Shown here one piece after another: positions 1-32,000 of a stretch of DNA of 32,000 bases (position 1 is its first letter; every line of letters starts with the position of its first letter). Source of the DNA: Candidatus Nanohalobium constans (GTDB taxonomy: Archaea; Nanohalarchaeota; Nanosalinia; Nanosalinales; Nanosalinaceae); contig NZ_CP040089.1 of the NCBI RefSeq assembly GCF_009617975.1, positions 570,001-602,000 of the forward strand. The letters run 5' to 3'. The notes under the pieces were generated by a model. That model was not told the DNA's origin. It was given only the letters and a program-made list of their open reading frames with translations, and made no database searches. The translations under genes were made by a program, and so were the position numbers.

Positions 1-2
1 AA

Positions 3-284
3 GACAGGATTGAAAGGTTAAGTGATGAGGAAGATTTCTATAGTGTAACAGTTGATATTGAGGCTTTGGCTGATTCTGAGGGTGTGATACCTGAAGGAAA
101 AGTCGATGAGATATATGATAAAGTTCACAGAATGCTGGAAGATTCTACTGCCGATGTAATTTACGCTGATGATGACTGGAAGACAATCGGAATAATAGGT
201 AACACTAACGAGATCAGGGCTCATTATGGAAACCATCTAGACAGCGTAGAGATAGAAGAGGGCTTACCAGGATACAAACTGTAA
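3..284 (+). CDS. C-terminal part of a hypothetical acidic protein (gene begins upstream of the window)
   Basis: Frame 3 is open from the window edge to the TAA at 282-284. The ORF-track start at 66 is only an internal TTG. No motif recognised. Confidence 0.5.
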   Translation, partial: DRIERLSDEEDFYSVTVDIEALADSEGVIPEGKVDEIYDKVHRMLEDSTADVIYADDDWKTIGIIGNTNEIRAHYGNHLDSVEIEEGLPGYKL

Positions 285-323
285 AGGGAAAAATGTTTGA
301 AACCAGATAATCCTGACTAATAT

Positions 324-1106
324 ATGAGCCAAGATACAAAAGATGTCGTCCAAACAGTGATCAAATCAGACGGAGAATTCTTGATAGCTAAGCGTTCTAA
401 AGATGATTACTGGGAGTTCATGGGTGGCAAAGTCAAAGAAGATGAAGACCTAGAAGAGGCTGCCATCCGTGAGATTAATGAGGAAACAAATCTCAGTTTG
501 GAAGAAGAGGATTTGAAAAACTTCAGGCGCGGTGACGCATACAGAAGCAAAGATAACGAAAAGTACAGGTTGAATCCAGTCCACTTTCGAATAGATGAAG
601 AAAAGAAAGATTCAATGACCGAGAAAGGTCTTTCAAACGAGCACACTGATTTTGAATGGATTGACTTAACCAAGTTTGATGAATATGATACTCTGGGCCA
701 GTACAGAGCTTTAGAGCACTTAGGCGTTGTGAATGGTAGGGTTGCTTTGGCCGCAGTCAGAAAAGACGGAAAGTATTTGTTTGTGAAGCGGAGTCCTGAG
801 AATTCTAGTGCTGGTAGATGGAGTTTTGTATCCGGAGGCATAGAGCCGGGAGAAAATCCAAAAGAAGCTGCCGTCCGAGAACTAAGAGAGGAGACCAGTT
901 TAGATGCTGAACCAGTCGAGAAAGGAGAGTTCTTTATCGGTGAAGGTGAAAAAGGCTTCTGGAGGCTTGAACCTGTACTGATGGATCATGTTTCTGGCGA
1001 AGTTGATTTGAACTGGGAACTTTCCGAGTTTGAGTGGTTGGAAGCTGAGGAGATTTCAGATTTCAAAACACTTGGAGATAATAAAGCAGTTGAAAACTGG
1101 GCATAA
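324..1106 (+). CDS. Tandem double-domain Nudix hydrolase
   Basis: Two Nudix boxes (GX5EX7REUXEEXGU): GKVKEDEDLEEAAIREINEETNL and GGIEPGENPKEAAVRELREETSL. ATG start, acidic composition. Confidence 0.85.
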   Translation: MSQDTKDVVQTVIKSDGEFLIAKRSKDDYWEFMGGKVKEDEDLEEAAIREINEETNLSLEEEDLKNFRRGDAYRSKDNEKYRLNPVHFRIDEEKKDSMTEKGLSNEHTDFEWIDLTKFDEYDTLGQYRALEHLGVVNGRVALAAVRKDGKYLFVKRSPENSSAGRWSFVSGGIEPGENPKEAAVRELREETSLDAEPVEKGEFFIGEGEKGFWRLEPVLMDHVSGEVDLNWELSEFEWLEAEEISDFKTLGDNKAVENWA

Positions 1107-1115
1107 TTTAGAGTT

Positions 1116-1508
1116 ATGGAATCGGATGAAGTCGCTGCAGCCATAGTATACAACCCGGAACTAGAGAAGTTTCTACTAGTCAAAAGGGCTGAGAATCGGG
1201 AAAGATTTCCAAATCACTGGGAGTTCCCATCCGGCTTCATCAAGGAAGGAGAAACCGTGGAAAACGCAGCACTCAGAGAACTTGAAGAAGAAACCGGTTT
1301 GAAAGGAGAGATAGTTCGAAGCGGCGAAAGCTTCCCTATAGAGATTCCCAAAGTACATGTACACCCAGTCCTAGTTAGAACAGATAGTGAGGATATAGAA
1401 TTGTCTAGAGAACATACAAATTTTCGATGGGTTGAGAGAAGCGATTTAGAAGTTCTGAAAACAGTACCTAAACTGAAGCAGGATTTAGAGAATGTAGGAG
1501 TTAAGTAA
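1116..1508 (+). CDS. Nudix hydrolase (single domain)
   Basis: Canonical Nudix box GFIKEGETVENAALRELEEETGL. Lies 9 nt after the previous Nudix gene. Confidence 0.85.
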   Translation: MESDEVAAAIVYNPELEKFLLVKRAENRERFPNHWEFPSGFIKEGETVENAALRELEEETGLKGEIVRSGESFPIEIPKVHVHPVLVRTDSEDIELSREHTNFRWVERSDLEVLKTVPKLKQDLENVGVK

Positions 1509-1527
1509 AGAGGAGAGTAGAAAAATA
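1509..1527 (-). terminator. Pyrimidine/T-rich tract after the 5S rRNA 3' end
   Basis: In minus sense the 5S helix I 3' strand is followed by GACTATTTTTCTACTCTCCTCT, with an oligo-T run, as expected for archaeal intrinsic termination. Confidence 0.4.
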
Positions 1528-1643
1528 GTCAGGCAACGTCCTGATTGTCCCGCCGAAAGGCAGTACCGATCAGATCGATGGAAGACTTTACTACCGTGTT
1601 CGGAATGGGTACGGGTGTTGCCCTTCCTCTTTGGTCGCCTGTA
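1528..1643 (-). rRNA. 5S ribosomal RNA (stand-alone; ends approximate to a few nt)
   Basis: The reverse complement reads AGGCGACCAAAGAGGAAGGGCAACACCCGTACCCATTCCGAACACGGTAGTAAAGTCTTCC...GGTACTGCCTTTCGGCGGGACAATCAGGACGTTGCCT. The CCCGUACCCAUYCCGAACACGG core matches haloarchaeal 5S as I remember it. Helix I pairs AGGCGAC (1634-1640) with GTTGCCT (1531-1537), and a GAAA/UUUC-capped helix is present. Confidence 0.88.
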
Positions 1644-1665
1644 ACCAAACATATACACCCTACTC

Positions 1666-1672
1666 TTATAAA
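1666..1672 (-). promoter_or_regulatory. TATA-like box for the 5S rRNA
   Basis: TTTATAA in minus sense, about 25 nt upstream of the predicted 5S 5' end. Confidence 0.45.
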
Positions 1673-1728
1673 CCCTAAAGGAGAGGGAGGGCAGAAGACT
1701 TTTTATCAAAAGTCTCCAAAAAACCAAT

Positions 1729-1974
1729 ATGACCAATTTTCGTGGAAGCAGTGAAGGAGGATTTCTGAAAAAGTTCTTCGACAAGTCAGTGATCTTCGAC
1801 CTATTCGTCCTAGGAGTCCTGGCTTTGGATGCTTATCTGCTTCAGCAGACCGGTACTTTCTCCAGCTCTGGGATCACACAGTTCCCTCCGCAGAGCATTG
1901 AAATCCTGGCAGCCCAGTTGACAGCCTTGCTGATTGTGATGAAAGTTTTGAACGCATACATCGACAGTGAATAA
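1729..1974 (+). CDS. Small hypothetical membrane protein
   Basis: 81-aa ATG ORF with one clear hydrophobic segment (VIFDLFVLGVLALDAYLL). Fills the gap between the 5S gene and the convergent LMF-like gene. No homology recognised. Confidence 0.35.
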   Translation: MTNFRGSSEGGFLKKFFDKSVIFDLFVLGVLALDAYLLQQTGTFSSSGITQFPPQSIEILAAQLTALLIVMKVLNAYIDSE

Positions 1975-1978
1975 CAGT

Positions 1979-3352
1979 TTAATTCACTGTATGCAGTACT
2001 TCTTTCTTTTCTCGTTTCCAGTAGTTGCCGGTTTGTTTCTTTTCTTCTGGATCAGTGAACTCGTATCTGTATTTTACAGCTCTTACTCTTTCAGGAGGTT
2101 TCTGGAAAGGAATGGATCTGTAAAGAGTCAGTGTTTTTCCTTCATGTTCCAAAGTTTTCTCCAGTAGTCGATTCAACCAGTCACTTTGCTCTATTTCCTC
2201 ATTCACATAGAAGTAGAGAATATACTCCAGCATGTGATGGTTCGGTGCTATTTGAACCGGCTTTCTATCTTTTTCCCGAAAGCTTGAGTGAAGCTCGTAC
2301 TCTTTCCACTCACCGTTTTTCTCGCCTTCTATACCTATCTCAAAGTGCTTCTCCATAACTTTAGGGAATGCTCCATATGAGTTGCCGACATTGAAGGGGT
2401 TGTAGCTGGTGTTCTGAGCAGGTTTTCTTGAGAAAAAGTTCAGAATCGGGTTTATACTGAAGATGGCGAGCAAAATCATGGAAATGGTCAGAAAACCAGA
2501 GTAAGGATAGGAAGAAGCCGAGCCTGTAGCCAGACCAGTGATGCTTTGGACAATACTGTCATTTAATGTGCTGAGTGCTAGTACAGCTGTAATCAGGTTA
2601 AGCCAGGCATAGTTTCCGGAGACAAAGATCAGAATTTGGAACACTATTGTCAGAATTCCGGCTATAGCGGCAAATGGCTGTGGCATAAAGTAGATGAACG
2701 GAAGAAAAAGCATTGGTAACTGAATCAGAACTGTCAAATATTCTAGAACTTTATCTGGGAGACTGTGGATCTTCCAGCTTAACGGACCTGGGAAAGGCTG
2801 CGACTCAAAATGAGTTTTTAAAGCATCTAGAGTTCTCCATTCTTCTCCGCCTCTAAGTTTAACAATAGCTGATCCCAGCATCATCCTAAATACTATCCAT
2901 CGAAAAGCCAGTATGACTAGGAAAGATGTCTCAACAGAAGCATTACCCAAAAATATAGCTATAAAACCTGCCTCAGCCAGCATCAACTCCCAACCCGGCC
3001 TTGTAAAAACGCCTCCAAAGTTAACAAAAGAAGTAAACAACACCCACAAAGCAATCCACACTACTGTTACAGAAAAAGAACTCAAAAACTCGGTCATACC
3101 TGTTAAAATCGTTAAAGACAGTAAGATACCAGTCAAAGCTGAAAAATTAATGAATTTCTTCGATGAGTTAAAGTGAAAGAGGCTGAAGTATTCCCAAAAC
3201 TGTTCATCTCTTTGCTTGACGGGATCAAGACCATTTCTGCCTGCAAGAGCTGAGTATTGAGTGTAAAAAATATAGAAGGCTATTAAGTAAGTCAACCCTA
3301 GGCCTCGAGCCAGTAAAAACCCAACTAACTCGAATCCCTGTCCTTCAAACAT
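1979..3352 (-). CDS. Lipase maturation factor (LMF1)/HTTM-like polytopic membrane protein
   Basis: N-terminus LARGLGLTYLIAFYIFYTQYSALAGRNGLDPV and C-terminus PFQKPPERVRAVKYRYEFTDPEEKKQTGNYWKRE match the LMF family pattern as I remember it. Multiple TM helices. Confidence 0.7.
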   Translation of the reverse strand: MFEGQGFELVGFLLARGLGLTYLIAFYIFYTQYSALAGRNGLDPVKQRDEQFWEYFSLFHFNSSKKFINFSALTGILLSLTILTGMTEFLSSFSVTVVWIALWVLFTSFVNFGGVFTRPGWELMLAEAGFIAIFLGNASVETSFLVILAFRWIVFRMMLGSAIVKLRGGEEWRTLDALKTHFESQPFPGPLSWKIHSLPDKVLEYLTVLIQLPMLFLPFIYFMPQPFAAIAGILTIVFQILIFVSGNYAWLNLITAVLALSTLNDSIVQSITGLATGSASSYPYSGFLTISMILLAIFSINPILNFFSRKPAQNTSYNPFNVGNSYGAFPKVMEKHFEIGIEGEKNGEWKEYELHSSFREKDRKPVQIAPNHHMLEYILYFYVNEEIEQSDWLNRLLEKTLEHEGKTLTLYRSIPFQKPPERVRAVKYRYEFTDPEEKKQTGNYWKREKKEVLHTVN

Positions 3353-3388
3353 ATGTTGTAAAGCCGCAACCTATCGATAAAAAATCAC

Positions 3389-3811
3389 TCAAAAACTATC
3401 CACCAGTTCCTTCATCCTGCCCTCAGGGATCCGAGAAGAAACAAGTTCATCCTTGTACAACCCACATCCAATAACTCTGCCCTGAAACTTCAGAGCGATG
3501 TATCCTTTCTTACCCATAGTTCTCTGAATCATACCTCCTTCCTCAAGCGTCTTCATTTCCTTTTCGTTAACTTCTATAACATTCCTGCTTATTTCATCGT
3601 CTAGCAATTGAAGCAAGTAGGTAGTAGGCTTCAAACCTATATCCATAACCCTAACTGCTCTAATACCTTCAGTCTCAAACTCCAGATTAGATTCTTCTGA
3701 TGAGGTAAGCCAGAAATCGCCAGAAATCTCTTTGAGAGTTAATTCTTTCGTTTCAACTCCAAATCTTTCCTCTAAGTATTTTTTCGCTTTATTTCTTGAA
3801 TTTGGCAACAT
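3389..3811 (-). CDS. PUA-like / RsmF-type C-terminal RNA-binding domain protein (detached from the methyltransferase)
   Basis: KGYIALKFQGRVIGCGLYKDE resembles the C-terminal domain normally fused to NOL1/NOP2/Sun methyltransferases. Own ATG, overlaps the upstream MTase gene by 23 nt in the +1 frame. Confidence 0.6.
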   Translation of the reverse strand: MLPNSRNKAKKYLEERFGVETKELTLKEISGDFWLTSSEESNLEFETEGIRAVRVMDIGLKPTTYLLQLLDDEISRNVIEVNEKEMKTLEEGGMIQRTMGKKGYIALKFQGRVIGCGLYKDELVSSRIPEGRMKELVDSF

Positions 3812-4658
3812 AGATCACCCCTGAATTCAAGTGGTGCGGATAGACTCTGACAGTTTTACTCATTTTAGCGCCAAATTCTTCATCTTCGAAGCTGGAGACT
3901 CCTCTGACATGTTCTGCGTCTGTTTCAATTTTCTCCAGTTCTAAATCAGTTTCTTCAATTACTTTGGAAACTACTTTTTCGTTTTCCGTAGGCGTTATAG
4001 TGCAGGTAGAGTAAACTATTACTCCTCCTTCTTTAACCAGTTTTTCAGCTTTCTTCATCAAGTCCTGTTGTAATCGAGATAGTCCTACGCTCTCACCCTT
4101 GTCTGCAGCCTCAAAATTCCTGTAGTATCTATCTCCTTCGCCACTGCAAGGAGCATCAACCAAGATCCGGTCAAATTTTTCGTCTTCCGGAATATTTCTG
4201 CCATCGTAGTTTGAAGCAGAGACGATCTTGCTTCCAGTTCTGTAAACATTAGCATGAAGGCTTTTCATCCTCTGAGCCGACTCATCGTTAGCCACAACCA
4301 AGCCCTCGTTGTTCATTCTGGCTGCCATCTGCGTGGCTTTACCTCCCGGCGCAGCACACATATCAAGGACTTTCTCACCTGGCTGAGGATCCATAATCGT
4401 GACTGGAAGTGCTGCTGACTCTTCCTGGACATAGTACTCTCCTCTCCAGTGAAGCATCGACTTTCCAGGCGTCTCAGTGCTGACTCTGTGGACATTTTCG
4501 TTCCAAGAACTTTTCTCGTAGTCAAATTTCTGACCTAGTTTCTCCTCGAAATCATCTTTGGATTTTAGAGGATTTCTTCGGATTCCCTGCAGCGGATGGT
4601 TATCTGCCTGTTCTTTGAATGCATTCCAGTCGTCGATTAAAGGTTTGTATCTATCCAA
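3789..4658 (-). CDS. NOL1/NOP2/Sun-family RNA (cytosine-C5)-methyltransferase
   Basis: SAM-binding motif DMCAAPGGKATQMA, catalytic motif IV VDAPCSGEG and motif VI VYSTCT. Ends ...GVIYVAKFKK. Confidence 0.9.
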   Translation of the reverse strand: MDRYKPLIDDWNAFKEQADNHPLQGIRRNPLKSKDDFEEKLGQKFDYEKSSWNENVHRVSTETPGKSMLHWRGEYYVQEESAALPVTIMDPQPGEKVLDMCAAPGGKATQMAARMNNEGLVVANDESAQRMKSLHANVYRTGSKIVSASNYDGRNIPEDEKFDRILVDAPCSGEGDRYYRNFEAADKGESVGLSRLQQDLMKKAEKLVKEGGVIVYSTCTITPTENEKVVSKVIEETDLELEKIETDAEHVRGVSSFEDEEFGAKMSKTVRVYPHHLNSGVIYVAKFKK

Positions 4659-5188
4659 TTTCCACTCACTTCCATTTTTTCAATTGCTTCATTGATTTCG
4701 CCTTCGGCTAAGCCTTCAGGGAAGACTTTTTGATCGCCTCTCCCTGCGTGTTGACTTAAAATTCTTAGCTTTTTCGATAAGTTCTTATTATCATCTGAAA
4801 AATCTTGATCGCCAAATTCAGCACCCGGATATTTTTTAACGAGGTGTCGAAAGTCTCGAGGCTTCAATTGGTCTTTAGTCGCAAATCCGTCAGGGTACTC
4901 ATTACTAGGATCTAGGCAGATTTCTCCTTTTCCACCTAAATACTCAGAGTACAAGTCTGTTAGAGCATGAAGGACGAAATCCATGAGCCCGTTATAACTT
5001 CTTTCTGAAACCGGTTCCGACCACTCGTACTCAGACTCTAGAACAACTTCTAGTTCATCGGCATCTTGAGCATCTTCTAAACTATCTTTTTCTTCTCCAG
5101 AATCATCTTCAAGATATACTGATACTAAATCTTCTTCATAGAGAGATCTCAGTAACTGACCCTCATGAGCTTCGGAGACCTGAGACAT
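4637..5188 (-). CDS. Hypothetical acidic protein
   Basis: 183-aa ATG ORF with halophile-type acidic composition. Its 3' end overlaps the MTase start by 22 nt (operon-like). Confidence 0.6.
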   Translation of the reverse strand: MSQVSEAHEGQLLRSLYEEDLVSVYLEDDSGEEKDSLEDAQDADELEVVLESEYEWSEPVSERSYNGLMDFVLHALTDLYSEYLGGKGEICLDPSNEYPDGFATKDQLKPRDFRHLVKKYPGAEFGDQDFSDDNKNLSKKLRILSQHAGRGDQKVFPEGLAEGEINEAIEKMEVSGNWIDTNL

Positions 5189-5228
5189 AATTAACTAATT
5201 GAAACGAAAACTTCAAAACAGATAATCC

Positions 5229-5795
5229 TTAGAGATCACTCAACTTCTGCTGCCCAGTATCTTCCTTTCCCAGTGCTTTACGCAGGTCTTTTTCCAGGTC
5301 TGGTGTTTTGCTTCTGTCGTAGAGGGTTGCTGCCGGGTGGTATACTGGCATTATTTTTCTTCCTTCTCTGCTGAATATTCGGCCGTGTATCTGGCTTATG
5401 CCTTTCTTTGTGTCTAGCATTTCTTTGGATGCGAAGTTGCCTAGTGTAAGGATTATATCAGGGTCGACTGCCTCTATCTCTTCTTCGAGGAGTGGCGCCC
5501 ATGCTTCTATCTCTTCTTTTTTCGGATCTCTGTTGTCTGGTGGACGGATCTTGACGAGGTTGGTGATGTAGAGTTCGTCTCTGTCTGCTCCGATATCTCT
5601 AAGCACATCGTTCATTTTTTCCCCTGCTCTGCCGACGAAAGGCTCGCCTTCTTCTACTTCGTTGGCTCCTGGTGCTTCGCCTACAAGCATAACCTCTGCG
5701 TCTTCTGGACCTACTGCCGGGACGAACCTTTCTTCTTCCCAGTAGTCGGGATGCAGTGTTTCGAAGAAATCGCCGTATTTTTCTTTGAAGGTCAT
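5229..5795 (-). CDS. Uracil-DNA glycosylase, family 4-like (no cysteines)
   Basis: Motif A LVGEAPGANEVEEGEPFVGRAG, NLVKIRPPDNRDP, motif B VYHPAA. The protein contains no Cys at all. Confidence 0.85.
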   Translation of the reverse strand: MTFKEKYGDFFETLHPDYWEEERFVPAVGPEDAEVMLVGEAPGANEVEEGEPFVGRAGEKMNDVLRDIGADRDELYITNLVKIRPPDNRDPKKEEIEAWAPLLEEEIEAVDPDIILTLGNFASKEMLDTKKGISQIHGRIFSREGRKIMPVYHPAATLYDRSKTPDLEKDLRKALGKEDTGQQKLSDL

Positions 5796-5856
5796 AATTT
5801 ATGTTTCAGTGGGAAGACTATTTTTAGTCTAACTAAAAAGAAGGGGAAAAGGTTTT

Positions 5857-6354
5857 TCAGAGGAAAGGTGTGTACAACCTGACCCCTGCAAAGACTAAGG
5901 CACCTATAACTGTTAATCCGATTCCAGGTACTGCAGCTGCCAGAACCGCTCTACTCCATTCAAGCTGGTGGACCTCACTCAAAGCCTTGATCTGCAGGAA
6001 AAACACTGCCGGCAAACCCAGGATATTCACGCCGGGAACAGAGCCAACAAGCGAATGCGGAGTAAGGAAAGCAAAAACTTTGTAGGTCTCCTCATACCTT
6101 CTACCTCCAAAATAATAGATCAAAGGATGTACTGACACAGCCGACATCGCCGGACCGATTAAACCTATTAAAACCCCTGTAGTAGCTAGTATAGGAATCT
6201 GAATCATTGAGATAAAGTCCAGGTAAAGGAGTTGGAGTGAAATTAATAGTCCTAACGCTAAACCTGAAGTTGCTGAGGTTTTGAGACCTTCACTGAAGCC
6301 AGGTTCAGAGTTTTTGATTGTTTCTTCTGGTATTTTGATTATCTTTTCTACCAT
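5857..6354 (-). CDS. Hypothetical polytopic membrane protein
   Basis: 165-aa ATG ORF with 4-5 hydrophobic helices. No family recognised. Confidence 0.6.
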   Translation of the reverse strand: MVEKIIKIPEETIKNSEPGFSEGLKTSATSGLALGLLISLQLLYLDFISMIQIPILATTGVLIGLIGPAMSAVSVHPLIYYFGGRRYEETYKVFAFLTPHSLVGSVPGVNILGLPAVFFLQIKALSEVHQLEWSRAVLAAAVPGIGLTVIGALVFAGVRLYTPFL

Positions 6355-6404
6355 GTTTTGACTGCGCCAACAGAGATATAAAAATTTTCTGCAAATTCGG
6401 AATT

Positions 6405-6911
6405 ATGGGTTTGTTGCCGTTTACTTATGACGAAACTATCTCAGAATATGGTCCTGACTCAATGCCAAGTGAATTAGACCCCAATGGGTTTTATGTAGAA
6501 GCACCGGGCGGTTTTAATGAGTCAGATTTCCAGAAAATGGTTGAAGATTATGCCGAATCAGATGAACGGTTGAATAGCAGAGGAACTCTAGTTGAAACAG
6601 CCCGTAGTATCGTTGAGGGCGAAGATCCATTATTTTGGATTGCGACAGCACCAATCGGAGCTCCGACAGTTACTGCAATGGATAAGATATTCTCAGCTTA
6701 TAGAGAAACAACATTTCCAGAAAGGATTAATTCTCACGAGAGGGTTTTTGAAGAGACCAAATACGATCTTCCGCAAGTTAATGCAGAATTCTGGTATGTT
6801 GAAAACGAAGACAAGAGAGGTTTCTATATTACACCAGAAAGAAATGAAGATGAACTAGATGAAACTGTTAGGGAGTTTGTAAGAGATGTTGTAACCTCTT
6901 TCTCTGCCTAA
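6405..6911 (+). CDS. Hypothetical acidic protein
   Basis: 168-aa ATG ORF with a TATA-like GATATAAAAAT about 25 nt upstream (leaderless layout). No motif recognised. Confidence 0.6.
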   Translation: MGLLPFTYDETISEYGPDSMPSELDPNGFYVEAPGGFNESDFQKMVEDYAESDERLNSRGTLVETARSIVEGEDPLFWIATAPIGAPTVTAMDKIFSAYRETTFPERINSHERVFEETKYDLPQVNAEFWYVENEDKRGFYITPERNEDELDETVREFVRDVVTSFSA

Positions 6912-7240
6912 TATACTTCATCTATCTTCGCAGCCATGATAAAATCATTCTCGTGAAGACCATCAATCTTGTGCGTGTAAAGCTTGACTGTAGCTTTACC
7001 CCATGTAAAATCATTGATTACTGGGTGATGTCCCTGTTCTTCAGCGATTTCACCAACTTTGTTAACAAAGTCTAATGCCTCTTGAAAATCCTCGAATTCG
7101 AATTCTCTCTTGATGTGATGGTTGTCTTCTAACTCCCAGTCGTCGTGGAGTTCATCCATTTTTTGAAGTGCTTCGGTTGCCTTAAGTTTTTCTGCGTCGC
7201 CGCTGCAAGCCGTACATACTTGACCAGAAAGATTAGCCAT
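6908..7240 (-). CDS. Pterin-4-alpha-carbinolamine dehydratase (4a-hydroxytetrahydrobiopterin dehydratase)
   Basis: Family signature ...REFEFEDFQEALDFVNKVGEIAEEQGHHPVI...VKLYTHKIDGLHENDFIMAAKID. Confidence 0.85.
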   Translation of the reverse strand: MANLSGQVCTACSGDAEKLKATEALQKMDELHDDWELEDNHHIKREFEFEDFQEALDFVNKVGEIAEEQGHHPVINDFTWGKATVKLYTHKIDGLHENDFIMAAKIDEVY

Positions 7241-7325
7241 ATATTAAAATTTGAGTAGTAGGAAAATAAACCCTTAGATGTCACTAAAAAGTAACATCTA
7301 AATAGTTTGAGATTAACACTTTCTT

Positions 7326-7778
7326 GTGGCTGAAGACGGCGAAATAGATGAAGTTTCTCTTATCAAGGCAGCTGGACTCACATCTCCCAGATTCAGAAGT
7401 ATAGAAGATATCAATGAGCTGCTGAGAAAAAACTCGGATATAAGTCAGAAGCAGCGAAACAAAGCTCAAGCCATACTTGACTTCCAAAAATATTGCGAAA
7501 AATCCTTTAACGATCAAGATGAGAACTATAGGGAGGAAATTAGGGATGCGCTTGACAGAGCCAAAGACAACTTCGAAGATAGTTCAAAACTGGTATTCCT
7601 CTCCGATCAACAGTATTTAGAAGATGTAAAACTCAAGTACGAGGAGTTGAAAATGTCTCAGGCAGTAATCGAAGTTGAGGAGAAAACAGGCGCAGAATTT
7701 TCCGAAGAAGAGGAACTAGAAGCGAAAGAAGAAGCATTCATCAAATACATCACAGGGGAAGAATACCAGACAAATTAA
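7326..7778 (+). CDS. Hypothetical acidic, probably coiled-coil protein
   Basis: 150-aa ORF with a GTG start and E/K-rich helical composition. No motif recognised. Confidence 0.5.
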   Translation: MAEDGEIDEVSLIKAAGLTSPRFRSIEDINELLRKNSDISQKQRNKAQAILDFQKYCEKSFNDQDENYREEIRDALDRAKDNFEDSSKLVFLSDQQYLEDVKLKYEELKMSQAVIEVEEKTGAEFSEEEELEAKEEAFIKYITGEEYQTN

Positions 7779-7870
7779 GTTATCCTAAAAAACCGGTCCA
7801 GCCCTCCTCCAATTCTCAGCAAGAGATTAAACATCCGGATTTAAACAAGAGTAAAACCAATCTGTAACAC

Positions 7871-9229
7871 ATGAGAGAGTTTGATGTAATCGTAATCGGT
7901 TCCGGTTCCGGACTAGATGTAGCCTCAGCGTACACAGGCAGAGGAAAAGAAGTAGCAGTCATTGAACCAGGACCACTCGGAGGAACATGCCTCGACCGCG
8001 GATGCATACCCAGTAAGATGCTGATACATCATGCAGATATTGTCAAAAACATCAAAGAATCCGAGGACTTCCACATTGACTCCAAAATAAACAATGTCAA
8101 CTTCCAGAAAATAATCGAAGAAGTTAACAACGAAGTAACCGAAGATTCAAACAATATAGAGGAAGCACTGGAAGCCAGCGACAAACACACGCTCTACAGA
8201 GAAGAAGCCCGATTTACAGACGAAAAAGTACTAGAAGTAGAAGACGAGAAGATCACTGCGGAAAAAATAATCGTGGCCGCAGGCTCCAGACCAATGACCC
8301 CTCCTATAGAAGGTTTAGATGAATTAGACTACCTGACAAGCAAGGATGCATTGAAGCTGAACTACTGTCCGAAAGAAATAGTGATGATCGGCGGAGGATA
8401 CATCTCACTCGAACTAGCTTATTTCTACAGCAGCATGGGATCAGAAGTAACAATACTGGAGATGGGAGAAAAACTCCTGAAGAGAGAAGACCGAGAAATA
8501 TCCAAGAAAATAACAGAGCTAGCCGAAGAAAAATACAATGTCCACACAGAGTTCTCCGCAAAAAAGGTGGAGAAAGCAGCTGGAAGAAAAACAGTGATTG
8601 CGGAAAACAAAGACGGAGTAGAGCACAGATTCAAAGCAGACGAAGTACTAGTCGCAACCGGAAGAGTACCGAATACCGACAAACTCGAAGTAAAGAACGC
8701 AGGATTGGAAAAAGATGAAAGAGGATTCCTAGAAGTCGACGAATACCTGGAAACCAATGTTGACGGAATATACGCACTTGGAGATATAGCAGGGAACTAC
8801 ATGTTTAAGCATTCTGCGAACTTGGAAGCCGAACATGTCTTCAAGAACAGTCACGCAGGCAACAAATATCCTGTAGACTATACTGCGATGCCGCACGCCG
8901 TCTTCACAGATCCCCAAATCGCTGGAGTCGGAAAAACAGAGCAAGAACTCGAGGAAGAAAATGAAAAATTCGTATCAGTAACCTACGACTACTCAGACAC
9001 CGGCATGGGCATGGCACTGAAGGAAGAAGATGGATTCGTTAAGGTTTTAGCTGCTCCTGACGGAGAAATCCTCGGCTGCCATATCATAGGACCAGAAGCC
9101 TCTACACTCATTCATGAAGTACTGGTAGCGATGAAATCCGGCAACAAAAATGTGAAAGATATCAAGGACACAGTTCACATTCATCCTGCCTTGAATGAGG
9201 TTGTGCAGAGAGCCTTCAACACGATATAG
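7871..9229 (+). CDS. Class I pyridine nucleotide-disulfide oxidoreductase (dihydrolipoyl dehydrogenase / LMW-thiol disulfide reductase family)
   Basis: FAD fold VIVIGSGSG, redox-active GGTCLDRGCIPSK, NAD fold MIGGGYISLE, C-terminal interface HIHPALNEV. Confidence 0.85.
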   Translation: MREFDVIVIGSGSGLDVASAYTGRGKEVAVIEPGPLGGTCLDRGCIPSKMLIHHADIVKNIKESEDFHIDSKINNVNFQKIIEEVNNEVTEDSNNIEEALEASDKHTLYREEARFTDEKVLEVEDEKITAEKIIVAAGSRPMTPPIEGLDELDYLTSKDALKLNYCPKEIVMIGGGYISLELAYFYSSMGSEVTILEMGEKLLKREDREISKKITELAEEKYNVHTEFSAKKVEKAAGRKTVIAENKDGVEHRFKADEVLVATGRVPNTDKLEVKNAGLEKDERGFLEVDEYLETNVDGIYALGDIAGNYMFKHSANLEAEHVFKNSHAGNKYPVDYTAMPHAVFTDPQIAGVGKTEQELEEENEKFVSVTYDYSDTGMGMALKEEDGFVKVLAAPDGEILGCHIIGPEASTLIHEVLVAMKSGNKNVKDIKDTVHIHPALNEVVQRAFNTI

Positions 9230-9303
9230 ACGCTCTCAGCATGAACTTTCCCTAAACATGCCAAAACACAGTTTTTTACATAAGTTCAAGTATAAAATAT
9301 TCC

Positions 9304-10107
9304 GTGAATCGAGAAGTTCTGATTACTGGCGGAAGCGGCACAGTTGCAAGAGCAGCAGGCAAATATTTGACCAGTCAAGGAATCCACGTCATAGGAGTCA
9401 GCAGATCGGTTGGCGAAGATTCAGATTACTTCACAGAAACCCACAAATTAGATTTACTTGACAAAAAAGACTTGACAAAACTACAGAAGATTTTAGAACA
9501 CGTAGACGCAGTTTTCCACTTAGCTTGGAACGTCTCAAAGGAGAACTTCAACACAGGAGAGAAATGGGAAGGAAACATGCAGATGTTTGAAAACGTTATG
9601 CAAGCTGCGGAAAAAGCAGAAGTACCTATATTCATCAACGGTTCTTCAATCCACGCTGGAACAGGCAACATCCCTGCTTACACTGCCGAAACCAGCCTAG
9701 AAAACACTCCAGAACCATACAGAAGCAGCATCGATCCTGAAGATGACTACGACCTGAGAAAAGAAGATCCGGAAAAACTGCTGGATCCAAGAGACAACGA
9801 GCCTGACAGCCCGTACGGAGAATCAAAAGTTGAAACCGAGAGAAAAATGAGGGAAGCAGTAAAAGAAGAAGAGTTCGAAATCGGAGTAAGCATCAGAATA
9901 GGCGGAGTCAACCCGGAAGATAGGGACCACCTGGAAGGCGAGCCGTACTACTCAAGCCTATACTGGAGCCATAAAGACCTAGGAAGAACACTGGAGCACA
10001 TAGTAAAAGCAGACATCGAAGAAAAGAAGGGCTACCACCAGTTCTACGGAGTATCAGACAACAAAGGCAGAATCTTCAATATAGAAAACAGCTTCATAGG
10101 CAGATAA
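9304..10107 (+). CDS. NAD-dependent epimerase/dehydratase (extended SDR) family protein
   Basis: Rossmann motif ITGGSGTVARAAG, catalytic YxxxK (SPYGESK). GTG start with GTATAAAAT about 25 nt upstream. Confidence 0.7.
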   Translation: MNREVLITGGSGTVARAAGKYLTSQGIHVIGVSRSVGEDSDYFTETHKLDLLDKKDLTKLQKILEHVDAVFHLAWNVSKENFNTGEKWEGNMQMFENVMQAAEKAEVPIFINGSSIHAGTGNIPAYTAETSLENTPEPYRSSIDPEDDYDLRKEDPEKLLDPRDNEPDSPYGESKVETERKMREAVKEEEFEIGVSIRIGGVNPEDRDHLEGEPYYSSLYWSHKDLGRTLEHIVKADIEEKKGYHQFYGVSDNKGRIFNIENSFIGR

Positions 10108-10233
10108 AAAACCCCAACACAACCAGAAAAGAGCCCAGAAACAGCACCAAATTCCACAGACAAAACTGCTATTTTTTGTTCTTTCCTTAAGGTAAGCACC
10201 CGAATAAAAACACGCAGAAAACAATAACTCATC

Positions 10234-10500
10234 ATGACACTTTACGAGTTCTTTGGCGACGGATGCCCACACTGCGAAAAGATGGCGCCGAAAGTCGACC
10301 AGTTGGAAGAAGAGGAAGATGTAGAAGTTGAACAACTGGAAGTCTGGAACAATCAGGAGAACGCCGAGAAGCAGAAAGAACTGGATGATGGAAAATGCGG
10401 CGGAGTACCGTTCTTCTACAACACAGAATCAGAGGAATGGATCTGCGGCGAGACCGAGCTGGATACATTGAAAGACTGGGCAGACAGCAGAGAGGTCTAA
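10234..10500 (+). CDS. Thioredoxin/glutaredoxin-like small redox protein
   Basis: CPHC active site (GDGCPHCEKMAP) and a cis-Pro region GVPFF. 88 aa. Confidence 0.75.
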   Translation: MTLYEFFGDGCPHCEKMAPKVDQLEEEEDVEVEQLEVWNNQENAEKQKELDDGKCGGVPFFYNTESEEWICGETELDTLKDWADSREV

Positions 10501-10574
10501 AAAGCAGACAGGACCTGCACCCACTTGCGTTGAAAGAAGGGATTTTTAATTAGGTTTGAACTTATTAGTGGTTA

Positions 10575-13271
10575 ATGAGCTGGCACAGCGATACTAAGGA
10601 AGAAGTCTTCTCCAATCTTGATACAACTGAAGACGGATTAAGTTCTGACGAAACTGAAGACCGCCTGAAGGAATACGGAGAGAACAGGATAGAAGACAAT
10701 GACTCTACTTCGATGCTGGATATCTTCATCAGCCAGTTTCAGGACAACCTGATCTATCTTTTGATGGCAGCAGGACTTCTAACAGTTCTCGTAGGTTTTC
10801 TACCAGGACATGAAGCCAATCTGACCGAGACAGCTATAATTTTTGCCATACTTTTCGCCAACGGCATATTTGGTTTTATACAGGATTACAGAGCTGAAAA
10901 GTCGATCGAAGCATTAAAAGAGATGTCAACACCCAATACAACAGTACTGAGAGACGGTAAAAAACTTGAACTCGATTCCACCAAGGTCGTTCCCGGCGAT
11001 ATTGTTTTCCTTGAGCAAGGCGATGCTGTACCAGCAGATGGGAGAATCCTAGAAGCAGAATCCCTTAGCACAGACGAATCAGCATTGACAGGTGAAAGCC
11101 AGAACATCAGTAAGTCACCTGGAACGGTTGAAGAAGACTCTCCTATCGCAGAGAGAACAAACATGGCGTTCAAAAACACTCATGTAGTGAAAGGAAGAGG
11201 AAAAATGATTGTAACCGATACAGGAATGGATACAGAAGTAGGAAACATCGCCGAAGAAATAGAAGAGGCAGAGCAAGGTCAGACGCCTTTCCAAGAAGAA
11301 GTAGATGCACTGGGGAAGAGAATAGGTTACCTTGTAGTCGGAATTGTGGCTGTCGTTGCACTTATACAGGCATTCCTGACTGGAGCAGGACCAATGACAG
11401 TACTACTTCTCGCAATCGGTCTTTCGGTCGCAGCAATACCCGAATCACTTCCAGCCATCGTAACACTGACACTATCCCTAGGATCCAAAAAACTGTTGAA
11501 GAAAGATGCACTAGTTCGAAGACTGCCGGTTGTCGAGGCACTAGGATCAGTAGACCACATCGTAACCGACAAGACAGGAACATTGACGGAGGGAACAATG
11601 ACAGTAGAGAAACTTTACTTCCAAGAAGAGGAGTTCGATGTAACAGGAAAAGGAACCAGTAAAGAAGGTATATTCATGAGAGACGGCCACGAAACAGATT
11701 CAGAGTATCTGAAGCCGCTGCTTGAATGTGGAATGATCTGCAACAATGCAGAGGAAGCTGAGGCAGATCCGGATCTCGACTTTAGAGGAGAGCCAACCGA
11801 AGTCGCACTACTTGTATCAGCGATGAAGGCAGGACTGGAAAACGATAAGGAAAGAAAAAGAGCCATACCGTTCTCCTCAGACAGAAAACGGATGACAGTC
11901 GTCACGGAGGACGACAACGCCTACATGAAAGGCGCTCCAGAAACAGTACTAGATAGATGCAACAGAATACTGATCGACGGAGAAGAGAAAGAGCTTACAG
12001 AGGAGAAAAAGCAGGAACTACTTGATAAGAACGACCGGTTCGCCAAAGATGCATTGAGAGTTCTGGGATTCGCACGGAAGGAAGTAAGTGAACCCGAAGC
12101 AGATGAAGAAGAGATTGAATCCGACATGGTATTCCTTGGCCTACAAGGGATGATCGACCCAGCCCGTGAGGAAGTCGAAGGCGCTGTCGAGGACTGTAGA
12201 ACCGCTGGTATCGGAGTAGTCATGGCGACAGGAGACAACATCGAGACTGCCAAGGCGATCGGAAAAGAGCTTGGTTTCGATCCTGAAGGAGCTCTGACCG
12301 GCCAGGAAATAGAGGAGATGAGTGAAGAAGAACTTGAAGATAAAGTTACAGAGGTGGAAATCTTCGCCCGTGTCTCCCCCGAACACAAGGTCAAGATCTC
12401 AAAGGCTCTTCAGAACCAGGGCTACAATGTCGCGATGACCGGTGACGGAGTAAACGATGCCCCAGCTTTGAAGAACTCGGATGTCGGTATTGCGATGGGT
12501 CAGAGAGGTACAGATGTCGCGAAGAAGTCAAGTGACATGGTTTTGCAGGACGATAACTTTGTTACGATTAGAGACGCTATTTCTGAGGGTCGTCACATCT
12601 TTGACAATATCAGGAAGGTTACTAACCAGCTTCTATCCACCAACTCAGGAGAGGTAATGTTTGTGTTCCTTGGCACTCTTATCGGTGGATTCCTGTTCCC
12701 TGAACAGTTCAATACTTCCGAGTCAGTTGTTCTGACAGCCGTAATGATTCTCTGGGTTAACTTCGCCAGCGATGGTCCGCCAGCGATTGCCCTGGGCGAG
12801 GACCCGAAGGTCAAAGGTATAATGGAGCGCCCGCCGAGAGGCAGGGACGAACCTATCATAGACAAGAAAATCCTGTCAATGATAGCCTTCACAGGACCGG
12901 TTGCAGCCCTAATCTGTCTGCCACTGTTCTTCATGAACATCGGAAACTTTGTCATGGCGCAGACGATGCTGTTCATGGCACTGGCATTCTTCGAACTACT
13001 GATGTTCCCAATCATCCGAAGAGACTACGGTCTCAACCTCAGCGACAACAAGTACCTAGTAGCAATGATAGGACTCTCAATCGCCAGTCACCTAGCCGTA
13101 CTCTACACACCACTAGCCGACCTATTCAATGTGGTGCCGCTCACACTACAGCAGTGGGGATACATAGCAGCAAGCCTAGGAGTATTCGTAATAGTAGAAG
13201 TACTATTCAGAAGAATGCTCTCCAGAAAATACGGCGACCGGATAGGCGACTTCAAAGAATTCCACGGATAA
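10575..13271 (+). CDS. P-type cation-transporting ATPase (P2-type, Ca2+/Na+-like)
   Basis: TGES, TM4 IPESLP, phosphorylation site DKTGTLT, TGDN, hinge MTGDGVNDAPAL. 898 aa. Confidence 0.95.
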   Translation: MSWHSDTKEEVFSNLDTTEDGLSSDETEDRLKEYGENRIEDNDSTSMLDIFISQFQDNLIYLLMAAGLLTVLVGFLPGHEANLTETAIIFAILFANGIFGFIQDYRAEKSIEALKEMSTPNTTVLRDGKKLELDSTKVVPGDIVFLEQGDAVPADGRILEAESLSTDESALTGESQNISKSPGTVEEDSPIAERTNMAFKNTHVVKGRGKMIVTDTGMDTEVGNIAEEIEEAEQGQTPFQEEVDALGKRIGYLVVGIVAVVALIQAFLTGAGPMTVLLLAIGLSVAAIPESLPAIVTLTLSLGSKKLLKKDALVRRLPVVEALGSVDHIVTDKTGTLTEGTMTVEKLYFQEEEFDVTGKGTSKEGIFMRDGHETDSEYLKPLLECGMICNNAEEAEADPDLDFRGEPTEVALLVSAMKAGLENDKERKRAIPFSSDRKRMTVVTEDDNAYMKGAPETVLDRCNRILIDGEEKELTEEKKQELLDKNDRFAKDALRVLGFARKEVSEPEADEEEIESDMVFLGLQGMIDPAREEVEGAVEDCRTAGIGVVMATGDNIETAKAIGKELGFDPEGALTGQEIEEMSEEELEDKVTEVEIFARVSPEHKVKISKALQNQGYNVAMTGDGVNDAPALKNSDVGIAMGQRGTDVAKKSSDMVLQDDNFVTIRDAISEGRHIFDNIRKVTNQLLSTNSGEVMFVFLGTLIGGFLFPEQFNTSESVVLTAVMILWVNFASDGPPAIALGEDPKVKGIMERPPRGRDEPIIDKKILSMIAFTGPVAALICLPLFFMNIGNFVMAQTMLFMALAFFELLMFPIIRRDYGLNLSDNKYLVAMIGLSIASHLAVLYTPLADLFNVVPLTLQQWGYIAASLGVFVIVEVLFRRMLSRKYGDRIGDFKEFHG

Positions 13272-13293
13272 TTCCTCCTTTCTCTCTTTCCTT
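13272..13293 (+). terminator. Pure polypyrimidine tract directly after the ATPase stop codon
   Basis: 22 consecutive C/T (TTCCTCCTTTCTCTCTTTCCTT) starting at the base after the TAA. A hairpin AACAAG-N11-CTTGTT and TTTTTT follow at 13328-13364. Confidence 0.4.
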
Positions 13294-13840
13294 AACTTCT
13301 ATGTGGTCGAGAGAACTCCTAACTAAAACAAGTGTAGAAAACTCTTGTTCTCAGAAACTTTTTTAAATGCCAGATCACAATGTTGGTATATGACTCACAT
13401 GAGCCACCTTCGCGGATTTGCAGTGGACTCTGTGAGTTGCAAGTATATCTTCTCGACTAATATCTCCAATCTGTTTACCGTGTATATGTGATACATGGTG
13501 AGTAGGTTGGGCTTCCTTGCCTGGTTCTCAACTCAGGGAACAGGAAAGAAAGGAACCCGATCGAAAAAACTCGGACATATTTTGCCTCCAGGTCGAAGCT
13601 ACGCAGATTGGAAAACCAGCTACCAAACAAACAACGACACCTCAACAAAAACAAAGAATACCAAACAACGAAAAAGTCGAGAAGATTCGCTTCCAACACC
13701 CAGAACTCCACCAAAAAACAAAAACAGCTGCCGAAAAACCAGTTCACAACCCAAAAACACGAGGTCAGATAAACCAGAAAGAACCTTCGCATAGAGCCTA
13801 AGCCGAATAGGTTTTATTTCGATTTCCCTTTTTATCCTTC

Positions 13841-14233
13841 TTATTTTTCGAGATGTGAAATATTTTCTATCAATGAGTAAGTTCCTTTTGCACCTAGTGC
13901 AGCTCCTATACCAGTTAAGAAAGAATCGCTATATCTGAAGCCAGCGAAGGTTATGCCTAAACCTGCAGCTACTTCTAAACAATTTCTATACACTGCATAA
14001 CCATTAAATTTCTCAGTAGACTCCTGAAAAAATTCTTCATTTACATTAGACCAGTTAACAGAATCTCCAGGGACATAGAGCCCATCTTCCTTGATAACCG
14101 CTTCGTCATGGTTGTCTAACACGTCATCTACCGACTCATAGAGTTCAGTGGCGTCAAAATAGTCTGGTGGAACATCTTCAGACAAAACCTCAGGTTCAAG
14201 ATATTCACCGATCCTATCTGTTGAAAACATCAC
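13841..14233 (-). CDS. Hypothetical protein with acidic N-terminal half and glycine-zipper C-terminal half
   Basis: 130-aa ATG ORF, 39 nt downstream of the SPFH gene on the same strand. C-terminus AAGLGITFAGF...GIGAALGAKG. Confidence 0.55.
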   Translation of the reverse strand: MMFSTDRIGEYLEPEVLSEDVPPDYFDATELYESVDDVLDNHDEAVIKEDGLYVPGDSVNWSNVNEEFFQESTEKFNGYAVYRNCLEVAAGLGITFAGFRYSDSFLTGIGAALGAKGTYSLIENISHLEK

Positions 14234-14272
14234 AAGTTAGAGATAACAGGAAGAAAAAAATTTAAACAGAAA

Positions 14273-15100
14273 CTACCGGATATCAATATCCCCGTCCTTC
14301 AAGTTCTCAGCCACATCACCGATATCATACTCGGAAAGATCAAGATCTGAAACATTATCTAGAATCTCCTTCAGACCGGTCTCTGATTCTCCCGAACTCA
14401 TGCCCCCAATCAGTTCTGTTGGGAATGTTACGATGGTGGAGTTTTCGGCTGCGACACTGTCTAGTGTTTGTAGTGTTCTCATTCTGTAGCCTTTGTCACC
14501 TATTATTTCGGAGGCTTGGCGGAGTTTGACAGCGGCTTCCAGTTCTCCCTGAGCATTGGTTCGCCGGGCACGTCTATCTCTCTCAGCCTCTGCCTGTGCG
14601 GCCATAGCCCTCTCCATCTTTTCAGGCAGGTTAATGTTCTGAATCTCCACATCAAGGACATTAACACCGAACGAATCCGTCTTATCATCCAGCTGTTGCT
14701 GAATCTCATCACCAATCTCATCCCGTCTCTGCAAGAGATCGTCTAACTCCTTCTTACCGACCTGATCCCTCAAGATAGAGGTAGCGTAGTTCAAAGTCTG
14801 TCTCTTGTAGTCTCCGACATTGACTATAGCATCTTTGACATCTTCTGTATTATCCTTTACTTCGAAGAATACTACTCCATCGACTTCAACAGGAACGTTG
14901 TCTCTAGTGATCGCTTCCTGCTTCATCACGTCGACAGAGTCCTCATAGACAGGTACTGTCACTGGTTTCTCTATAAACGGTATTTTGAAGTGGATACCTG
15001 AACTTCTGCTTCTTGTGTATGATCCGAATCTTAGTACGATGCTTCTCTCCCATTCATCATTCATGAAAAACGGGAAAGGACCGGAGATAGAGAAACCCAT
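14273..15100 (-). CDS. SPFH/band-7 (stomatin/prohibitin-like) protein
   Basis: ERSIVLRFG...GIHFKIPFIEK...ITRDNVPVEVDGVVFF... plus the A/E/R-rich coiled-coil MAAQAEAERDRRARR. No N-terminal hydrophobic anchor. Confidence 0.9.
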   Translation of the reverse strand: MGFSISGPFPFFMNDEWERSIVLRFGSYTRSRSSGIHFKIPFIEKPVTVPVYEDSVDVMKQEAITRDNVPVEVDGVVFFEVKDNTEDVKDAIVNVGDYKRQTLNYATSILRDQVGKKELDDLLQRRDEIGDEIQQQLDDKTDSFGVNVLDVEIQNINLPEKMERAMAAQAEAERDRRARRTNAQGELEAAVKLRQASEIIGDKGYRMRTLQTLDSVAAENSTIVTFPTELIGGMSSGESETGLKEILDNVSDLDLSEYDIGDVAENLKDGDIDIR

Positions 15101-15238
15101 GTTAATTCACCTGATAAACAAATAGAACTCCACAGACTTAATCATTTCGACTCCAGACCAAAGATTTCCTCAACTACAACACCATAATGGATAGATGAGG
15201 GAAAAAGAAAAATCGGAGGGGAAGACTTTTTCCGAGGT

Positions 15239-15535
15239 TTAATTGTAATCTCTAGCACCAACTATCATTCTGAGAATCAGGAGTACAACTGCTGCAGTGT
15301 AGATGTACCAGTAAATTTTGCTCTGGAACTGCGAATACTCTATCAGACCTATAACAATTGTTAGAGATGCAACATAGACTGCATTAAGCCCTATAAAATT
15401 TGACAATCCTTCTTCGTCACTGATTTTCTCTAAGTCAAATCCTGCGATAAGAGAAGTAGCTCCTCTGTAGCGTATAAGGATTCCAAGTGCTGCAATGAAT
15501 AAGCCTGCTGCGAGTGTAGTCATTACGGCTTGCAT
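15239..15535 (-). CDS. Small 3-TM membrane protein, DUF3784-like
   Basis: TM, then LIAGFDLEKISDEEGLSNF, then 2 TM. Resembles the DUF3784 pattern (LIAGYN...) as I remember it. Lies 5 nt downstream of the XRE gene. Confidence 0.6.
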   Translation of the reverse strand: MQAVMTTLAAGLFIAALGILIRYRGATSLIAGFDLEKISDEEGLSNFIGLNAVYVASLTIVIGLIEYSQFQSKIYWYIYTAAVVLLILRMIVGARDYN

Positions 15536-15540
15536 AGTAT

Positions 15541-15744
15541 CTATCCTCTTTTTAGTTTGAATATTTTTTCCACATCAGTACTGAAAAAATCACTGATTTT
15601 AAGAGCCAGCTCTAAACTAGGATCATATTTCCCTGTCTCTATAGCATTTATTGTCTGACGGGATACACCTACTTCTTCCGCCAATTCAGCCTGCGTAATA
15701 TCTTCTTTTTTCCGGAACTTTTTCATCTGGTTTTCTATCTTCAT
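15541..15744 (-). CDS. XRE-family helix-turn-helix transcriptional regulator (67 aa)
   Basis: ITQAELAEEVGVSRQTINAIETGKYDPSLELALKISDFF is a canonical Cro/C1-type HTH. Confidence 0.9.
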   Translation of the reverse strand: MKIENQMKKFRKKEDITQAELAEEVGVSRQTINAIETGKYDPSLELALKISDFFSTDVEKIFKLKRG

Positions 15745-15756
15745 ACTCTCTTAATC

Positions 15757-15993
15757 TTACCTCAAGCTTGATAGACTTAGACTGTTTTTTACGCCTTTCC
15801 TTCTGTAATACAGTACCGATACAACATAAGCAGTTAATACTCCTAGAAAGCTGTACATCAGACCTGAGTCGATCTCCCCTGTAGTATAGAGTCTGTGTAA
15901 GAGGAAGACTGATGAAAGCAGTACTGCGACAAGCATTGCATTCCTTCCGCTTTCCGCGTGAATTATTCTCTGGCGTTCATCTTCATCCTTCAT
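15757..15993 (-). CDS. DER-motif membrane protein, short paralog (DUF2178-like)
   Basis: Start moved to the ATG at 15993, which forms an ATGA overlap with the upstream stop. MKDEDERQRIIHAESGRN followed by 2 TM helices. Confidence 0.6.
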   Translation of the reverse strand: MKDEDERQRIIHAESGRNAMLVAVLLSSVFLLHRLYTTGEIDSGLMYSFLGVLTAYVVSVLYYRRKGVKNSLSLSSLR

Positions 15994-16373
15994 TTTCCAT
16001 CGCCTCCGAACTGCTGGTACAGCAGGTTTAATGAGATATACATGACAAAGGTCCATATGCCAAACTCGAGCACACCAGTGACTGCTTCAGCATTTACAAC
16101 GGCATTAGTTCCGAGCATAAATACTGTAACCAGTGTAGCTGTAATATAGGACCAAGCCATTCCCTTTGTTAACAACTCTTCCTTTCTCTCATCTATTACA
16201 GGGGTTTCACGGTTAATACTCCATATGTTCTCTCCCAGAACTATTAAGGCAGATAGAGAGGAGATATAGAGAAGGTTCTGTCCGAGTAAACCATCGATTG
16301 CGAAGGAAACTGCGGAAAAATAGACAAAAATTAAGGCATTCATCCGCATCGAAAGCAGATTATCCCAATTCAT
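15990..16373 (-). CDS. DER-motif membrane protein paralog (DUF2178-like)
   Basis: 2 TM, then PVIDERKEELLTKGMAWSY, then 2 TM. ATGA overlaps at both ends. Confidence 0.7.
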   Translation of the reverse strand: MNWDNLLSMRMNALIFVYFSAVSFAIDGLLGQNLLYISSLSALIVLGENIWSINRETPVIDERKEELLTKGMAWSYITATLVTVFMLGTNAVVNAEAVTGVLEFGIWTFVMYISLNLLYQQFGGDGK

Positions 16374-16768
16374 CGCGCCATCAATCCTTTCAACCCGCTT
16401 TGACTGATTTCAGCGTACAGCGTTACTGTGAATGCTACTCCAACAGACCACATCAGGATTTCAGTTACAGCTATGTTGAGGGCTGTGCTGGCTTGGACTG
16501 CTGTCAGGACTGCAAATGTTATGAATCCCCAGCTCATACCGCTCTCATAGTTCTGGATGTCTCGTTCATCTGAGGCTGGCTTGCCCATGGATCTACGAAT
16601 CTTCCTACCTGCGATGTTTCCGATCACAACTCCCGAAGGAATCACCAGGTAGTCAAAGGCGTTTCCTGGTTCGTTAAGCAGTACTGTTGTTGCGAATATT
16701 ATTCCTGCTAGCCCGCTTGCGAAAATAAATCCGTACTCTTTAAGCTTGTCTCCAATGTCTTTCGCCAT
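16370..16768 (-). CDS. DER-motif membrane protein paralog (DUF2178-like)
   Basis: 2 TM, then SDERDIQNYESGMSWGF, then 2 TM. ATGA and TAATG overlaps with its neighbours. Confidence 0.7.
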   Translation of the reverse strand: MAKDIGDKLKEYGFIFASGLAGIIFATTVLLNEPGNAFDYLVIPSGVVIGNIAGRKIRRSMGKPASDERDIQNYESGMSWGFITFAVLTAVQASTALNIAVTEILMWSVGVAFTVTLYAEISQSGLKGLMAR

Positions 16769-17163
16769 TATTCTATCACCTTGTATCGTTTCAGTACTTC
16801 AATGACAATTGTTAATCCGATTATAGCACCCCATGAAAGGTAGTACGGTGCTATCCACTCCGGATAACTCCATCTTCCTAGACCCATTCCTATAGAGATA
16901 ACTATCATCACGACTCCAAGGAACGCTCCTGAAAGCATTACAGCTTGATGAGTAGACTCCTCAGCAAGGCTTATATCCCGTTCATCGTAGACAGGTCGAT
17001 CGCTCTGCCTTTTGATTAATGCCATCGTGCCGATGGCTAAAATTATCACTCCTGCTGAAATCAGCTCCATACCAGCACCAAAAGCAGCAACTGATAGAAT
17101 CATGCCTATTAGAAGTACTCCGTGATGTATCTTTTTCGCCTTAGTCCAGTTTCCGAAACTCAT
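16768..17163 (-). CDS. DER-motif membrane protein paralog (DUF2178-like), first gene of the operon
   Basis: 2 TM, then PVYDERDISLAEESTHQAV, then 2 TM. The ATG at 17163 is preferred over the TTG at 17175 given in the ORF track. Confidence 0.7.
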   Translation of the reverse strand: MSFGNWTKAKKIHHGVLLIGMILSVAAFGAGMELISAGVIILAIGTMALIKRQSDRPVYDERDISLAEESTHQAVMLSGAFLGVVMIVISIGMGLGRWSYPEWIAPYYLSWGAIIGLTIVIEVLKRYKVIE

Positions 17164-17174
17164 AATACCACACA

Positions 17175-17210
17175 ATGTAAAGCAACCTTGACACTTATAA
17201 ATGTAAAGCA
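17175..17210 (-). promoter_or_regulatory. TATA-like box flanked by a 10-nt direct repeat (candidate operator/promoter of the XRE operon)
   Basis: ATGTAAAGCA occurs at 17175-17184 and 17201-17210, flanking CTTATAAA (TTTATAAG in minus sense) about 30 nt upstream of the ATG at 17163. The second repeat is part of the palindrome GTAAAG-CAGA-CTTTAC. Confidence 0.4.
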
Positions 17211-17333
17211 GACTTTACTTTTCATGATGTCTTACAGGCAACGCGTGAGACCAATATGCTTGGAGAATCTTTGTTCGACTGGAGCCGAACGGAAAGAAAG
17301 TATTTAAGATCTTGCTGGAAGTGAGAGTGATTT

Positions 17334-18446
17334 ATGACAAATTTCAAGACTTGTGGCATAGTTTTTGTGGCTATTTTGATCCCTATGGCATCCGGGATTT
17401 CACCAGTTAGCGGCGGAGAGATAAATTTATTCCAGGAGGAAGTGGAGATACATTCTGGAGATGAAGTAGAGTGGACCAGCCATGAATTCTCTTATAGGTC
17501 TGTCGACAGCCACAGCAGAGATGTTTTGACTATTACAGATTCTGATGGCGTTTTGGTAGAGCAATTTTCAGGTGACAGTTTCTATGAGTTACTTGGCGAG
17601 AAAATGAGGGTTGACGAGGATCTTTACTTTCGCATAAACGAAATGGATAGAGAAGAAGACAGCCTAGACATGACTGTTTGGACAAGTGAGGAAGCGTTCG
17701 GTTCTTCACAAATCAACATTTCGGCGCCAGAATACATAGTTAAGCAGTCTGGAGACGACTTCAAAATACCTTTGACAGTGGAAAACTCGGGCGGAGTAGA
17801 GGAAGCATATGATCTGAGGGCGGAATCCTCAGAACTGGTATCAACGGATTTTGTTCATGAAGGATATAATGTTACGAAGCTCGTTGTTGAGCCAGGCGAA
17901 GAGAAAGAGGTTACTGCCGACATAAACTTGGATGAAGACCTGACCTCAGGGACTTCAATAATCAATTTTTCAGTTTCTGACAGGAGTAGTTCTTTTGAAG
18001 AGTTTCGTTTCCAAGTTGTTAATTCTTCGGAGTCGGAAAGAGAGCTTAGAATGACTTTAGACGAGAGCTACCTAGAGAAGAGCTCTGGTGAAACAGTTGA
18101 GACTACACTAAGAGTGGAAAACATCGGTGGCTCAACAGTAGAAAATGTGAAACCCAGTGTTACGACGCCTGAGAACTGGAACTACACGGTTTCTCCGGAG
18201 GAAACAGAGAATATTACGGACGGAGAGTTTAAGGATTTTGAGTTAAGTGTTTCTGTTCCTTCGACTGCGACTAGCGGCGATTATTTTGTTGATGTAGGTT
18301 TAGAGAATACTGAGGATTTTGATGAAAGAAATGTTAGAGTTAATGTTTCGGACAGCAGCGGTGGCTTCGGCTTGATCGGTGCTGTCCTTGCTTTAATCAC
18401 TATATTACTTGTTTTAGGAGTTTACAAAGTATTCGGAAGAAGGTGA
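17334..18446 (+). CDS. Cell-surface protein with NEW3/CARDB-like beta-sandwich repeats, signal peptide and C-terminal TM anchor
   Basis: N-terminal signal MTNFKTCGIVFVAILIPMASG. Repeats of the type VENSGGVEEAYDL and VENIGGSTVENVKPSVTTPENWNYTVSP...ATSGDYFVDV. C-terminal GLIGAVLALITILLVLGVYKVFGRR. Followed by ABC genes. Confidence 0.8.
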   Translation: MTNFKTCGIVFVAILIPMASGISPVSGGEINLFQEEVEIHSGDEVEWTSHEFSYRSVDSHSRDVLTITDSDGVLVEQFSGDSFYELLGEKMRVDEDLYFRINEMDREEDSLDMTVWTSEEAFGSSQINISAPEYIVKQSGDDFKIPLTVENSGGVEEAYDLRAESSELVSTDFVHEGYNVTKLVVEPGEEKEVTADINLDEDLTSGTSIINFSVSDRSSSFEEFRFQVVNSSESERELRMTLDESYLEKSSGETVETTLRVENIGGSTVENVKPSVTTPENWNYTVSPEETENITDGEFKDFELSVSVPSTATSGDYFVDVGLENTEDFDERNVRVNVSDSSGGFGLIGAVLALITILLVLGVYKVFGRR

Positions 18447-18457
18447 ATTAACTTAAA

Positions 18458-19177
18458 ATGACAGTTGTGGAGATAAACAGCTTAAGCAAAAGTTTTGACG
18501 GCTTTAAAGCCTTGGAAAACCTGGAAATGGAGATACAGCGAGGTGAAGTCTACGGACTGCTTGGACCGAACGGAGCAGGAAAAACCACGTTGTTCCAAAC
18601 AATTATGGGGCAGCTGACTCCGACATCTGGAGATGTAGAAATCCTGGGAGAGGACGCCTATAGAGATACTTTCGAAGTAGCAAAGGATGTCAGCTTTCTA
18701 CCTGCGGACATCAGGTTCTACGACAATTTGACAGCAAGAAAGAACCTGAAATACCTTGCAGACCTTGTTGAAGAGGATCCGGACATTGATGAGCTATTGG
18801 AACTGGTTAATCTTGGAGATGAAGCCGATAAGAAGGTTTCAGGTTTCTCTCATGGAATGCAGAAAAGGCTGGGAATCGCTCAAACCCTGATTAAAGATCC
18901 TGAGATCATTCTTTTCGACGAGCCAACCACAGGTCTCGACCCGGAAAGAAAGGAAGACTTCAAAGACCTCATCAGAGACATCAACGAGGAAAAAAATATT
19001 ACTGTAATCGTTTCCTCGCACATCCTCCACGAGTTAGAGGACATATGTGACAGAATTGGAGTGTTAAAGGATGGAAACATCAAGGTCTCAGGCACGCCTC
19101 AAGGAATCATTGAGGAAGAGGGCGTAGATACATTGGAGGAAGCTTATCTTGAGATAACAAGAGGTGATTACCGATGA
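18458..19177 (+). CDS. ABC transporter ATP-binding protein
   Basis: Walker A GPNGAGKTT, signature FSHGMQKRLG, Walker B ILFDEPTTGLD, H-loop SSHIL. Confidence 0.95.
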   Translation: MTVVEINSLSKSFDGFKALENLEMEIQRGEVYGLLGPNGAGKTTLFQTIMGQLTPTSGDVEILGEDAYRDTFEVAKDVSFLPADIRFYDNLTARKNLKYLADLVEEDPDIDELLELVNLGDEADKKVSGFSHGMQKRLGIAQTLIKDPEIILFDEPTTGLDPERKEDFKDLIRDINEEKNITVIVSSHILHELEDICDRIGVLKDGNIKVSGTPQGIIEEEGVDTLEEAYLEITRGDYR

Positions 19178-20148
19178 AAGCCTTGACAGTCGCACGGAAA
19201 GAGATTGCCGACCAGATGAACAGCAACAAGTTCCTGATCGTATTCGGGCTGCTTTTGCTTCTTACAGCAGCCACAGCATTCCAGGGCGCACAGAGTTATC
19301 AAGACAGTATGGATAGGTTCCAGGAGTCTCAGAACTCTGATTCACAGTACGGATTTGCCCCTGAGAAACCTTCCGTCCTTGACGCGTTTACCACATTGAC
19401 GCAAGGTGTTAACTTCCCACTTATCGGAGGCTTACTGGCTTTGCTGCTCAGCTTCAACACAGTATCCGGTGAACGGGATAAGAACACTTTGAAGCTGCTG
19501 ACCTCATATCCACTACATAGGGACAGTATCATCACTGGAAAGTTTATGGCAGGGATCTTCACACTGACAATTGCTTCAGCAGCATCATTCATGGTTGCTT
19601 CAGCAGTAATCATAGGCATGACCGGTGCAGCAGTGACTGGAGTCGCAGCGTCTCGAATATTGCTGATGCTCGGAGGTACAGTCATTTATATGTCATGCAT
19701 CTTTGGACTAGGCGCATTGCTTTCCACAGTATTCAACGACAGCTCGACAGCACTCACTGGAGGAATACTTGTGCTAGTTCTTTCAACACTCGTAGTGCCT
19801 CAGATGGCTTTCATGCTTTCTGATGTGCTCGTAGAAGAATCTGAAGGAAACGACATAACGGTTGGAGAAGGAAGCACAGGTCTCAGTGAATCATATAAAG
19901 AAAGAATGCAGATCAGAAACACGATCACGAAGCTGGCGCCTTCCGGAAGTTACGGCAACTTCATGTCCTACATGCTCGGACAAGACCCAAGTAGCGTAGG
20001 AATCAGTACTGGCGGCAGCGAGGCAGAGAACGAGCCATCGGTGATGGAAAGCCTGAACTCATCGCTAGGCAATCTAGGACTATTAGCAGGGCAGACAGTT
20101 CTGTTCTTCGGAGCAAGCTTTGTCTTGTTCACCCGACAGGAAATCTAG
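19174..20148 (+). CDS. ABC-2 type transporter permease
   Basis: 4-nt overlap with the ATPase gene. N-terminal TM, a long loop, then a cluster of TM helices (ABC-2/NosY-like layout). Confidence 0.75.
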   Translation: MKALTVARKEIADQMNSNKFLIVFGLLLLLTAATAFQGAQSYQDSMDRFQESQNSDSQYGFAPEKPSVLDAFTTLTQGVNFPLIGGLLALLLSFNTVSGERDKNTLKLLTSYPLHRDSIITGKFMAGIFTLTIASAASFMVASAVIIGMTGAAVTGVAASRILLMLGGTVIYMSCIFGLGALLSTVFNDSSTALTGGILVLVLSTLVVPQMAFMLSDVLVEESEGNDITVGEGSTGLSESYKERMQIRNTITKLAPSGSYGNFMSYMLGQDPSSVGISTGGSEAENEPSVMESLNSSLGNLGLLAGQTVLFFGASFVLFTRQEI

Positions 20149-20151
20149 AGA

Positions 20152-20176
20152 TTCTTCCTCTCCTTCTTCCCTTCTT
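20152..20176 (+). terminator. Pure polypyrimidine tract after the permease stop codon
   Basis: 25 consecutive C/T (TTCTTCCTCTCCTTCTTCCCTTCTT) beginning 4 nt after the TAG, followed by TTTAATTTTTT. Confidence 0.4.
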
Positions 20177-20317
20177 AATTTAATTTTTTGAAGAACCCAA
20201 GTAGTGATTATGAATTATTTTGAGAAGTTCAAGGAGAATATCTTGAGATCCCTAGGACGCAGCACAGGCAGCTTTTAATGTTAATTAGCTATAAATAAAA
20301 TATTGGGCGGTTTTAGA

Positions 20318-21160
20318 ATGTCAAAAGAGAAAGCCGATAGTCAAGATCATAGAAGCTTTTCAAACTGGTGTAAACAGTTTAAGGCGTTTTACTTACGCAG
20401 TATACATGAATTTTTGAATAGTTGGTCTTTGATATTTATTGCTCTTGGTTTTGCTCCATTCATGTATCTTGTTTACAACGCATCTTTAGGCTCAGCGCCT
20501 CCGACTATGAAGGCAGGATTGTCTATTGGTATAGGTATTTTTGGATCTATGATTGTATGTCTTTATGTATTTGGCAATCAGTTAATTATTGATCTTGAGG
20601 ATCAACGGTATGAGACCTATCGTTCTATGCCTATGATGCCTACAGCAGATTTAGCAGGCAGATTGTCTGCAGGCATAACTATATCTTCAGTAGCATTCCT
20701 GACAACAGTTTTTATAGGCTTGGTTACGGGAGCATCGTACTCAGTAAGAGGGCTTAATTCTATTCCTGTGATTATTGCGGCATTTGCTTTTTCGTGTGTG
20801 TTATGGATGATTGTCTCAATACCAATGGTTATGACAGCCAGTAATGAGCGATATGCAGAGCTTTTAACCACCATAACAGCCGTGATTGCTACTTTGATAA
20901 CCGGAAACAACGGGGTGATGCCGGAAGCAGCTATGGTTAGTGAAAATCTGTTAAACATCATACCGAACTCGCTTTCAACTCGAGTCCTCAGTTATCATCT
21001 GATTGAGGGAGGTGCATATACGGAGGCAGGTCTTGTACCGCCAGCAATGCCTTCAGGCATTGAATCCTTAGGTCTGCTGACTGTTTATGGAGTGGTTTCT
21101 GCATTGGCAGGAGTCATGCTTGTACGAAAACTTCACAACAAGAAGGTGTTGCCTAAATGA
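20318..21160 (+). CDS. ABC-2 type transporter permease (second system)
   Basis: Six predicted TM helices. Start moved to the ATG at 20318 (ORF track uses the TTG at 20303). ATGA overlap with the downstream ATPase gene. Confidence 0.7.
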   Translation: MSKEKADSQDHRSFSNWCKQFKAFYLRSIHEFLNSWSLIFIALGFAPFMYLVYNASLGSAPPTMKAGLSIGIGIFGSMIVCLYVFGNQLIIDLEDQRYETYRSMPMMPTADLAGRLSAGITISSVAFLTTVFIGLVTGASYSVRGLNSIPVIIAAFAFSCVLWMIVSIPMVMTASNERYAELLTTITAVIATLITGNNGVMPEAAMVSENLLNIIPNSLSTRVLSYHLIEGGAYTEAGLVPPAMPSGIESLGLLTVYGVVSALAGVMLVRKLHNKKVLPK

Positions 21161-22020
21161 GCGAATCTGTACTACATGCTGAGAATCTAGAAAAATCTTT
21201 AGACGGCGATAGAATACTTAAGAGTCTTGATTTGGAAGTTAAGCCTGGAGAAACCCTTGTTATCATGGGGGCTAATGGTTCTGGAAAATCAACGCTTCTT
21301 TCCTGCCTTGCAGGAAGTAAGGAGATTGATGGAGGAAGGATCGAGTCTTTTGGGAGTTCGGTGAGAGGAGTAGATGGTTTTGCAAGTCTGCTGGTTCAGG
21401 ATTCACTGTGTCTTGACCGGCTTACTGGCAAGGAAAACATAGAGTTCTACCAGAGAGCAGATCCTAGATTTACCGGAAGATGGAGAGAATATACGCAGGA
21501 GATGGGTATTAACGACGAGCTTGATAAAGAAGTCGAAAACTATTCCGGCGGGATGAGGAGGAAGCTAGAACTTTCGATATCTTTAAGCAATGATGCACCG
21601 GTTTATCTTCTAGATGAACCTACTGCAGCTCTTGATCTCAAGACCGTTAGAGATACTCACGCTATCATCAAGGAACATAAAAATACTGATGCTGCATTCG
21701 TAATCTCAACTCATCTATCACTGGATGCCCGGATAGCAGATCGTATAGCATTCCTATCTGACGGTGAAATAGTGGCTGAAGGTTCGCCTCAAAAATTGAT
21801 GGATCAGCTTCCAGAGGTATTGGAAACTGATCTTGAAAACAATGAGCAATTGAGAGAACATGCTATAGATAATTTCACTTTCACAGTTGATGACAAAATA
21901 AGAGGTTTCGTATCTGACAACAGTATTCAAATGGAAAATATGCAGTCTATTGATCCATCTTACACTGATATGTTCAATTACTATACAGAGCTGCCTAAAC
22001 AAAAGGACGATCAAAACTAG
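21157..22020 (+). CDS. ABC transporter ATP-binding protein (second system) with about 70-aa C-terminal extension
   Basis: Walker A GANGSGKST, signature YSGGMRRKLE, Walker B LLDEPTAALD, H-loop STHLS. Confidence 0.9.
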   Translation: MSESVLHAENLEKSLDGDRILKSLDLEVKPGETLVIMGANGSGKSTLLSCLAGSKEIDGGRIESFGSSVRGVDGFASLLVQDSLCLDRLTGKENIEFYQRADPRFTGRWREYTQEMGINDELDKEVENYSGGMRRKLELSISLSNDAPVYLLDEPTAALDLKTVRDTHAIIKEHKNTDAAFVISTHLSLDARIADRIAFLSDGEIVAEGSPQKLMDQLPEVLETDLENNEQLREHAIDNFTFTVDDKIRGFVSDNSIQMENMQSIDPSYTDMFNYYTELPKQKDDQN

Positions 22021-22101
22021 AACAGCCCTTTTCTAGCCAGTCAATGCAGAGCAAGTTTCTTCAGATTGCAGGCGTCCTGATTTCCCCCTACATTCATTTT
22101 T

Positions 22102-22416
22102 ATGAAGAAGCACCCTACATACTCAGACATGACACTGCTTAGAGAAAAACTCTGGGAAAACATCTTCCGACCTTCAGGACGCAGAAAGGTCAGTATTGTG
22201 TACTTCATGGGTGCAGCACTTTTCCTATGGATGCACCTTTTTGTGGATGACAGTCTTTTCACATTGATCATGTTCACAGGTATGTTCCTGACAGGGCTTT
22301 CCGAGTTTATTCCTGAGAAGAAAAACTTGGCTGCAGGTTTTCTAAGAATCGCAGCGATAATTCTCTATCTGTCAATCATTGCTTTAACCATTTTGAAGCC
22401 AGGAACAATTATCTAA
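22102..22416 (+). CDS. Small hypothetical membrane protein
   Basis: 104-aa ATG ORF with three hydrophobic helices. No motif recognised. Confidence 0.45.
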   Translation: MKKHPTYSDMTLLREKLWENIFRPSGRRKVSIVYFMGAALFLWMHLFVDDSLFTLIMFTGMFLTGLSEFIPEKKNLAAGFLRIAAIILYLSIIALTILKPGTII

Positions 22417-22532
22417 TTCAATAAAAACTGTTCAATCTTTATACTTGATTTTGAGAAGTTTATTGATGGGCTAAAGCTTTGGGAGACTAGAGTAAGACCT
22501 AAAAACGGAGTTTTTCCATTATAACTTCTTTT

Positions 22533-23660
22533 TTACATGAGTACTGAAGATATCATGTCCATCAAGGTATTTCTTGATTGAGTCCCTTCATCTCCTCTAT
22601 CTTTTGATTGATTGCTAGGGTTATCCCTATTGTTTCTAGGATTTTTCTCTGTATTATTTTTTGGTTCAGGTAGTTGCGGACTGTTTTCTGATTCGTTTTC
22701 TCTAACTTCTTGGTTGTCTTCTGACTGATTTCTCGGTTTACCGATGGTAGTATTTGATTTAGTGTTGTTTAATTCTTCTTTCAGCTGCTTCACTTTATTT
22801 CTAAGTTTTTCGATCGTTCTGTTTTTCTCCTCGATAGCGTTGTTTAGTTCTTTAATTTTCTCTTCTTTTTCCGGGTTTTGCACAGGAGGTCGGATATCTC
22901 TGGGATTTTTGATTACTACTTTCTGTGTAGATGTGATTTTCGTTGTGGAAGTGCTTATTTTGTATCCTATCAGTGCTGTCTGTGATTTTTCCCCTGTTTC
23001 AAACTCTGCTTTGAGTTCTTCTTGATTTTTTGGGTCTAATTCATTTGAGAACCATTCTGTTTCTAACTCCGAAGACGTGTTTTTAGCTATGTCAACGCTG
23101 CAGTAAAATGTCTCCGAGGTATTCACTTTTTCAGGGCACTTAACATTCACTGAAATAGAATTAAATGATTCTTTAGGAGGTTTTCTTATTTTTTCATTCG
23201 TTTTGTTTTTTATATTGCTTTCATTTTTCTTGTCTGTGAAGTCACCTAGATTTATGTTTTCTTCTTTATCTTGTTTTTCGCCAATTTTCCCAGGTTTTCT
23301 TAGTTTCTTATCACGTATTTGACGGCTGAAGTTGTACGTTTGATTTTCTATAGTTGTTTCAGCATCTAGATTTGTTCTCTCTGTTTTATTTCCTATTTTA
23401 ACATACTCATTAGTTTCTTCTGTTATATTTCCGTGCTCTATACTCCATTTTGTTTTATTAATGGATTTATTGTTGTCTTCAGGAAGTTTTATGCCGCATT
23501 CTAATTGATTTGAAGTAGAGTCTTTGCAGTCAATATGTGGTTCTGAGGCAGTAGCCGAATGGAAACCAGTAAACAGTATAAGAGTTACTAGAGATAGGTG
23601 GAAGACCTTTGCTTCAGAAATACTGTGTAAACTGCCGTTCTTATTTGTCAAGAGTTGCAC
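22533..23660 (-). CDS. Secreted N/K/E/T-rich low-complexity protein with coiled-coil segment
   Basis: GTG start. Signal-like VFHLSLVTLILFTGFHSATA, coiled coil EKEEKIKELNNAIEEKNRTIEKLRNKVKQLKEEL, at least 15 N-x-S/T sequons. Not acidic, unlike its neighbours, and locally very AT-rich. Confidence 0.65.
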   Translation of the reverse strand: MQLLTNKNGSLHSISEAKVFHLSLVTLILFTGFHSATASEPHIDCKDSTSNQLECGIKLPEDNNKSINKTKWSIEHGNITEETNEYVKIGNKTERTNLDAETTIENQTYNFSRQIRDKKLRKPGKIGEKQDKEENINLGDFTDKKNESNIKNKTNEKIRKPPKESFNSISVNVKCPEKVNTSETFYCSVDIAKNTSSELETEWFSNELDPKNQEELKAEFETGEKSQTALIGYKISTSTTKITSTQKVVIKNPRDIRPPVQNPEKEEKIKELNNAIEEKNRTIEKLRNKVKQLKEELNNTKSNTTIGKPRNQSEDNQEVRENESENSPQLPEPKNNTEKNPRNNRDNPSNQSKDRGDEGTQSRNTLMDMISSVLM

Positions 23661-23765
23661 CTAAAATTCAGTGATGAGGAAGAAGTTTTTAATAGATGAC
23701 ATTAAACCGTCATCTCCCAGCTTTATCTTTACCACAAATTAGAAATAATAAAAAATTGAGAAGGA

Positions 23766-23969
23766 TTACTCCTGCATCTGCATGAGTAAGTACATTGTCA
23801 GGATAGATCCGGCTATAAGCAATGCGAATCCCTGGATATTGGCTGAGACTAGGTAAGGAATGCTGAAACCTATGTCGATAGGTCCTATAATTGATTTGTT
23901 TGTTAGTAAGGTCAGTATTCCTATGATTTCTAGAAGTGATGTTGCTGGAAGTAGGTAGGCGTAGTTCAT
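23766..23969 (-). CDS. Small 2-TM membrane protein
   Basis: 67-aa ATG ORF, 17 nt downstream of the DUF3592-like gene on the same strand. Confidence 0.45.
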   Translation of the reverse strand: MNYAYLLPATSLLEIIGILTLLTNKSIIGPIDIGFSIPYLVSANIQGFALLIAGSILTMYLLMQMQE

Positions 23970-23986
23970 AGTAATGATTAAATTGT

Positions 23987-24496
23987 TTAGATGAAGCTTC
24001 TTGTAGTTTTGTAGGCTCCGAGCATAACCATAAATCCTCCGATAATCATGAACAGCAGCGGCTGATCGGATCTCTCTGCGATGAGGAACGCTTCGCCAGG
24101 TTTCTCAGGATTAACTGAAGCATCGACTTTTTCCCCTGCAGGATAGTTTTCAATAAATTTTTCCGCTTCTGTTTCCTGGTTGAATTCCTTGTCGCGGTCC
24201 AGAGGGTGAATGAAGTCGCTGGAATAATTTTCTCCTTCAAAACTGTACTCAAAACTTATCTCTGCCTGATAGTCGACTCCACCTCTCCTGGATGAGTCAG
24301 TCCGGATGTTAGTATCAGTCACTGTGGCAGTGATATTGACAGCCTTGTCTACATTTTCTGATTGTCCCTGGTACTGCATGAATCCATAGCCAGCAATTGC
24401 AAGACCTAGGATCATGAAAATAGATGAGAACAGGAGAACCTGGTTGGGGCTAAGACTGTTCGAATTCTTTCCACCTACATTGACATCCAGACCCAT
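23987..24496 (-). CDS. DUF3592-like membrane protein
   Basis: N-terminal TM, a beta-rich soluble core (ATVTDTNIRTDSSRRGGVDYQAEISFEYSFEGENYSS...YPAGEKVDASVNPEKPGEAFL), and a C-terminal TM. Layout typical of DUF3592 as I remember it. Confidence 0.65.
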   Translation of the reverse strand: MGLDVNVGGKNSNSLSPNQVLLFSSIFMILGLAIAGYGFMQYQGQSENVDKAVNITATVTDTNIRTDSSRRGGVDYQAEISFEYSFEGENYSSDFIHPLDRDKEFNQETEAEKFIENYPAGEKVDASVNPEKPGEAFLIAERSDQPLLFMIIGGFMVMLGAYKTTRSFI

Positions 24497-24502
24497 TTCT
24501 TT

Positions 24503-25294
24503 CTACCTCTTACTGTATTCTGTTACGCTTCTTACCTGAACAGACCCGTTCTCCACTGAACCATAGTAGGCGAACTTTGAAGGAGTTCTGTCATCTCTAT
24601 CAGCCCAGAGGTAAGCTTCCGTCTGATTGAAGGCATCCGAACTTTTCAATCCTTCACCGCTGTCGGTTGACTCCATTACTATCGAGTGAGCTTCAAATAT
24701 ATGTTCTGAATTACGCAGCAGTTCAGAACTGTTGACATCAAGGTCGAGAAGAATGTTTTCCTCCCCACTAATGTTGGAGACGCCGAGGACCGAAGCATTT
24801 TCAACACCAATACTTCTCAATGCCTCAAGTGTGACTCCTAGTTCCTCTCTGCTATACTGTTTTTCCGTGTGGTTTTCTTTACCCATTGCCTCCCTGTAAA
24901 CTTCCGTACCATTCTCACCGGATTTGACTTGGGTGCTGAACTCCGTAGAGTTAGAGTTTCCTACAAAATCCAGTTCCATCACTCCTGAAGTATTTACAGT
25001 CGAACTGTTCTGGTCAAAAACTCCGTTAGAGGTCATGTTCACAGAGACACTAAAACCTGGCAGATTAATCACCATACTATTATCTGACTCCGAACTATAT
25101 TCTGAGACTTGATCTACTCTAGACATCGAATCTTCGAAGACCTCCAGACCCGAAGAATCTAAATTTACATCCTTGTAATCAAGACCGAAATCAGAGTTTA
25201 GATTGGCAGAACCTGTCTCAATACAGCCAGAGGATATAATTACAGCTATCAAAAATACGAAGAACGCTCTTTGTGAATCAATTAATTCTATCAT
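24503..25294 (-). CDS. Secreted protein / putative lipoprotein
   Basis: Hydrophobic N-terminus ending in the lipobox-like IISSGC. S/N/E-rich mature part. TATA-like TTTTTAAATA about 28 nt upstream of the ATG. Confidence 0.7.
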   Translation of the reverse strand: MIELIDSQRAFFVFLIAVIISSGCIETGSANLNSDFGLDYKDVNLDSSGLEVFEDSMSRVDQVSEYSSESDNSMVINLPGFSVSVNMTSNGVFDQNSSTVNTSGVMELDFVGNSNSTEFSTQVKSGENGTEVYREAMGKENHTEKQYSREELGVTLEALRSIGVENASVLGVSNISGEENILLDLDVNSSELLRNSEHIFEAHSIVMESTDSGEGLKSSDAFNQTEAYLWADRDDRTPSKFAYYGSVENGSVQVRSVTEYSKR

Positions 25295-25337
25295 GAAAAA
25301 GTCTCTAGAACCGTTTTATTTAAAAACAGCAACAAGT

Positions 25338-25357
25338 TGTTCGGAAAAAACCGAACA
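25338..25357 (-). terminator. Hairpin with a U6 loop downstream of tRNA-Tyr
   Basis: TGTTCGG-AAAAAA-CCGAACA, a perfect 7-bp stem. An A-run (T-run in tRNA sense) also lies at 25405-25413, directly after the tRNA. Confidence 0.3.
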
Positions 25358-25420
25358 CCTAATGGGATTCAAGACAAATCATAGAAATACATAGTGACCA
25401 CAGGAAAAATTTTGGTAAAG

Positions 25421-25494
25421 TCCCGACTCCAGGATTTGAACCTGGGACAATCCGCTCTACAGGCGGACGCTCTGCCAGACTGAGCTAAGTCGGG
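25421..25494 (-). tRNA. tRNA-Tyr (anticodon GUA)
   Basis: The reverse complement folds as a cloverleaf: CCCGACT/AGTCGGG acceptor, GCTC/GAGC D stem, TCCGC-CTGTAGA-GCGGA anticodon arm, 5-nt variable loop, CCAGG-TTCAAAT-CCTGG T arm. C1-G72 pair (archaeal/eukaryal Tyr identity). No encoded CCA. Confidence 0.93.
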
Positions 25495-25534
25495 TTTGTT
25501 GTCTTAGCTTCATTCAAGAAGCACTTGGCTTCGC

Positions 25535-25550
25535 ACTGAGCTAAGTTGGG
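25535..25550 (-). repeat. Partial copy of the tRNA-Tyr 5' end (16 nt, 1 mismatch)
   Basis: ACTGAGCTAAGTTGGG versus ACTGAGCTAAGTCGGG at 25479-25494. Confidence 0.85.
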
Positions 25551-25599
25551 TGCGTATATGCCCGAGTTAGACTCATTGAGAAAACCGCCAGGTTTTCGT

Positions 25600-25614
25600 C
25601 TGAGCTTAGTCGGG
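25600..25614 (-). repeat. Partial copy of the tRNA-Tyr 5' end (15 nt, 1 mismatch)
   Basis: CTGAGCTTAGTCGGG versus CTGAGCTAAGTCGGG at 25480-25494. Confidence 0.85.
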
Positions 25615-25657
25615 TGTTGTAAGAATTGGTTTACTGGTTAAAGTTTTTAAGGTGTGT

Positions 25658-27016
25658 TCAGGTATTGAATTCTGCGGAGGTGGTGTTGCTTTCTGCTATT
25701 TTCTTTCCTTCCGTGTCTCTGATGGTGGCAGGTTGGAAGTCTACTTCTTCCTCTACCTGTACTTTTGGTCTTATCTTGTATTGTATGATTCTCTGGTCTC
25801 CTGGCTCTAGGTCTTCTACTTGCCAGGTTAGTTTGGTTCCTTCGTTTGTTTTCCTGATTTTTGGCGTGTTCATGGAGAAGCTTTCGTCTACCGTTGCTAT
25901 GTCTGGGATGAATTCTTCTAGTTCAAGTTGTTCTATTGTTTTTTCGCCGTTGTTCTCTATTTCTAGGTTTATTTTGATGCTGTTTCCGTCGGTTTCTGCG
26001 GTTTTGATCAGTGATATGTTGTTTCCGAGGAGTTTGATCGCTGCCAGCATCAGTATCAGCAGTGTTATGGCTGCTACCGGGATCCAGTAGTTTACTTGGT
26101 ATGTTGCTGAGAACTGTTCGTCTGGTTGAAGTGTTTTTTGCCAGGTGTAAACGGTTTTTCCGTCTATTTCCTGTGTTTGGTTAGGTTTTATGCTTGTTGA
26201 TGTGATTGATTGTAGGTATGCTGGTGTTTCAGCGGTTAATGTTACGTTTGTAGGTGAGTTGCCTGTGTTTTTTGCCTTCACTGTTTTTTCAAATACTAGG
26301 ATTTTGTTATTGGTTTGTTGTGTTTCTGAAATGTTCTTTACTGTTTCTATCGTGGTTTTTTGTGCTGCTGTGGTCTGTAGTTTGTTGTCTGCTGTTACGG
26401 TGTATTCTATCTGGTTTGTTCCGGGCGTGGCGTTTTTGTCTGTTCTGAAGCTGAATTCGTATCTTCTTGTTCCTCCTGGAAGTATTCTTGTGCCTGTTTC
26501 TGTCTTTGTTTTGTTTTTGTAGGCTGCTTTGACTTGGTAGTTTTCTATTGGTTGGCTGTCTAGGTTTTTGACTTCTATTTCTGTGTTTATTATTTCTCCG
26601 GGGATGAAGCTTGTTTTTTCTTGTTTTAGGTCTATTATGTGTAGTTTGTAGGGTTGTTGGACGTTGAAGATGCCTGTGAATTGTTTAGTTTTGCCGGTTT
26701 TCTGTTCTCTTATTTTTCCGTCAAAGCGGTATCGTTGTTGTAGCGCGTCTTCTACTGGCGAAGCTGTTATCTGGAATGTTTTGTTTGAGTATCCTGGTGC
26801 TTTGATGGTTTTGGGATAGTAGAGCCAGGATGATTTTGGTGATAGAATGGATACGGAGTAGGTCTGGTTGTCAGGGTTTTGGTTTTGTAGGGTTACGTTG
26901 AACACTGCGGGGGAGGACTGGTTTGCCGATGATTTTACCGGTGTTATTGAGGTCTCCAGTGCAGATACTGTGAATACGAGTAAGATTATTGCAGCCGGTA
27001 AAACTAGTTTCTTCAT
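25658..27016 (-). CDS. Surface protein with CARDB/DUF11-like domains and an internal TM segment
   Basis: Signal peptide MKKLVLPAAIILLVFTVSA. T/K/N/Q-rich beta-type domains with many N-x-S/T sequons. TM WIPVAAITLLILMLAAIKLL. Acidic C-terminal domain INLEIENNGEKTIEQLELEEFIPD...WQVEDLEPGDQRIIQYKI. Confidence 0.75.
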   Translation of the reverse strand: MKKLVLPAAIILLVFTVSALETSITPVKSSANQSSPAVFNVTLQNQNPDNQTYSVSILSPKSSWLYYPKTIKAPGYSNKTFQITASPVEDALQQRYRFDGKIREQKTGKTKQFTGIFNVQQPYKLHIIDLKQEKTSFIPGEIINTEIEVKNLDSQPIENYQVKAAYKNKTKTETGTRILPGGTRRYEFSFRTDKNATPGTNQIEYTVTADNKLQTTAAQKTTIETVKNISETQQTNNKILVFEKTVKAKNTGNSPTNVTLTAETPAYLQSITSTSIKPNQTQEIDGKTVYTWQKTLQPDEQFSATYQVNYWIPVAAITLLILMLAAIKLLGNNISLIKTAETDGNSIKINLEIENNGEKTIEQLELEEFIPDIATVDESFSMNTPKIRKTNEGTKLTWQVEDLEPGDQRIIQYKIRPKVQVEEEVDFQPATIRDTEGKKIAESNTTSAEFNT

Positions 27017-27077
27017 TAAGATGTTATTTGTTCAGCTGATTTTATTATACAACCGGGTTGGATCAGAGATAAATTTT

Positions 27078-27887
27078 TTAGATTCCTGCTGCTACTCTCA
27101 GGAATACTCGGAATCCTGTGCCTAGCCCGATTGAGTAAAGCGTTATCAATGCCAATGCCTTCATTTTCTCGTCTTCAAGATCGGTGATGATGGAGAGAGC
27201 TAGCAGAAGGATTCCTGTCTTCATCACGAATACACCCGGAAATCCTAGGATAGAGTTGAAAGCCTGAGCCAGTAGCTGTTTAGGATTGTAACTGTAGAAA
27301 CTGCTTATCATCGATGCAGATCCTTCAAAGAACTGGGTGAAAGCCAGCAAAATCATCGATGTTGAACTGTAGTCATTTTCAGCTAAGAAATAGTAGATTC
27401 CGGTTGCTGATAACGTTAGAGCGGCTGTGCCTACAACATAAAGAATGTTAAGTGATTTGAAGCCGGTTACAGCATAAGCGATTACCGGTAGGAGTAGTGC
27501 TGTGCCTGTGTATCCTAGTTTCTTATCTTCTAGTTTGTAGGTAGCTGGCAGGAATACTGCAGCTATCAAGAAGTATATGAGAGGTGTTATTAGAGGTATG
27601 CTGTACGGGTACTGGACTAGTTGAGCATCATCTAGGAATCTGAGTGTGCCCCCTAGCAGTATGAACGGGGTTGTGTATACTGCTGTCTTAGGAGTGATGT
27701 CGAATTCTCGGGAGTGGAAAAGCCTGTAGATTGCATATATTGTTGCTGAGGCTAGTAGAATGTAGAAAACTGTGTTGACTGGGTTGTATCCAGGTGTTGC
27801 TGTAACACCATTCCACAAAACTGTTTCTGCTCCTTTTGCATCGGCTACTATCGGTCCTACGATGTATTTCCAGAGCAGTTCTTTCAT
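27078..27887 (-). CDS. Polytopic membrane protein (possibly DUF63 family)
   Basis: 269-aa ATG ORF with about 7 TM helices. Family assignment is from memory only. Confidence 0.65.
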   Translation of the reverse strand: MKELLWKYIVGPIVADAKGAETVLWNGVTATPGYNPVNTVFYILLASATIYAIYRLFHSREFDITPKTAVYTTPFILLGGTLRFLDDAQLVQYPYSIPLITPLIYFLIAAVFLPATYKLEDKKLGYTGTALLLPVIAYAVTGFKSLNILYVVGTAALTLSATGIYYFLAENDYSSTSMILLAFTQFFEGSASMISSFYSYNPKQLLAQAFNSILGFPGVFVMKTGILLLALSIITDLEDEKMKALALITLYSIGLGTGFRVFLRVAAGI

Positions 27888-27891
27888 TGTA

Positions 27892-28260
27892 TTAAATTAC
27901 TGATTCCTGTTTTTCTGCAGGTTCTAGGTGTTTTGCTGCCCAGTCATGTAGCTGGTCAAGTACAGGTCCTAGTTCCCTTCCTGTCTGTGTGACCGAGTAT
28001 TTTACTCGGAAAGGTTTTTCGCTTACAACTTTTCTTTCAATCAAGCCTTTTTCCTGGAGGTCTTCCAGGTTTTCGCTTAGTACTTTGCTGGATATTCCTT
28101 TTACCTGTTCTTTCAGGTCGTTGAACCCTTTTTCCTCTTCTATAAGCATTGAGAGGATTACAGGGTGCCACTTTTTCCCGATGATATTGGAGGCGGCGGT
28201 CATTGGACACCATTCTTCGCCGGCACACCATGCTGGGATCTTATCATCACTCATACACAT
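27892..28260 (-). CDS. HxlR/DUF24-family winged-helix transcriptional regulator
   Basis: CPMTAASNIIGKKWHPVILSML...FNDLKEQVKGISSKVLSENLEDLQEKGLIERK...VKYSVTQTGREL. Has the conserved N-terminal Cys typical of redox-sensing members. Confidence 0.9.
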   Translation of the reverse strand: MCMSDDKIPAWCAGEEWCPMTAASNIIGKKWHPVILSMLIEEEKGFNDLKEQVKGISSKVLSENLEDLQEKGLIERKVVSEKPFRVKYSVTQTGRELGPVLDQLHDWAAKHLEPAEKQESVI

Positions 28261-28318
28261 GCAATAGACCTCAGTTATTTTTAACCTGAACCATTTTTCG
28301 CAGCTAATTTAACAAGTC

Positions 28319-28684
28319 ATGAAAGAGAAAGTAAGTATGGATGTACTTATCCTGGACTCAACAGAAAAGGAATTTGGAAAACATGCATATAGCCAGTTGG
28401 CCGAATTTCAGCTAGAAGCCGAAGTCAGTGAGACAGAGTTTGTAGATATTCCTGGAAAAATGAGTAGAAGTAGTGCAGAAGCATTCATCGTGATCTGTGA
28501 CACTTCCGAGGACTACATGGAACCCGTGATTGGAAAGATACTAGATCTGGAAGTAGAGAAAGGAATAGTGCAGAAAGTATTCTTAGATAGTTCGGGAGAA
28601 AGCCAAGAAGTCTTCGAGAGAAGAGGGAAAAGAGAGTCAGGTGAAGCCGCGGAAAAACTTGCAGAAAAGGTAAAAAGCCAATAA
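28319..28684 (+). CDS. Hypothetical acidic protein
   Basis: 121-aa ATG ORF. Its stop overlaps the next start by 1 nt (TAATG), so the two genes appear operonic. Confidence 0.55.
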   Translation: MKEKVSMDVLILDSTEKEFGKHAYSQLAEFQLEAEVSETEFVDIPGKMSRSSAEAFIVICDTSEDYMEPVIGKILDLEVEKGIVQKVFLDSSGESQEVFERRGKRESGEAAEKLAEKVKSQ

Positions 28685-29220
28685 TGACAGATTTAGACTC
28701 AGACTTCATAGAAAAATATCTTGAATACTATAGGAAGACTCAGGGAGTTCTTCCTGAGAAAATCCAGGAATTTGGAGAAAAATACCGTGAACAAGGTTTC
28801 TTGACTCAGGACCAGCTCTACGATATAGCGTTTGAATCTTCGACTCGTAGCGCATACCATGTAAGAAAAAATTCGGAGGGAAGATGTAGAGAAGTAACAG
28901 AGAATGTCTTGAATGTTGAAGGCGATTTTTCGCAAATCTCGTTGATCTGTGGTTTGTCAGGTTTCAAGGCGCCGACCGCGTCATGTGTACTAACTGCTTT
29001 AAACCCTGATAGACATGCTATAGTCGATACGCGTGTCTGGGCATCGCTTGAAAGGTTTGACTATGTAGAGGATAGGAAAGAGAGTTTCGGTCCTGATGAC
29101 TATGTTGAGATGATGAAGCATATCCGGGAAATAGCGGAGGAAACGGGTTTTACACCTGAGAAAGTCGGTTATGCTTTGTTTGCGTTTGACGATGATGTCA
29201 GGGAAGGAAATCTGCATTAA
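28684..29220 (+). CDS. Hypothetical protein with helix-hairpin-helix (HhH-GPD-like) motif
   Basis: LSGFKAPTASCVLTALNPDRHAIVDTRVW parallels the endonuclease III motif LPGVGRKTANVVL...VDTHIFR. The rest of the protein was not recognised. Confidence 0.55.
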   Translation: MTDLDSDFIEKYLEYYRKTQGVLPEKIQEFGEKYREQGFLTQDQLYDIAFESSTRSAYHVRKNSEGRCREVTENVLNVEGDFSQISLICGLSGFKAPTASCVLTALNPDRHAIVDTRVWASLERFDYVEDRKESFGPDDYVEMMKHIREIAEETGFTPEKVGYALFAFDDDVREGNLH

Positions 29221-30265
29221 ACAGTTTTTTCTTAATCTTCAGTCGTGTGAAGTAGTAGGTTTTTACCAAGTCTTTGAAGTGTCTGAGGAAATTTGCTGAG
29301 AATACAAGCTTGTTTTGGAAGATAAGCCCTGCTTTATCGCCGATACTGACTATAAGGAAGTTTTGCTCAGATTCGACCTGGTTCAGCGGTTCGCTATTGG
29401 ATACAATGTTTTCTGCTATTACTTCTCCTTGCTTCATTGCTTTGTGAGCTGTTTTCTGCCCTGAGACATCGACGCAGTCTCCTCCAGCAAAAATATCATT
29501 GTAGCCTATAGCTGACAGTCCTTGGTTGACTTCAATCCCTTTTCTGCCTGTTGAGAATATTTGCTTTACTGTTTCACTTGCTTTAACTCCTGCAGCCCAT
29601 ACAATTAGGTCAGCCGCCTCTTCTCCACCATCAGTAAAGGTGACGGATCCTTCAGCGACTTCAGAAACCTGTTTACCGCCTTTAAACTTGATGTCTTTGT
29701 TATGAAGTATTTCAAGCATTTTCTCGGAGCTTTTCTGATCCAGGTAGGACATTGGTCGTGTGTTTGCTTCTACGAGAGTGGTTTCAACTTCTTTTTCGGT
29801 TAGTTCTCCTGCTACTTCGATGCCAACGTAACCTGCTCCGACGATCACTGCTTTTTCAGCGTTCTCTGCTTTCTTGGAAAGTTTTTGTGCTGGTTTTATG
29901 CCCCATGCATGTTCTGCTGGGGATATATCGATTCCAAAGTTTTCGGGTGCGCCTCCTAATCCAGTTACAAGTTTGTCGTAGCCTATCAATCCGTTCCGTG
30001 TTTCAACGGTTTTTTCATCAGGTCTTACATCTTTTACCGTGGCTTCTTTCAGTTCTATTTGTTCGGGTAAGAACTCTTCTAGGTTGATTTCCAGTTCTTC
30101 TCTTTGGAAACGGTTTCTGATTATGTCGACTGTTCCTGGTATGTACTGATGCTTCAGAGTTTCATCTATTATAGTTACCTGTTTTCCAGCGTTAACCAGG
30201 TCTAATGCGGCGTTTACACCGAGAAATCCGGCGCCGAGAACTACTATTTTCTCGCTCACAGTCAA
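29198..30265 (-). CDS. NAD(P)/FAD-dependent oxidoreductase, type II NADH dehydrogenase-like
   Basis: Two dinucleotide folds, VVLGAGFLGVNAA and VIVGAGYVGIEVAGE, plus IFAGGDC. TTG/GTG start. Its 3' end overlaps the convergent gene by 23 nt. Confidence 0.85.
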   Translation of the reverse strand: MTVSEKIVVLGAGFLGVNAALDLVNAGKQVTIIDETLKHQYIPGTVDIIRNRFQREELEINLEEFLPEQIELKEATVKDVRPDEKTVETRNGLIGYDKLVTGLGGAPENFGIDISPAEHAWGIKPAQKLSKKAENAEKAVIVGAGYVGIEVAGELTEKEVETTLVEANTRPMSYLDQKSSEKMLEILHNKDIKFKGGKQVSEVAEGSVTFTDGGEEAADLIVWAAGVKASETVKQIFSTGRKGIEVNQGLSAIGYNDIFAGGDCVDVSGQKTAHKAMKQGEVIAENIVSNSEPLNQVESEQNFLIVSIGDKAGLIFQNKLVFSANFLRHFKDLVKTYYFTRLKIKKKLFNADFLP

Positions 30266-30315
30266 TTATTTTTGATCTCTGATTTATTAGACCAAAGGTA
30301 AAGAAGAAAGAAGAA

Positions 30316-30762
30316 TCAGGAGAGTCTGCCGCATCGGGCAGTTAACTCTGCTTCCTCAATTATATGTCCTTCCATGGCTTCATCGAGTTCTTCTCGGGAA
30401 GCTCCTTCCTCCAGGTCAAGTTCTGTGTCTAGTGCGTACAGTCTGAAGTAGTAAGTGTGCTCTCCATCCGGAGGATTAGGACCGTTGTAACCTGTTTTTC
30501 TGAAGTCGGTCGTACCTTCAATCCCCGGGGCTTCATCCTCAGCAATTCTATCTGCGTCTGCTGGGATGTTCCACATCGTCCAGTGCACCCAGATCTTTCC
30601 GGCTGGTTCAACCGCGTCAGGATCATCGGCTATAACAACTAGTGATTCAGCCTTCTCCGGAACACCTTCTATCTCAAGCTCCGGACTAGTGTTCTCCCGC
30701 GGATACCCATGTTTTTCAGGTAGTTTCTCACCATCTTCAAACTCTGGCGAAGTAATTCTCAT
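30316..30762 (-). CDS. YbhB/YbcL-family PEBP (Raf kinase inhibitor-like) protein
   Basis: NTSPELEIEGVP...LVVIADDPDA...WVHWTMWNIP...GYNGPNPPDGEHTYYFRLYALD. Confidence 0.9.
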   Translation of the reverse strand: MRITSPEFEDGEKLPEKHGYPRENTSPELEIEGVPEKAESLVVIADDPDAVEPAGKIWVHWTMWNIPADADRIAEDEAPGIEGTTDFRKTGYNGPNPPDGEHTYYFRLYALDTELDLEEGASREELDEAMEGHIIEEAELTARCGRLS

Positions 30763-30878
30763 TGTCTACAAATTGATGCCCGAAATCTATAAGTTTTCGA
30801 AACCTGTTAGGCTCTTCGGAAAATGCAGAGCAAATTCTGCAGCAGATCTCAAGGCTTGTAAGAATTAATTTTTCTGAG

Positions 30879-31067
30879 TTAGTCTCTGTCCTTGCTTCGA
30901 GCTAACATAGTTTTAGCTATTGTGAGAGCCAGTACTATCCCTGTCATAACCAGGAACGCCTTTTGAATTTTCTTCTTAATTCTTCCTCTTCTCCTTCTCT
31001 TCTCCCTTTCTCTGAACTCCTCTTCCATCTTTTTCCTTAACTCATCGAAAGTTGGATAGTCACGCAT
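30879..31067 (-). CDS. Small tail-anchored basic protein
   Basis: 62-aa ATG ORF with a charged REREKRRRRGRIKKK segment followed by one TM. No homology recognised. Confidence 0.4.
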   Translation of the reverse strand: MRDYPTFDELRKKMEEEFREREKRRRRGRIKKKIQKAFLVMTGIVLALTIAKTMLARSKDRD

Positions 31068-31224
31068 GCACCTACTGATGTCAAGAGTCTGTTAAACCGG
31101 TTTATGTAGAATAAAACATGTATCAATGAATCTTTGAAATAAAACAAGCATAGTAGAAAGCTTCAAACAGTCGTATATTTAATTAGACGGAAGAGGACTA
31201 AAAAGGAGGAAATAAATTGTTTGC

Positions 31225-31584
31225 ATGGCATTACTAGACAATCTTATAGTTTTTATCGTCGGAATAATAATAGGAGGCTTGGGAATACATTTTGGAGCAA
31301 TGTTCACGTTAGGCAGAGCCGACTTCTCCAAAGCAGTTAAAACCGCATTAATCGGTGCCGTAGTATGGAGCATAGTCGGTTTCTTCCTAGGAGGAATACC
31401 ATTCCTTGGACCTTTAATCACATTTATAGCATGGCTAGGAGTGATAAAAATAAGCTACGAAGGCGGCTGGATAAACGCAGCAGCAATCGCACTCATAGCC
31501 TGGATCTCAGTACTTATAATCCTCTACCTGCTTGCAGCCATAGGAATCGGAGGCTTCGAAGCAATAGGAGTACCAGGAGTTTAG
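31225..31584 (+). CDS. Small G/I-rich polytopic membrane protein
   Basis: 119-aa ATG ORF with 4 hydrophobic helices. Followed by the hairpin GGGAA-CAT-TTCCC and CTCTTTTTATCTT. Confidence 0.6.
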   Translation: MALLDNLIVFIVGIIIGGLGIHFGAMFTLGRADFSKAVKTALIGAVVWSIVGFFLGGIPFLGPLITFIAWLGVIKISYEGGWINAAAIALIAWISVLIILYLLAAIGIGGFEAIGVPGV

Positions 31585-31717
31585 GGAACATTTCCCCTCT
31601 TTTTATCTTGTTAATTAATTTGGTCTGCAAATACCCCGGAGAAAATACCTTCGCTAAAGACGAATTGTTCCGTTACCGGTGCAAAAAAATTTATCACATT
31701 TTGTAAGAAAAATTATT

Positions 31718-31790
31718 TGGCAGGACCCGGATTTGAACCGGGGTCTGGCCGTCCCAAACGGCCAATGATAGTCCACTACACCATCCCGCC
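31718..31790 (-). tRNA. tRNA-Pro (anticodon UGG)
   Basis: The reverse complement is GGCGGGATGGTGTAGTGGACTATCATTGGCCGTTTGGGACGGCCAGACCCCGGTTCAAATCCGGGTCCTGCCA. Acceptor GGCGGGA/TCCTGCC (one G-U), anticodon arm GGCCG-TTTGGGA-CGGCC, T arm CCCGG-TTCAAAT-CCGGG. No encoded CCA. Confidence 0.92.
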
Positions 31791-31818
31791 AAACTTCTGA
31801 AAGTTTGATCATCAAGGT

Positions 31819-31896
31819 GCATGGTTCGGCGAACCATGCTTTGCGTGCGTTGAAGACCATTTGGTCTTCTGCTCTAGAAAACCTTTCGGTTTTCGT
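31819..31896 (-). other. Three consecutive perfect hairpins in the tRNA-Pro upstream spacer
   Basis: GCATGGTTC-GGC-GAACCATGC (31819-31839), GAAGACC-ATTT-GGTCTTC (31852-31869), GAAAACC-TTTC-GGTTTTC (31877-31894). Confidence 0.7.
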
Positions 31897-31926
31897 AGGA
31901 TCTGAGCGTAACCAGTCCGTTCAGTC

Positions 31927-31939
31927 ACACCATCCCGCC
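31927..31939 (-). repeat. Exact 13-nt copy of the tRNA-Pro 5' end
   Basis: ACACCATCCCGCC is identical to 31778-31790. Confidence 0.85.
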
Positions 31940-32000
31940 TTCCTGTATTATCTGGTTTGGTACACTAGTTTTAAAATAGGATTTCCGTCTTCGCGTAGGG

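Follow-up and report, generated by a model that had tools for sequence, protein, structure and literature searches.

Conserved copies of the tRNA 5′ end in putative structured leaders of tRNA-Tyr and tRNA-Pro in Candidatus Nanohalobium constans

The tRNA-Tyr locus of Ca. Nanohalobium constans (Nc), a DPANN nanohaloarchaeon with a 973-kb genome, raises the question of why an intact tRNA gene should be preceded by two additional copies of its own 5′ end. We analyzed this locus within a window of 32,000 nucleotides (GCF_009617975.1, NZ_CP040089.1:570001-602000), the term window being used throughout for that whole stretch of DNA. Four proteins encoded in the window match N. constans exactly, and the genome paper gives 39 tRNA genes and unlinked rRNA genes for this organism (PMC7443923). 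The tRNA-Tyr gene is single-copy, does not encode CCA, and has an upstream neighbor whose stop codon lies at 25658. The features of the tRNA-Tyr locus and the other stable-RNA genes of the window used below are as follows, with labels of the type L229 denoting contigs or loci of related genomes.

1528-1642, minus strand: stand-alone 5S rRNA
25403-25410, minus strand: T-run ATTTTTCC, 11-18 nt past tRNA-Tyr
25421-25494, minus strand: complete tRNA-Tyr(GUA), 74 nt, uninterrupted, 67.8 bits
25503-25509, minus strand: anti-copy B, AGCTAAG, pairing with copy B nt 6-12
25518-25532, minus strand: hairpin H2, GAAGC-CAAGT-GCTTC, its stem invariant and its loop variable in four genomes
25535-25551, minus strand: proximal copy B of tRNA-Tyr nt -1 to 16, ACCCAACTTAGCTCAGT, with G4 changed to A; orthologous copies in L229, L230 and L232
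25561-25574, minus strand: anti-copy A, an inverted partial copy, GAGTCTAACTCGGG, pairing with copy A
25580-25597, minus strand: hairpin H1, GAAAACC-TGGC-GGTTTTC, which, flanks ACGAAAACC..GGTTTTCT included, is matched by H1 in the tRNA-Pro leader
25600-25615, minus strand: distal copy A of tRNA-Tyr nt -1 to 15, ACCCGACTAAGCTCAG, with U8 changed to A
25638-25650, minus strand: TATA-like box of tRNA-Tyr, TTAAAAACTTTAA, core TTAAAAA at 25644-25650, 30-36 nt upstream of the distal copy
31718-31790, minus strand: complete tRNA-Pro(UGG), 52.6 bits

A preliminary description of the window had reported the two extra copies of the tRNA-Tyr 5′ end, an inner hairpin after each of them (GAAGC-N5-GCTTC at 25518-25532 and GAAAACC-N4-GGTTTTC at 25580-25597) and, further downstream, an inverted partial copy. 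We found each of these elements at the positions given there, and folding placed copies and inverted copies in nested stem-loops. A repeat finder returned a 17-nt segment, from position -1 to nt 16 of tRNA-Tyr, three times (25479-95, 25535-51 and 25599-615), and because the A at position -1 is present in all three, the length of the repeat is 16-17 nt. The region upstream of the gene is made of two units of ~57 and 64 nt, each consisting of a direct copy, a GAA..TTC hairpin and an inverted partial copy (anti-copy), and the intact tRNA-Tyr follows the last unit. Unit A keeps a 5-bp acceptor-like stem (CCCGA/TCGGG). Anti-copy B is complementary not only to copy B but also to the true 5′ strand of tRNA-Tyr.

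The copies are not plausibly accidental. When the upstream 200 nt were shuffled, a 13-mer with at most one mismatch to nt 1-13 arose in 2 of 20,000 shuffles for tRNA-Tyr and in 1 of 20,000 for tRNA-Pro, corresponding to ~1e-4 per gene. The arrangement ACGAAAACC-N4-GGTTTTCT is common to the Tyr and Pro leaders, with 0.06 matches expected by chance. A tandem tRNA duplicate or pseudogene was also looked for; the 13-mer scan found terminal segments only, and the tRNA covariance model gave no match to a unit at E ≤ 10.

The same layout was said to recur at the second tRNA of the window, and this holds, both there and in relatives. The repeat finder located the first 13 nt of tRNA-Pro twice, at 31778-90 and at 31927-39, and a module occupies the interval between the second occurrence and the gene.

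31790-31807, minus strand: stem AAACTT/AAGTTT, abutting G1 of tRNA-Pro
31803-31815, minus strand: TTGATGATCAAAC box
31819-31839, minus strand: H3, GCATGGTTC/GAACCATGC
31852-31869, minus strand: H2, GAAGACC/GGTCTTC, with the linker ACGCAAA between H2 and H3
31877-31894, minus strand: H1
31898-31918, minus strand: TGGTTACGCTCAG motif
31791-31926, minus strand: the whole tRNA-Pro leader module, 136 nt with five hairpins, 90% identical to L230
31927-31939, minus strand: copy of tRNA-Pro nt 1-13, GGCGGGATGGTGT, 149 nt upstream; decayed to GGCGAGATGGTGT in the L230 orthologue
31969-31978, minus strand: TATA-like box of tRNA-Pro, TATTTTAAAA, ~30-37 nt upstream of the copy

Parts of this module recur in two trailers of L064 and in the tRNA-Thr intron of L229, which are described below. 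A provisional additional hairpin, 'H0', with a 3-4 bp stem around TGGTTACGCTCAG, was dropped from the module since its 3′ arm pairs elsewhere in the intron context.

We also compared the spacing of TATA-like boxes. The material for our comparisons as a whole is a small sample of 16 tRNA genes, from ten loci in eight genomes. In genes without copies (5S rRNA; tRNA-Tyr of L228 and L231; tRNA-Thr of L229; tRNA-Asn of L064 and L265; tRNA-Arg of L265), a motif scan placed the box within -37 to -24 relative to the mature 5′ end, and because it is so close these stable-RNA genes must be nearly leaderless. For tRNA-Tyr itself the copy-less orthologues have the box at -31..-25 (L228) and -35..-29 (L231) of the mature tRNA. 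In most copy-bearing genes the same distances are found relative to the distal copy: -36..-30 for tRNA-Tyr and -37..-30 for tRNA-Pro in Nc, -34..-28 for tRNA-Tyr in L229, -32..-26 for tRNA-Tyr in L232 and -33..-25 for tRNA-Pro in L230. At tRNA-Tyr of L230, where the distal unit is decayed, the box is at -52..-46. The interval from -40 to -20 of the mature tRNA holds a box in every copy-less gene and in no copy-bearing tRNA.

These spacings agree with the order first proposed for tRNA-Tyr, namely promoter, tRNA nt 1-15, structured spacer and complete tRNA. The box had been reported upstream of the distal copy and is indeed present from 25638, although it ends at 25650 rather than 25652, a trivial difference. 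A box near the complete tRNA-Tyr had been said to be absent, and from the distal copy to the tRNA nothing TATA-like emerged in the motif scan, here or in any other copy-bearing gene. The distal copy occupies the usual tRNA start site; therefore, everything downstream of it up to the tRNA would be leader. The T-run ATTTTTCC after tRNA-Tyr is likely to be the transcription stop. One further A/T-rich stretch, ATATA at 25555-25559, is weak, unlike the box of this clade, and not conserved. We also considered whether a copy is required as initially transcribed promoter sequence and rejected this, as the tRNA-like start next to the promoter is lost in L230 and decayed in L232.

A different reading of the promoter region would leave the spacer outside the tRNA transcript, with an unrecognised promoter just upstream of the tRNA and the copies as silent DNA. 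Archaeal promoters can be degenerate, and besides the ATATA of the window there is a TATTTT at the equivalent place in L232. However, these weak boxes lie 61-65 nt from the tRNA and are missing in L229 and L230, the -40 to -20 interval lacks a box at every copy-bearing tRNA, and silent DNA would not be expected to be 86-90% conserved, as the spacers are (see below). We regard an unrecognised promoter as very improbable.

The preliminary description had proposed a comparison of syntenic loci for presence or absence of the spacer, and the relatives proved to have none, one or two Tyr units. Syntenic contigs L227-L232 were located through homologues of the gene adjoining tRNA-Tyr, and six Tyr loci, those of the window and of five other genomes, were compared.

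Nc (window): two units, A and B
L232: two units, the distal copy decayed and the inner parts not collinear with unit A of the window
L229: one unit, equivalent to unit B of the window
L230: one unit, equivalent to unit B of the window
L228: no unit, the same promoter joined straight to the tRNA
L231: no unit, the same promoter joined straight to the tRNA

Unit B occurs in Nc, L229, L230 and L232. Because these represent both major clades of the neighbor-gene tree, unit B is ancestral and was precisely lost twice; such precise losses are expected from recombination between direct repeats. At tRNA-Pro, the leader of L230 is collinear with that of the window, and in L229 only an H1-like hairpin and a decayed copy remain.

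The degree of conservation was measured between Nc and L230. Identity is 53% for the adjacent protein, 36% for the four-fold sites of its gene and 31-55% for the tRNA 3′ flanks, with 39% for shuffled sequence. Over the same distance it is 86% in Tyr unit B, 90% in the Pro leader module and 96-99% in the tRNAs. Because the leaders are 86-90% conserved where four-fold sites and 3′ flanks are saturated, they are not dead scars; by this comparison they are old and constrained rather than decaying. Within unit B, the copy, the H2 stem and a CTTCTT motif are invariant and the H2 loop varies. The Tyr unit-B alignment contained no two-sided covariation. The copies of L229 and L230 carry A14G. Since the tRNA-Tyr copies have U8A, G4A or A14G, they would not be used as tRNA sequence. 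Gene conversion was considered as a means of maintaining the copies and rejected, since the copies of L230 and L232 have kept T16 although their own tRNAs have G16.

The same comparisons bear on the possibility, raised in the preliminary description, that the copies are defunct att duplications: through site-specific recombination a virus or plasmid would have integrated in the 5′ part of the tRNA gene, and nearly all of it would later have been deleted, leaving a functionless spacer. The topology is that of archaeal integrations, with the tRNA terminus present as a direct repeat beside a reconstituted gene, and the insertion is precisely absent in some relatives. Comparable fragments have been described elsewhere, with Caldiarchaeum having a tRNA-Thr 5′ fragment 1.8 kb upstream of the complete gene (PMC3293823) and partial tRNA fragments being reported in Aeropyrum (PMC3218864). 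Yet the spacers are only 40-136 nt and gene-free, their 86-90% conservation where neutral sites are saturated is not that of decaying DNA, and, as described below, the same spacer sequence is found at three different tRNAs, at both termini and in part of an intron. Neither between the repeats, whose spacing is 56-149 nt without an intervening ORF, nor beside them did we find integrase or element genes; what adjoins them are conserved genes of the chromosome (HxlR, DUF63 and a Top6B-C-like protein). Pattern scans of IMG/VR gave chance matches or none, and BLAST searches of PLSDB and INPHARED gave no match. An att relic is accordingly an improbable account of the spacers. Both this candidate and the other one offered with it, a miniature insertion element, retain a place only as possible origins, given the lack of an integrase and of virus or plasmid similarity and the strong conservation of the leaders.

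The modules were then followed beyond the orthologous loci. A scan of the genome collection with H1 gave about 100 chance matches, the sole related one being L064, a nanohaloarchaeal MAG; the corresponding scan of metagenomes gave no related match among the matches listed. In L064 an H1-H2 block, 92% identical over 66 nt to the Nc Pro leader, lies downstream of an intron-containing tRNA-Arg, and this trailer module is followed by a duplicate of the last 17 nt of tRNA-Arg. In L064, tRNA-Phe is preceded by a long leader of hairpins with TTCAGAAGTTT at its end; the trailer of this tRNA includes TGGTTACGCT, H3 and the leader module a second time, after which the last 16-22 nt of the tRNA are duplicated. 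The two paralogous modules of L064 differ by compensatory changes in both hairpins, GCATCTC/GAGATGC against GCAACC/GGTTGC in one hairpin and AAGACTC/GAGTCTT against GAAGAAC/GTTCTTC in the other. The tRNA-Thr of L229 has a canonical 37/38 intron that begins with GGACTGGTTACGCTC..ACACGCAAA, which is also the start of the Pro leader module, and continues with an H3-like hairpin; the pre-tRNA is predicted to fold with a relaxed bulge-helix-bulge (BHB).

Aligned, the module instances form a mosaic in which optional hairpin blocks alternate with conserved single-stranded motifs. Eight terminal duplications were found among 13 tRNAs by the 13-mer scan, with one odd internal exception, and the tRNA-flank matches begin at nt 1 when upstream or finish at the last nt when downstream, always on the same strand. 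Such regions are also rich in perfect hairpins (7 bp or more): five of ~15 in the window lie within 0.8% of its length, and 10 of the 13 in L064 belong to regions of this kind. L265, which is syntenic with L064 and belongs to the same genome as L229, has tRNA-Arg, tRNA-Phe and tRNA-Asn genes without introns, modules or duplications, save for an 8-nt mini-copy in the Phe leader. Judged by these alignments, the modules are an intron-related, patchily distributed family located in the removable parts of pre-tRNAs (leader, trailer and intron), and the family is dynamic across related genomes. DNA palindromes serving as protein-binding sites are a less likely interpretation, as the stems change by complementary substitution and the loops vary.

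It is possible, though we hold it with well under even confidence, that the modules are, or until recently were, small mobile intron-related elements that insert in tRNA genes and duplicate the terminus, with the leader a selfish passenger that persists because it is discarded in processing; leader conservation would then result from the requirements of mobility. We give the same tentative standing to the broader proposal that a mobile intron-related family has colonised leader, trailer and intron in Nanohaloarchaeota, inserting with duplication of the terminus. Mobility would account for the 92% identity over 66 nt between the Nc Pro leader and the L064 Arg trailer in organisms whose ArgRS proteins are only 57% identical, for the presence of module pieces inside a canonical intron, and for the patchy occurrence at orthologous tRNAs (L064 and L265; Tyr units 0, 1 or 2). 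Likewise, each of the eight duplications has a tRNA terminus as its exact boundary, two N. constans loci share an identical H1 including the flanks, and unit A of Nc is not collinear with that of L232, which suggests that units formed more than once. Against this, the modules are without terminal inverted repeats and the duplications vary in length (13-22 nt); genes for a transposase, integrase or reverse transcriptase are lacking nearby; the insertions at orthologous loci are old, with decayed and differing flanks around a conserved module; and the H1 scans yielded one related match in genomes and none among the metagenome matches listed. Mobile elements concern the origin of the modules and are partly compatible with a structured leader as their present state.

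Conservation of this kind could also mean that the leader is the source of one or more stable small RNAs with a function of their own, freed by RNase P cleavage. Passenger RNAs have precedents in the box C/D sRNAs of tRNA introns and in RNAs flanked by t-elements. The strong conservation, which includes single-stranded motifs, and the compensatory changes in both hairpins of the L064 paralogous modules fit an independent RNA, and position (leader, trailer or intron) seems irrelevant, as expected for a passenger. Nevertheless, a search of Rfam returned no family match in either leader, even at E ≤ 10, and pairing of the conserved loops with 5S rRNA, the 23S 3′ end and tRNAs gave only chance-level duplexes of 8-9 nt. 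No C/D or H/ACA box arrangement is present, the TGATGA of the Pro leader having no partner CTGA in register, and the modules are absent at the same tRNAs in related genomes. A small-RNA source is in our judgment unlikely. Two specific assignments were discarded: a box C/D reading of TGATGA...CTGA in the Pro leader, in which the boxes are out of register and not conserved, and an H/ACA reading, the hairpins being simple 5-9 bp stems without a pocket.

We propose instead, as the fairly probable account, that 25495-25620 is a 5′ leader transcribed with tRNA-Tyr, built of copy/hairpin/anti-copy units and removed by RNase P. Predicted folds suggest how such a leader could coexist with its tRNA. Each Tyr unit alone folds to a nested stem-loop with copy and anti-copy paired around the inner hairpin (z-scores -2.6 and -3.7), and the leaders alone are predicted to form self-contained hairpins of this type. 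In the full precursor, the global minimum places the distal copy on the acceptor 3′ strand and the anti-copy on the true 5′ strand, and the correct cloverleaf lies 0.8-6 kcal/mol above it. Because the full precursor is predicted to misfold at equilibrium, the model needs kinetic, co-transcriptional folding. The predicted probability of the acceptor stem rose when the copy was shuffled and fell when the anti-copy was shuffled, and the anti-copies probably serve to keep the decoy copies out of the acceptor stem.

The pairing of the distal copy with the acceptor 3′ strand in that minimum-energy fold also suits a splicing model, in which the distal copy is the real 5′ exon and the splicing endonuclease removes a D-loop intron extending up to nt 15/16 of the proximal copy. 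The AGCT in the repeat is self-complementary, and a related module sequence is a genuine intron in the tRNA-Thr of L229. But an uninterrupted tRNA already lies downstream, and by inspection the outer helices of a BHB cannot form at the junctions, where only the AGCT palindrome could pair. The copies have U8A, G4A and A14G at conserved tRNA positions, and the distal copy is decayed or gone in L232 and L230. A D-loop intron is on these grounds barely credible. Of the first candidate explanation in the preliminary description, a long structured leader removed by RNase P or by the splicing endonuclease, the structured leader thus provides the best description of the present state and RNase P is favored; the splicing endonuclease is not, in view of the missing BHB and the mutated copies. 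RNase P is most likely to be the enzyme that removes the leader. All five RNase P protein subunits (RPPs) are reported in Nanohaloarchaeota (PMC4919917).

The leader model can be laid out as follows. An original 'promoter plus first 16 nt' would have been split from the rest of the tRNA-Tyr gene by the two units. Transcription would start a few nt before the distal copy and stop at the T-run, giving a pre-tRNA of ~215 nt. As the RNA emerges, each decoy copy would be captured by its own anti-copy in a closed stem-loop and would no longer rival the true 5′ strand in pairing with the acceptor 3′ strand, and RNase P would cut at 25494/25495. For tRNA-Pro the layout would be the same, with one copy and the 136-nt module. 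Copy and anti-copy would be mutually neutralising, so that loss of either one would be harmful and loss of a whole unit, by recombination between direct repeats, clean. We suggest that long conservation is combined with precise absences because copy and anti-copy depend on each other and only whole-unit loss is neutral. Any positive function must be dispensable, because L228 and L231 are without units and three orthologous tRNAs of L265 are without modules. Mutual neutralisation leaves the conservation of the H2 stem sequence and of the single-stranded motifs (CTTCTTGA, TGATGATCAAAC) unexplained. For the origin of the units we prefer an insertion, made in a single step by recombination or template switching, in which the tRNA terminus was duplicated anew.

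Several known systems resemble parts of this layout. The att duplications of archaeal integrative elements (SSV-type and pNOB8-type) share with it the direct terminal repeat, the reconstituted tRNA and the precise absence in relatives. In contrast, the insert here consists of 40-136 nt of hairpins with no genes and no mobile-element homology, is co-oriented and apparently co-transcribed with the tRNA, and is deeply conserved, common to different tRNAs and to both termini, and equipped with an inverted partial copy. Transposed and mobile archaeal tRNA introns have been reviewed (PMC4090602, PMC4033280), and they too involve related sequences in different tRNAs and positions whose presence varies between close lineages; however, the sequence in the window is not within the mature tRNA, has terminal duplications at its borders in place of a BHB, and would presumably be removed by RNase P and not by the splicing endonuclease. 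Permuted and split tRNA genes are known from C. merolae, Thermofilum pendens and Nanoarchaeum, with tandem-duplication intermediates proposed (PMC3218864, PMC3978253). These similarly place a partial tRNA segment between the promoter and the rest in one transcript, but the tRNA in the present case is complete and colinear, and its fragments are redundant as well as mutated. The t-elements of Haloferax are tRNA-like processing signals (PMC4326828) and, like the acceptor-like stem in unit A, are short tRNA-derived structures in precursor RNAs of halophilic archaea; unlike them, the units have no T-arm and no tRNA covariance-model similarity and precede a tRNA rather than another RNA. RNase P-processed 5′ leaders and attenuator-style 1:2 / 2:3 pairings offer a further parallel, in that the anti-copy can pair with either of two identical flanking segments.

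Intron transposition was reportedly described in Thermoproteales tRNAs by Fujishima et al. in 2010. Ordinary 5′ leaders are usually short and unstructured, and we know of no leader that carries a copy of its tRNA's own 5′ end. The literature searched likewise contained no description of a tRNA leader with such copies and nothing on nanohaloarchaeal pre-tRNA structure, in line with the initial impression that the layout had not been described before.

We conclude that the feature at tRNA-Tyr and tRNA-Pro is real, recurrent and evolutionarily constrained, and that comparison between genomes gives good support for reading it, in its present state, as a putative structured 5′ leader. In practical terms, such terminal repeats cause metagenome assemblies to break at tRNA genes, and annotation of tRNAs or att sites may be misled by them. 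The origin of introns at odd positions and of split and permuted archaeal tRNA genes is a long-standing question, for which current models invoke mobile elements and tRNA-terminal duplications with few observable intermediates. The present case offers such intermediates in a culturable organism. If the modules are indeed a mobile family, layouts of the form [nt 1-13]-module-[full tRNA] would represent living stages on a path to non-canonical introns, through the inner copy being lost, and also to split or permuted tRNA genes. The N. constans loci further indicate that decoys of a tRNA's own 5′ strand can be part of its precursor, a folding problem that appears to have been solved by built-in anti-copies.

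The stand-alone 5S rRNA gene of the window (1528-1642) was used as the reference for promoter spacing, and its features are as follows.

Window 1528-1642, minus strand: 5S rRNA gene, stand-alone
Window 1666-1672, minus strand: TTTATAA box of the 5S rRNA gene, at position -30 to -24

Because the TTTATAA box lies at -30 to -24, the 5S rRNA gene is essentially leaderless. With the entire window as query, tRNA-Pro was not detected by the Rfam scan at the gathering threshold; a local scan gave it 52.6 bits, and the ARAGORN ends (31717-31791) are one base too wide at either side.

Metagenome contigs carrying the gene that neighbors tRNA-Tyr break off either at the promoter of tRNA-Tyr or where the tRNA itself ends (L227 at 2217, L228 at 3836), which is consistent with the leader repeats causing assemblies to break. 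Between tRNA-Tyr and the adjoining gene of the window is a hairpin, TGTTCGG-AAAAAA-CCGAACA (25338-25357). Two genomes with syntenic contigs, L229 and L230, have perfect palindromes of 9-11 bp located 1-2 kb downstream of tRNA-Tyr.

L229 12660-12684: perfect palindrome of the ATCCTGTAT/ATACAGGAT type, 9-11 bp
L230 13689-13711: perfect palindrome of the ATCCTGTAT/ATACAGGAT type, 9-11 bp
L230 13625-13647: perfect palindrome differing from the ATCCTGTAT/ATACAGGAT type

On L265, a contig from the same genome as L229, the tRNA-Phe leader (6805-6840, minus strand) opens at the predicted transcription start with GGCCGTTA, a near-copy of tRNA nt 1-9, and CCGTTAT recurs directly ahead of the tRNA. On the syntenic nanohaloarchaeal contig L064, 13 of 14 nt at 802-815 copy nt 25-38 of tRNA-Arg, the end of its 5′ exon, 58-71 nt upstream of the gene; this is the sole duplicate of an internal tRNA segment that we saw. 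The leader-type motif TGATGATC..ACTTTCAGAAGT is found inverted at 1163-1186, immediately 3′ of the 3′-terminal duplicate of tRNA-Arg.

The L064 genes for tRNA-Arg(TCT) (873-1005) and tRNA-Asn(GTT) (6850-7044) contain hairpin-rich introns of 46 and 122 nt, respectively, whereas their syntenic counterparts in L265 (2818-2892 and 9175-9247) have no intron. In its 3′ part, the tRNA-Asn intron is similar to the one in tRNA-Thr of L229.

Follow-up and report, generated by a model that had tools for sequence, protein, structure and literature searches.

Why should an intact tRNA gene be preceded by a second copy of its own start, with a row of hairpins in between? This layout occurs at a tRNA-Pro(UGG) gene, and again at a tRNA-Tyr(GUA) gene, in the stretch of 32,000 nt analysed here, which is referred to as the window. 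The window derives from Candidatus Nanohalobium constans, with a neighbouring protein showing 100% identity to a protein of this organism. The locus touches on a long-standing question, the origin of the interrupted tRNA genes of archaea with their introns at odd positions, orphan fragments, and split genes. To our knowledge, kilobase-sized integrative elements provide the only concrete model to date for such interruptions. The features concerned are compiled in Table 1.

The first 13 nt of tRNA-Pro (ACACCATCCCGCC on the + strand) occur as an exact direct repeat at 31778-31790 and 31927-31939, i.e., at a spacing of 149 nt, just as an earlier note on this DNA had stated. The tRNA-Pro gene itself is intact; its limits are those given by Rfam, and ARAGORN placed them one base further out on each side. 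The TATA-like box that the note had located about 30 nt upstream of the distal copy was measured at 29 nt, and no comparable A/T box was found in the 35 nt preceding the complete gene, again in agreement with the note. The three hairpins described between the two copies are indeed all perfect, and that at 31877-31894 has the GAAA loop in tRNA sense; their number, however, was too low, as there are five in total with additional ones at 31791-31806 and 31898-31918. The claim that the layout is not accidental was likewise substantiated. The chance expectation for a particular 13-mer within 300 nt is about 5e-6 (300/4^13), none of 26 control tRNAs from 75 unrelated loci had a 5' copy of at least 11 nt within 200 nt, and the folding of the tRNA-Pro precursor was far more stable than that of shuffled sequences (z = -5.3). 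Chance is excluded as the origin of the repeat. The 136 nt between the copies contain no genes. In one respect the arrangement is like an attachment-site duplication: the insert lies between direct repeats of a tRNA end, and the tRNA remains intact.

The tRNA-Tyr gene shares this layout, as the note had recognised, although its 17-nt start is present in three copies (25479-25495, 25535-25551, and 25599-25615) and not in two. The inner unit (unit 2) also holds the hairpin GAAGC-CAAGT-GCTTC and an inverted partial copy, GAAGCTAAG, and is missing from the relatives L083 and L002. The outer unit (unit 1) holds the hairpin GAAAACC-TGGC-GGTTTTC (25580-25597) and an inverted copy, TGAGTCTAACTCGGG; an orthologue of this unit is present in L083 in a more diverged state. 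In both relatives, tRNA-Tyr is preceded by the same TATA-like box as in the window.

Table 1. Positions of the features at the tRNA-Pro and tRNA-Tyr loci of the window.
Feature	Position	Strand	Sequence	Remarks
tRNA-Pro(UGG)	31718..31790	-		intact gene, CCA not encoded; ARAGORN; Rfam tRNA 52.6 bits
non-coding element, long form, 136 nt, read as inserted	31791..31926	-		collinear with L208; missing in L082
terminal module	31791..31814	-	TGATGATC + hp1	directly abuts tRNA-Pro +1
hairpin hp1	31791..31806	-	AAACTT-TCAG-AAGTTT	directly abuts tRNA-Pro +1
hairpin hp2	31819..31839	-	GCATGGTTC-GCC-GAACCATGC	perfect, 100% complementary
conserved box	31841..31848	-	GCACGCAA	also in L211 and L269; GGCGCAA in L208
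perfect hairpin	31852..31869	-	GAAGACC-AAAT-GGTCTTC	100% complementary
perfect hairpin, GAAA-stem type	31877..31894	-	GAAAACC-GAAA-GGTTTTC	tRNA sense
hairpin hp3	31898..31918	-	stem GGACTG/CAGATCC	conserved loop GTTACGCT at 31905-31912
orphan distal copy of tRNA-Pro nt 1-13	31927..31939	-	GGCGGGATGGTGT	exact repeat
TATA-like box of tRNA-Pro	31969..31978	-	TATTTTAAAA	29 nt upstream of distal copy
tRNA-Tyr(GUA)	25420..25494	-		same layout as tRNA-Pro
tRNA-Tyr unit 2	25495..25551	-		degenerate 17-nt copy (25535-25551, 94%)
tRNA-Tyr unit 1	25552..25615	-		17-nt copy (25599-25615, 88%)
TATA-like box of tRNA-Tyr	25643..25650	-	TTAAAAAC	28 nt upstream of outermost copy

The sequence between the tRNA-Pro copies, the long form of the element, is built in a fixed order from a linker, hp3 with its loop GTTACGCT, two GAAA-type hairpins, the box GCACGCAA, hp2, TGATGATC, and hp1. 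The loop of hp3 recurs on different stems at L208, L211, L225, and L269. The stem of the hairpin at 31877-31894 is also found in the tRNA-Tyr leader (25580-25597) and at L083, L002, L228, L239, and L269. At the place of the hairpin at 31852-31869, L208 carries another hairpin of different sequence. The hp2 stem is identical in L208 and L211, while different stems with preserved complementarity occur elsewhere. The MAFFT alignment of the module misplaces the variable hairpin. Altogether, 218 of 225 pairs in the stems of the element are Watson-Crick pairs with few G-U pairs, and the non-Watson-Crick pairs were too few for a comparison of G-U and A-C wobbles that would indicate the strand under selection. 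A short form of the element ends in TTTCTGWAAG ... CTTTCAGAAG (TTTCTGAAAG ... CTTTCAGAAG), which are imperfect inverted ends of about 10 nt. No clear inverted repeat was observed at the left end of the long form in the window. Using Rfam 15 at gathering score, only tRNA and 5S rRNA were detected in the window; nothing relevant appeared between positions 31500 and 32000 at E <= 10, and ten element-bearing loci yielded tRNA only. Ribozymes and C/D sRNAs were rejected as the identity of the element in the absence of a relevant Rfam match. A hammerhead core (CUGAUGA ... GAAA), a K-turn, and C/D motifs around UGAUGA/CUGA were considered by eye and dropped, as the fit of their geometry was inconsistent.

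In the relative L082, a promoter identical to the box of the window (CTATTTTAAAACTAGT) is followed after 26 nt by an uninterrupted tRNA-Pro gene. As promoter and gene are directly joined there, the distal copy in the window corresponds to the ancestral gene start, and its position with respect to the promoter is equivalent to that of tRNA +1 in L082. From the same layout it follows that the 136 nt plus one copy constitute an insertion/deletion difference. A second pair of states was found behind a common upstream sequence, AAAGACTTCAACACGACATCAA, where L271, L272, and L274 are empty and L256 is filled. The break points within tRNA-Pro vary along with the form of the element, after nt 13 in the window, nt 14 in L002, and nt 19-21 in L228, L256, and L258. 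The orphan copies can be arranged in an age series ranging from exact (tRNA-Pro of the window, L002, L228) through 94% and 88% identity (tRNA-Tyr of the window) to 5 mismatches in 19 positions (L083), and where units are nested the outer copies are the older ones (L218 versus L241 and L239). Where tRNA-Pro differs between lineages (A7, T7, or G7), the distal copies match their own tRNA, which could reflect selection or gene conversion and not a recent neutral insertion. The polarity of the change is not proven, since empty sites could be precise deletions between direct repeats, and for the trio L256, L271, and L258 parsimony remained ambiguous with regard to gain or loss.

The spacer of the window is collinear from end to end with positions 2612-2747 of L208, where it is sited after a coding gene; for its 3' part, L211 and L269 can be aligned as well. 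The pattern GATGNNNRAACTTTCRGAAGTTY, which represents the terminal module, was found at 33 nanohaloarchaeal-type metagenomic loci with shorter versions of the element. In 29 cases nothing separates the terminal hairpin from its neighbour, which is tRNA +1, nt 73, a tRNA fragment, or a 37/38 splice site. At L231, hp1 directly abuts an ATG. With these 33 loci, three sites in L002, and one in the window, the element qualifies as small, non-coding, and multi-copy; the copy number within a genome is established for L002 only, and 32 kb of the window genome were examined. The inserts, about 40-140 bp in length and free of genes, occur at more than 15 loci. Duplications of 9-24 nt of the 5' or 3' end were identified at tRNAs for Tyr, Leu, Ser, Arg, Glu, and Ala, with related GAAA-stem hairpins between the duplicated ends. 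One boundary of the duplication almost always lies at the mature tRNA end and the other is variable; some duplications reach 1-4 nt beyond +1. An identical 3' unit follows tRNA-Ser(TGA) in L210 and tRNA-Arg(GCG) in L218, in each case with a copy of the 3' end of the respective tRNA. The same insert at different tRNAs with different duplicated segments indicates that the repeat is derived from the target and not from a copy borne by the element.

The long form is associated with Pro, Ala, Arg, and Leu-like tRNAs as well as with one non-tRNA site. Lineage specificity is indicated by the lack of 5' copies at the 26 control tRNAs and by a density of GAAA-stem hairpins that is raised 17-fold within 200 nt of tRNAs. 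Modules occur in both orientations relative to the tRNA, and one forms the terminal helix of a genuine canonical 37/38 intron in tRNA-Thr(GGU). Units at 3' ends carry an anti-T-loop segment, GAUUUGA, and many units hold the tRNA end twice, once as a direct and once as an inverted copy. No locus had a second copy of the module that could form paired terminal inverted repeats, and the surroundings of the elements yielded no transposase, integrase, or reverse transcriptase. A larger transposon with paired terminal inverted repeats was rejected in view of the single module per locus. The common mechanism that the earlier note had inferred for tRNA-Pro and tRNA-Tyr is supported by the same modules beside many different tRNAs. 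Of the two options given there, leader biology or an element targeting tRNA 5' ends, the comparative data support the latter with respect to the element (empty sites, dispersed modules, orthologous promoter) but not with respect to the limitation to 5' ends, as modules are also located at 3' ends, in an intron, and at a few non-tRNA sites. At the level of sequence comparison, we regard the indel polymorphism, the position of the distal copy at the ancestral promoter-proximal site, and the homology of the spacer to elements elsewhere as established, as well as the recurrence of insertions at many tRNAs, at both ends and in both orientations. The best reading of these data is that of a dispersed element family putatively residing at tRNA gene ends and introns in Nanohaloarchaeota. 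We found no published description of an element of this kind at tRNA ends in nanohaloarchaea.

With a probability of roughly 0.6, we conclude that a small dispersed hairpin element was inserted into tRNA-Pro with a target-derived duplication and that the tRNA is matured from transcripts of the old promoter. In this scenario, the 136-bp element would have entered the gene after nt 13, at the border between D-stem and D-loop, and nt 1-13 would have been duplicated from the target, thus regenerating a complete tRNA-Pro against the terminal hairpin of the element and shifting the old promoter together with the orphan 13-nt fragment 149 bp upstream. The old TATA box is inferred to direct transcription still, with a start site a few nt ahead of the distal copy, which would yield a precursor with a structured leader of an estimated 155 nt, and RNase P would presumably cleave this leader at +1 of the proximal copy. 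Protein subunits of RNase P have been reported for Nanohaloarchaeota (PMC4919917). If RNase P removes the leader, the insertion would be near-neutral and orphan copies would be expected to decay over time. With regard to the chemistry of insertion we can only guess at a cut guided by structure or pairing at the base of the acceptor stem and a second one in the region of the D- or T-loop. Arguments against an insertion include the missing mobility genes beside the elements, the single module per locus, the variable length of the duplications (9-24 nt), and a boundary at the mature tRNA end that simple staggered DNA cleavage does not predict. Most DDE transposases generate target duplications of fixed length. 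Joining by a reverse transcriptase is attractive because the junctions coincide with RNA termini; we rejected it as the 3' junctions lack CCA and some duplications extend 1-4 nt beyond +1. It is also disfavoured by the reported absence of the DGR reverse transcriptase of N. constans from other nanohaloarchaea (PMC7443923).

Conserved loops in combination with co-varying stems suggest an independent function of the element. The leader might be a selected RNA, either a structured RNA or a signal for processing or chaperoning, which is co-transcribed and released or used at the boundary between hp1 and the tRNA, and whose distal copy remains identical by pairing with the tRNA or the leader. We consider this unlikely, and it need not exclude an origin by insertion. 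It would be in line with the conservation of the loop GTTACGCT and of the boxes GCACGCAA and UGAUGAU next to stems that vary and stay complementary, with hp1 directly abutting functional RNA ends including the ATG in L231, with distal copies that follow lineage-specific changes of tRNA-Pro, with the very low folding energies (z = -5.3 and -4.5), and with the module as terminal helix of the tRNA-Thr intron. However, elements in both orientations would give rise to complementary and not identical RNAs, close relatives do without the element, many orphan copies are decaying, no Rfam family matches, and the 218 of 225 Watson-Crick pairs fit DNA palindromes or young copies equally well as selection on RNA. 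An improbable explanation is that the repeats are attachment scars of a virus or plasmid that carried its own tRNA nt 1-13, was integrated by an integrase, and was later mostly deleted. Attachment sites typically have the boundary of the repeat at the tRNA end, as is the case here. In addition, archaeal integration at 5' or 3' tRNA ends leaves a reconstituted tRNA and a partial direct repeat, and in Caldiarchaeum a 5' fragment of tRNA-Thr is located 1.8 kb upstream of the gene (PMC3293823). Yet the inserts are consistently tiny and gene-free at more than 15 loci, and an element-borne copy cannot explain one spacer at the different tRNAs of L210 and L218, each with its own duplication. No integrase was found near the tRNA-Pro insert in the window, and neither an integrase or other mobile genes within the 136 nt nor a related free element in IMG/VR, the only collection searched (plasmids and complete genomes were not included). 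On IMG/VR viral contigs, a scan with GAAAACCNNNNGGTTTTC returned generic hairpins only, and the specific module gave a single match, a chance occurrence inside a coding sequence.

Error-prone break repair or template switching at heavily transcribed, cloverleaf-forming tRNA DNA could produce direct and inverted copies of the flanks as well as perfect palindromes by snap-back synthesis and templated insertions, without any mobile element. Such direct and inverted copies of tRNA ends are present in many units, nearly all stems are perfect, and the break points in D- and T-arm or loop regions and the variable duplication lengths would be compatible with this process; nevertheless, we find it very improbable, as a long, ordered set of modules recurs across genomes and contexts including a non-tRNA site, and neither conserved loops nor a constant terminal hairpin are expected from local repair. 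Scarcely tenable is, finally, a disrupted tRNA from which spacer and proximal copy are spliced out, be it as a non-canonical bulge-helix-bulge intron or behind a split or alternative 5' exon, with the distal copy as the true 5' exon. In minimum-free-energy folds, the distal copy is indeed base-paired to the 3' acceptor strand, and modules also lie inside a canonical intron; such introns occur in these organisms, indicating that a splicing endonuclease is present. The break points fall in the D-arm and T-arm regions, and non-canonical archaeal introns have been reported in both arms. However, a bulge-helix-bulge (a 4-bp helix between two 3-nt bulges, with flanking helices) between the distal copy and the spacer-tRNA junction, as envisaged in the earlier note, could not be formed in any of the 13 splice registers (central helix at most 3 of 4 pairs, flanks at most 1 bp). 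If both splice sites fall within the repeat, the central helix would have to form from two identical strands, and their sequence is not self-complementary. For tRNA-Tyr, four pairs were obtained only via the palindromic AGCU, flanked by no more than 2 bp, and the changes A8 and A4 in its outer copies would be detrimental to a tRNA. As a contiguous, high-scoring tRNA-Pro exists as well, the disrupted-tRNA reading is disfavoured.

Under the insertion explanation, gene-free hairpin elements of 40-140 bp would repeatedly have left an orphaned piece of a tRNA end beside a regenerated gene. Filled and empty sites in related genomes, along with a cultivated organism that has only 39 tRNA genes, provide a tractable system for studying the route of insertion, the burden on or regulation of tRNA maturation, and the raw material of tRNA introns. 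For annotation, the promoters of such tRNA genes are to be sought at an additional distance of 60-170 nt upstream, and orphan fragments may be misleading when attachment sites or split tRNAs are looked for. As a more far-reaching and rather doubtful proposal, Nanohaloarchaeota may harbour undescribed miniature elements composed of GAAA-stem hairpins plus a terminal module of UGAUGAU and AAACUUUCAGAAGUUU, which would home to the exact ends and loops of tRNA genes by structure or base pairing (the anti-T-loop segment of the 3' units being an example), duplicate the terminus, and supply leaders, trailers, and introns. Joining at RNA ends, in place of classical transposition, may be involved. If this were true, they would offer a live view of tRNA genes gaining introns, orphan fragments, and perhaps split genes.

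Among known systems, archaeal integrative elements of the SSV1/pNOB8 type, as in Caldiarchaeum subterraneum (Sugahara et al. 2012, PMC3293823), similarly place the insert between repeats of a tRNA end, reconstitute the tRNA on one side while leaving an orphan fragment on the other, use both 5' and 3' termini, and are polymorphic between close genomes. In contrast to these, the inserts described here measure 40-140 bp, lack genes and an integrase, and are built of a few conserved hairpins, and the repeat is target-derived with one insert occurring at different tRNAs. MITEs and REP/PATE-like repeats resemble the element as small, non-coding, multi-copy, hairpin-forming sequences that occupy transcribed non-coding DNA in both orientations and are presumably mobilised in trans; the imperfect inverted ends of the short form, about 10 nt in length, may be a further similarity. 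The element differs in the apparent absence of terminal inverted repeats from the long form, in its strict placement directly at ends or fragments of tRNAs and at an intron border, and in duplications that are neither short nor fixed but long, variable, and tied to the tRNA end; ranging from 9 to 24 nt, they do not represent the fixed-length target-site duplications of MITEs and DNA transposons. In 32 kb of the genome and short metagenomic contigs, we know of no partner transposase for the element. Casposon and CRISPR-spacer-type (Cas1) integration takes place beside tRNA gene ends with target duplications of 14-30 bp, and casposons are defined by cas1, terminal inverted repeats, and a 14-15-bp duplication at the tRNA 3' end. 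Integration beside tRNA ends with target duplication is common to both, and the alternation of repeats and short inserts is reminiscent of the three-copy tRNA-Tyr array. Unlike in these systems, there is no cas1 gene in the spacer and no clear terminal inverted repeat, the duplications span 9-24 nt, the inserts share modules in place of unrelated spacers, and 5' ends are used as well. Archaea also possess bulge-helix-bulge tRNA introns, intron transposition in Thermoproteales, and the split tRNA genes of Nanoarchaeum. The tRNA in the window differs from these in being contiguous, its interruption being resolved by duplication and not by splicing. Nevertheless, as in archaeal introns and split genes, similar sequences recur in different tRNA genes at positions in the D-arm, anticodon loop, and T-arm, parts of the element can pair with the exon next to it, and its module builds the terminal helix of the 37/38 intron of tRNA-Thr(GGU).

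The first 13 nt of the window's tRNA-Pro gene (GGCGGGATGGTGT) recur exactly at 31939-31927, 149 nt upstream, and a TATA-like box (TATTTTAAAA) lies ahead of this distal copy. Both had been described correctly in the earlier note, which put the box about 30 nt before the copy; the hairpins it described between the copies are likewise present, but they number five, not three. The random expectation for the 13-mer in 300 nt is about 5e-6, and no 5' copy of at least 11 nt was found within 200 nt of any of 26 tRNAs in 75 unrelated loci. The repeat is therefore beyond chance. An Rfam scan of the whole window at the gathering threshold missed tRNA-Pro, an artefact of the speed filters; the 500-nt region alone scored 52.6 bits against a gathering score of 29.

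Features of the tRNA loci and positions of the terminal module (window coordinates unless a contig or locus label, L plus number, is given; sequences in tRNA sense)
Feature	Position	Strand	Basis or remark
tRNA-Pro(UGG)	31718-31790	-	ARAGORN and Rfam
TATA-like box TATTTTAAAA	31978-31969	-	29 nt to distal tRNA-Pro copy
Linker, 8 nt		-	sequence; opens interval after distal copy
Hairpin GGACTG/CAGATCC, loop GTTACGCT	31918-31898	-	sequence
Perfect hairpin GAAAACC-GAAA-GGTTTTC	31894-31877	-	sequence
Perfect hairpin GAAGACC-AAAT-GGTCTTC	31869-31852	-	sequence
Box GCACGCAA	31848-31841	-	sequence
Perfect hairpin GCATGGTTC-GCC-GAACCATGC	31839-31819	-	sequence
Segment TGATGATC	31814-31807	-	sequence
Last hairpin AAACTT-TCAG-AAGTTT	31806-31791	-	sequence; final base immediately precedes tRNA +1
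tRNA-Tyr	25420-25494	-	three copies of first 17 nt, spacings 56 and 64 nt
5S rRNA	1528-1642	-	stands alone; TTTATAAG box about 27 nt upstream
Module ahead of tRNA +1	8 loci
Module inverted, after tRNA nt 73 or 3' copy	12 loci
Module inverted, after distal tRNA-Pro copy	4 loci
Module ahead of 3' fragment starting in T-arm	2 loci
Module as first bases of canonical 37/38 intron, tRNA-Thr(GGU)	3 loci
Module away from tRNA	L231 1776-1798		directly adjoins ATG of RFC-small-subunit-like gene
Module away from tRNA	L260 2662-2684		directly after stop codon
tRNA-Thr(GGU) canonical 37/38 intron	L219 1790-1932; L227 8232-8406; L259 185-327		starts with inverted terminal module, ends with AGAAGUUUU

The material analysed comprised 32 kb of the N. 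constans genome and short metagenomic contigs. An oxidoreductase encoded nearby shares 100% identity with a Candidatus Nanohalobium constans protein. In the relative L082 (neighbouring protein 72% identical), an uninterrupted, near-identical tRNA-Pro begins 26 nt after the same promoter (CTATTTTAAAACTAGT), indicating that the distal copy of the window stands where the gene ancestrally started; the two loci differ by 136 nt plus one copy of the 13-mer. An independent second pair consists of three empty sites (L271, L272 and L274), in which TTAAAAGACTTCAACACGACATCAA leads directly into tRNA-Pro, and a filled one (L256), in which upstream sequence of the L271 type is followed by a 19-21-nt copy of the tRNA start and hairpin modules; the complete tRNA presumably lies past the contig end. 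In the distant L002 (neighbouring protein 42% identical), tRNA-Pro(CGG) has an exact 14-nt copy 95 nt upstream (18 nt including GGAA), with the same copy-to-TATA spacing as in the window, 29 nt. Its leader contains the hairpin GAAAAACC-GTCA-GGTTTTC, an inverted terminal module (UGAUGAU-type box plus last hairpin) and a segment complementary to the 5' copy. At the level of sequence, these comparisons establish an insertion/deletion polymorphism at tRNA-Pro. The direction of change remains unproven: precise deletion between repeats could also produce empty sites, and comparison of L256, L271 and L258 was ambiguous for gain versus loss. Where the tRNA-Pro of a lineage differs at nt 7 and nts 11-13, the distal copy still matches the tRNA of that lineage, which may reflect recent independent insertions, gene conversion or selection.

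A 119-aa ORF of the window (31225-31584, +) carries the UniRef name 'phage holin family protein'. Its homologues, 58-59% identical, occur in haloarchaea (Halobellus, Natrialba) and also in nanohaloarchaea, a distribution that may point to gene sharing between symbiont and host lineages. Between its PEBP and holin-like genes, the closest relative contig (L081; neighbouring protein 83% identical) carries a DNA methylase gene and three small ORFs (586-2975) that the window lacks.

The 136-nt spacer aligned collinearly with an element at L208 2612-2747 that directly follows the stop codon of a protein gene. In both, the hairpin with the GTTACGCT loop precedes a GAAA(A)CC hairpin and a third one that differs in sequence; next come a box resembling (G)CACGCAA, the CATGGTTC/GAACCATG hairpin, which the two share, TGATGAT and, last, the terminal hairpin. 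This loop and these boxes recur in shorter relatives immediately 5' of tRNA-Ala (L269), in L211 between a tRNA-Leu-like 3' end and its duplicate, and in L225 flanked by two 3' copies of tRNA-Arg. A public metagenome scan with GATGNNNRAACTTTCRGAAGTTY yielded 67 loci, of which 33 were of the element type (a variable yet complementary hairpin, N-UGAUGAU-N and the terminal hairpin) and the remainder unrelated coding sequences. The terminal hairpin lay 0-2 nt from tRNA-derived sequence in 29 of these 33 loci; in four the module did not adjoin a tRNA. Within 200 nt of tRNAs, the density of perfect hairpins with GAAA...TTTC stems was 17 times that in the rest of the same loci, a value inflated by the partial choice of loci by motif. 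At no locus did a second module mark the other end of a larger transposon. The specific module was not found in IMG/VR (viruses), apart from one chance match in a helicase gene, and no part of the leader matches an Rfam family. Alignment shows the spacer to be one copy of a dispersed element that is structured and non-coding.

Across loci, the duplicated tRNA segment measured 9-24 nt. On the outer side it stops at the tRNA end or, in some cases, 1-4 nt beyond it; on the inner side the limit ranges over nt 9-21 in 5' copies and nt 50-59 in 3' copies. The intact tRNA was on the inner side in all cases, with orphan copies, exact to badly decayed, lying outward; in nested units the copies farther out are the older ones (L218 versus L241; L239). 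One and the same 3' unit follows tRNA-Ser(TGA) in L210 and tRNA-Arg(GCG) in L218, and in both cases it is accompanied by a duplicate of that tRNA's own 3' end; the duplication was therefore made from the target and did not come with the element. An inverted copy of a portion of the duplicated segment is also present in many units; in 3' units it is GATTTGA-like and complementary to the universal T-loop. The repeat thus arose by duplication of the target, and this duplication leaves the tRNA gene intact.

At tRNA-Tyr of the window, the outer two 17-nt copies are 94% and 88% identical, and a TATA-like box lies 28 nt ahead of the outermost. tRNA-Tyr of L083 has the outer unit only, more decayed than in the window. 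That of L002 lacks a 5' copy, but its 3' end is repeated exactly, over 23 nt, at a distance of 56 nt downstream, and the interval contains a GAAAAC hairpin and an anti-T-loop segment. Farther downstream lies a third 3' copy, degenerate and preceded by a terminal module. A tRNA body at L083 4874-4949 (ena:ERZ23499071 scaffold_7097) is one base off the window tRNA-Tyr but has the anticodon GGA (Ser) instead of GTA; possible causes are sequencing error, polymorphism and a shift of anticodon.

One half of the terminal hairpin in the tRNA-Thr intron is paired with AGAAGUUU, close to the 3' end of the intron. Given the inverted module at the start of this intron and AGAAGUUUU at its end, the hairpin halves of the module constitute its terminal helix. 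Hairpins of the GAGAAG...CTTCGA type are present in the canonical introns of other tRNAs (L002 Pro, L225 Arg, L001 Trp, L269 Ala). The tRNA-Leu isoacceptors TAG, TAA and CAA (L204 about 40-90; L229; L242) have a common leader segment, CCAACCCCGGTAAT, complementary to the tRNA-Leu 5' end; it comes after a 14-15-nt copy of that end in L229 and L242, and in L204 a TATA box takes the place of the copy. The 5S rRNA gene of the window has a plain promoter without a repeat or hairpin leader, indicating that the layout is no general trait of stable-RNA genes here.

By inference, tRNA-Pro is still driven by its old promoter. The primary transcript would start a few nt upstream of the distal copy with a leader of roughly 155 nt, and RNase P, whose protein subunits are reported in Nanohaloarchaeota (PMC4919917), would cut at +1 of the proximal copy. 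Insertion would be survivable only because the duplication restores a full tRNA, and selection for the restored tRNA would therefore leave a duplication in every surviving case. As to the inserting activity, we favour, purely as a guess, two cuts: one at the acceptor-stem base, guided by structure or pairing, and another in the D- or T-loop region. Segments of 9-24 nt do not fit fixed-length transposon duplications, and the individual 3' ends of L210 and L218 do not fit element-borne attachment copies. A reverse transcriptase joining the element at RNA ends would account for junctions that coincide with tRNA termini; however, the 3' junctions lack CCA, some duplications reach beyond +1, and among nanohaloarchaea a reverse transcriptase is reported in N. 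constans only (PMC7443923).

Splicing of the distal copy to the tRNA body, for which the earlier note had considered a bulge-helix-bulge motif, found no support in any of the 13 registers tested (central helix at most 3/4 pairs, flanking helices at most 1 bp). This was to be expected, because both helix strands would be the same non-palindromic sequence. In minimum-free-energy folds the 3' acceptor strand did pair with the distal copy, but this reflects only the equivalence of the two copies as pairing partners. A function of the element itself, or of a protein that binds it, is suggested by loops that are conserved while stems vary; we consider this reading unlikely, though compatible with origin by insertion. 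Perfect Watson-Crick pairs make up 218 of 225 in the stems, though sequences differ between loci, and such near-perfect stems do not separate RNA-level selection from DNA-level palindromes.

The N. constans genome paper (973,463 bp; Nanohaloarchaeota, DPANN; 39 tRNA genes) does not mention the layout seen here, and no description of such tRNA-end hairpin insertions was found in the searchable literature and Rfam. Target-derived duplication by a small gene-free hairpin element appears to be an undescribed variant on known tRNA-terminus integration. Mobile elements that integrate at tRNA termini, such as SSV1 and pNOB8, leave a reconstituted tRNA and a partial direct repeat, and in Caldiarchaeum a 5' fragment of tRNA-Thr is found 1.8 kb upstream of that gene (PMC3293823). 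MITE or REP elements resemble the window element in size and hairpin content but not in duplications and placement. The mobile bulge-helix-bulge introns of Thermoproteales are likewise common to several tRNAs and supply a real intron helix, whereas the window element is not an intron. Integration of the SSV1/pNOB8 type remains the closest precedent, with the same outcome; in contrast to it, the insert described here is 10-40 times smaller, gene-free, modular and common to different tRNAs, and its repeat is derived from the target.
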